This document shows positions 1 through 64,000 of a stretch of 64,000 nt of DNA, one piece after another; position 1 is the stretch's first letter; the number at the start of each line of letters is the position of its first letter. Source of the stretch: Somniosus microcephalus (Eukaryota); assembly GCA_052327205.1 (NCBI GenBank), contig CM126219.1, positions 22,940,001-23,004,000 of the forward strand, read 5' to 3'. Below the pieces are notes generated by a model, which searched no databases, was not told the DNA's origin, and worked only from the letters and a program-made list of their open reading frames with translations. A program made the position numbers and the translations under genes.

Positions 1-30
1 GCGTGCACATACACATAACACACAACCTAC

Positions 31-226
31 CTTCTACTGGAGAAGTTTTTAACCTTCTGCAGATATCTTGAACATCACCGTAAGTGTCGTGTATTTTACT
101 GACTGCTTCGCCAGATCGCAGTTCCATAAGGCCACGTAGATCCGCGACGGTGCAGCCAAATTCCCCCTCATGGTTGCCCTCGGCAACAGAGTTGCCTGGA
201 TGGTGGCCTGCTGAGTTATTAGTCAT
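31..226 (-). CDS. ATP2B4: First coding exon of plasma membrane Ca2+-transporting ATPase (PMCA4-like); the gene continues beyond the left edge of the window
   Basis: Manual translation from ATG at 226 gives [65 protein letters not shown](G). This is the PMCA N-terminus (FGC..ELR.LMELRS...RLKTSP.EG). It ends at a phase-1 donor GAAG|GTAGGT at 31/30, as expected for PMCA genes. The [18 protein letters not shown] start fits ATP2B4 better than the MGDM-start paralogs (from recall). The upstream acceptor is uncertain; one candidate is TTTTCAG at 325-331. Confidence 0.9.
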
Positions 227-1296
227 TTTTGCCCTCGGAAATGAAAAAAAGGTTCGAGCTGAAGCTTTGAAAGATCCACGCCAGAAGCTGGCACAGCCGT
301 CCTACTGATGGTTCCAATGGGAGCCTGAAAATTTCAAATTGGTTTTTAACTCTCTTGGCAGTGACGCAAACATCAGCAGAGTCCAACTTCCCCAGATAAA
401 GGCGTCGTAAGAACGTGCATATTACTGTAGCAGCAGCCTAGCAACAACTGTTTAGTCTCTTCTCTCGCATCCCTTGGTGCCAGGAAGCCACTGAGAAAGT
501 CTGAAAGACAAGGTGCAATGTGTTACTCAGATGGATCGATATTTGACATTCAGCTTTTAAAAACCGAGTGAGCTTGACCAAGAATTTAGCACTTGTAGCG
601 CAATGTACAGAAATGTACAATGCTGCTCACCATTCCTATGATTAAGAGTGCTCTCATTTTTGGTAGAGAAATCAAGTTTTTTTTTTAAAATAGTCTAACA
701 GATAAAAATCACTGAAAATGTTAAACTCCATAACATTCCCTAATATTTAACATTTATATGCTTTACTTGAAAAAAATTATGCAAAGCTAAAATGAAGTCT
801 CCATCAATGTCTTGTGTGGGTCAGAATGTCAATATTTCTGCAACAAACACTGTACTAGTTTCACCAGTGACATTTCTCCCCCCCCCCCCCTTCCATATAA
901 AGTGCATCCTTGGGATATAAACACCTGAAAAGGTGGAAATATACATGTGAGCAAACATGGTCCTCCAGTGCATCAATGAGGCCATTTTCATATTCAAAGC
1001 AATGCATGCTCACCCACAATCAAGAGCTGTATGAGACATATGCCAGCAGGTTAATGGTTCCCCAATCAGAATACCACTACTTTTACTATGAACTTTCCAG
1101 CTGGGCTTCCTACTTTAACACATGGCTATATGCAATGCCCATGCATTGAGGCTAGAAATTTCAGCTAGACTGGTAACGCTTCAGCTCCAATGCCCGCCAA
1201 TGTTCTCAGCAATGGGTGACTATCAGGCAGAGTAGTAGGTGCAGGCAGGTAGTGCAGCGGTCCCCTGTGGCCATCCCCCTTTCAAACAGATATACC

Positions 1297-2118
1297 ATAG
1301 AAACATAGAAGATAGGAGCAGGAGTAGGCCATTCAATGAGATCATGGCTGATCATCCAAATTCAGTACCCTGTCCCTGCCTTCTCCCTATATCCCTTGAT
1401 CCCTTTAACCTTAAGAAATATACCCAACTCTTTCTTGAATATATTTAATGAACTGGCCTCCACCGCCCTCTGTGGCAGAGAATTCCACAGGTTCACCACT
1501 CTCTGGGTGAAGAAATTCCTCCTCATTTCAGTCCTAAATGGCTTACCCCTTATCCTTAGACTATGACCCCTGGTTCTGGACTCCCCGGCCATCAGAAACA
1601 TCCTTCCTGCATCTAGTCTGTCCAGGCCTGACAGAATTTTATAGGTTTCGATGAGATCCCCTCTCAATCTTCTAAACTCGTGTGTATAAGCCCAATCGAC
1701 ACAATCTCTCCTCATACGTCATTCCTGCCATCCCAGGTATCAGCCTGGTGAATCTTCGCTGCACTCCTTCCATGGCAAGAACATCCTTCCTCAGGTAAGG
1801 CGACCAAAACTGCACACAATATTCAAGGTGCGGTCTCACCAAGGCCCTGTAGAAATGTAGCAAGACATCCTTGTTCCTGTACACGAACCCTCTTGCTACG
1901 AAGGCCAACATACCATTTGCCTTCTTAACCGCCTGCTGCACCTGCATGCTTACCTTCAGCGACTGGTGCACAAGAACACCCAGGTCTCTTTGCACTTCCC
2001 CTTCTCCCAATCTACTGCCATTCAAATAATAATCTGCCTTCCTGTTTTTGCCACCAAAGTGGATAACCTCACATTCATCCACATTATAGTGCATTTGCCA
2101 TGTTTCTGCCCAATCACC
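1297..2118 (-). mobile_element. CR1 LINE, 5'-truncated 3' fragment
   Basis: Minus-strand ORFs with CR1 RT C-terminus (LVRPHLEYCVQFWSP, RGDLIETYKIL, FFTQRVVNLWNSLP) and a TTCTATG-type tail at 1297-1315. Confidence 0.93.
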
Positions 2119-5100
2119 ACTTTGGATATTGTTGAGGGAGACAGCTTAAATCGGGGGAAGGCAGCAGCCGCCAACTTCTTGGCACCATGGGGGGTCCTGC
2201 TGCGCAGGACGGGAGGAAAAAGAGTGGGAGAGCTATAGTGATAGGGGATTCTATTGTAAGGGGAATAGATAGGCGTTTCTGCAGCCACAAACAAGACTCC
2301 AGAATGGTATGTTGCCTCCCTGGTACAAAGGTCAAGGATGTCTCTGGGCAGCTGCAGGGCATTCTGGAGAGGGGGGGGGGGGGGGGGGGAGGGTAAACAG
2401 CCAGTTGTCTTGGTGCATATAGGTACCAACGATATAGGTAAAAAAACAGGATGAGGTCCTAAAAGCTGAATATAGCGAGTTAGGAGGTAAATTAAAAAAA
2501 ATAGGACATCAAATGCAGTAATCTCAGGATTGCTACCAGTGCCACGTGCTAGTCAGAGTAGAAATAGAAGGCTATTTCAGATGAATACGTGGCTAGAGGA
2601 ATGGTGCAAGGGGGAGGGTTTCAAATTCCTGGGACATTGGAACCGGTTCTGGGGGAGGTGGGACCAGTACAAACTGGATGGTTTGCACCTGGGCAGGACC
2701 GGAACCGATGTTCGAGGGGGAGTGTTTGCTAGTGCTGTTGGGGAGGATTTAAACTAAAATGGCAGGGGGTTTGGAACCTGTGCAAGGAGACAGAGGAAAG
2801 GGAAGCAAGGATAGAAACAAAAGACAGGAAGGAGAAAAGCAAAAGTGGAAGGCAGAGAAATCAAGGGTGTAAATCAAACAGGGCTACAGTAAATAAGAAT
2901 GCTAAAAGGACTAAGTGTTAAAAAATCAAGCCTGAAGGCTTTGTGTCTTAATGCAAGGAGCATTCATAATAAAGGTGGATGAATTAGCTGCGCAAATAGA
3001 TGTAAATGGATAGGATATACTTGGGATTACGGAGACATGGCGCCAGGGTGACCAAGACTGGGAATTCAACATCCAGGGGTATTCAATATTCAGGATGGAC
3101 AGGAAAAAAGGAAAAGGAGGTGGGGTAGCATTGCTGGTTGAAGAGGACATTAACACAATAGTAAGGAAGGATATTAGCTCTGATGATGTGGAATCTGTAT
3201 GGGCAGAGCTGAGAAATACCAAGAGGCAGAAAACGTTAGAGAGTTGTATACAGACCCCCAAACAGTAATGCGGAGGTTGGGGATGGCATTAAACGGGAAA
3301 TTCGAGGGGCTTGCAATAAGGGCACAGCAGTTATCATGGGTGACTTTAATCTACATATAGATTGGGCTAACCAAATTAGTAACAATACTGTGGAGGAGGA
3401 ATTCCTAGAGTGTATACGGGATGGTTTCCTGGACCAATATGTCGAGGAACCAACTAGAGAGCAAGCCATCTTAGACTGGGTATTATGTAATGAGAAAGGA
3501 TTATTTAATAATCTTGTTGTGCGAGGCCCCTTGGGGAGGAGCGATCATAATATGATCGAATTCTTCATTAAGACGGAGAGTGAAGTAGTTGACTCAGAGA
3601 CTAGGGTCCTGAATTTAAATAAAGGAAACTACGATGGTGTGAGGCACGAGATGGCTAGGATGGATTGGAGAATGTTACTTAAAGGATTGATGGTGGATAG
3701 GCAATGGCAAACATTTGTTCATCCCGGTTTGGCATAAAAATAAAACAAAAAAGGTGACTCAACCATGGCTAACAAGGGAAATTAGGGATAGCATAAGATC
3801 CAAGGAGAGGACATATAATTTGGCCAGAAAAAGCAAACCTGAGGATTGGGAGCAGTTTAGGATTCAGCAAAGGAGGACAAAGGGATTCATTAAGAGGGGG
3901 GAAATAGATTAGGAGAGTAAGCTTGCAGGGAACATAAACAGTGACTGTAAAAGCTTCTATAGATATGTGAAGAGAAAAAGATTGGTGAAGTCAAGCATAG
4001 GTCCCTTGCAGTCAGAATCAGGGGAATTTATAATGGGAAACAAAGAAATGGCAGACCAATTAAATACAAACTTTGGTTCTGTCTTCACAAAGGAGGACAC
4101 AAATAACCTCCCAAAGATGTCGGGAACATGGGGTCTACTGAGAGGGAGGAATTGAATGAAATCAGTATTTGTAGAGAAATGGTGTTAGGGAAATTGATGG
4201 GATTGAAGGCCGATAAATCCCCAGGGCCTGATAATCTACATCCTAGGGTACTTAAGGAAGTGGCCCTAGAAATAGTAGATACATTGCTGGTCATCTTCCA
4301 AAATTCTAGAGACTCTGGAACAGTTCCCATGGATTGGTGGATAGCTAATGTAACCCCACTATTTAAAAAGTGTAGTAGAGAAAAAACGGGGAATTATAGA
4401 TCAGTAAGCCTGACATCAGTAGTGGGGAAAATGCTAGAGTCTATTATAAAAGATTAACAACACTGGAATTTTAAGGATGTAACTAGTAGAATAGATAAGG
4501 GAGAACCAGTGGATGTGGTGTATTTGGACTTTCAGAAGGCTTTCGATAAGGTCCTGCGTAAGAGATTAGCGTGCAAAGTTAAAGCACATGGGATTGGGGG
4601 TAAGGTACTGTCTTGGATAGAGAACTGGTTGGCAGACAGGAAGCAAAGAGTTGGAATAAACAGGTCTTTTTCCGAGTGGCAGACAGTGACTAGTGGGGTA
4701 CCACAGGGATCAGTGCTAGGACCCCAGCTATTCACAACTAGATGTAACATCTCCAAGTTTGCAGATGACACAAAGCTGGGTGGGCGTGTGTGCTGTGAGG
4801 AGGATGCAGAGAAACTCCAGTATGATTTTGACAGGTTGGGTGATTATACTGCATTTGCTATGCATCTGCCCAATGTGGATAAATGCAAGGTTATCCACTT
4901 CGGTGGCAAAAACAGGAAGGCAGATTATCTGAACTGTAGTAGATTGGGAATAGGGGAAGTGCAACGAGACCTTGGTGTCCTTGTGCACCAGTCACTGAAG
5001 GTAAGCATGCAGGTGCAGCAGGCAGTTAAGGCAGCAAATGGTATGTTGGCCTTCATAGCGAGAGGATTAGAGTACAGGAGCAAGGATGTCTTGCTGCAGT

Positions 5101-5678
5101 TGTACAGGGCCTTGGTGAGACCACACCTTGAGTATTGTGTGCAGTTTTGGTCGCCTTGAGGAAGGATGTTCTTGCCATGGAGAGTGTGCAGCGAAGATTC
5201 ACCAGACTGATACCTGGGATGGCAGGAATGACGTATGAGGAGAGATTGGGTCGCTTAGGCTTTTATTCGTTGGAGTTTAGAAGAATGAGAGGGGATCTCA
5301 TTGAAACTTATAAAATTCTAACAGGACTAGACAGACTAGATGCAGGAAGGATGTTCCCGATGGTGGGAGAGTCCAGAACCAGGGGTCACAGTCTAAGGAT
5401 AAGGGATAAGCCATTTTAGGACTGAGATGAGGAGGAATTTCTTCACCCAGAGGGTGGTGAACCTGTGGCATTCTCTAACACAGAAGGCAGTTGAGGCCAA
5501 TTCATTAAATATATTCAAGAAGGAGTTGGATATATTTCTTGAGGCTAAAGGGATCAAGGGATATGGGGAGAAAGCAGGGACAGGGTACTGAATTTGGATG
5601 ATCAGCCATGATCTCATTAAATGGCGGAGCAGGCTCGAGGGGCCGAATGGCCTACTCCTATCTTCTATGTTTTCTATC
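2119..5678 (+). mobile_element. CR1 LINE, near full length and degenerate (ORF1 SGNH/GDSL esterase fragment; ORF2 APE endonuclease plus RT)
   Basis: ORF1 VIGDSIVRG...DGLHL. Endonuclease motifs GDFN and SDH. RT motifs YLDFQKAFDKV, GVPQGSVLGP, KFADDTK. Many frameshifts. 3' tail TCTTCTATGTTTTCTAT. Confidence 0.95.
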
Positions 5679-6379
5679 TTTCAACCACAGGCCCCTCCCT
5701 CCATTAATTATTTAATATTTCTCCCTTCTTTTTGTATTGGAAACTTTGTATCCTGTTCCAGCTCAGCCCTACCAAAAGGTGCCTTTTCCTCCACTCTAAA
5801 ACGCCCAAGTTTAGGATTTCTGTCCTCTTCCAGTTAAACTTCGGCTGCTTTAAAATGAACAAACTGTCCCTTTAAGCAAGTTGAAAGAAACCCTACATTG
5901 CCAAGTAGCTGTAATATTTAAAATATTCCCCACAGCACTATTGCAGAAGAGCAAAGCTGGTTTGAGAAATCAATTACCAATGTGCAACACACATCTGCCC
6001 AAGCACTGGGGTCAGGGAGCTTGTTCACCAGATGGAATTGGGCAGTTAGTGAAATAGTAGTCTGGGATGGGCTCGATGGCCTACATGTTATGGAAAACTT
6101 TGGGCCCAAAATCCAGGCAAATATGGGCCAACTTTGGATGTGCCTCACTGTATCTTAGTGCAAAAAAGTTAACCCAGACTCGAATAAAATTTAATTCAAT
6201 TCTCAGAGTGCGGTACTGCACCTATTAAAAATTTAAATGAACAGAGGAATCCACACTGTGCACGTCTAAAGATTTTACTCACGATAGAATGTTGGTGGAA
6301 GTGGGGACCGGGGGGGGGGGGGGGGGGGTGGCGGCGGGGAGAAATCATACATGGAGTACCATGCATTAAACATCCGAGC

Positions 6380-6765
6380 CTAAACTACCCTCTCCATCAC
6401 CAATGTGGCTGCAGTGCATACCTTCTACAAGATTCACCAGAGCAACTCGCCACGACTTCAACAGCACCTCCCAAACCCTCACCGCCGTCACCTAGAAGGA
6501 CAAGGGCAGAAGGTCCATGAGAACACCATCACCTTCAAGTCCCTCTCCAAGTCACATGCCATTGTGACTTGGACATATATTGCCGTTCATTCATCATCAC
6601 TGGGTTCAAAATCCTGGAACTCCCTACCCAATAGAATTGTGGAAGCATCTTCACAACATGGACTGCAACGGTTCAAGGCAGCAGCCTGCCGCCACCTTCT
6701 CAAGGGCAACTATGGATGGGCATTAAATGCCAGCCTTGCCAGCAGTGCCCACATCCTGAGAATTC
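6380..6765 (+). mobile_element. 3' end of a non-LTR retrotransposon (clade uncertain; same family as 13270-14078)
   Basis: FYKIH.SNSPRL.QHLPNP...SKSWNSLP...RFKAAA..HLLKGN resembles a LINE RT C-terminus. Homologous to the reverse complement of 13270-13700. Confidence 0.75.
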
Positions 6766-9700
6766 CTTAATTGCAGAGCACGGACTGAAGCAAAAAGAAT
6801 CAGAAATATGGATCGCTACTTTAACTGAAATTCTAGTTTTCCTACCCACATTAACTGGTTGGCAACAGTTAGCTTAGGTTATTTTGCCCACCTCCTGTCA
6901 CTGAACAGAAATGAAAGGATCCACCCTCCCCACCCCAAAGTCAGAGAACTTACAGAATTATGTATGATTTCTTGATACAGAAATTAAAACTTCCTACATA
7001 TTCAGCAAGCTCGCTACTCCTAAATTTAAAAAAAACATCCCAATGCAGGAACTTGCATGTTCATTCTGTGACATGTAAAAATATACACATGAAAAACAAA
7101 AGCATAAATGAGCAGCAAAACACTCAGGAGTGCGAGTTTCTAAATAATTTATGTTCTCATCCCTTACGATTTTCCCCCTGCATACAGCAGCTGCTACATG
7201 GGCCATCGGGACAACATTAATATTTCTAATGCTGCCAAAGTTTAACTGCTTTCGGTTTCAGTAATTTCAGGGAAGAGGGAAATTGCAAACTTCAGTACAG
7301 AATGCAGTTTTCCGCAGTACAGACCTGTTGAGGATATTCAAAAAGGTAATTCTTTTTTCCATTCTATGAGCAAGAGAGACTCCTTTTTGCAAAGAGTTTA
7401 AACTTGGAGCATGCCCCAGGATAGACTGGTCTAAAAACCATGTTAGATTTACACTTCAATTAACAGTTCTGCTTCTGAAAAGTATTTGTGGCATTTTTTT
7501 AATCCTTCCCCCTTCTCCAATAATCACATTCATCAACTGAAAGGAGACAATCCACCTTCAGGGACACATCAACACAGTTGCTTGGTCTAGCCAACAGGTG
7601 GCACGCACATGACCACTGGTTGGTAGGCAACCCTTAATACCCAGATCGCCGTCCCTTCCCTCCCTCAGACCACCTGGCCAAATTGGCACACTTGTCCACA
7701 CCCCCCCCCCCCGCGTCCCCGAGAGGACAACTGCAAATAGTAATCAAAACCAGAATTCAAAGCCGAGTCACCCAGCTGAGAATCTGGAAACCGACTGGTG
7801 TTGTAGCTGTCAGGCCACCTGTTTGCCACTTTTATAATAACCCCTGTAACCCTTCCAGTGCCAGAAAGATTTTATATCGTACGTAAGTGCCTGGTTCGCA
7901 TTTGTTGAGTAAACAGAGCTAGTTTTAACACAGCTTCTGTGCACTGTATCTGTATATTTGATCAAGCAACACACACTTCCCCACATGCACACACACTCTC
8001 TCACACCCACCCATACACACACTCACTCACCCACACACAGCCCGCGCTGCTCATGAGCTGCAATTTCCAAATAGGCAACGATGTGATTCGTTGAAACTAA
8101 ATGCTGCATTCTGACGTCTCCCTCAAACACAGACTGATCAAGTCACCGCAGTAGAAAATGCAAAATTACTCGTCGCTGTCCTTAAAACACAATACTGCCA
8201 AACACATTGAACTAAAAAGGTTTTGAAAAGAGGATTTTTGTTTCTTTTAAATTAAAAAGGTAGGTGCCATACATTAGAAAAATGAAGCGGTTATTTTAAT
8301 ACTTATTAAAAAAGTCACAAATGTCATCACTCATGGCTAAGGATGCAGAACATTTAACAAGGTTTCTCCTGTTAACACAGCACTCTTGTAGAGTGTATAT
8401 CTCTATTGGGGGAAAAAAAGATTAACGGTACTCCCCATTCAACAAATTTAACCGCAGTAAGCAACTAAAAGCTGGGCATTTGCTACCTGCTAGCACCAGC
8501 ATGAACTGCCTCAAAAAAAGATAAATGACGACTAGCTGACAGAACATTTGCTGTCCCCAAATGGCACTGCTCACTTTTCTTCTCCACCGTCACTCACACA
8601 GGCCCAGAGGCCGGTCATGAGGAGGCTTCGTCTTTCGTCGCCTGCTGTCTGCTCCTGATGAGGTTTGTTTACGTTTTGGATGAAGAGATGACTCAGCCGT
8701 GGGCCAGAGAAGTCAGTGCTGTTCCGTGTAACGTGAGCAGCCAGGAAAATCCAGCAAACATCACTCTGCAGTTGCACAGTCTGGGGGAGGCTGAGGCGTG
8801 ACTGCAATTTAAGCACATGCAATTCCTTAGAAAATACTTGACATTCTAGTAAGGCAGGGGCTGTTGGGAACATTCAACGTCTTCCTTCCTCAGTCACTGG
8901 TGGTGAAAAACCATGCTGAATAGAACCTTTATTCTCACAGATAAGCACATTAAGATAATGTTAGCACTTATTCAAATAGATTAGTGTGTTTCACCACCAA
9001 TACCCCTTTTAAAGATCAGCTACAAAGAATTAAACATTAATATCCTTGAGTTTTGTTTGAGCTGATCCTACTTTAACTGTTTAAATGACAAGCACAGTTG
9101 CCAGGGGGAGCAGGAAGGAAACAGTGGATGATTGCTTAGAGGAATTACCAAGCCAAATATTAGGAGAAAACAAATTAACATACATACAGACAGCTGAAGC
9201 GCCCTGGGCTGAATGACGACATCAATTAATGTTAAAATCAATTCCCTTACACAGAATCAGAAATCCTCAAAGTCAGCACCTCCAGTCATCGAGACCCATT
9301 GTTCAGCATCAAAAACAGGCAGATATCCCAGTTGTAATTCTCTGCATTTTCTCCCCCTCAAAAAGCAGGTCCCTGATGGCAAGTCTGCATATTTTAGCAC
9401 AAGCCCACTACTTGTACTCTCAGTCCTCCCCTCAGTCACAATGCAGTAACGTTTAGCTCTGCCATCCTCACTGCCGTCTTTCCCCTGCAGCCAGCAGAGT
9501 TGATTCGGGAACGGACGGCCTGATTTCTCCTCTGTTTACTATCAATTACATTCTGTGGTCAAACAGGAAATCTACTTCAGTTGGCAGAATCTTTCCTTTC
9601 CCTCCCTGGCTGAAACGAATTGTTCCATCTGGCAGTCTGGCTCGAGAGCTAGCAAAACACACCCACCGACAACAAGTCAGATTCAAGGTCAGTCGCACAC

Positions 9701-9831
9701 CGTGATCCGAACCCAGAACTCGAGTCGACAGTCTTGCCATTCTTTTGCCGAAGCTACTGCATGGGATTTTTCTGTGTGAATATAGAACAGTGATCGAGGT
9801 GCTCCAAAATATGGGGGCGCCAGGTTGCTTA

Positions 9832-10048
9832 TATTTGCTGGCCAATATTTATCCCTCAACCGAAATCACAAACAGATTATCGGATCATTATCACATTGCT
9901 ATTTGTGGGAGCTTGCTGTGCGCAAATTGGCTGCCGTGTTTCCTACATGACAACAGTGACTACACTTCAAAAAGTACTTCATTGGCTGTAAAGCGCTTTG
10001 GGATGTCCGGTGGTCGTGAAAGGCGCTATAGAAATGCAAGTCTTTCTT
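9832..10048 (+). mobile_element. SacSINE1-like Deu-domain SINE, 3' half
   Basis: Matches the full copies at 58654 and 49518 (GGCCAATATTTATCCCTCAAC...AAAGGCGCTATAGAAATGCAAG). Confidence 0.85.
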
Positions 10049-13000
10049 ATACTAGTACAGCTAGTCACAGGTACAGTGCATAACTTGTAACATTGTAGGT
10101 TGGTTTGCAAGTCAAATTCCTCGCCATTTCCCACTCATCATTATGAAACCAGACAGATTGCTGAACACCAAGTAAAGGCACTGCAATGGACTAAGTGGAC
10201 ACATTTGGTATCAGTCAATTCTCCATTCGCACAGCAGCCAAGGGGAGGCCATGTTGGACTGAGCTACTCCCAAACTGAAAACAAAATAGGAGCATGAATA
10301 GAACATTAAAGATTTTGCATGTCTAAAAATAAAAATGTTTTAAAACAAACACGGTGGTCCTGGAGTTTTGAATGCAAACTAAAAAAAAAAAAAATGCACC
10401 AAGCATTTAATAACTAGTGCAGAACCACTCAAGTGAAACTTCCAGAGTGGATGAATTACGCTGGCCATGTGTAATAACAAACACATTCAGAAGAATTCTT
10501 CCTCTTAGCAAGTATTAATCCATTTACCTGCAGTATCCCGAAGCTCATCTTTTAATAGCATTACTGATTTCCATAAACGTTTGCTCTTCTACTCTAGCTC
10601 AGCGCCCAAACTATGAACCGTGAACTTTAAGTGACCAAAAATCACTCAACTCTGAAGTTGGTAAGAAACGAATAGTGCACGAGAGACAGGGAGACAGAGG
10701 GTGGGGGGGGGGGGGGGGGGGGGGAAGAAAGCTAAACTATTTGAGGAACAGTTGCCTTCAACACAACATGGACAGCTTCTGTAACAGCATTTATTGCTAA
10801 GTGCATCTGCTGGTAATCAGCTGCACATTTCTCAAATGTCAGACATTAAAAATCACTAATCCTGCAGTAACTAACTACATGGTGCGCACCAACCTTTTCC
10901 CCCCAAAAACCTCCATATGAAATTGAAGTTATATCAAGCTTGCTGTCTTACCTCGGCATTCAGATGATAGTTACACGCTGCTTGACCTTCATTCTTGCAG
11001 TTTATAATGCCATCTGAACTGATGGATTAGATTACTCTCTTGCCAATTGCGCTCGGATATCCATTCTACTCTATTTCTGGAACATGCTTTTTGACTAGCA
11101 ACCGTCATGAAACTCAAACTTCTTTATTTTCAGTATCTACCTACTGTTGTATGTTTGAGATGCATTTACACTGCAGGTATCCACTGAACCAATGTTAACA
11201 TAATCCATTATGACGTGACTGAAAAATAAATCATCCCATATGGGAGTATTTCAATTAAAAACCCCAACCTACACATCTTGATCTTGCTTGGTCAATTTGA
11301 AAAATTGGAGCCTCCCACCTCTTCAATGAGCCTCATCCGTACTCTGACAGCTACTATTGGCATGAACCAGATTTTCGTGCTTTTGAACTTGCACTGCCGT
11401 AGACTGATCAAAGAACATGACAAACCTCACTTTACACTCCGGAGGCTGAAGAGTAATGATCAACAGACATGCCATTGGAAGGCAAAATTTATCACGTATG
11501 ACATTTATACAGCCTTCATAAGCAGCAAAGTGAAAACATTAATACTTAAAATTCAAACTACATGAAATGGCCTACAATGCCATTAAACCACAACAATGCT
11601 TGGGAGCAAAACTACACTGGTTAACTCTGCTTTTTTCCCCCCTGGACAACACAAAGATCCCTCTGAAGACACAGAGGGATCTTTTCTTGAAATCCTGTAC
11701 AGTAGGTTGCAATGGTGTACCAAGATGATTAATCCATGGTGGATTATGAATTTAGTGATGATACTTGGAGTGATATTCAAGTAAATATTAGATTTACAAA
11801 TGCCCATTACAAACAATTCTCCCTCTCGCCTGGTATAAACTTTGACTTGAACTTTTAATTTAGGTTAATCACTCAGCCACCTATTTAAATTGCAGTTTTC
11901 ATTTTTTTTTTTAAAAAAAGTCAAAATCTTGTTTATTAAATGGATGCAATCCAGTAATTACATTATGAAAAGAAAAAAGTTAAAGTAACTAAAATTCAAC
12001 CACCAGAACTTCCAGAGAGCCTCTGCATAAATCATAACGGACAATGAAAAAAGTGTCAACACAAATTCGCAAGACAATACAAGCTCCTGCTTCAGGTGAG
12101 GAACACCGAGATGACTAAGAAGAATCTTTCCACAGATTCTGCCCCTGGATTATTAGTAGCCTCGAGGTGTGCAGTCACAAAATGACGATTGGTCTTAACC
12201 CACACATTTGGGAGGTAGAGACAGCTTGTGCTTTTGAAATACAATCACCTACTTCAGCAACTGGCCGAAGTATCCCGCATTTGGACCAAATACTCCTGTA
12301 GCAATACTTTGTTCATATTTCTGAAGCAGCTAGTACTTAACGAATGTAACGGACCAAAAGTCTGGTAATCCACCTGTGGAACATGAAGTACTTGTGTGTA
12401 ATGATACCACAAAAAAAATTATGGAGAAAAATATGATCAATCATCAATAAGGTCCTGCAAGTAGTAATACCAGTCTGGTTGCCTCGTCGTTGGCCTGCTA
12501 TCCTGCTCTACTGATTTAGTGAATTCAACTGCCCTTACTTGCGTGCGTGCTGTACTAAGGTATGCAAACTTTAAAATAGTCAGTCATAACGGCACAGGAG
12601 GCCGCCATTCGGCCCATCGAGTGTTTGATCACAGTTCAGACAGATTTCAACTGCTTATATACCTGTTGCACTGATTTACTTGTAACCGTGTCCTAGCTCT
12701 TAGCACATGAATACTGCCCTTTAAAACTGCAAATCACTACATTCAATGAATATTCATAAAATTAGATGGCAATTTACTTCTATACATCCAAACAGTACAT
12801 GAGCCTGAGCGAATGAAGGAACTCTAGACAATGCCATTTATCAATAAGGTGAGTTTCTCAATCTTGAAGGAAGGATAATATATTGGAATACACAAGAGAT
12901 AGTATTAAATGCACAAAATTTAAATCAGATTCCAGACCTTGCCTGCAAACCAACATTTGCCATTTTATTTTGCAATTAATAGAATACTGATGAAAATTGA

Positions 13001-13269
13001 GAAGGCATTTTGACTTTAAAAGTGCATACATAACCTGTATATGTTTGTAGTCAGCTAAATAAACTTCCACTTTTTACTTGATTTATTAAATAGTGATAAA
13101 GCATTCACCAATCATTTCTAGAATACACCAATATATTTCAGTTAATAGCTAGTTTTCACCAATCCCAATCTAATCTGCCTTTGTTTTCTGCGTCAACAAT
13201 CCAGGCGATAAGGCGGATTTGATAACACTGAACATGCGTTAGCTATTCCGAGTTCTATTTTTTTTTATT

Positions 13270-14078
13270 ATGTGTTCATGGGATGTGGGCGTCACTGGCA
13301 AGGCCAATATTTATTGCCCATCCCTAATTGCCCTCAAGGAGGTGGTGGTGAGCCGCCCTTCTTGAACCGCTGCAGTCTGTCTGGTGAAGGTAGTCCCACA
13401 GTGCTGTTAGGGAAGGAGTTCCAGGATTTTGACCCAGCGACGATGAAGAAATGGCCAATGTATTTCTAAGTCAGGATGGTGTGTAGCTTGGAGAGGAACT
13501 TACATGTGGTGGTGTTCCCAGGCACCTGCTGCCCTTGTCCTTCTAGGTGGTAGAGGTCACAAGCTTGGGGGGTGCTATCTAAGAATGCTTGGCAAGTTGC
13601 TGCAGTGCCTCTTGTAGGTGGTACACACTGCAGCCACGGTGCGCCGGTGGTGGAGGGAGTGAAGGTTTAAGGTGGTGGATGGGGTGCCAATCAGGCAGGC
13701 AGCTTTGTCCTGGATGGTGTTGAGCTTCTTGAGTGTTGTCGGTGCTGCATTCATCCAGGCAAGTGGAGAGTATTTCATCACACTCCTGACTTATGCCTTG
13801 TAGATGGTGGAAAGGCTTTGGGGAGTCAGAAGAGGAGACATCGCAGAATACCCAGCCTCTGACCTGCTCTTGTAGCCACAGTATTTGTGGCTGGTCCAGT
13901 CAAGTTTCTGGTCAATGGTGACCGTGCCCCCCCTCCCCCCCAGTATGTTGATGGTGGGGGATTCAGCAACGGTAATCTTGGCGAATGTCATGGGGAGGTG
14001 GCTAGACTCGCTCTTGAAGATGGTCATTGCCTGACACTTGTGGGGCATGAATGTTACTTGCCACTTATCAGCCCAAGC
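13270..14078 (-). mobile_element. Non-LTR retrotransposon 3' fragment
   Basis: MKYSPLAWMNAAPTTLKKLNTIQDKAACLIG...LHSLHHRRTVAAVC is an RT C-terminus. Shares its tail with 6380-6765. Confidence 0.8.
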
Positions 14079-14469
14079 TATTTAAACAAAAGTAGAGAAA
14101 GAAGAAGCCGCCGGATTTTAACCCTGGCCACCCAACAACAGGATGGGCAAGTGGTTAACATAACAGTACAATACTTCACGCTGTGTCCCCAACATGCCAC
14201 CACCTGCCACCATTTTAACCATGCACTTTTCAGAGGCAGCTGAGGACTCATGAATATAAAAAAAATCATGAAAGTCCCACCCGGTGCTGGACTGGCCAGT
14301 AAAATCAGGCACGATTGGCGTCGCCGAGATGTTGAAGCAGTATGTAAAGGGGCACTCAGCTGCAGCTAATTGAATCACAAGCTCTTTGTGCGATTTGGAT
14401 TGCCGAGAGTTTCCACCTTCCAGATCGCTTCTCAATTTGTTTTTGCCTTCTCACCTTTGGTAAGCTTTA

Positions 14470-15450
14470 TAATGGATGCTATTTATTGCCAGTTTCATTT
14501 GTATGGAGGAACAGTTAAAGAGGAACTGCAGCAGCAGCTTCAGCAAACAGCACCTGCGCCTATTAGAAAGCAGCAGGTGATGGAGATGCTCGTGGCAACC
14601 ATTCTGAGCACAAAGGGTATACGGCCAAGATTCACTTTCTTGGATCTATCTGAACAGCAGTGCATCAGGAGGCGGCACTTCCCCAGGCTGGCTGTTGTAG
14701 ACCTCCTGCCTGCAGGCCAGTGGCTGGGAAAGTCACCACAGCCCTCAACTTCCTTGCAAATGGCTCCTTTCAGTCTGCTACAGGGGGGGACATCTCCACA
14801 ATCTGCAGTATACAGCCGCATTAAGCAAGTCACCAATGCCGTGTTTGCCAGGGCTGAGCAGTACATCACCTTCGCCATTGGCCACAACACACTACACGAG
14901 CGCGCTCGGGAATTTGCAGCACTGGCTGGCTTCCCTCGCTGACAGGCCATCGCTGACTGCACACATGTTGCCTGCAGGGCATCAGATCACCAGCCAGCAG
15001 CATGTGTCAACAGAAAAGGCCACCACTCCATTAATGTAAAGCTAGTGTCCGGTCGTAGAAACAAGAACATGCAAGTTTGTGCAAAATACCCAGGCAGCTA
15101 TCATGATGCAGTTATCGTGCGACAGTCCATGATCTCCTCAATATTCCACCTGCCCAGGAATGTGGCAGGATGGCTGCTGGGGAAAGGGGAGAAATACCCC
15201 CTACACATTCGGCACATGACATCCTTCTGCAACCCCACCACACCGGAGCATCACAGGTATAAAATCAAAACCAGGGGACCACATGGATCACTACTGAGCA
15301 CATCACAGAGCTGCTGAAGCAGAGGTTTGGCTGTCCCGCCAGGTCTGGAGACTCCTTACACTATGCCTCCCCACATCACATTGGTGTGCTGCACACTACA
15401 CAACTTCTCACTGCAGAGGCCTGCATTTTGAGGAGGCATAGCAGCAGACG
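14470..15450 (+). pseudogene. Harbinger (HARBI1-like) DDE transposase remnant
   Basis: Across frameshifts: IKQVTNAVFARAEQYITF, FAALAGFP, IxDCTHVA, NRKGHHSINV, VCAKYPGSYHDAVI, GWLLG, LLKQRF. Confidence 0.85.
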
Positions 15451-16069
15451 TCCTCATCAGACGAGGGAGGCCAGGGGTAAGGCAAGGAAGCAGCAGCAGC
15501 AGGAGGGCCACCTCAACGCCTTGCAGCAAGAGATGTGTGGGACCAGCTCATTCCTCAGCGATTCCGATGACTTGGTCATTCCTCTGCCATGAAAACTTAG
15601 AGCCCTTCTGCTCAACCGGCCTGGTTACATCCTTCACCACTCCCTTCATCTTGCATTAAAACACATTCCAACAACCTCTAGATCAATGACATTCTGACAA
15701 AGCAGACTCAAACGCTACTATTAAACCACAATGCAGATCCAAGTGCCAAATGCGATAAAGGCGAATAATTTAATAGTAAAAATTAATTGCCTTCAATTAA
15801 TCTCTCACCCAAGTGATCAATCCGTAGTGCTTTTATCAAAACAAGTTTAAAAAGACACTACTACACTTACGAGGTGCTCCCCTAAAAGGTCTCAACAAAG
15901 CTGGTGGAAGGCGGTTCATGTTGAAGCCTAGACATGTGCGTGGCCAGTCACTTCTGTGCTCAAGCCTACGAGGGCCTGGCTGCAGACTGCTGTACCTCAG
16001 TTCTGCCGGGAAATACTGACCCAGCTGACTGGCGCGTATTGCTCGAGGGCGCGACAAAGAACAGGCAAG

Positions 16070-16760
16070 CCACCACAGCCTTGCCTTCCCCAATGCTCAT
16101 GGCTCTGGATCGCCTGGTGCTCATTCTCATTCTGGTCTACCACCTCATATGTGCTGTCTTGGCCTGCAGAAAGAGGGTGCAAGTGACTGCTGAAAAGGTA
16201 AGTGGAGATATTAGGGCTTCTGCATTTGGTAGATATGGTGGAGAGGTGGAGAAATGAGATGGAATGGAGATGACTATAAAGCCAAATGTGTAATGTGACG
16301 TGAGGTAGGACTGCTGAGAGGAGTTCACAGTTGTGCAAATGCTAGGATGTAAGAAGAGAACGGTGTTAATGTATGGTATAAAGAGAGCAAAGGTGTGTAT
16401 GTTTACAATGAGAGTGGTGTTGTAGTGTGCCCTTGCGATTGTATGTTCAAGGAGGGAATTGTTAAGCGTGGAAGAGGAGAGAGGTGAAGGAATGCGGTCA
16501 GGTGCTGTTTAGACAGCTGAAGAGCTTTACTCACCTTTGCTGGTCTTGAGATCATTGAACCCATGTCCTAGGGTTGATGTTGGTGGCACCGACACCCCCT
16601 CGGCCACCTCCGTCCAGGCCTGCTTCATAGTGCCCTTGGGGATGCCCCTGCAGCTCCTAGGCAATGGTACCTCCCTTGTTGCCCCAACTTCTTCCACCGG
16701 TACCTCCAGGGAGGCATCAGGAAACTGAAGAACAGCTCGCAGACTCATCTGTACTACCAC
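16070..16760 (-). pseudogene. Harbinger Myb/SANT-like DNA-binding protein remnant, two exons
   Basis: FPDASLEVPVEEV...KQAWTEVAEGVS...FNDL is followed by the donor AAG|GTGAGT (intron starts at 16534). The acceptor CTCTTTCTGCAG| ends at 16164 and is followed by AKTAH.R. Confidence 0.7.
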
Positions 16761-17539
16761 AATTAGTTTCCAGCATTGTTCAGCTCAAAATGAACACAGG
16801 GAATGCAACCGGCTTTAAATAGGCCTCAGGAGGCCCACCAGAAATTCATCACATCATGAACAGGCTGCCCGATTCCAGACATGACTGGTCAGCTCGTTAA
16901 TCATATTGAAATGAGACCCAGGAGTTAAAATTGCCTGGACCTCACACTGACACACCTGATTCGCGTCCAGAGTTAAAATCGAGGCCACAGTGTCTGTACT
17001 TGTGCTGTTACACTACAAGCATTAAAAGATCATTCCCATCCCACCCCAGCACTTTTATTATGGTGATGTACTCTTCTTGTTCAAAGCTTTGTCACCAGTT
17101 CAAAAGCACTATGCCATGCTTCTGCGATAACCCCAAATGAAAGATAGAAAGTAAGTACTGTATTCGGGGATTTTCCTTTCCTAGATACATAGTTGTGACA
17201 AGGCTATGTGATCTTCTGCTAAAGCAGAGCATCAGAGTGCTGAATTATAGGCTTACTAAACAGGTCTTTCAGAAGTACCATCAGGTGCTGGACTGTTTCA
17301 ACATTGGTGGAGGCTTAACAAGACATTCCAATTTTCACAGCAATCGAGTGGAGGGTTTGTCTCTTCATTATTCTTTGTAATTGCTTCCGGGATTTGCGTC
17401 ATAGCGGTGAGCTCCATGAAACCCCAAGACTTTGGCTGCAATTCTGTGACTGAGCTTGAAAGAAAAATGTCAAGCCATTTATCTGGATAAGAGTAGATGT
17501 GCAATCCTTTTAAAAAGAGAGTAGCTACTATGACACCCA

Positions 17540-17905
17540 AGATTCTCATCCTTGTTTTCAAATCCCTCCATAGCCTCGCCCCTCCCTATCTCAGTAATGT
17601 CCTCCAGCCCCACAACCCTCCGAGGTATCTGCACTCCCTAACTCTGGTCTCTTGAACATCCCGGATTTTCATCATTCCACTATTGGTGGCTGAGACTTCA
17701 GCTGCCAAGGCCCCGAGCTCTGGAATTCCCACCCTAAAGCGCAGTCTTTCTACCTCACTTTCCTCCTTTAAGACGCTCCTTAAAACCTACCTCTTTGACC
17801 AAGCTTTTGGTCATCTTTCCTAATATCTCCTGCTGTGGGTCGGTTGTTTGACAACGCCCGTGGACATTTTACTACGTTAAAGGCGCTATATAAATACAAG
17901 TTGTC
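17540..17905 (+). mobile_element. L2 LINE 3' end
   Basis: ILILVFKSLH.LAPPYL...LWNS...FKTLLKTYLF. The tail AAAGGCGCTATATAAAT is shared with the Deu-SINE copies. Confidence 0.85.
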
Positions 17906-18504
17906 ATCGTATTTTGCAACAAAAAAAATACATTAGCTAAAAGACCAAATAGATTGCCTGCAGAGAGCTCTACATAGAGTAAGTTGCCTTGGCAAGCATA
18001 AAAGATATCCATGGTGTGGTGTGAATTCTTTGAATGACCAGAATAGTCACAAGCAAACACAGACCGGCACCTTGTGAAGCCCTCTGCAACCAACACACCT
18101 GCTCTCTTAGCCGATAGCTTTTCTTTGCAAAGTAATCTGATTTTCTGAGCGTTAATCAGACAAAATTTATCGTCACAAATCAGTATCCAGGTTCTTTACC
18201 AAACATGTGTCTTAAAATGGTTGGTTGCACGCCCATTCTTGTCCAGATAAATGGTTTACAAAAAAGGCACACAGAAGCAGCAGCCAAGGAACAGCCAGGC
18301 ATAACCTGGGGTTACTGGTCCTTCCAACCTCCTCTCTCCTTGTAGAAAAGGACCCGATCACTGCCCTAAACAGCAGCACATCCGAGATCAGAAAATTCAC
18401 AGGGGCAAATACATGTCTTAGCATTCTGTGCCATGAGCTAATCATAAGTTTAACATCCTGCACCACTGTTCTTTCAACTTGGAACCTTTCCCTTTGAATT
18501 GAAC

Positions 18505-19042
18505 ACAAGAACATAAGAAACAGGAGCAGGAGTCGGCCAATCGGCCCTGGAGCCTGCTCCGCCATTCAATAAGATCATGGCTGATCCAATCTTGGCCTCA
18601 ACACCACTTTCCCGCTCTCTCCCCATACCCCTTAACTCCCCTGTTTTTCAAATGTCTTTCAATCGCAGCCTTGAATATATTCAATGACTCCATCTCCACA
18701 GCTCTCTGGGGTAGAGAATTCCAAAGATTCACGACCCTCAAAGAAATTATTCCTCCTCATCTCCGTCTTAAATGGCGACCCCTTATTCTGAAACTGTGCC
18801 CCCTAGTTCTAGATACCCCCACTAGGGGAAACATCCTCTCAGCATCCACCCTGTCAATCCCCCTCAGAATCTTATGTTTCAATAAGATCACCTCTCATTC
18901 TTCTAAACTCCAATGAGTATAGGTCCAACCTGCTCAACCTTTGGTCATACGTCAACCCCTTCATCCCAGGAATCAACCTAGAGAACCTTCTCTGCACGAC
19001 CTCCAATGCAAGTATATCCTCCCTTAAATATGGAGACCAAAA
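18505..19042 (-). mobile_element. CR1 LINE 3' fragment (second subfamily)
   Basis: AAGAACATAAGAA tail plus CR1 RT C-terminal homology. Confidence 0.88.
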
Positions 19043-19050
19043 TTAGTGAC

Positions 19051-19240
19051 GGTAAATCTACCGTCCTTACCTGGTCTGCCCTGTATGCGGCTCCAGACCC
19101 ACATCAATGTGGTTGACTCGTAACTGCCCTCTGAAATGGCCGAGCAAGCCACTCAGTTGTATAAGGTGGCTCACCACCACCTTCTCAAGGGCAATATATG
19201 CTGGCCTTGCTAGCGACGCCCACATCTCGTGAATGAATTT
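19051..19240 (+). mobile_element. SINE-like fragment sharing its 3' tail with the LINE at 6380/13270
   Basis: Ends in CACCACCTTCTCAAGGGCAA...GGCCTTGCTAGCGACGCCCACATC like the LINE tail. Its 5' part is unrelated to the LINE. Confidence 0.6.
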
Positions 19241-19806
19241 TTAAAAATGATCAAAGTGATAACTTATAGGCCCCCGTCAACATCTAAAAGAAACTAAATT
19301 GGAAACATATGCTGCAGCTGAAAGGGTTTCTAATTTTACCTAAATTTACATTAGATTTAATGTATAGAAAAGATCAGGGAAAGTGGCTGGGCTGCCCTAA
19401 AATTAAAAAGGTCAGTATCCACATCCAAAATCATAACCCAAAACAGAACATGAATCTTTAATGTGGTGTCACAGAAGCATATAAAACTTTCCAAAAGTAG
19501 AACGAACTTTATAAATAGAAAAAAGGCAAAAATACCAATAAAACAAGCCAGTTTCAATTTTCCATTAGTGCCAATATACGTAGTCTACGAGGCTATAAAA
19601 GAACTCCACCACCATCCTGCCCCCCAAAAAAAACTTAGTGCACAGCAAAAAACTACACATTTTAAACCACTTGAAGGATAGAGAGCAAGTGTATATTGAA
19701 TTAGAAGTTGCATTTCAAACAAATGAAATCTAATGAATACCTTAAACAAGGCAGTAAGTTTTAAAGGCTGTCGTAATGCTTTCCCCAAAGAAACAGAACC
19801 AGACTA

Positions 19807-20225
19807 CAGGAAACTCTTGTTTAAACGGCACCTAAATATCCTGAATTCTCTATTAACCGGCAAAATTTTCACTCCAAAAACAACACCTCAATAACCAGCA
19901 ATGTTGCCGAGTCTGAGTCTCCCGCGGTGGCTGAGTTAGTCAGTGGGGGTAGTTCTTCAAACTGCCACTATTCGGCTTCTTGGTGCTGTCGGACATAATT
20001 AAAGAGTTATGGATTACCTTCAACTGGCAGTACTGTACTTAATCAAGCATCTTCCACCATCCATTTAACAACATTCTGTAGGCGAGTACCCAATTACTGT
20101 ATACTACATTTTTCTTGATTTTTAAAAATTTGTTAAAAATAGCCTCGGTGGATAACCCTCTCCGTCATCCGGAATTTTTAAATCAACCGGCACCATCCCG
20201 GTCCCGGATACCAAAGAGTTTCCTG
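19807..20225 (+). mobile_element. Non-autonomous MITE, internal-deletion derivative of the Tigger element at 23524
   Basis: TA|CAGGAAACTCT...AGAGTTTCCTG|TA. The left ~185 bp match 23524-23708 and the right ~230 bp match ~25950-26191. Confidence 0.93.
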
Positions 20226-21044
20226 TATATAGCAACAAGGACAGACAGAAGCAGAGGTCAGCCATCCCACAAAACATTTCCAAATCAATGATAGGACATA
20301 ACGTTGTGAACTTAAAATGGACTGCAGTGAAGCATGAGTGTTCAGTTGTCTTGGCGTTGGTGGAGAGAGCATCATATATGCCAACTTCAAAAATGTGCAA
20401 AATCTTAGTTTTGAAAGAAAAAAGCTGATACACCCTGAAAAAAAAACCTGACAACTCAAGAGCCCTCAAAATAGGCTTATGACCAGTTCAAAAAAGTTAT
20501 TTTTAGCCTGAACACATGATGTTTTCCACCTTTCGAAGCACAGGAGACCACAGTGGGAAGCCCATCCAGTGCACCATACGATGGTAGAACAGTAATTGGT
20601 AGTTCTGTGGCACCCTATCCCATTCCACATTATGCATAAGATTGCAATTTTAGGTTCATAGAGGACACTGTTCTGTTCTTAAACAGATTTTAGTCGTCAA
20701 TGAGGAGACCGTCAAGAGAACATCCAACTGCAACAAGGACATTTAAAGTTGGTCTTTAGTTGAAGGTTCAAATTCAAAATAACTGGATTCCCAATTCCTT
20801 GCACCATTTCCATTGCTCCAAAAAAAAACACAACTAGGGGTGGGCAATAAATGCCCACACCCAGAGAAAGAATATTAAAAAAAAACCAAAAAACACTATA
20901 GTCAAGGAACTGTAAGCAGAATGCATGCTTCCATCTAACTTTGCTCCAAAGCACAACTTATTTTAGTGCTTCCTCTCCAGGCTGTACAGGATGAAGCTGC
21001 TGCTTAAGTTTTGCAATATTTAGGTTTGTAAAAATAATTGTATT

Positions 21045-21432
21045 GATCATACTTTACTTTTGAAGTGCAGTCACTGCTGTTACGTAGGGAACACAAGAGC
21101 CAGCATCCACACAAGGTCCCATGAACAACAAATGGATGAATGGCCAGATAATCGGCTTTTGGTGGTGTTGCTCAAGAAAGGTTGGCTAGGATACCAGAAC
21201 TTCCTACTCTTCTCCCAGCAGCGCTATGGGATCTTTTATATCCACCTGAAAATGTAGATGGATCTCCAGTTTAACATATCATCCGAAAGAAAGCATCTCC
21301 GCCAACACAGCATTGCCTCAGTACTTCACTGAAGTGTCAGCTGAGATTACGTACTCAAATCCGTAGAGGGGCTCGGGCCCACAACCTTCTACCTCAGGAG
21401 GTGACAGTGCTGCCAACTGAGTCACGCTGATA
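21045..21432 (-). mobile_element. Old SacSINE1-like SINE
   Basis: Diverged reverse-complement match to 58654-59117. Confidence 0.75.
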
Positions 21433-21519
21433 TTGCAGCACCAATTGGGTGAATGAAAAAACTGCTTAAAAAATTACAATGAACGTGCCTTTATTGTAGC
21501 AGTGTCCAAGGTTGCCTCA

Positions 21520-22085
21520 AAGGGAACTATGGTTGCAAAAGATACAGGCACCAAGAAGAAATGGAGATAGCCGAAGACAAGAATGAAAAAAGATTTTCAG
21601 GAGGTTTCGGATAGAGGAGGGCGGGTAGAGATTTCAAGACTGCAGAGCCATGATCGCTGGAGGCACTGCCACCGATCGAGGAGCAGATTTGTGGGGTAAT
21701 TCAGATTCAGAATATCAGCCAGTGCAAGCTGGCATTTGGGGCTTGGAGGAGATAGGGTGGGGCAAGGCCATCCAGTGAATTATAAACCAGGATGAGGAAT
21801 GAATGGGGAGTCAGTGGAAGTTAGTGACACAGGGACAATAGGTGAGCGAGACTTCATACAGGATAGGATATGGTGGTAGAGTTTTAGGTGCATCAGTGTT
21901 TACGTAGAATGGAGTTCAGCAGGCTGGTGAAGAGAACGTTGAAACTGCATCTGGAAATGAATGACAGTCGCAGCAGCACAGGGGGCGAGATGGAAACGTG
22001 GACAGGTGAAACTTCAGAAGTGAAGCAGAGGTTTGTGTGATGTACTGGGTGTGGGGTTTGAAGCTTAGCTCAAGGTCGAACATGA
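21520..22085 (-). mobile_element. Old L2 fragment, interrupted by younger CR1 copies
   Basis: Diverged similarity to the L2 at 27600-29270. It appears to resume at about 22685-22745. Confidence 0.5.
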
Positions 22086-22678
22086 CAAGAACATAAGAAT
22101 TAGGAGCGGGAGTAGGCCTTACGGTCCCTCGAGCCTGCTCCGCTATTCAATAAGATCATGGCTGATCTATGGCCTCAACACCACTTTCCTGCCCTACCCC
22201 CATATCCCTCGATTACCCTGGAGTCCAAAAATCTCTCTCAATCTTGAACATACTCAACGACCTGAGCATCCACAGCCCTTTGGGGAAGAGAATTCCAAAG
22301 ATTCACAACCCTCAGTGAAGAAGTTCCTCCTTGTCTCAGTTTTAAAAGGCCAACCCCTTATCCCGAGACTCTGCCCCCTCGTTCTGGACGCTCTAGCCAT
22401 GGGAAACAATCATAGCATCTATCCTGTCAATCCCCCTCAGAATCTTATGTTTCAATGAGATCTCCTCTCATTCTTCTAAATTCCAAAGAGTATAGGCCTA
22501 ACCTACTCAATCTCTCCTCATAGGACAATCCTCATCCCAGGGATTAGTCTAGTGAACCTTCATTGAACCAAGTATATCCTTCCTTAGATAAGGAGACCAA
22601 AACTGTGCACAGTACTCCAGGTGTGGTCACACCAAAGCCCTCTCCAATTGTAGCAAGACTTTCTTACTCTTGTACTCG
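22086..22678 (-). mobile_element. CR1 LINE 3' fragment
   Basis: AAGAACATAAGAA tail; homologous to 18505-19042. Confidence 0.88.
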
Positions 22679-22748
22679 GTTTCCTGTACAAGAGATTGCA
22701 TTTGCTTATTCAGCCTGAGTGAGCAGTCAGGGAGAGGGATGAAATTGG

Positions 22749-23073
22749 AAACATAGAAGATAGGAGCAGGAGTAGGCCATTCGGCCCCTCGAGCCTGCTC
22801 CGCCATTTAATGAGATCATGGCTGATCGTCCAAATTCAGTACCCTGTCCCTGCTTTCTCCCCATATCCCTTGATCCCTTTAGCCTTAAGAAATATATCTA
22901 ACTCCTTCTTGAATAGATTTAATGAATTGGCCTCAACTGCCTTCTGTGGTAGAGAATTCCACAGGTTCACCACTCTGGGTGAAGAAATTCCTCCTCATTT
23001 CTGTCCTAAATGGCTTACCCCTTATCCTTAGACTGTGACCCCTGGTTCTGGACTCCCCCGCCATCAGGAACAT
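22749..23073 (-). mobile_element. CR1 LINE 3' fragment (same subfamily as 1297 and 5678)
   Basis: Near-identical to 1300-1600 and to the reverse complement of 5350-5675. Confidence 0.9.
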
Positions 23074-23829
23074 CGGAATCAAGGTGCAGCACTGCTGGCA
23101 AGAAGTGAACAGGGTGGATACAGTTTTGCCAATGTTTAGCTACAGGAAACTCAATTCTGGAAAAATAAACACTCTAAACTCTGGACAGTTACCTCGTGTG
23201 CATTCAGCTCGTCTGGCGAATGGGAGGGGGGAAGAAACCACAAATCCACATGACTAGAGTACATCCCAAAGGTGCTTCAAAACTCTGCTTCCAAGCTGTC
23301 CAATGAAAACCTTAGTAACATACAGGTCCAGTAGGGTGACGTTCAGTCCTTGTAGAATAAAGTTGGATACGAAGAGGCAGTGAAATCCTCAGTTCAGATT
23401 AGTAAGCTAGTTTTGCTTAAAAAAAGCTCCTTGCCCCACCTAAACTCATCATTTGCAACTTGTGTGATGAGATGGTCTCCACTAGTTCATGGATATAATT
23501 AGCTAGGACTTCCATTTCAGGTACAGGAAACTCTCATTTAAATGGCACCTAAATATTCGGAATTCTCTTAACCGGCAAAATTCATACTCCGAAAACAACA
23601 CCTCAATAACCGGAAATGTTGCCGAGTCTGAGTCTCCCGCGGTGGCCGAGTTGGTCAGTGGGGGTAGTTCTCCAAACTGCCGCTACTCGGCTTCTTGGCG
23701 CGGTCGGAAGTCTGAACACCTCAATAACAGGAGTCTGACTCTCCCGCGCTGCCTGTAGTCTCTTCCGATCCGCCATTTTTGTGTGTCTCTCTCCATCTTT
23801 ATTGTGAATTATCTCCCCCATCTTGCATT

Positions 23830-25885
23830 ATGGAATTCCCCAAAGTTGGTCCAAGCAAAAGGAAGTGGTGTTAATCTTAAAACAGAAAATCGAGATATGC
23901 CAACGACTAGAAAAGGGGAGAGAAGCGCAACAACATTATGAATGAATTCAAAATTGGTTTGTCAACAATCTACGACATCAAATCGCAGAAGCACGGTGGC
24001 ATAGTGGTTAGCACTGTTGCCTCAGTGACAGGGACCCGGGTTCGAATCCTGCCTCGGGTGACTGTGTGGAGTTTGCACATTCTCCCGGTGTTTGCGTGGG
24101 TTTTCTCCAGGTGCTCCGGTTTCCTCCCACAGTCCAAAGATGTGCGGGTTAGGTTGATTGGCTATGATAAATTGACCCTTAGTGTTAGGGGGATTAAATA
24201 CTTGGGGATAGAGTGGGATATGTGTTGGTGTAGGGGTTACGGGGATCGGGTGGGATATGTGTCGGTGCAGGCTCGATGGGCCGAAATGGCCTCTATCTGC
24301 ACTGTGGGGTTTCTGTGATTCTGTGAAGGTTAGCTGCTCAAGTTTTATTCAAGCTCGGAGACATCTAAGAGTGTAGAGAAACGGCGTACGCTTCATAAGC
24401 CCAAGCTTGAAGAGCTGGATACCGTGCTCTATGAGTGGTTTTCTCTTAAGCGTTCAGGAGGGTGTTCCACTTTCCGGACCCATGCTAATCGAAAAAGCGA
24501 AGGATTTCTACGTAAAGATGGAGCTCACTGACAAGTGTGCTTTCTCCGAGGGATGGCTAACGTGCTTCAAGTTATGGCACGGGATACAACGACTCGATAT
24601 TTCCGGGGAGAAGAAATCAGCTGATCACGATGCCGCAGAAGAATACTGCGATTATTTCAATCGGATTGTGCAGCAACATGATTTGTCGCCAGCACAGATA
24701 TACAATGCCGATGAAACTGGCTTATTGGAGGTTTTTGCCAGAATCAACGCTTGCTGGGGCTAGTGCTTCAGGTTACAAGAAAAAAAGGTTACAAGAAAAA
24801 TAAAGATCGTCTAACCGTGCTAACGCTGCTGGATCACACTGGGTTAAACTTCTTGTTATTGGGAAGTATAAAAATCCCCGTGCATTTAAAAATGTGAGGC
24901 GCTTACCTGTTGAGTACAAAGCTCAAAGAAATGCTTGGATGGATAAGGAAATCTTTTCGTATTGGTTCCATCATATTTTTGTTCCATCTGTGAGGGAACA
25001 TTTCCGTAAAATAGGGAAACTTGAAGATAGCAAATGCATTTTATTGCTTGATAATTGTAGAGCCCATCCGCATGAATCCAAGTTGGTTTCGGGAAATATT
25101 TTCACCATTTATTTGCCACCAAATGTAACTTCTCTCATACAACCCATGGACCAGGGCATTATCCAAAGTCTCAAGTGTCATTACAAGAAAGACTTCCTAC
25201 GTAACCTGATAAAGCAAGATGACAATATTTACACATTTCAGAAGGAATACAATCTTAAAGATGCCATCTTTAATGTTGCATGTTCCTGGAACTTGGTGAA
25301 AGGTCACACGTTGAGACAAGCCTGGCGCAAATTGTGGCCTCCCGTAATGTTTGCTGAAGGTTCTTCAGAGGAGGAGGAATTTCATGGGTTCAATGTTCGT
25401 CCCAAGAGGAGTACAATAATGGAAATGGCTGGCATGGTGAAAAATGTAGGCCCAGCAAAACCTGTACGCAACCTCAGTGAAAGTGATACTGAGCAGTGGG
25501 TTGATGCAGATAGAGAAGTTGCTGTTGTGCCTATGCTAAGTGATGATGGAAATAATTTAGACTGTTTTGAATCCAAAGAAAGAAAAGTGAGATGGATAGT
25601 GAAGAGGATGAGATTTCTGAAGAGAAGGTGATTTCTTGGGCTAAAGCTGCCAAAGGATTTGCTTTATTCCTCCAATTTGCTGAAAGGCAGCCTTGCTACT
25701 CTGCCCAAGAAGTTATGCAACTCCATATTCTGCATTCCACTTTTCTACAAAAAAGGCAAGAGTCCACTAAGCAAGCAGACATCCGGGACATGTTTAGGAA
25801 AGCTTCCAAAAGAGTTGAAGCAGTGGAAGTGCCTGAAGAATCTGTTGAAGTGCATGATCCTGATGAACCAGCTGACTTGGAATAA
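23830..25885 (+). pseudogene. Pogo/Tigger transposase (HTH-psq, CENP-B HTH, DDE_1), frameshifted and split by a SINE
   Basis: [82 protein letters not shown]. The D-D-D catalytic triad is intact. Confidence 0.9.
23991..24325 (+). mobile_element. HE1-like tRNA-derived V-SINE inserted in the Tigger transposase
   Basis: A box TGGCATAGTGG, B box GGTTCGAATCC, V-domain GTGTGGAGTTTGCACATTCTCCC...GGTTTCCTCCCACAGTCCAAAGA, and a CR1-like tail. Confidence 0.9.
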
Positions 25886-27597
25886 GCGTACAGTCAACCA
25901 CTGTACTGTATACAGTCGTTAACAGTAAAACAAAACTTATACAGTAAAGTAATTAGAGTTATGGATTACCCTCAACTGGCAGTACTGCACTTAATCAAGC
26001 ATCTTCCACCATCTATTTAACACAACATTCTGTAGGTGAGTACCCAATTACTGTATACCAACATTTCTTGATTTTTCTTATTTTTCTTTGTTAGAAATAG
26101 CCTCGGTAAATAACCCTCTCCGTCATCCGGAATTTTTAATCAACCGGCACCATCCCGGTCCAGTCGATGCCGGATACCAAAGAGTTTCCTGTACTTCTAG
26201 AAGAGGTGTTTATTTGAGGGGTGTTTATTTGATAGACCAAAGTGCACAGGGACAGAAAAGGCTGGAACCCCAGAATTGGGAGAGTTTCCTAGCCTTGTAT
26301 GAAGTAGAAATATCTAAAATCAGTGAACTGCATCCGGATTGAAAAACAATTCTAACCCTAAAGGCTTTATTATGGTAGGACTGAGACATCCAGGTTTGTG
26401 TTCTGGTCAAGTCTCCAAAAGCAATGGCATGAAGTGCTGCTGCAGACATTTAGATAAGGCGGTTAGATCAGACAGTACAAAGAAAGCAGTTTCCATTTTA
26501 ACTGCCATAGATATTGGTCTCTTTATCTGAGCTGGAATCAGTCAATGTTCTTTGCCAGATGATGGTGCCAGCTAACTATTTTGGGATTTTTTTCTTCCTG
26601 AGGGTAGCAAATTGATAATCATTTTCTTTTCCTACCATATGGTAACTTCAAAACACAGTGCTGGCAATAACCTGCCTTAAACCAAGTTAAAACAAAAACC
26701 CTCTGGTGTTGTGGCAGGAAAGTCCACATAAGCAGATGGTCGGCACAGAGTCAAAGTTTGAGGTCAAACTGGGACATGACATGGATATTTAATATTTATT
26801 TTCAAAGTTATAAAACCACAATAAATTCAGAGCCCTGACTTGACAGGATGACTTTGTGGGGATGCCAAGTAATTCATCAGTTATGGCAGTTGCCGTAAAA
26901 TTATAAGAAAATTGGTGTAGCCATAAAAAAAAGGTCAATTTCCCACAAATGCCAAGTGCCAGAATGTCTGAAGAAATTAGCTATGGATGCGTGCAACATC
27001 CTTGTATGCCATACACCTAACTAAAATAACAAAATGTTAAAGCGGATTTAAAAAAGCAAACTTTCCTTTTGGAAAAAGATGGTCGCCAAGTAGTTCCCAC
27101 CATCACTGCCTCACTTGATTGGAACGTTAATGCAGCGCAGAAACAGTACCAGATTTGACAATCAAATTGAAGGGTTTTCCAAACAAATTAGGGAAAAGAA
27201 ACATTTGGAAAATGAACAGTGATATGCATATATATTTTTTTTAATGAATTATGTAAACCCCTGCCCACAATGCATACCATCTGTCTGTCAGTCAGATAAG
27301 CTCAAAACTGCAATATCCTCAGACAAAAACTTATTTACATTTTTCCTTCTATAATGTCAAGATGGGAACAGTGAGTTAGTGGACCCTAAAGAATCAAGCG
27401 GTTCCAATGTATCTCTGGATCACAAGACAGATAAGGAAAAGGAACAAGTAAAATGCAGTACCAATCTCTTACCGGGTGGTTTAGCAGCAACTTTTTTTTT
27501 TTTTTTTTTATAAAACAATGTCAGCATCTGAAACCTCCAATTCCTGAACTTATGCAGTATATCTTCAAAGCCGCTCTTTGCTGACCAGCCAAATACA

Positions 27598-29272
27598 ACA
27601 ACTTTCATTTATATTGCACCTTTAATGTAGTAAAACGTCCCAAGGGCACTTCACAGGAGCGATTATCAAACAGAATTGGACACCGAGCCACATGGAGATA
27701 TTAGGACAGATGACCAAAGCTTGGTCAGAGGTAGGTGTTAAAGGAGAGGGGGGAGGGAGGTAGAGGGGTTTAAGGAGTGAGTTCTAGAGTCTAGGCAGCT
27801 TAAGGCATGGGCACCAACGGTGGAGCAAAGTAAATCGGAGATGCGCAAGAGGCCAGAAATGGAGGACGCAGCGATCTGGGAGGGTTGTAGGGCTGGAGGA
27901 GATTAGAGATAGGGAAGAGAGAGGCCATGGAGGGCTTTGAAAACAAGGGTGAGAATTTTAAAATTGAGGTGTTGCTTGACTGGGAGCCAATGTAGGTCAG
28001 CGAGCACATAGGTGCAGCAGGCACCTCAAAGCACTGGAGGTGTACCGCCAACGCTGCCTCCGCAAGATCCTGCAAATCCATTGGCAGGATAGGCGCACCA
28101 ACGTCAGTGTTCTTGCTCAGGCCAACATCCCCAGCATCGAAGCTCTGACCACGCTCAATCAGCTCCGATGGACGGGTCACATTGTCCGCATGCCCGATAC
28201 GAGACTCCCAAAACAAGCGCTTTACTCTCAGCTCCGGCATGGCAAGAGAGCCCCAGGTGGGCAGAGGAAACACTTCAAGGACGCCCTCAAAACCTCCATG
28301 AAAAAGTGTAACATCCCCGACACCTGGGAATCCCTGGCCCAAGACCGCACAAAGTGGAGGAGAAGCATCCGGGAAGGCGCCGAACACAGAGTCTCTTTGC
28401 CGGGAGCAAGCGGAAGCCAAGCGCAGGCAGCACAAGGAGTGCACGTCAACCCAAGCACCCCGCCCACCCGCCCCTCCAACCACCGTCTGCCCCACCTGTG
28501 ACAGAGAAGGTAGGTCCTGCATTGGACTCAGTCACCTGCAAACTCGTTTTTAATGTGGAAGCAAGTCATCCTCAGTTCCGAGGGACTGCCTAAGAAGAAG
28601 ATGGGTGAAAGGGATTTGGTGCGAGTTAGGATATGGGCAGCAGAGTTTTGGAGGAGCTGAAGTTTACGGACAGTGTAAGATGGGAGGCCGTCTAGGAGAG
28701 CATTGAAATAGTTGAGTCTAGAGGTAACAAAGGCATGGAGGGGGGGTTTCAGCAGCAGATGAGCTAACACAGGGTGGAAATGGGTGACAATACAGGAGGT
28801 GGAAATAGGCAATCTTGGTGATGGAGAGGAAATGGGGTCGGAAGCTCAGCTCAGGGTCAAATAGGATGCCGAGGTTGCAAACACTCTGATTCAGCCTCAG
28901 ACAGTGACCAGGGAGAGGGATGGAGTCAGTGGCTGGGGAACAGAGTTTGTGGTGGGACGCAAGGACAATGGCTTCGGTCTTCCCAATATTTAATTGGTGG
29001 AAATTTCTGCACATCCAATACTGGATGTTGGACAAGCAGCGTCACTAATCAGAGGCAGTGGAGGGGGTCAAGAGAGGTGGTGGTGAGGCAGAGCTGGGCG
29101 TCGTCCGTGTACATGTGGAATCAGACGTTGTGTTCTCAGATGGTGTCTGGGAGAAGCAGCAGGCAGATGAAAAAAAATCGGAGGGGGCCAAGGATAGATC
29201 CTTGGGGGGACTCGAGGCAACAGTACAGGAGCAGGAAGAGAAGCCATTGCAGGTGATTCTCTGGCTATGCTT
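27598..29272 (-). mobile_element. L2 LINE 3' portion, split by an RTE insertion
   Basis: [61 protein letters not shown]2 tail at about 27600. Confidence 0.88.
28015..28600 (+). mobile_element. RTE-clade LINE 3' fragment nested in L2
   Basis: QRCLRKILQIHWQDRRTNVSVL...QLRWTGHIVRMPDTRLPKQ...GGQRKHFKD, with an (AAG)n tail. Confidence 0.9.
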
Positions 29273-30049
29273 CATCATAAAGTGAAAATGTTTCTTTTCT
29301 ACAAATACCAATAAACGTTTAACAAGTTATTTACAACTGAAGATGCTCTTGACACCTTAACACTTATTACGCAGTTAGCAATTTCACTTTAAAACCAACA
29401 ACAGTCAAAATTTTATGCAAAATGCCTTTGCACTGGTTAATTCAGCATGCACTGGATTCAAATAGGATTTAAAAATGGTTGTGGCAAGAGTCCATTCCTT
29501 CTCTTTTACACACGACCGAGGATGGTACAGGCTCATAATCTGCTTCCATTCAGGTCATAAAATAGGCAGAAATAACAAAGCAGATAAGGTCAGCAGCCGA
29601 TTTGCTGCTTTTGCAGAAGCTGTAAAATTAGTTCGATTATATTGAAGATTAGCATTTGCAGCTGTCTGTATGCACTGGGACGGAACACACTGTAATTAAA
29701 ATCGACACATCACGGTACATAGATTATAAGCAACAATGGGGTCTCCCAGCAAACAGACAAACATTCTCCCAAATCAATGTGATTGCAAAGCCGAATGTTC
29801 CAAACCAAGGTTCTGATTTGGACCCAAAACCGAGCACTCATCCCACTAAAGAGGCCAAAATAAAATTACTTCAAATTTTCCACATTTAAAAAAAAAATCA
29901 AGATTCTACTGTGCTAAATGCAATTTATCCAATCATTTACGTTTTAATAGAAAAAAAGTGTGGCTTCACAAAACAAAAACCATTTCTGCCATAAAAATGC
30001 ATTTGCCTTCCGACTACATTATGGATACAGCAGAATTAAAATGGGAGAA

Positions 30050-30625
30050 AGGCACAGACACAGACCATTTGGCCCATCAAATGTATCCTGGTGCTTTATT
30101 CCATGAACCACCTAGTCTAATTCCACTCTCTTCCTCATTGTCTGAGCCTTGAATATTCCTTTTTCAAGCAACTATGTAATCCCCTAAGGACTCTGGTTCA
30201 ATAATGGTTTGTGGCACAGAATTATACATTCTAACCACTCTGCAGAGAATTTTTTTTAAGCACCACTTTAATTATCTGAAATTTGTGTCCTCTTATTACC
30301 GTCTCACCAACCAGTGGAAACAAGCCATCACAATTGAGATTATAACCTTCAGGAACTCCAACCCATCAAAATAACTTGGCTCTAGTGGGGCGGGGGGGGA
30401 GAAATCAAATCCCCAACTTCAAGTCTCTCTTCATAACTGCAACCTTTCATCCATGGTAACATTTTAGTAAATCTACACTGCACCTTTTCCATTGCTTTTA
30501 TATGTTTCTTGTAATGGGACAACCAAACCTGACAGTACTCCAATTGTGGCGTAAGGTCTTGGGCAAGTTCAGCACTACCTTCTTCCTTTTGTATTCTAGA
30601 CACAATGGTAACAAAAATCAGCATT
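30050..30625 (-). mobile_element. Old CR1 fragment
   Basis: PQLEYCQVW.SHYKK.IKAMEKVQCRFTKMLP...YEERL. Confidence 0.75.
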
Positions 30626-30737
30626 TTTTGGGAATAAAAGTACTCTCACCCCAAGTGTTAGAAAGGGAAACGCACTTGCTAATTTAGAAATGAAGGAACT
30701 GCTGGCATAACGCCACTCGCTTCAGCGATTACCAGAT

Positions 30738-32199
30738 GGAGGACACCGCTCACTGCATCTACCACCAGGAGGACACCGCTCACTGCATCTACCACCAGGA
30801 AGACATAGCTCACTGCATCTACCACCAGGAAGACATAGCTCACTGCATCTACCACCAGGAAGACACCGCTCACTGCATCTACCACCAGGAGGACACAGCT
30901 CACTGCATCTACCACCAGGAGGACACCGCTCACTGCATCTACCACCAGGAGGACACCGCTCACTGCATCTACCACCAGGAGGACACCGCTCACTGCATCT
31001 ACCACCAGGAGGACACTGCTCACTGCATCTACCACCAGGAGGACACTGCTCACTGCATCTGCCACCAGGAAGACCTAGCTCACTGCATCTACCACCAGGA
31101 GGACACTGCTCACTGCATCTACCACCAGGAAGACCTAGCTCACAGCATCTACCACCAGGAGGACACTGCTCACTGCATCTACCACCAGGAGGACACTGCT
31201 CACTGCATCTACCACCAGGAAGACACCGCTCACTGCATCTACCACCAGGAGGACACCGCTCACTGCATCTACCACCAGGAGGACACTGCTCACTGCATCT
31301 ACCACCAGGAGGACACTGCTCACTGCATCTACCACCAGGAAGACACCGCTCACTGCATCTACCACCAGGAGGACACTGCTCACTGCATCTACCACCAGGA
31401 GGACACTGCTCACTGCATCTACCACCAGGAAGACACCGCTCACTGCATCTACCACCAGGAGGACACCGCTCACTGCATCTACCACCAGGAGGACACTGCT
31501 CACTGCATCTGCCACCAGGAAGACCTAGCTCACTGCATCTACCACCAGGAGGACACTGCTCACTGCATCTACCACCAGGAGGACACTGCTCACTGCATCT
31601 ACCACCAGGAGGACACCGCTCACTGCATCTACCACCAGGAGGACACTGCTCACTGCATCTACCACCAGGAGGACACCGCTCACTGCATCTACCACCAGGA
31701 GGACACCGCTCACTGCATCTACCACCAGGAAGACCTAGCTCACAGCATCTACCACCAGGAGGACACTGCTCACTGCATCTACCACCAGGAGGACACTGCT
31801 CACTGCATCTACCACCAGGAAGACCTAGCTCACTGCATCTACCACCAGGAAGACATAGCTCACTGCATCTACCACCAGGAAGACATAGCTCACTGCATCT
31901 ACCACCAGGAGGACACCGCTCACTGCATCTACCACCAGGAGGACACCGCTCACTGCATCTACCACCAGGAAGACACCGCTCACTGCATCTACCACCAGGA
32001 GGACACCGCTCACTGCATCTACCACCAGGAGGACACAGCTCACTGCATCTACCACCAGGAGGACACCGCGCACTGCATCTACCACCAGGAGGACACCGCT
32101 CACTGCATCTACCACCAGGAGGACACCGCTCACTGCATCTACCACCAGGAGGACATAGCTCACTGCATCTACCACCAGGAAGACACAGCCCACTGCATC
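30738..32199. repeat. 30-bp minisatellite, about 49 copies (GGACACCGCTCACTGCATCTACCACCAGGA)
   Basis: Exact 30-bp period with no indels and a few variant positions, visible directly in the sequence. Confidence 0.98.
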
Positions 32200-33964
32200 G
32201 ATTTCTTAGAACAAAGTAGTGCCCACTGAGCCACGACTGCTTCAGGCTACAGCAGAATGGGTGTTTAGGTTAGCAGAGGGGCAGCAAAATAATTATAGCA
32301 GATGCATTCCTATTGCTTGCAGGCAGAGCTAGCTTTACCAGCTAAGTTTTATTGAAACGCCTTAGAGAAAGGTGTCACAGCTTACAGAACCTGCTGCCCA
32401 TCTCAATAGATGTTTCCATTACTTGGAACTTTAGTTAACACACTGGCCATAATGTCAGGCAGGACAGCAGCAGGGTTGGTATGCATTAGTAGCATACAGC
32501 GACTGTCCTACAAACTGGCAGGGAAGAAAGCCATGCGTCCTCAAATGCTTTTATGGTTACTGGCAAAATGTCAAAAAAGGTGCGTGCATGAGTGAAGGAA
32601 GAGGAGCTCAGAAGCTATAACCTTGGGAATCTTTCCAGATTAGGAAGCAAAAGTCCTCCAGCTGTCACATAGATATCTATTGCAGCAACAATTAACATCT
32701 CCACTCTAATAATCTAATGATGCAGCGTAGTCTTCTATACAACAAATAGAAATGGCATCTAGCTTCTGCAATACTAATGGATGTCAATATTAAAGATCGA
32801 TTTAAAGAGGCGACATTATGTCAATTTAAATTCAGAGAATTTTCTGTGGTAAACATGGTTTAAGATTCAGAGAAGTATGAAGGCAAAGACAATGACAATC
32901 TTTTATTTTGAAAGTAATATTTAAAAAAGATTACTGGCTATATTGTTATTTTTGTCAACAGGGCAAAGTCCAACTTGAACATCTAATCATTGTGCTTAAA
33001 GTTATGGATGTAACAAGTTATTATTAATTGCTACAACAGGTTAAAATGCAGACGTTGCTTTTGAGACCGAGGTGGAGGAAGGTTTTCCCCATTAAGGAGA
33101 CAAAAGCTTGAGCGACTTATGAAATGAGATGAAATTGGGTTCCCTTGGTGCTGCTTCACACTTGAAGTGCCATCTTTATGGTCTCGTTTTGAACACCTCA
33201 ACTGTTTTTAAATAAGCGAATACTGTAGGGGCTCACCCTCAGAAGTTGAGAAAAGTTAGGTCAAAAATATCTGGCTAGTCAAATGATCGGACATTCTAAA
33301 GCCAGTTAAAAACCATGAATGCCCCGATTTATATGTTGTTAGCTACTTCATTGCTTCATTGAAGAAAATTAAACGTACAAATTTTGGTAGGAAAAAGGCA
33401 TCATTTAGACAGCCATTTTAGTAGCAGAGCTTCGCTACATTGCAACTTGATCTCCAAAACGTAGCTAACTCGAGGGTGTACTTTTATATACCATGCTCAA
33501 ACATCATCAGCCACAGGTGCCACGATGAGTGAACCCAGCCGTCTCACCCGCAGATTCTCCCTCCTCGTGTCCATGTGGGACTTTGCCGAGTAGCTTCCCA
33601 ACATCCAAGAGCCAGCTCCCCAATATCTAAGAGAGCGGACAACTTGCAATATAGGGCATTGTAGCAGTGAATATCCTACCACTGTACGGCACAGTAAGCT
33701 GACTGCCAAACCACTCTCTTCCATTGCTTAATTGCAGAGTTTCAGCTGTACAGGCAGTTTGGTCCTTACCGTTCCCTGCACAGTGACATCTAGATAAGTG
33801 ACTCATGCAAGAGCACAGAAAAGAGAAAAATATGCTGATGCTTCTTAGTGGCTCAATATCTATTTGCAGTGCCTTCCAGTCTAACACTACCTTCCAATCC
33901 AACTTCCAAGCTCCTCTAGTCAAGGGACTGCCAGAATCTTTTACTCCACAGAGCTCACTACAAA

Positions 33965-34743
33965 TCTATATATATATATAAAGCGGCTCTTCTGTCTGTC
34001 TGTCCTGATGTCTGTCCCGATGTCTGTCTGTCCGTCCGTTCTCTATACGTTTGAAAGTTAGAGCGTACCGACGCGCGCGTCGCCTCAAAAGAAAGCTTGC
34101 GATTCCGGACCGGTCATAGGCGTATTTATGTTTCGGCCGGACAAAAATCCCGCCCGCGGTATCCCAAAAACTTTCAGCGTTCCGCTCATTAGCATCTCGT
34201 TAACGACCGTGTGACGTCGAGGTCCACCAATCGGATGGCGGGCTCCTTCCTACAGTTGAGTGTCGAGTGACTCGACGATTGACCAATCCTACGCTTCGGT
34301 GACCTGACCGGTCGACCAATCGATGCGTGTGTGGGCGGGCCTTATCCTTCTGAACCGAGGTGAGTGGCCGCCATCTTGATTTTTCACAATTTTTCCCCCC
34401 ACACTTTGTGTGTGTTAGGGAGCTAAGGTAAATATTTTAATGATGTATTAGGGAATTAAATAACAATTTAATAGGGGGGGGGACGAGCCTCGGGAAATCG
34501 CAGGGGGGGGGGGCGCGAGCCTCGGGAAATCGCAGGGGGCTGACGCCGCCCGCCCGCCCACAGCGGCCGTCCATCAGCCGCGCGATATGCGGGGGACCTC
34601 AGCTCCTGACCTCAGGCGCTAGGCAGGGGAAGGGGCGAGACAGGGGAGAGGGGAGGGGACATGACAGGGAGAGGGGGGACACACAGGGGCAGGGAGACCA
34701 AGCGCCCCAAAATTGCCCTCGCAACGCGGGGCTCCCCAGCTAG
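33965..34743 (+). mobile_element. Non-autonomous Helitron (779 bp)
   Basis: Inserted between A (33964) and T (34744) with no TSD. The 5' end TCTATATATA is followed by a (TGTC)n microsatellite. A GC-rich hairpin GCCCTCGCAACGCGGGGC (34715-34732) lies 11 nt before the CTAG terminus. Confidence 0.88.
34205..34380 (+). promoter_or_regulatory. Putative Pol II promoter and first-exon donor inside the Helitron
   Basis: CRE-like TGACGTC at 34212. CCAAT at 34227, 34283 and 34316. GGGCGG at 34333. Donor GAG|GTGAGT at 34359/60. YY1-type GGCCGCCATCTTG at 34366-78. CpG-dense. Confidence 0.55.
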
Positions 34744-35384
34744 TGGCTTTATAAATCCTATGCAACGGGCAATATTACCACCCTTAAAAAGCTGCTGCTT
34801 GGCATGACCTCTTAAGGTCTTTACTAAAAGTATTCATAGAAACACTGGATGCATATTCATTAGCAGACACACACACTGCAATCATGGTGGCAAATGGACT
34901 GCCACATGAAGTTGCAAGCAATTCATCACCTTCCACACTAAATAATTCCTGAACTAAAAGCTTCAAATAAAATGTTATGTATATAACATATTATATAAAT
35001 AAAACTGATGGTATCTGAACCCCAGCAAAAAAACCTCAAATCCTGTTCACATGAAGAGGCTGTGTACTCTGACTTGACAGAGGTTGTGAAAATACACTCA
35101 CACAAACTGAGTTCACATAAAACAGCTGTATTTTTTCATTGGTTTTGGTTTACTCTGTCTGACATACCTGGGGAAAAAAAAATCTTGCTCATGTTTACAC
35201 AGGGTGGCTGAAACCTTGGCCAGTTGAATTGTGACATGCTTTGTGCGGAGGAGTCAGATCCACACTCAGAAACGGATCAAGACAATTACAATACATGCTA
35301 CACCTTTAACCTGTAAAAAAAACTAAACTTTGCTGTCTCTGCTGATCAACACATGCCCTGAGCATTCAAAGACAGTTTAACCCA

Positions 35385-35975
35385 CTGGAGCCCATTGTGT
35401 CTTTGAAAGAACTATCCAATTAGTCCCACTCCCCAGCTCTTTCCTCATAGCCTAGCAAATGTTTTCCTTTTCAAGTATTTATCCAATTCCCTTTTGAAAG
35501 TTATTACTGAATCTGCTTCCACCGCCCTTTCAGGCAGTGCATTCCAGATCATCAGAATTCACTGCGTAAAAAAAAATGTTGCCTCAAGATTTTGCGCACC
35601 TCTATCAAATCTTCCCTTAACCTTCTCTGCTTCAAGGAGCACCGCCCCAGTTTCTCTAGTCCCACCTAACTTAAGTATTTCATCCCTGGTACCATTCAGT
35701 GAATCTCCTCCGCACCCTCTAAGGCCTTGACATCCTTCCTAAAGTGCGGTGCCCAGAATTGGCCACAATACTCCAGCTGGAACCTAACCAGTGTTTTGTA
35801 AAGGTTTAGCATAACTTCCTTGCTTTTGTAGTCTATGCTTCGGTTTATAAAGCCAAGGATTTTTAGCCTTTTTAACAGCCTTCTCGCTTGTCCTGCCACC
35901 TTCTAAGACTTGTGTACGTACCACCCAGGGCTCGCTGTTCCTGCACCCCCCCCCCTTTAAAATTGTACCATTTAT
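35385..35975 (-). mobile_element. CR1 fragment
   Basis: ILGFINRSIDYKSKEVMLNLYKTLVRFQLEYCGQFWAPHFRKDVKALE. Confidence 0.85.
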
Positions 35976-38900
35976 TAGTCTCAAATTAAACTTATTTTAC
36001 AGTTAAAATCTAATTACTACTAAAGAATAGAACATGCAATCTTTTTAAAGATTGCAGACATATGGAATGCATCTTTTGCCATAGTTTAAAAAACTCTGCT
36101 GGGGCATGTCTCACTACTGACTTTAGTTGACACTCCGGTGACACAACAGGAATCCATTAGATGGGATATAAACAATGAAATTATAGGCATTCATTAAAAA
36201 GTTTGTACAATTGAATGACATTAGGTCTCCTGAATCAAGCGCTTTCAAATGAATCAGGAGACAGGGATATTGTTGTCTCGTGCTGGGCTCGAGATCCTTA
36301 TTATGTACTCCTCTCATAATTGTGTGATCTATTCTGAAGCAATTCTGCTTGTGTAGTGGAATTACAAAAAGTGGCAAGCATTAGTCGGAAAGGTCCAGGG
36401 CAGATAATGTTTACTTCCCTGCAGATCACGAAGCAGAACAAAAAAGGCACTTGTGTCAGTCGAGTATATTTTAGACTTCTATGACTCCTGGAATTATGCT
36501 GCAGTCAATGAATCAATCCTGGATTTAGCCCGGGGGGGGGGGGGGGGGGGGGGGGGGAGAAAGAGAAATCCTAGTGTGTTCCTTGGATTAATATACCTTA
36601 GCGATAGTGTGCAGTTCAGTTTCTGTGACGGCATGCAACCAGTTTTGGGGGAAAAAACGAACATATGTACTAAAGAATTAAAGTTCTATGAAAGCAGTAG
36701 ATTTCTCAGAACTTTTGCTGTATAAAAGGTGTGCATCTTGGCTGCCACCAGGATACTTAAAAAAAATAAAAGCCGCTTATATCCCTCACGTCACCAAGAG
36801 TCAATCCTGCATTCGCACAAACTTTATATCATACATATTGGGGGGGAAAAAAATCCACATCCTTCACCCTGAAGCAGACTACCATTTTAAAACTACAGTA
36901 TCCATCTTCCAGCAATGCCTCACTTTTTAAAAATTTGCCCAGTGATTCGTCCAAAGGGGAGATCATTTAAGAAAAAGCCCCATTACACTGATAATTATAG
37001 CTTTATAAAAAGAGAGATCCTTGCAAGGTACTTGTCACACAAAACCCAAGACCTGGATTTACTTTCAATAAAAGTTCAAAACCCCAAAGGGTCCACTGAA
37101 ATTAATCCTGGGCACTGGAGCAACCAGTGCACTGAATTTATCAAGAATTCGCAGCTTTTTAAATGTCTGAAAATTGGATGCTGCAAAACAAGGTTCTGAA
37201 CCTACTTGATTGGACATTGAGCACAAGTAACAGAATTAAGAGGTTTTGATGCTTTTGCCATTAACCAATAAAGTAGGTGGTGGTGTGTCAAATTGCAGGA
37301 TTTACTATTCCAGGTAGTACTTGGTCAGACCGTCTAACAAAACAAAAATCATGATAGTTGTGGGGTGGGGAAAAGAGAAAAAAAACCCAGATTAAGTCCC
37401 TAGTTGCAGCTTTAAATATAAAATGTCAGTAACTTTATACAGACACATACCAATACTTGACTATTAAAACAACCAATTACCAGGACAACCATGATGATTC
37501 ACAGCGGCAGAAAAGGTCACTACATAGAATGATTATGAATCAATGTCCTGCTAAATAAAGGAATCATGATTGTTTGTCCCAATTGTAATACTAGCAGTTT
37601 TACAGCCAATTAACCATAGCAAATCCCAAGTTTAATCTCCTCCAATGTCACCCAGACAATGTATTACATGCTGGCAAAAATTACTGCTTTAACCATCTGT
37701 TGCTTACATAAACTTCTTACTTAACATTGTACTGATCTATACCTCAAAATGGAAGTGCACAATTTGGAAGCCTACAGCAAGAGTAACTGGTCTTATAAAC
37801 AGCCACCTTTTCGATCCAACCATACCATACTTGGATTAGAACAGTCAACAAATCTGGATTAGAACACAATGGAATTAATTCTAGTAGCCAATTTTGCAGA
37901 GCCTGGAGCGGAATCATAAAAATTGCACTGTATATATTTCACTATAAAACCATTTCTCGGTCATCAAACTTTCCTGAAGGAAAAAATAACCATCTAAAAA
38001 CTCTTACCTTCCGAGATAAATTTAGCAATTTTGATTTTGCCTCAACATTGAAGCTTACAGATGCTGTTCAAAGGGCTACCATGAAACACTGGGTTAACAG
38101 TCAAGGTAATCCTAGTGGTTCCAATACAAAAGACAAGAGACACTCATTTTTTACAACAGCCGTTGAAACAACCTTCAAAAATCCAAAAACTTACTGCGGA
38201 CACCAGCGTGAGCAGGAACACAACCCACTGGATTAAATGACTATCTTCTTGCCATGTTCCAGGCTTATATCGGACTTGATACAATTCTCCCAACGCAAGC
38301 AGAACTTACACTTTAGTGAGAAGTACAGCCAACTATCTTCAAACAACCGCAGAGACTAAAACAGTTCAGCAACAGCAATAATTGTTGCATTAAAGTCATT
38401 TTAGAGGACTGATGACTGGGTTAAGTACGATACATCTCATGGAATGTTAAACACATGTTCAGGAAAACCCACCAAGCAAGAGTAGTGACTGCAGTCTCCG
38501 AAATAGTAACACTGGGCTCTAATGAATAAGCTCTCTGATACTGGGAGGTGCCAGTGCAATTGGGTGTGGGTGGATTTCCTGCAAAAATCACTGATGTGAA
38601 GAGACATTTCCCACCCCCCCCCCCACCCCAAGAGTGGTTTTCCAGCAATAGTATGTCATCTATTAATCAATCAAGCAACTGGTTTTGGTTTCCTCTGCAC
38701 AGATGAATCCATTTCTGTGCAGGGAAGACGTAGTTCTGGACATAGGGGCCATTGCCATTGTAAGATCAGTCAAACTGGTGAAAGCAAACAGAGATTTGTA
38801 ATATATTTCTGGAGTCTACTAAAAGCACGCTTACAATTTAAGCTGAAACTCAATTCTAGTTGTGTGCTACAGTGCATTCTTCTAAAAAAAATATACTTGT

Positions 38901-39479
38901 ATATTACATATTCTTTGAGCTTCAACCAGATGCTAACTATTTTGAGGCAGGAGGAGTCTTTTAGGGCAACATATTTACAATAGCTGAAGCATACGTTAAA
39001 ATTTAAGTCACTGCTCAATCACCAACAGTGCGGCTGACACAGGTTTCTTGAACATGTCTTTTACCTGTAATGCATAAATTGTCCACCGGGATGCCATTAC
39101 AGTACATCAATATCCATGGTGCCAAGTTCAAATCGGCCTCCCAAATGGGAAGGGAGGAGATTTTTAAATTCTATCTGGCTTGATGGAAACTTTGCCAAAA
39201 TTCTCAATTTTGCTACAAGTCTGTCGAGCTCTACAGCCATTTTAATCACAAAACTCAGTATACAGAAGTACCACTTTCCCTGTGTAAATGAACACGAGGC
39301 AATAAAGCAGCTGTTAATTTGAACTTCTTGATGTGTAACAATTTTTTTTATTTTTTATAAACTACTGCAACTTGAAATCAAATTTTAAAAAAACAGGGGA
39401 AAAAAACTGAAGATAGCAAGTCTGTTGACATTTTAAGAGTGAAAAAAAAGGGAAATTTTGTATAGAGACTGTCAGAACT

Positions 39480-39597
39480 AATTCTGATCGGGTCTCACCT
39501 GAAATATGTCATCATGCTCATGCTTTCCACCGCCCCCCCCACCCCCCTTCTCGGACCTGCTGTGTATTTCCAGCATTTTCCGTTTTTATTTCTGGAT
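39480..39597 (+). mobile_element. Degenerate copy of the Penelope-type repeat seen at 40716
   Basis: GACCTGCTGTGTATTTCCAGCATTTTCCGTTTTTATTTCTGGAT matches 40830-40870. CTGATCGGGTCTCACCTGAAA lies upstream. Confidence 0.55.
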
Positions 39598-40631
39598 GCA
39601 AGTCAACCCGATTGACATTGTAACACAGCAGGTGCATCAGAATTCCTCTTTCAATTTGTGCAGACAGGTCAGATAGCCATTCCAGGTGCTCAAAGAAAGG
39701 GGAAGTAAACATTACAGCAAGAACTGAACTGACTGCAGTACAACCCAGTCAAAATAAATCGGATCCATGCTGCCGACAGGTTTCACTCGCTCCGGTTCCG
39801 ATATGGACAAGTGAAGAGCCTACTGGTCCAGACCTGCTTCCTGCCAACAGTCGGGCTTTCAAATAGTAGTTTTAACAAATTTTACTTGGCAACAGTATTT
39901 TCCTGCATACTTACTAAAAAATGGGAAGGAATATTAAACTCCCACTTCCATCAACACTGATTTTAACATGCTGGGTACAAGAGGCAAATTTAACCTGCGC
40001 ACAGTTACATAGAAGAAACTGCTCAGCATGGCAAAAGCAGGTGGCCTTTCCCCCTAATGCACTGCGTTTGGCTGTGGATCGGAGTGGAAAAGTTTATTAC
40101 ACGCTAATCCATTACAGATATCTCTCGAGGCAAATGTACCCAGCTGCTCAATTACACACATTAGAGTACAGGGTGGACATTACAGGCAGAAATCAAGATA
40201 TTAACATATTCAGAGCTTGTGTCATTTAATCTGCATATTTAAGGCTTGCTTTCAAGGACGAGTACTCAAGGAAATGCAGTGACATTTCCCAACATACTGC
40301 GCCTCTTTTGCAAAAGGAGCCCAGAGCTTAACAAGACAGTCACTTCTCAATACTTCACATTTCCCTTCTACTAAACTGGACAGAACTAACCACCCACTTG
40401 CAAAAGGGACTAACGTGGGGATGACACGCAAAGGTTAATTTAAAAGCTGGCGAACTACTTCTAAATCAAACGGCAAGATGTTGGTTTGTAAAATAATGCA
40501 AGTTACATGTACTGAGTGCAGTGAATAAAGCAGACCACCACATTTTAAATTCTGACCCATGGACTAATTGGTTAATGACCATCTTCACACATACACAACT
40601 CAACAAAACATTGATCTGTAGAATCAACATG

Positions 40632-40925
40632 AAAAGACTTGCATTTATATAGCGCTTCGATCAACTTCAGGACATCCCAAAGCGCTTTCTTTACAACCAA
40701 TTAGTACTTTTGAAGGCCAGGCAACATCCGTGGAGAGAAATTAGAGTTGACGTTTCGGGTCGAAACCCTTTTTCAAAAAAGGGTTTCGACCCGAAACATC
40801 AACTCTAATTTCTCTCCACGGATGTTGGCTGGCCTGCTGAGTTTTTCCAGCATTTTCTGTTATTTTGGATTTCCAGCATCTACAGTATTTCGCTATTGTA
40901 CTAGTACTTTTGAAGTGTAGTCATG
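40632..40925 (-). mobile_element. SacSINE1-like tail fragment, interrupted by a hairpin element
   Basis: AAAAGACTTGCATTTATATAGCGC...AGTACTTTTGAAG|TGTAGTCA. Confidence 0.75.
40716..40901 (+). mobile_element. Penelope-like short element with an inverted terminal duplication
   Basis: About 60-bp inverted arms with 2 mismatches, centred at about 40774. 14-bp TSD TAGTACTTTTGAAG at 40702-15 and 40902-15. Confidence 0.7.
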
Positions 40926-43900
40926 TAGGAAGTATTGGGTAGAACCAGCTCCAGAACAGTAAAAGCTCAACATTTAATAAAAATGTCTCAATACATGTCT
41001 TTTAAACGAGGAGCTGTTTAACAGCCGAGTGTAGATCGGTGTTCAGACACTTACAGCAATGATGGCAACGGAAAAGTAAACTATCCACTAGTGTTGCAAC
41101 AATTAAAATGCGATAAGCTACCAGGATTGAATTTTTCACCTGTTAATAGGAAATGAGGTATAGGACCTGCACTAACTCATTCACCCCGAGCACGGCAGCA
41201 TTTGGTGACACCGGCTCGGTAATTTGACATGCCGCTTTCAGTACAGCTGTACAGAGTAGATGTGGCCTGTGAGATATCACCGTGGTAGAAGGTTATGAAG
41301 ATACACAAAGCCACTTTCCTTTGCTCTTCGGGTGCAAAGTGCGTGTGCGTCATAGATACTTATAGAAAGAGGGCACGATCAACATGGCAATAGCTATCTC
41401 AGTTATACATTTCCCCTTCCCCCGAAAACAAAATGAGCCAAAGACCAATAAAAAAGTTATGCATATGGAAAGTCTTAATATTTTGTAAGCCTTTTCTGTG
41501 CATTGGAATCTAGTGCTGGTGCGAATCATCAGAGAAACCCCAATGAATTCCATGTTAAGAGGCATTTCCCTACCAGTTTATAGCATCTGTTTAAAAAAAA
41601 AAAAAAACAGCATTGACGTTTCAAAAAGGTTAAATGGAAAGGCCCAAGATTTCACGGCCACAGATTTCACGGCCACAGGTACCGTCAGAATTTGCTTCTT
41701 GATTCGCTTACAAAATCAAGAACGTTTTTTCTGAATCAGTGGTTTACACTTGTGGCTGCTGCCTCCGCGAAGTTAATCCGAAGATTACAACCCACTCCCC
41801 ACCCCCTCCCAAAAAAAAACCAGTGAATGGACAAGTATCACACCACATAAGCATAATGTGCACTTGCTCTTCAATGAGATTTATTTTGTTACTACATTTA
41901 TCTTAAGTTGATCCCTCACAGTATTAAGAAAATTACTGGCATAATTATGGAACTTGATACGCCAAGCTCAAGTCACAATACAGCATTACTGTATCTACAT
42001 TTGAAACTATCTCCACAACTTATTGCCAAACACAAGTTTAGAAGTATCCTGCTCGACATTTGAAATGCGAAGTAAGCCGCACGTCATGGCCACCATAACA
42101 TTCATCCGCTTGCAGCCCTCGAGGTGAAGTAGCGAGTGCGAATTATGACTTTATTGTAACACACATGTTCCGACATGCATTGTCCAATACTGGACCTTCT
42201 GATATTTGAGGGTGCAGTCATATTTGTGAACCAGTTTCCACCTTACAGCAATGCAAGGGAAACAATACAACTCCAGATTTGGGATTCGATCTCTCTCTCG
42301 GACATGCAGTAGTACAGGACGTTCAGTGATACTCTCTCATCACTTGGGCTCAACTCTTCATGGAATAGAACTCCAATATTGTGGTTTAAAAAAAAAAGAG
42401 TACAACGGGGATGTGGGCATGTGTTATTTAAAAAAAAAAGTCTTTAGAAAACAAGTACTCCCAATCAAAAAACCATTTTAAATTTACCGGCAAGGTGCTG
42501 AACACTACACATTCATAAGAACACAAGTGCAGAGCACTTCTTGGTCTTTAATGCATAATTCCTGGCAGGTACTACAAGCCAGGTGCGGCCAGTCACAAAC
42601 TAAATTCTGGAGCTACGAGTCAAAGACTGAAAGTTTAAAAACACGCCCTACAAGAACTTCCATCAATAGTGTTAGTGCGTCAGGATGCGCAATAGCAGTT
42701 ACAAAGAGATTTAAGCCACATCATTACTATTATGAAAGGAAGAACTAAAGGCACAGAAAGATCCCACTATCTGAAAAGAAGCCGGGGGATTTCGCGGTGT
42801 GCACCGGCCAACGTTAATCCCCTCAACCAACATCTGGGCATTTTTTTCTTTGCAGTACAGGAAACTTTGGTTTATCCGGAGGTTAACTGTCCAGAATGCT
42901 CGATCCACTGGCAAAATTCAGGAGTCGGTTCAGTAAGTTTTTTTTCTTTTCGTTGCTTTTTTTCCCCCCACCAGTCAGGCTCTGCAAGGTCTAGCTAAAG
43001 CTGTTGCTTAGCTACAGAGACGCTTGCAAGCTACGGCCTACTGTTTAGAAGCTGTTGCAACAGGGTTTGTTGCTAGATACCGAGCTCAATGTTTTAACAT
43101 TAGTGCTGGTTTGTCCGACAGTTTTGATGGGACCGAGCTGTTGCCGTCCCATCGGTGCTGGATAGCACAAAGTTTCCTGTACCTTGCTGTGTGCAAATTG
43201 GCTGCTGCGTTTCCTCCCCCGTGCCTGGAGGGTGTGAAAGACGCTATAGAATTGCAATTCTTCTCTTCCTCTCCTTCTCACTTTGCTGAATTATTGGCTC
43301 AACATCTTCAGTACCCTTTATATTCAGATTCCAATGTAAAAAATGCTCAGCTGGTTTTGGGGGACCAGCTGAAACAAAACCTCAGGTGACAAGCTCACCA
43401 GAAGGCCACACGTGTGATCAATATTGAATCTCTAACCTTTTCATGAGCAGTCACTAGAAGGACCCAATGTATCTTTACCCTACGCCAAACAGACAACCCC
43501 CCAGGCCTGGACCATGGAAAGCTGGTATGCAAGGCAGCAGGAACTGTTAAAATGCAGAGGCTAGGCAGTCGGAGCAGTTGCTTTACATTCCTTGATCCCT
43601 TTTAAAAAAAAAACAGCGTAGGAAGAGTCCTGAATTAACAGCCTCAAACAGAATTCTGTTCAAAATTCCAAACTATGGAGTATTTAACACATGAAAATTG
43701 CTTCTACTACAGATAATACTGGTGAAAATTAACTGCAGAAACCAGAGGAGTTGTACCAAAGTTTACATCTCTTCCAGAAAAGATTTGATTGTAGCCACGA
43801 GTCACCACTTCTCGAAGCCCCAAACCCCAGACCTGTGAAAATCCAATGGAGCCCCAAGAATTAAGCGTTGCTTTCAAACTAGAAATTGGAACTCATGGAT

Positions 43901-44034
43901 TTAAATTTCACCTTGCATCAACTTCAAGAAATTGAACTGGTTTTCAAAACACACCACAAAAATTGTGCCAGTCAGTTTATCATGAAGGCACTAACTTATC
44001 GCACTACCTTCTGTCCAACACCGCCTTCAGTGTG

Positions 44035-47000
44035 CCAGTGGAGCCTTCGGTCGCCTGAGGAAGTGTTTGAAGACCAAGTCCTCAAACCCGGCACTAAGCT
44101 AATGGTCTACAGAGCAGCAGCGATACCCGCCCTGCTGTATGACTCAGAGGCATGGACCAGTTCATCCATCTTACGAATAAGGTGGATGAACTGAAGTTGT
44201 TGATGAACACATGGGAATATGATATTGTTGCTATCACAGAGACATGGTTGAGGGAGGGGCAAGACTGGCAGCTCAATATTCCGGGGTATAGAATCTTCAG
44301 GTGAGACGGGGGGGGGGGGGGGGGGGGGGGGGTAAAAGAGGGGGTGTCGCAATATTAATTAAGGAGTCAATTACTGCTGTAAGAAGGGATGATATTAACA
44401 GGTTCCTCTAATGAGGCCATATGGGTAGAACTTAAAAACAAAAAAGGGGGCTAGCACTTTGCTGGGAGTGTACTATAGGCCCCCAAACAGCCAGGGGGAG
44501 ATAGAGGAACAGATATGTAGGCAAATCTCAGAGAAGTGTGCAAATAATAGGGTAATTAGAGTGGGGGATTGCAACTTCCCCAATATTAACTGGGCTAGTC
44601 AGAGTGTGAAAGGCTTAGAGGGTGCAGAATTCTTAAAGTGCATCCAGGAGAGCTTTTTGAGCCAGCATGAAGAAAGTCCTACAAGAGAGGGGGCGGTACT
44701 GGACCTAATTCGAGGGAATGTGGCCGGGCAAGTGGTAGAAGTGTTAGTAGGTGAGCACTTTGGTGACAGTGACCATAATTCGGTGAGATTTAAGGTAGTC
44801 ATGGAAAGGGACAAGGATGGACCGGAAATAAAAGGTTCTAAATTGGGGGAAGGCCGATTTTAATATGATAAGGCAGGATCTGGACAATGTGGACTGGGAT
44901 CAGCTACTTGAAGGAAAATCCACATCGGAGCAATGGGAGTCTTTCAGAAAGGAAATTGAGAGTGTACAATGGCAACATGTTCCCGTAAAGGCCAAGGGTG
45001 GGACCAACAAGCCCAGGGAACCTTGGATGTCAAGGGATATACGAGAATGGGTTAGGAAAAAAGGGGGGCTTTTGGCAGATACAAAAGGACTAAAGACAGA
45101 GGAAGCCCTAGAGGAGTATAAAAAGTGCAGGGGGATACTTAAAAAAGAAATTAGGAGAGCGAGGAGGGGCCATGAAATAACACTGGCGAGCAAAATAAAG
45201 GAAAATCCTAAAGGTGTTTTATAAGTATATTAAGGGCAAGAGGATAACTAGGGAAAGAGTTGGGCCCATAGTGGCAAGCTGTGTGTAGAGCCAGAAGATG
45301 TAGGTGGGGTTTTAAATGAATTTTTTGCATCTGTGTTCACTATGGAGAAGGACAATGTGGACATAGAAAATCGGGCAGGGGGACGGTGATATACTTGAAC
45401 ATATTAGCATCGAGAGGGAGGAGGTACTAGCGGTTTTAGCAGGCTTAAAAGTGGATAAATCCCCAGGCCCAGACGAGATGTATCCCAGGCTACTATGTGA
45501 GGCAAAGGAGGAGATTGCAGGGGCTCTGACACAAATTTTCAGAACCTCTCTGGCCACAGGGGATGTGCCAGAGGACTGGAGAACAGCTAATGTAGTACCA
45601 TTATTCAAGAAGGGTAGTAGGGTTAAACCAGGGAATTACAGGCCAGTGAGCCTAACATCAGTGGTAGGGAAATTATTGGAAAAAATTCTGAGGGACAGAA
45701 TTAGTCTCCACTTGGAGAGGCAAGGATCAATTAGGGATAGCCAGCATGGCTTTGTCAAGATCATGTCTGACCAATTTGATTGAATTTTGAGAGGGGGTGA
45801 CTAGGTGTGTGGATGAGGGTAGTGCAGTGGATGTGGTATACTGGGATTTCAGTAAGGCTTTCGATAAAGTCCCGCATAGGAGACTGGTCAAGAAGGTAAG
45901 AGCCCATGGGATCCAGGGTGCCTTGGCACATTGGATCCAAAACTGGCTTAGTGGCAGAAGGCAGAGGGTGATGGTCGAAGGTTGTTTTTGTGACTGGAAG
46001 CCTGTGTCCAGTGGGGTACCGCAGGGATCGCTGCTGGGTCCCTTGCTGTTTGTGGTCTACATTAATGATTTGGATGTGAATGTAAAAGGTATGATCAGTA
46101 AGTTCGCAGACGACACGAAAATTGGTGGGGTGGTAAATAGCGAGGAGGGAAGCCTCAGGCTACAGGACGATATAGATGGGTTGGTCAGATGGGAGGAACA
46201 GTGGCTAATGGAATTTAACCCTGAAAAAGTGTGAGGTGATGCATTTTGGACGGACCAACAAGGCAAGGGAATACACAATGAATGGCAAGACCTAGGATCA
46301 GAGGGACCTTGGTGTGCAAGTACATAGATCCCTGAAGGCAGCAGAACAAGTGGATAAGGTGGTTAAAAAGGCATATGGGATACTTGCCTTCATTAGCTGA
46401 GACATAGAATATAAGAACAGGGAGGTTATGATGGAGCTGTACAAAACGCTGGCAAGGCCACAGCTGGAGTACTGTGCGCAGTTCTGGTCGCCACACTATA
46501 GGAAGGATGTGATTGCTTTGGAGAGGGTGCAGAGGAGATTCACCAGGATGTTACCTGGGCTGGAGCGCTTCAGCTGTGAAGAAAGACTGGACAGGCTGGG
46601 GTGGTTTTCCTTGGAGCAGAGAAGGCTGAGGGGGGGGACCTGATTGAGGTGTACAAAATTATGAGGGGCATAGATAGGGTAGATAGAAAGGAACTTTTCC
46701 CCTTAGTAGAGGGGTCAATAACAAGGGGGCATAGATTCAAGGTAAGGGGCAGGAGGTTGAGGGGATTTGAGGAAAAACTTTTTCACCCAGAGGGTGGTTA
46801 GAATCTGGAAAACTCTGCCTGAAAGGGTGGTAGAGGCAGGAACCCTCAACATTGAAGAAGCATTTGGATGAGCACTTGAAATGCCATAGCATACAAGGCT
46901 ATGGACCAAATGCTGGAAAATGGGATTAGATTAGACAGGGCTTGATGGCCGGCGCGGACGCGATGGGCCTCTTTCTGTGCTGTATAACTCCATGACTATG

Positions 47001-47580
47001 TACTGCAGGCACCTCAAAGCACTGGAGAGGTACCACCAACGCTGCCTCCGCAAGATTCTGCAAATCCATTGGCAGGATAGGCGCACCAACGTCAGTGTTC
47101 TTGCTCAGGCCAACATCCCCAGCATCAAAGCTTTGACCATGCTCGATCAGCTCCGATGGACGGGTTACATTGTCCGCATGCCCGAGAAGACTCCCAAAAA
47201 AGCGCTCTACTCAGAGCTCCGACACTGCAAGAGAGCCCCAGGTGGGCAGAGGAAACGCTTCAAGGACACCCTCAAAGCCTCCTTGAAAAAGTGCAACATC
47301 CCCACTGACACCTGGGAATCCCTGGCCCAAGACTGCACAAAGTGGAGGAGAAGCATCGGGGAAGGCGCCAAACACCGAGTCACTTCGCCGGGAGCAAGCG
47401 GAAGCTAAGCGCAGGCAGCGCACGTCAACCCAAACACCCCACCCACCCGCCCTTTCAACCACCGTCTGCCCCACCTGTGACAGAGACTATAGGTCCTGCA
47501 TTGGACTAATCAGTCACCTGCGAACTCATTTTTAAATGTGGAAGCAAGTCAACCTTGGTTCCGAGGGACTGCCGAAGAAG
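44035..47580 (+). mobile_element. RTE-clade LINE 3' portion (44035-44157 plus 46996-47580), split by CR1
   Basis: VFEDQVLKPGTKLMVYRAAAIPALLYDSEAWT continues as MYCRHLKALERYHQRCLRKIL after the CR1. Same family as 28015. Confidence 0.9.
44174..46995 (+). mobile_element. CR1 LINE ORF2, near complete and frameshifted
   Basis: GVYYRPP, GDCN, SDH, KSPGPD, NYRPVSLTS, DFSKAFDKV, GVPQGS, KFADDTK, PQLEYCAQFWSP, followed by the 3' tail. Confidence 0.95.
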
Positions 47581-48198
47581 TAGTTCTCGCAGTTTGTCAT
47601 CAGTTGAGTGGGGTTAACCCATTGAAAAATGAAAGCTGCTACTCCAACTTTAAGGCAGAAGTTATAAACTAGGGCTTATGGCTGCTAAGGGATCATCAAA
47701 TTTTTGTACATATTGATGAGCATATTATTCCCATTGATGTAAATTAATTAAAAGCTTTTTGATAGCATTGTTTTTCATTGGGTACATGACACTGCCTTTC
47801 AACAGGCTGAACAGGAGAAGTGTGAATAGTTGCCGGGTACATATACACACACACACCTTAAGGGCTCTTGGCTTCTGTGAGGATAGTAGAATATCTGGTG
47901 ACCAAATGATGTGCCAAATAACTGCCTGAATCCAAGAGGTTAAAGCTTAAAACTAAAGGCTTTTATTAAGTAAGAACATGGCATAGAGTTAACACAAGGC
48001 AGCCATCATTCATCACCGACCCAGCCCTTATGAGCAAGACTCTCACCAATCCAGAGGATCCAGAGGGGCGGGGCTAGGGAGGAGCATTAGTGGTTACATC
48101 TGTAGAACATTCCAGACATTAGCAAGTACAACAACAACAAGACAATACAAATGCCAGAACAGAGTTATTTCATCACACCAAATGAGACTCATTTGATA

Positions 48199-48612
48199 GT
48201 GTCAGCTGGTAGCATGTTCGCCTCGGAGTCAGAAGGCTGTGGGCACAAAACTTTAGCACAGAAAGCGACACAGTGAGTGCTGCACTGTCGGAGGTGCCGT
48301 CTTTTGGATGAGAAGTTAAACCGAGGCCCCGTCTGCTCTCAGGTGCACGTAAAAGATCCCATGGCACTATTTCGAAGAGCAGGGGAGTTATCCCCAGTGC
48401 CCTGACCAATATTTATCCCTCAATCAACTAACAAAAACAGATTATCTGGTCATTATCACACTGCTGTTTGTGGGAGCTTGCTGTGTGCAAATGGGCTGCC
48501 ACGTTTCCCACATTACAACGGTGACTACACTTCAAAAAGTACTTCACTGGCTCTAAAGCGCTTCGAGATGTCCGGTGGTCGTGAAAGGTGCTATATAAAT
48601 GCAAGTCTTTTT
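48199..48612 (+). mobile_element. SacSINE1-like Deu-SINE
   Basis: tRNA-like head remnant, Deu-domain GTTAAACCGAGG...AAAGATCCCATGGCACT, L2-type tail. Confidence 0.9.
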
Positions 48613-49517
48613 TTTAATTTCAACATTTTATTGAAACACCGAGTGACTCAGGTTACAGAGCTAGTCTGCCTCATACAGGTCAATTCATTTTTCATATTCC
48701 TGGCTGTTAAAATTATATAAGTTCATAAAGCTCAAAATTACAACCTCTCACCAAAAGCTTTCAAAGAGATCAAGTTAGGTTAAATAGTCATCTCGGGTCA
48801 CTCCTCTCCCAAAGTGGTCCACAGTTCAGCTGTGACATTAATTAAAAAAAGGACTCAAAACATTTGCAAGATAGAAACTTGTGGCTGCTCAACTTGCAAG
48901 CAAGATACTTTTTTTTTTAAACTCTCCTTAATAAAAAAGGAAAAATCAAACCCACTGTACGCTAAATTGCACGTTTAATTCAGCTGTCCATCCTTCATAA
49001 AGGAGTCGGATATGCAGCAATGAAAACGGAAAATGATGATTTAACAAAACCACTTCAAACACAACGGGAAGGAAGGGAAAAGTGCACCATTTAATTAGTC
49101 TGGTGCCATCTCTGTGACTTGTACCAACCTAAAGCACCACAAACAGTAAGAGTGAAGGTAAAGGCACAGAGTGTATTTTCTTTTTTAAAAAGATACTCTG
49201 CCTGACTGGAAGCATATGGAACATGTATTAAATGAAGAAAGTCTCTTCATACAGTAGCCTTGCTCTAACCCCCAGGTGTGCTTTAAATAGGAACAAGAGT
49301 TGGGCGAGTCAATAACCCATGACTAAGTAAAATGCAAACAAACAGACAGTGTTGGGATGAGTCAAAGCAATCACAGCACAACTATGGAAACAGAAATTCA
49401 GAAGGAAGTGCACAGAATAGGAGGAATTGCATGTGACAACGGTCCAGGATCAGGAATTCAAAGCTCAGAGCAAAGGACTCGGGGAGGGGGGGGGGAAAGA
49501 TTAAATTCTATTTTTTT

Positions 49518-49972
49518 AAAAAGACTTGCATTTATATAGAGCCTTTCACGACCACCGGACAGCTCAAAGCGCTTTACAGCCAATGAAGTATTTTTGAAGT
49601 GTAGTCACTGTTGTAATGTGGGAAACGCAGCAGCCAATTTGCGCACAGCAAGCTCCCACAAACAGCAATGTGATAATGACCAGATTAAGTGATGTTGGTT
49701 GAGGGATAAATATTGGCCAGGACACCGGGGTAACTCCCCTGCTCTTCTTCGAAATAGTGCCATGGGATCTTTTAACGTCCACCTGAGCGCGCTGTCGGGG
49801 CCTCGGTATGTCTCATCCAAAAAGACGGCACCTCCAACAGTGCAGCACTCCCTCAGCACTGCACTGGGAGTTTCAGCTTAGCTTTATGTGCTCAAGTCCC
49901 TGGAGTGAGACTGGAACCCACAACCTTCTGACTCAGAGGCGAGAGTGCTACCCACTGAGCCACAGCTGACAC
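49518..49972 (-). mobile_element. SacSINE1-like Deu-SINE, full length
   Basis: Reverse-complement match to 58654-59117, including the A box (TGGCTCAGTGG) and B box region. Confidence 0.92.
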
Positions 49973-50526
49973 TGAAAGGTTGGAAACAATCCCTCATATT
50001 AAATCTGCCAACATTCGACACAAGATGTTTTAACAATTTTTTTTTTTTTTTTTAAATTAGCGCTGATGTAATAAAACTCACTACACACTTGGTTTAAGTA
50101 TAAAGCAAGGCTTTAATCAACTTGTTTCAGAACATGGAGGTCTAGTTGTACTTCACTAGTTCCTGGTCTTACAAAATGTCCCTGGAAAGCTGGGCCCATG
50201 CCCGAGTATTTATACTCCTTGGATGGCGCCACCAGCTGGCTGTCCAGCGTTATTTCATGAGTAGTTTCTTGAGATTTATAACAAGCGCTTCAGAAGTTTC
50301 TCAAGAGTCTTATCTGGCACAGCTCTTAAACAATAGACGCACATAGCAAGTGGAAAAAAGCAATAAAAAGTTTATGAAGCTCAATGAGGAATTCATGGCT
50401 CATGTAGCTTCCGAACTGCTCCCCAATGCCACTGGTATCTGTATTATAATCACCTCATTAGCAACTGATGTGTGTACACGTTTTCTCTGTTGTACCATCT
50501 CATGCTTCAAAGCTTTTTTTTTATAT

Positions 50527-50841
50527 AACCACTTTTATCGTTCACTATCGTTACACTATGGTTATCACTGTTATATCGTTACACTATGGTTATCACTGTT
50601 TACACTGTTGTATCACTACACGAGGTCGCCTCTTGTCACGCTGTTATACCTGGGCTGACCACTGCTGACTCCGCCCATGGCTCCACCTACTTGCCCAGGT
50701 ATAAAAGTGGTCGACTGGCTGGTATTCCTCCTTGTTGGATCCGATCACCCACGAGGGTGGGCTCTGTTATTTAGCCAATAAAAACCTATAGTTACTTTCT
50801 TAACTCGTCGCTTTTCATTGGATGAATTGATAGGTATATCA
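50527..50841 (+). repeat. 5' LTR (lacks the first 7 nt, TGTGGTA)
   Basis: Direct repeat of 54829-55143. TATAAAA at 50700, AATAAA at 50777, ends TATCA. Confidence 0.95.
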
Positions 50842-50864
50842 ATTTTATTGGCTAAATTTTAAAA

Positions 50865-51725
50865 ATGTCTAACGAACCGTCAGACCAGTCAGACACCCAG
50901 CTACAACAGCCACAGCAGCCGGCCTGGCTGCGAGCCCTCCAACCGCCGTACCTGGATCTAAACCCACAGGCAGCAAACTCAGCCCTCGACTTCAAACACT
51001 GGCTGAGCTGTTTCGAATCCTACCTGGGAGAATCCGGCGTGCCTCAGAGATCCAAACTAAGAGTGCTGACCACCCAAGTGAGCCCTAAAGTATTCGCACT
51101 CATACAGGACCTTACTACATACGAGGCTGCCATCAACCTGCTGAAACAGCAGTACCGGAGCCCGGTAAATTCTATGTATGCCAGACACCTCCTAAGATCC
51201 CGCCCGCAACAGCCAGGAGAGTCTGTAGATGAATTTTTACGGGCGCTACAAACACTCGGCAGGGACTGTGACTTTAAAGCGGTAACGGCTGCAGAAAATA
51301 CTGAAGAGAATATCCGCGATGCCTTCGTGAAAGGCCTTCGGTCCGACTACTCACGGCAAAGACTGCTAGAATCAAAGGACCTCGACCTGAACACAGCTGC
51401 AGCCCTCGCCCGCTCCCTGGAAGTGGCCCATCGGGACCTCGAGGCATATTCCAGGTACTGTACTGCGCGACCCTGGGGCTCCGGCCCGACCCCAGCCGCA
51501 ATACCCCTCGCAACGCCGCCTCCGGGACCTACCTCAGCGTCGGTGTCCCAGAACTGATCGGGACCGCCACCCCCGGTACCGGCTGCAACATCGGACCCCC
51601 GCGATCGGGCCGCCGGCTGCTTCTTCTGTGGCCAGGCGAAACACCCGAGGATGCGCTGCCCTGCGAGAAACGCGACTTGCGCCCATTGCCAGAAGAAAGG
51701 CCACTTCGCTAAGGCCTGCAGGGGG
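50865..51725 (+). pseudogene. Gypsy gag with one in-frame stop (51555-57) before two CCHC zinc knuckles
   Basis: 230-aa ORF (ARHLL..R.QQPGESVDEFL..L...IRDAFVKGL). It continues in frame past TGA to CFFCGQAKHPRMRC and CAHCQKKGHFAKAC. Confidence 0.88.
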
Positions 51726-51989
51726 AGAGCCACAGACGCCAGCAGTGCCTCATGCGAATTGTGGGGGCGGCCATCTTTCATCCAGGCCACAGATGCCAGT
51801 ATCCTCGTGTGAGTCGTGGGGGCGGCCATCTTTGATCAAGGCGACCGACACCAGCAATGCCTCGTGAGTTGTGGGGGCAGCCATCTTATTTAACCTCGTG
51901 GGCGCCGCCATTTTGTCCACCACAGTCGACCGCCACCTTGTCGCCAGACCCGACCACCGCCTCACCCGCAGACTACAGCAGCTCGCTCA

Positions 51990-54671
51990 GCCATACACTA
52001 GCCTCCGTCACACTGGACCAAGCTCGCCCGCATCACCTGTCCAAGTCCATGATGGACATCAAAGTAAACGGCCACGCCACGACCTGCCTGTTCGACAGCG
52101 GAAGCACGGAGTTTCATACATCCAGACACGGTGAGCCACTACTCCCTCACTGTCCGGCCAACGCGCAACCGGATCTCGATGGCATCGAGGTCCCATTCTA
52201 CAGACATCAGCGGCTACTGTATTGTGACCCTGTCGGTTAGGGGCACGGAGTATAAAAATTTTAAACTCCTCGTCCTGCCCCAGCTCTGCGCTGCCGTCCT
52301 ACTAGGGCTGGACTTCCAATCCCACCTGCAAAGTGTCACTTTGGCATACGGTGGACCCCTCCCCCCACTCACAGTCGACAACCAGCAGCCTTTAAACCGC
52401 CCACCGCATACCACCTGCGGCCTATCCACCCTCAAGGTCCCGCCCCCCTCCCTGTTCGCTAACCTCACCTGCGACTGTAAACCCGTCGCCACCAAGAGCA
52501 GGCGGTACAGCGCCGGGGACAGAGCTTTTATTAGCTGTGAGGTGCAGCGTCTCCTGAAGGAGGGCATCATCGAGAGGAGCAACAGCCCCTGGCGTGCCCA
52601 GGTCGTAGTCGTTAAGACCGGCGATAAAAACCGCCTAGTCATCGACTACAGCCAAACCATAAACCGGTACACCCAGCTGGACGCATACCCCCTTCCCCGC
52701 ATATCTGATATGGTCAATCAGATTGCGCAGTACCGGGTATTCTCCACCATCGACCTTAAGTCGGCCAATCACCAACTCCCTATCCGCCCCGAGGACCACC
52801 AGTATACAGCCTTCGAGGCGAACGGCCGCCTCTACCACTTCCTTAGGGTTCCCTTCGGCGTCACCAACGGGGTTTCGGTCTTCCAAAGGGAGATGGACCG
52901 GATGGTTGACCAGAACGGGCTGCACGCCACGTTCCCCTATCTAGATAACGTCACCATCTGCGGCCGCGACCGGCAGGACCACGATGTTAATCTGGAACGA
53001 TTCCTCCGTACGGCCCAACGGCTGAACCTCACCTACAATAAGGAGAAATGTGTGTTTAACACCTCGCGCCTTGCCATCCTCGGCTGCGTAGTAGAGAACG
53101 GAGTCATCGGCCCCGACCCCGAAAGAATTCGCCCCCTCATGGAGCTTCCCCTCCCCCACTGTCCAAAGGCGCTGAAGAGAACCCTGGGGCTCTTCGCCTA
53201 CTATGCCCAATGGGTGCCAAATTATGCAGACAAAGCCAGACCCCTCATGAAGTCCACCTCCTTCCCCCTGACGGCAGAAGCGTGCGCAGCCTTCTCCCTC
53301 ATTAAGGGAGACATTGCTAAGGCCACAATGCACGCGGTGGATGAGTCTATCCCTTTCCAAGTGGAGAGCGATGCATCAGACTTCGCCCTAGCCACAACCC
53401 TCAACCAGGAGGGGAGACCGGTGGCCGCCTTCTCAAGGACCCTCCAGGGCCCTGAGATCCGACACTCTTCGGTCGAGGAGGCGGCCCAGGCGATCGTGGA
53501 GGCTGTACGACGCTGGAGGCATTACCTGGCAGGCAAACGATTTACCCTCCTCACCGACCAGCGTTCGGTCGCTTTTATGTTTAATAACAAGCTGAGGGGC
53601 AAAATCAAGAACGACAAGATCTTGAGGTGGAGAATCGAGCTCTCCACCTATGATTATGATATCTTGTACCGGCCTGGTAAACTGAACGAACCCCCAGATG
53701 CTCTATCACGAAGTACATGCGCCAACGTGCAAACTGATAGACTGCAGACCCTCCACAACGACCTCTGCCACCCCGGGGTCACCAGACTTTACCACTTCAT
53801 TAAGGCCCGCAACCTGCCATACTCCATCGGAGGAGGTCAGGACCATGACCAGGAACTGCCAAACCTGTGCCGAATGCAAACCGCATTTCTTTAGGCCGGA
53901 CAGAGCAAGCCTGATCAAGGCCACCCGCCCCTTCGAGCGCTTGAGCATCGATTTTAAGGGGCCCCTCCCATCCTCTGACCGTAATGTGTACTCAACATCA
54001 TTGATGAGTACTCCCGTTTCCCCTTTGCCTTCCCCTGCCCAGACATGACCAGCACCACGGTCATCAAATGCCTGAACGACCTCTTCGCCTTGTTAAGGTT
54101 CCCAAACTATATACATAGCGACCGGGGCTCCTCCTTCATGAGCGAGGAACTCCGCCAGTTCCTATTAGCGAGAGGTATCGCTGCAAGCAGGACCACCAGC
54201 TACAACCCCCGAGGGAACGGCCAGGTGGAGAGAGAGAAGGCGACTGTCTGGAAGGCCGTTCTCTTAGCCTTAAAGTCTAAGGGCCTCCCAACCTCTCGCT
54301 GGCAGGAAGTCCTCCCGGCAGCGCTGCATTCCATCCGGTCACTGCTTTGCACTGCCATTAACGCCACCCCCCATGAACGAATGTTTGTTTTCCCCAGGAA
54401 ATCGACTACGGGAACCACGCTGCCAACTTGGCTGACTTCTCCGGGGCCCGTCTTACTGCGAAAGCATGTGAGGGCCCATAAAACAGACCCCCTGGTCGAG
54501 AGGGTGGTCCTCCTACACGCCAACCCCCAGTACGCCTACGTGGCATACCCAGACGGGCGGGAGGACACAGTCTCCTTACGAGACCTTGCACCCTCGGGCA
54601 CCCGAGACACCACCGTCACCCCCCCAAATCCAGCCCAGGTAGACAGCATGCCGGAACCCCACGATCCTTAG
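51990..54671 (+). pseudogene. Gypsy pol (protease, RT, RNase H, integrase) with a few frameshifts
   Basis: LFDSGST; SNSPW, IDLKSA, VPFG, YLDN; ESDAS, TDQ; HNDLCHPG..CQTC, SIDFKGP, SDRG, GNGQVER. Confidence 0.93.
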
Positions 54672-54821
54672 TCAACCACGCAGACACCAGCATTAACACC
54701 GGAGACTGCAACACCGCCGCCGCGCCGATCAGAAAGACTTACGAGGCCTCCGGACAGACTGACATACCCGAACTGGTAGTACACTTCACCCCGCCAGACT
54801 CAAATCTAAACAAGGGGTGAA

Positions 54822-55143
54822 TGTGGTAAACCACTTTTATCGTTCACTACCATTACACTATGGTTATCACTGTTATATCGTTACACTATGGTTATCACTG
54901 TTTACACTGTTGTATCACTACACGAGGTCGCCTCTTGTCACGCTGTTATACCTGGGCTGACCACTGCTGACTCCGCCCATGGCTCCACCTACTTGCCCAG
55001 GTATAAAGGTGGTCGACTGGCTGGTATTCCTCCTTGTTGGATCCAATCACCCACGAGGATGGGCTCTGTTATTTAGCCAATAAAAACCTATAGTTACTTT
55101 CTTAACTCGTCGCTTTTCATTGGATGAATTGATAGGTATATCA
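54822..55143 (+). repeat. 3' LTR (322 bp, TG...CA)
   Basis: Starts TGTGG immediately after the PPT and ends TATCA. Confidence 0.96.
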
Positions 55144-56497
55144 ACCATCTCATGCTTCAAAGCTTTTTTTTTATATAACAAATCAATAGAAAGCTCAGTG
55201 AGGAAGCTCATTTTGGCAATTGCAGATAGCATCAATACCACTCTGGCCATTTCATCAGGAAGCGCGAAGGCATCAGTCTCCAGCCAAACTTTTCAATGTC
55301 CCTCCCAAGCATTAATACACACAAGGGGCCGAGTGGGTTGGAGGAACACAGACTAAAAATGCAAATACCAGTGTTATGCATTTACTGTAGAATGAATGGA
55401 GGTTTTAAACAGAGGGCTACTGTACCACCTTTTTTATAAGCATATTTAAATATAGCTGCTTAAAAATTGGGACCACCACAATGTAGATGGCACCTCCATC
55501 AGCAAAAACATGACTGGAAGACAGTACACGTACCCATGAGTGCCACACCAAGTTACATAATTATTTCTTTCCAGTGTGCCAACTCACTCCATGTGCATGG
55601 CAGCCCTATTTAAAGTGGTTTTAGATGCAGAGTTCACCAATACTCCTCCTTATGGATAAACTGAAGTCACTAATCAACCAGAGCCATTTCATTCTCAGTA
55701 AGCAGCATAAATAAGCTTCGCCTCCATTTACATGAAATGGGCTCTTTCAACTTATAGCAGCCACAGAAATGCCACGACAACCATAGTAGTATTAAATCTT
55801 AAAATGCTCAACTGTTTCAGGCTGGTCTCCAGGACCTACAACACACCAAGCCATGCCTCCTGCCAACACAGCGTGAAGTATTAAAATTTATAACTTGTCA
55901 AGCTGATGATTAGGTGGTGCGTTGCCAGGAACGCCCAGTGAGTAACAGGAATCTCGCAACACTGATAAGACAGGCTTACAAACAAACTTCAGAAAAGAGA
56001 CAGATGCAATTTGAAGAAAAGTCTGCTTTGCAGTTCATTTTACATGAATTATCCGTAGCTTCAGTTAAAAATTAACAGTACAAAGCCAATAAGGGTCAAC
56101 TGGTTAAGAACGCATTCTGTTCAACATATTTTGGAGTTCACTCAAAAGTTGTAATCCTGCAGAATTAATTGGCAGCATTATGGATTTTCAGATGCAAAAG
56201 TCAATACAACTAAAGCACTACTGGTATAAAAACAGAAAATGCTGGAAATACTCAGCAGGTCTCTCAGTTCTGGTCTCCAGTAATGTGTTTTGGTGTCAAG
56301 AATGTGCCATGAAGGCCAAATAGAAGTTTGTTCTGAGAGTTAAAATTGGAGGAGAATTGGGACACATTGTGCTCTAATGATCCAATCCACCTGCTGTGGC
56401 CAAGCACAGGCTTTATAGTGGATATCATGAGCCCATTACTTTGTTCCTCCATTGGACTTACATTTCTGGTGATGACAATCAGGTGGTGGTGGGGCTA

Positions 56498-56612
56498 CTG
56501 CTACACCTTTAACATAGTAAAACATCCCAAGGTGCTTCACAGGAGTGTTATAAAACAAAATTTGACAGAGCCACAGAGCAGATGACCAAAAGCTTGGTCA
56601 AAGATGTAGGTT
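56498..56612 (-). mobile_element. Short L2 3' tail fragment
   Basis: Matches 27615-27735 (ACCTTTAA...CCCAAGG...GATGACCAAAAGCTTGGTCA). Confidence 0.7.
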
Positions 56613-58653
56613 GTACAAGAAAGTTACATTATTTTGGCAGAGTAACTGCGTGTTAAATGACATCAAAGTCTGACTCCAAGACGACAGGTGCGCAAACAAC
56701 AGAACAGCCAAGTTGCTATAGTCTGGAGACTCTCCTGCTGTGGTTGTCTGTGACTGTAGTTATCAGGCAGCTACCTTATTGGACTATTTGGGCGAAACTA
56801 AAATGGCTCACTAGGCTGGACTCATGATTCTAGTATTCCTTGCTTGCATTCCAAAATGATGGCGTAAACAAGATCACTTGAGAGAACGAAGGAGGGGTTT
56901 CAGACTTTATTTTACCAGGTGGAGCGTCTCATACATTTATAAAAACAGTAGATACTCAAGACTGGAACACGACCAAAACAGAAGGGGTTCCGGTATCAAA
57001 CCCAGAGAATTAAAGCAGAGCTAGACAGCACAATTTCTACTTTTTTCTCTCCCTCCCGGACGACAGCAACTCATGCTAGCACCTCAGTGCACACAGCCAT
57101 TCCGCAGGTCTGATCTCAGCTAGCGAGTGCCAGCAGATGGATACTTCATGGGAATCATCGCAGTGTCTGCTTCAGCAGACCTCACACTACCGCACTGTCC
57201 CCTCGAGATCCACAGCAGGGTCACTGGGTGACAATCAGGAGTGGAAATGCTGACTCTTTTTTTCCCCTTTCCCACACCTTCCCAGCCACAAGGTCGTGTC
57301 CCCTACCAAGATTCAATCAATCAATCACTTTTAAATTCATCCCTGACCCCTCTCACTACAGCACAGTTGTGTTTATCCGATTTAATATTACAACTCCCAA
57401 CACAAGCTTTGCAACAAAATTACTTGCAGAATGGGGAAAAATTGATTTTTTTTGGGGGGGGGGTTGGGTTTAATTAAACTACCATCCATTTGGACCGCTA
57501 GCATTTAGAAAATAAAATATAGGATTCAATCTAGCTCAAAGATCCAGTCCATGGCACACTGTTATAAAAAAGTAGCTGAAAAAATATTAACTATGCCAGT
57601 CTCCCCGACGTAAAGATTTTTTGCAGATGCTCCATAATTATCTGCTGAAGCTAGTAATCGCACCATTATCTAATCCCACAGTAATGAGTAAGCTTTGTGC
57701 CATATTGCATCTCCCCCAGATCTCAAGCAGGCTGCCAGATGCCAGCATGCCCAGATGCTATGGGCACAGTTCACCCGAGGGTATCAGACTTCTTGGCAAA
57801 TGAATGTTTTCAGCTGGGTACATGAAAGCAACCGGCCATGTGGCTCTGGCTCCCATCAATCAATCATGAAAACAAATGTGAACTTTTTTTTGTGTAGAGC
57901 ATGGAATAGAGACATATACCAGAAGGATGCCATTTTAAACAAGTAATGGGGGGGGGGAAAAAGAGAAGCACAAATGCACATTTTATGGATTATTTCTAGC
58001 AACCTAAAATCTTTACTAATAATGAAATGTGTTGACTTCTGCAGACTCTGAATTAAAGAGAGTTTCTGGCAGCTCAACCTTTTCTAGCTGTAAATACAAG
58101 CTTGTTATTGGACAGTAAACAAAAAGGTGAGGAGTTGGGATGTTTTGACAACGGAAGACAAATACAAAAGCAGTTTTCCCACCACTGGTCCTTAAAGTCG
58201 GTGCTGACCAAGTGTATGAAGCATCAGATTAAGTAGATTTCTGGACAGGGCATTTAAAAAAAAAAAATTGCACTATTGTACAGCGCCTGTTCACAATCAT
58301 TTTCTAACTGCAAATAACTTTGTAAAATTCTTCAGACCACTTCCCTGGCAGAGACTAGCTAACTCAGCACAGGCCATCAAACTGTACAGCTTCCTATCCC
58401 ATATGAATTTCTGGCCATCAGACAGCCAATTTTTTTTTTTTTTTTTAAATATAAAGTTAGCCTCTTCCTTTCTCTCCCTCTTCATTCTTCTTTGTGTCTA
58501 AAGAGGAGAGAATGGATGAATATTCAGGAGTTTTGCTCAATGACCTTTGGCAATCAGAGTATTTATGCAGAATTCACCCCCTGCACCCAAGATTAAATGG
58601 GTGGGGTGGGAAGAGTAGGTACTAAGCTTCACTTATCATACTATTATACTGGA

Positions 58654-59117
58654 GTGTCAGCCGTGGCTCAGTGGGTAGCACACTTGCCTCCGAGTCAGAA
58701 GGTTGAGAGTTCAGATCCCACTCCAGGGACTTGAGTACATAAAGCTAGGCTGACACAATCCCAGTGCAGCACTGAGGGAGCGCTGCAATGTTGGAGATGC
58801 CGTCTTTCGGATGGGATGTTAAACAGAGGTCAAGTCTGCGCTCTCAGGTGGACGTAAAAAACCCCATGGCACTATTTCGAGAGCAGGGGAGTTATCCCTG
58901 GTGTCCTGGCCAATATTTATCCCTCAACCAACATAACAAAAACTGATTATCTGGTCATTATCCCATTGCTGTTTGTGGGACCTTGCTGTGCACAATTTGG
59001 CTGCCACTTTTTCCACATTACAACAGTAACTCCACTTCAAGTACTTCATTGACTGTAAAGCGCCTTAAGACGTCCAGTGGTTGTGAAAGGCGCTATATAA
59101 ATGCAAGTCTTTCTTTT
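58654..59117 (+). mobile_element. SacSINE1-like Deu-SINE, full length
   Basis: tRNA-derived head (TGGCTCAGTGG; GTTCAGATCC), Deu domain, tail AAAGGCGCTATATAAATGCAAG. Confidence 0.92.
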
Positions 59118-59174
59118 ACCAACAATAATTGTCACTCAGTTGACTAAGCTACGACTGATCAGAGGCAGAAAACT

Positions 59175-61545
59175 GCAATACAAGATCAGATCAGGAGTAG
59201 GCCGTTCAGCCTCTTGGGCCTGTTCCATCATTCAACTAGATCATGGCTTATCTGTACCTCAACTCCATTATCTGCCTTTGCTCCATAATCCCTGGATACC
59301 CTTAAACCCCACCACCCCCCCCCCCAAAAAAAAAAACATCTTCCTTTTGGGTGACAAAAGTTCCAAATTTCTACTACCTATATGTCTTGTTTTGCACACT
59401 TTGTACAAAAATAATAAATTGCAGGACAACGGAGTATTACAATTTAAACTATTTTAATGAAGCATCAGGTCTGTAAGCTTTCTTAATCAATACAGCACCA
59501 TGTGGACAAGATGGAGTCAGGACCCCCTGGGTCTTCTAAACAATAGCAGTCTTTACAGATGCCTGCAGGCCAATGACAACTCAGCATGTGATCACGTGAA
59601 TATAATAGGTATTCCTTACAGATGCCTGCGGGCCAATGATAAATCAATATGCCAATGTTACACTGTGAAAAAGTGCTTCCTCATTTCATTTCCAACTGGT
59701 CTAGCTCTAATTTTAAGATTATGCTGCCTTGTTTTGGATTCCCCACTAAAGGAAACTTTCTTAAACACCTCGATTAGATCACCTTCAACCTTCTACTCCA
59801 GCAATACAAACCGTTTAGGCAGCCGGTCCTCAATTTAACCCCAAGTAGGTTAGGATGAATGAAAATCATTCTGCTCTAGGGCTTAGAGGAGCTGAATGGC
59901 AAGGATATAGTCAAAAAAAAAACATTTAAATATTTCAAACAAACTCATTAGTTTAGGTCTGTGCCTACAGGAACTTAAAACACCTGATGCAATCAGTCCA
60001 CATTATCCATCATGTCTAGCTAACCCTCGGTTACATTCAGATATTACTGGTATCACGGTATAGTATTCTGGTGAATCTGCACTGTACCCCTTCCAAGGCA
60101 ATATATCTTTGGACTCAGGAATCAGAAATACAACTTAAAAATTTGCAGGTAACACCAAATTGTGGAGTGTGGTTAATACAGAGGACTGCAATAAAACACA
60201 GGAAGACATTAATATACTTGCAGAATGAGCATGTAATTGGCAAATGAACTTCAATATAGATGTGCAAGGTGATACATTTTGGTAGGAAGATTAAGGCAGT
60301 CAAATACTCCTTGGAAAATAAGTTTCTAAATGGGGTGGAGAAGCAGAGGGATTTGGGGGTACAGATACTCAACTCACTAAAAGGAGCAACTGGTAAGGCC
60401 ATAAAAAGCAAACAAAGCACTGGGGGAATAGAATGAAAAAGCAGAGAAGTTATGTTAAACTTGTATAGAACCTTGGTTAGACCACACTGGAGTACAGTGA
60501 ACAGTTCTGGCCTCCATATTATAAAGAGGGGGGCTCTGGAAAAGGTGCAAAAAAGATTTACTCGGATGATATCAGAACTGAGAGGTTATAACCATTAGGA
60601 AACATTGAACAGGCTGGGGCTCTTTTCTCTGGAAAAAAGAGACCGAGGGGGTGACTGATAGACGTCATTAAGGGGTTTGATAGGGCAGATGCAGAGAAGA
60701 TTTTTCCATTTGCAGTGGAGACCAGAACTAAAGGCCATAAATAAGAAATCCAATAGGAAATTCAGGAGAAACTTCTTTGTCCAGAGATTGGTTAGAATGT
60801 GGAACTCACTACAAGGAGTAGTTGATGCATTTAAGGGGGAAGCTAGATAAACACAAGGGAGAAAGGAATAGAAGGATATGTTGATGGGGTTAGACGAGAA
60901 GGGCAGGAGGAGGCACGTGTGGAGCATAAACACTGGAAAGGACCTGTTGGGGTGAATGGCTTCTGTGCTGTAAATACTATGTAATTTTTCCAGAGGTTCT
61001 GTGCCCAAAACTGGACAGTACAGCAGATGCAGTCTGACCAAGGCTCTGCAGAACTGAAGCATCACTTACTCACTTTTGTAATCCAACCAGCTCGAGATGA
61101 AGGCCAACATTCTATTTGCCTTTTTGATTACTTTTTGTACATTAGGGGTGTATGACATGGACATCTAAATCTCTTTACTCTTCTACAGTTCCTACTCTCA
61201 CCATTAAAAAATATTCCGATGCGTCTTTCTTGGTTCTAAAGTGGATGACCGACCGCACACTTCCCCACATTGAACTGCATCTGCCACAGTTTTGTCCACT
61301 CACTTAGTCTATCTATGTCCCTTTCTAACTTAATGCTCCCATCTACACAACTTACTGTGCCTCCTAACTTTGTGCCATTGGCAAACTTGGATATACAACT
61401 CGATCCTTTCATCCAAGTCATCAATATATAGAGAGTGAAAAGCTGAGGCCTCAGTACAGAACTCTGGGGACCACAACTTGTCACCTCCCAATCAGAATGA
61501 ACCCTTTACCCCTAATCTCAGTCTCCTACCTCCCAACCAGTTAAT
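59175..61545 (-). mobile_element. Old fragmented CR1 (pieces at about 59175-59380, 59660-59840, 60060-60112 and 60990-61545)
   Basis: CR1 tail at 59190. SKFANGTKLGG...LERDIDRLSEWTKLWQMQFNVGKC on the minus strand. Confidence 0.7.
60118..60985 (+). mobile_element. Old CR1 3' fragment nested in the minus-strand CR1
   Basis: LNLYRTLVRP.LEY..QFW-like coding remnant and a CR1 tail at about 60940-60985. Confidence 0.8.
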
Positions 61546-62396
61546 GTTTTTTTAAAATCACCTTCCTGCATTTGACAACACAGTATAGTTAAAAACTTGT
61601 CGCTATAATGCTCACGGCCAAAACAAGCTGCACTCCATCATTGGTCCAAGTCTAAAGTGTACGGAATCTTGCCAGTATTCAATCCATGTTTCAAAATGGG
61701 CATTGAATCTGATTTATTAATGAAAGTTACCAGTCTCACATTCATAAAGCCACTATGTGCGATACAGACAAAACATTATCCTAGATTTACTGTAAGAGGA
61801 ATTTATTTTTTATTTTTTATTTTTTTATTTTTTTTTAAATCCTCATCTACTTGGGAGGAGCTGAATGGCAAGGATATAGTCCAAAATGATTTAAATATTT
61901 CAGGCTGTGCCTCTAGAAATGTACACACCTGTTGGAATCTTTCCACATTATCCATTATACCTTGTCAACCCTCAGGGTTCCATTCAAATATTACTATAAT
62001 TACTGCTATAAACAGTATATTATTCAGATACGTTTCACTATACTCCAGGTAAACTCTTGCACAAATGCAATACTGTACTGGCTGTTATTCAGCAAGCCAT
62101 GTGAAAAATTGTGCATGTTCATGTAAATGCCTGGTTTCCAATTGTTGAAATTCCTACAGTACATACCTGGTTAGAACTTTGTTGGCTTCCATTTTAAGCG
62201 AAATCGTATGACAGAAGCAAGTCACAGCTGTGCGCACACAGCTCCCAATTCCATTATAGAATCCCTAACGCCCACAGAAGATGGCGGCTTTTGTGTGGAA
62301 AAAGGAACGATAAAGGTTATCCACACCTCTATGACCAATGCACACCATGAATAAGTTAAGAGAACAATTCATCAGGGTGAAATATGATTAGTCTCA

Positions 62397-62700
62397 CGTT
62401 AAACAGAGGCCCAGTCTGCTCTCTCAGGTGGACGTAAAAGATCGCATGGCACTATTTCGAAGAGCAGGGGTGCTATCCCCGGTGTCCTGGTCAATATTTA
62501 TCCCTCAACCAACATTAAAAAAATTATCTGGTCATTATCACATTGCTGTTTGTGGCAGCTTGCTGTGCGCAAAATGGCTGCCGCGTTTCCCACATTACAA
62601 CAGTGACTCCACTTCAAAAATACTTCATTAGCTGTAAAGCGCTTTGAGTTGTCTGGTGGTCGTGAAAGGCGCTGTAGAAATGCAAGTCTTTCTTTCTTTC
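62397..62700 (+). mobile_element. SacSINE1-like SINE, 5'-truncated
   Basis: Deu domain and tail match 58820-59117. Confidence 0.88.
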
Positions 62701-64000
62701 TCTCACTCCCTGGACACTTGCAGAAATCTTTGTACAAATTTACTAATAATACAATAACATGCATTTATATAGCACATTTAATGTAGTAAACCGCCCCGCG
62801 GGTGAAATCTTACTATGTTTATGTATAGTCGCATCAGCTTAGTGCATCATGGGGACTGGCATTTCATAAAAAAGATCAAATGACCATGTGGCGTCACCTC
62901 CAAATCAATTATCCACATACTATCTCGCTACAGCCATAAATCCCACGGGAGTTCGACTTTGTGACGAGGTGATATGTGCAGTGTTAAAGGATAGGTATTA
63001 GCCTCTATTCTATGCTCTGCATCTTGAGACATTTTTGTGTGGGGCAGATCGCGTGGCAATTAGGATAACATTTTTATAGCTGCTACATCTTCAGGGATCT
63101 CAACAGCAAATGAAACAAAAACCACAATTTCTTCAAAAAATATGTACACCTCATCTCCTGTTGACAGTGGCCTCATTTGCTCCAAGTAAGAAATATTTGT
63201 AAATGTGGAGGGTAGATGGTGGGAAAGAATCCTTGAGCACAACAATGGTCTTTGGGTGATCCAAGCAAAAATCCTAAGAAAGTCATAATCAGCTCCGGGG
63301 TGAGTGGGAAAATTGGTACTTGGAAAACAATTGTGAAAATGACCACTGTACATGTTCAAGAAGCATCATTCTTCATACACAAAGGATTCTTCTCAAACTT
63401 TTTTTTTTAAAGAATGAGAGATTTAACTGAAAGGGCCAAAGAGTCTGGCATGAAAGGGATGGGAGGAGAAGGGTTAAAACTATAAAAGGACCATCTATCC
63501 ATAGTTGCAGCCTCAGGACGCAGAAAGGTAGAGACGCGATGCACAACATGTAATTACTTCACAGAACTTAATTTGCTGGATACACAGTTGCCCAATTTAA
63601 GGTTTCACCAAATGTACGAGACGATCCAAATACCAGAATACATGAGCTCTAGCACAGTTTGCCAAAGAGTGCTTAGCCTGTTTAGAGGCAAATCATAGGT
63701 CAGGTAAGGTATCTGCTACCTAGAAACAGGTCTCTAGCTGTAGACTGGCCTTCCAAGCCTCTCTGCAATGCAGCAGTTTTTTTTTGTCTAGCCTCACTGA
63801 TCTAAAGATGTTTTTGCCAAGATATTGTTTAGGGGGTGGGGGGGGGGGGTTACAAATTATAAAAAGTATCTCTCCTTGATGCTCAGCGTTATCCCAACAG
63901 GACTAAAACGGCAAGCTTCCAAGGTTATTTACACAACAGGATAATCAGGATGGAAATAAGAAAATCGCCACTACCTCAGCAGGATGCAAGGGAAGTTGGG

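Follow-up and report, generated by a model that had tools for sequence, protein, structure and literature searches.

The ordered block of promoter-like motifs carried by a short Helitron of Somniosus microcephalus is, with a probability that we put at about 0.82, the RepHel Helitrons' own promoter, non-coding exon 1, and intron-1 splice donor, and the copy studied here is a derivative formed by internal deletion and probably silent. This copy lies in a 64,000-nt stretch of contig CM126219.1 (hereafter, the window), from the first letter of which positions are counted (Table 1). In full-length elements, tandem TGAC-11bp-CCAAT units, which are predicted PBX/PREP and NF-Y sites, would together with a GC box start transcription at a pyrimidine-rich stretch, and the resulting exon of ~20 nt would be spliced from the donor GAG/GTGAGT (the slash marks the junction) over a pyrimidine-rich intron of 0.5–6 kb to an acceptor one base before the RepHel ATG. 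The internal deletion in the window copy would have removed this acceptor and the ORF, leaving the donor orphaned. Because the short derivatives keep the few hundred bases that adjoin the 5' terminus, the block persists in them.

Table 1. Features of the window, in order of position (nt from the first letter of the window).
Feature	Position	Strand	Remarks
First coding exon of PMCA (ATP2B) gene	29..226	-	phmmer PMCA2 (E 8e-18) and PMCA1
Non-autonomous Helitron1-type element, 779 bp	33965..34743	+	Between A and T
5' part common to autonomous RepHel Helitrons: TC(TA)n, (TGTC)n microsatellite, promoter block, exon 1, start of intron 1 (last three putative)	33965..34470	+	88% identity, element nt 1-507 vs L071:336-836 (= L052)
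Unit 1: GTGTGAC (overlaps CRE-like TGACG), 11 bp, CCAAT	34209..34231	+	Degenerate DECA-CCAAT unit; its CCAAT deleted in 13/30 copies
CRE-like TGACGTC	34212	+	
CCAAT boxes	34227, 34283, 34316	+	Last two 33 bp apart
Palindrome GTCGAGTGACTCGAC	34262	+	
Unit 2: GAGTGAC, 11 bp, CCAAT	34265..34287	+	Holds most of palindrome; exact match to published GAnnGAC-11bp-CCAAT
Unit 3: CGGTGAC, 12 bp, CCAAT	34297..34320	+	11 bp in most autonomous relatives
GC box GGGCGG	34333..34338	+	Intact in 24/30 position-ordered copies
Pyrimidine-rich CCTTATCCTTCT	34340	+	
Presumed start region (pyrimidine-rich) and non-coding mini exon 1	34340..34359	+	Start site inferred; CCT(T/A)ATC core aligned in 12/12 autonomous cassettes
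Splice donor GAG/GTGAGT	34357-34365, GT at 34360	+	Orphan donor, RepHel acceptor missing
Donor plus YY1-like GCCGCCATCTT	34357..34377	+	
YY1-like CCGCCATCTT	34368	+	
G-rich minisatellite, 2 units in window copy	34474..34539	+	Most other copies have more units
Conserved 3' terminus with putative short bulged hairpin 7 nt before CTAG	34651..34743	+	Hairpin 34715-34732

The boundaries of the element are those of a Helitron. At its 5' edge, the A at 33964 is followed by the TC terminus of TC(TA)n at 33965, and at its 3' edge CTAG (34740–34743) is followed by a T at 34744. Among the 30 best-matching copies of the genome, the strict 5' pattern was found at 28 loci and the 3' CTAG also at 28, with T as the next base in 28 of 28. 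The flanks of the copies are mutually unrelated, which, with the A preceding TC in the window copy, fits insertion between A and T without target duplication. The 7-bp bulged stem near the 3' end was read by eye, and the minimum-energy DNA fold paired the same stretch differently. A search of the shark's own genome returned 983 candidates, 40 of them scored with 97–100%, and a 27-mer spanning the donor and the YY1-like site had 3,373 exact matches in the genome compared with 0 for a control. These termini and matches uphold the claim of an earlier note on this DNA that a Helitron carries an ordered promoter, mini-exon, and donor block, and place that block in thousands of copies.

Short copies have common termini, differing flanks, and differing internal minisatellites, and head-to-tail tandems are frequent. 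With a mean divergence of ~1.7% (22 copies), this is, as judged from the sequences, a young non-autonomous Helitron family. RepHel frames of ~1,500 codons run without interruption at three loci (L072, L073, and L074); such intact frames, together with short copies that are 97–98% identical, suggest that the family was active recently. Helitrons in this genome often start right after the CTAG end of another Helitron, even across subfamilies, as seen on the 3' side at L075, L076, L082, and L083 and on the 5' side at L009, L014, L015, and L028.

All of the motifs claimed for the block in the earlier note were found on the plus strand, in the claimed order and places. When the sequence from 34190 to 34400 was dinucleotide-shuffled 5,000 times, three same-strand CCAAT boxes occurred in 7 shuffles, the donor in 19, and the YY1-like site in 53, and the combination of three CCAAT boxes, donor, YY1-like site, and GC box occurred in 0. 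The combination is thus beyond chance, with the surprise somewhat overstated because the motifs were chosen post hoc.

Autonomous relatives were identified by a profile search of the genome with PF14214. This search resulted in 407 candidates, 150 of which were scored, and the 10 kb upstream was taken for 20 matches with long frames. One locus (L071) is an 8.2-kb element (337–8493) with TC at 337, the donor at 726, a putative intron of 503 nt, the ATG at 1230, and CTAG at 8493. The acceptor of this element lies one base before the ATG, and the RepHel frame continues to 5960 with one stop in its N-terminal part. Pfam matches in L071 were STPR, Helitron_like_N, REP_ORF2-G2P, and PIF1 (PF14214, PF05970, PF23343). 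The first 507 nt of the window element are 88% identical to the 5' end of L052/L071, compared with 67–83% for nine other autonomous copies, and the 3' end of L071 is related to that of the window element but diverged. Between 5960 and 8000, L071 also contains tandem partial duplicates of the helicase-coding segment, each near a CAG/GTAAG donor-like site.

The same layout recurs in the other autonomous copies. An acceptor context directly precedes the RepHel ATG in 18 of the 20 copies, with CAG intact in 16, and in 12 of the 20 a CCAAT-flanked donor lies 0.5–6 kb upstream, the interval being free of matches to the 3'-end pattern. The predicted donor-to-acceptor introns of these 12 copies have a pyrimidine fraction of 0.58–0.97. 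The pair of CCAAT boxes and donor was not seen in the 10 kb fetched for each of the other 8 copies, and the RepHel acceptor was found in 0 of 28 short copies. Identity among autonomous copies is mostly 60–96% for the cassette as against 93–98% for the ORF. Co-inheritance of cassette and ORF was considered and rejected, as their identities are uncorrelated (Spearman 0.15, P 0.27) in a set in which one cassette is a duplicated segment. The sequence upstream of RepHel at L051 and L067 has another promoter-like layout, in which 69-bp units that each contain GACCAATC form an array and a separate donor follows ~1.4 kb downstream, distant from the CCAAT array of these copies; this suggests exchange of 5' modules among subfamilies.

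Comparison of the 12 autonomous cassettes indicated which motifs are kept. The GC box, CCT(T/A)ATC, and AG/GTGAG are present in all 12, whereas CCAAT units have been gained and lost. The palindrome, listed earlier among the motifs of the block, is intact in 20 of 30 position-ordered copies but in only 1 of the 12 autonomous cassettes, and its interpretation as a functional unit, a hairpin or dimer site, was rejected for this lack of conservation. A similar fate befell the 33-bp distance between the last two CCAAT boxes, which the earlier note had described as typical of tandem NF-Y promoters. In the autonomous cassettes these boxes are 32 bp apart in 8, 33 bp in 1, 37 bp in 1, and 42 bp in 2, and double CCAAT boxes in the human genome peak at spacings of 19, 24–27, 36, and 43 bp in the portion of the genome-wide survey available to us (PMC4889920), so that 33 bp falls outside the peaks given there. 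A 33-bp spacing ascribed to the promoter of cyclin B2 found no confirmation in the literature searched. The spacing is 33 rather than 32 bp because the gap in Unit 3 is one of 12 bp here and of 11 bp in most autonomous relatives, and it is best regarded as a subfamily variant.

What the palindrome does contain is a core, GAGTGAC, located exactly 11 bp before the middle CCAAT box. This is the arrangement of the DECA-CCAAT composite, GAnnGAC-11bp-CCAAT, described as bound by PBX/PREP, NF-Y, and Sp2 in the part of the report available to us (bioRxiv 10.64898/2026.02.16.706105). The window has 184 CCAAT boxes on its two strands, and the one in Unit 2 is the sole box with this composite. Across the family, 100 distinct CCAAT contexts were collected from 99 cassettes; GAnnGAC lies 11 bp before CCAAT in 40 of them and at other spacings in 3, and TGAC lies 11 bp before CCAAT in 59. 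These contexts are related by descent, and the counts therefore reflect conservation of one geometry and not independent origins. The CRE-like site is a degenerate form of the DECA-CCAAT unit.

Private changes were counted in 22 copies, with 8 of the 30 (older subfamilies and one truncated copy) and variants common to at least three copies excluded. Motif columns without CpG had 3 private changes in 902 compared with 19 in 1,387 for non-motif cassette columns (P 0.014), but changes in the same motif columns were not fewer than in the 5' arm (14 in 2,509, P 0.58). The evidence for selection on the motifs in short copies is thus mixed, and weak selection may act on some copies.

The earlier note had likened the block to the host promoters captured by bat Helitrons and proposed an independent mobile promoter in sharks. 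This part of the note is not supported, as the block most probably forms the 5' end of the Helitrons' own RepHel transcription unit and the genome search for a non-Helitron source locus yielded no Helitron-free source in 60 loci. These loci comprised the 30 best matches and the first 30 of the 3,373 27-mer matches, and all are Helitron copies, a sample chosen by close match in which a diverged source could be missed. One locus (L097), which lacks the 5' end and looked free of Helitron sequence on that side, was rejected as a source because it proved to be a truncated copy that adjoins another repeat and retains the 3' part of the Helitron.

Capture could instead have occurred at the root of the family, an ancestral Helitron having long ago taken a host promoter, first exon, and donor that it then used as the promoter of RepHel. 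The layout of the block does resemble that of vertebrate housekeeping promoters, and a diverged single-copy source would be out of reach of close-match searches. Bat Helitrons provide the precedent, having taken the promoters of 15 genes according to the accessible parts of two reports (PMC4224331, PMC4778049). We nevertheless regard ancestral capture as unlikely, given that the cassette is present in every sampled subfamily, even at a cassette identity of ~63%, and has an acceptor of its own at the RepHel ATG, that none of the 60 loci is a source, and that the CCAAT array is made of the element's own tandem unit.

Transcription was examined with two RNA runs from a related organism (deposited under another species label), which were mapped on L071 with strands called by the usual library convention. 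Over the RepHel ORF, reads in the orientation predicted for sense RNA outnumbered the others by 6.4:1 in one run and by 5.2:1 in the other, and did so in 20 of the 21 bins of each run. Such reads fit an internal promoter in some full-length copies; alternatively, they could stem from host transcripts that contain a few copies in sense orientation. The segment of L071 from 6116 to 6300 has high RNA depth, also in sense. Over the L071 cassette, reads of both orientations were found, also upstream of the presumed start, a pattern that passive transcription would give. In these two runs on L071, the 15 joints listed of 17 included no read spliced from donor to acceptor, and reads did not pile up at a start site. 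Chimeric transcripts from the element donor were likewise not found among the joints and loose ends listed, which exclude a further 789 loose ends, an exon of 20 nt being hard to align.

The methylation state of the copies was approached through the decay of their CpG sites. In the 22 copies, private transitions were found at 35 of 1,588 CpG sites compared with 9 of 1,957 other C/G sites, a 4.9-fold excess (P 4e-6) that is 4.6-fold within the cassette, and this excess implies germline methylation of typical copies. The window copy has 7 differences from the family majority, 2 of which are C-to-T.

A PMCA gene has its first coding exon near the start of the window, and an exon matching PF00690 (Cation_ATPase_N) was found 44 kb beyond it on the same strand. 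The cassette points away from the PMCA gene, antisense to it, and is 33.7 kb upstream of its ATG. The antisense position that had been claimed relative to ATP2B4 is supported at the level of the ATP2B family by the exon at 226–29 on the minus strand. The start of the gene was sought through CpG-rich stretches in the window and the next 200 kb and was not located, the stretches in those 200 kb having no clear assignment, so that the element may lie in an intron or upstream of the gene. The CpG-rich 500-bp stretches of the window itself are in the element or in or near other transposon-derived DNA.

With all of its motifs intact, the window copy might be an active promoter that produces RNA antisense to the PMCA gene or serves as its alternative start. 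In addition, CpG observed/expected is 1.04 in the element and 0.43 in the window, one acceptor-like site lies downstream at 35450, and HelibatN3 is reported to act as an exon trap in cells in the accessible part of that study (PMC4778049). A high CpG content, however, is expected of a family with a mean divergence of 1.7%, and the CpG decay, to which the C-to-T differences of the window copy itself would belong, implies methylation. An alternative PMCA start would moreover need firing on the minus strand and a minus-strand donor, for which only four weak donor-like candidates (33236–33958) were found, and splice-like sites of these kinds are common by chance. Activity of this copy is therefore very improbable in our estimation.

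Least credible of all is that the motifs have no promoter role and are a by-product of short-unit tandem duplication in a CpG-rich repeat of young age. In favor of this, the CCAAT boxes derive from a single unit repeated in variable number, and no start site was seen; against it, the order of donor, intron, and acceptor fits the position of the RepHel ATG, the 11-bp geometry is held while the spacer letters vary, and the RNA of the RepHel ORF is in sense.

The window contains several other repeats. A Gypsy-like LTR retrotransposon (50527–55128) is CpG-rich, has direct repeats that are 98% identical and 4.3 kb apart, and has matches to gag, protease, RT, RNase H, and integrase in separate frames. 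At ~30690–32270 there are ~50 copies of a 30-bp unit with three long open frames. A DDE_1 transposase fragment is located at 24804–25631 (Pfam E 5e-50), and a near-perfect 60-bp inverted repeat with arms 2 nt apart is located at 40714–40835.

Interpreted as a carrier of the RepHel Helitrons' own promoter, the window element belongs with ordinary Helitron1 derivatives and mostly shows ordinary transposon anatomy, with an autonomous partner (L071) that has Rep and Pif1 helicase domains and common ends. The closest described system, Heli1Xen1 of Xenopus laevis (HLE1), has a promoter presumed at the 5' end of its autonomous locus from ChIP peaks and a 5' UTR (PMC12001565). As far as the accessible text of that paper goes, the two systems have in common the 5' TC, the 3' CTAG with a hairpin (putative in the shark), the A-T site, tandem arrays, and short derivatives beside copies with long ORFs; they differ in their terminal sequences, and no CCAAT array, mini exon, or 5'-UTR intron is described there for the short copies. 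The cassettes also agree with DECA-CCAAT promoters (bioRxiv 10.64898/2026.02.16.706105) in that CCAAT follows GAnnGAC at a distance of exactly 11 bp and that each promoter has several such units. The available text of that preprint, in whose main part the string 'transpos' is absent, describes the composite for mammal and zebrafish host promoters, whereas the shark sites are predicted from sequence. Searches of open-access literature listings turned up neither a study of NF-Y or DECA-CCAAT sites in the promoter of a Helitron nor one of Helitron promoters in sharks, and the arrangement laid out here, in which a vertebrate Helitron would have a promoter, mini exon, and 5'-UTR intron of its own, was likewise not found described.

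HelibatN3 of Myotis bats, which carries the NUBPL promoter and a donor (PMC4778049, PMC4224331), offers the most instructive comparison. According to the parts of these papers available to us, it is likewise a short Helitron with a promoter, a first exon, and an unpaired donor in thousands of copies, and the shark copies could trap exons in the same way. Its cargo, however, comes from an identified host gene and includes six coding codons, whereas the shark block maps to the RepHel gene of the Helitrons themselves, contains no ATG in its mini exon, and is an exon trap only potentially. The cargo homologous to a non-Helitron host promoter that defines the HelibatN3 type has no counterpart here, with 0 of the 60 loci, all from the shark's own genome, being free of Helitron sequence. 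This case warns that a promoter-like block in a Helitron may be something other than DNA taken from a host. Should part of the 3,373 copies be active, this large shark genome would owe to the family many alternative starts and PBX/NF-Y sites. A more far-reaching proposal, which we offer tentatively and consider rather doubtful, is that RepHel is driven by tandem DECA-CCAAT (PBX/PREP, NF-Y, Sp2) modules and that, of the more than 3,000 scattered copies of promoter and unpaired donor, a fraction escapes methylation and acts as self-made exon traps or developmental enhancers, by which these Helitrons would have reached the outcome of HelibatN3 without capture of a host gene.
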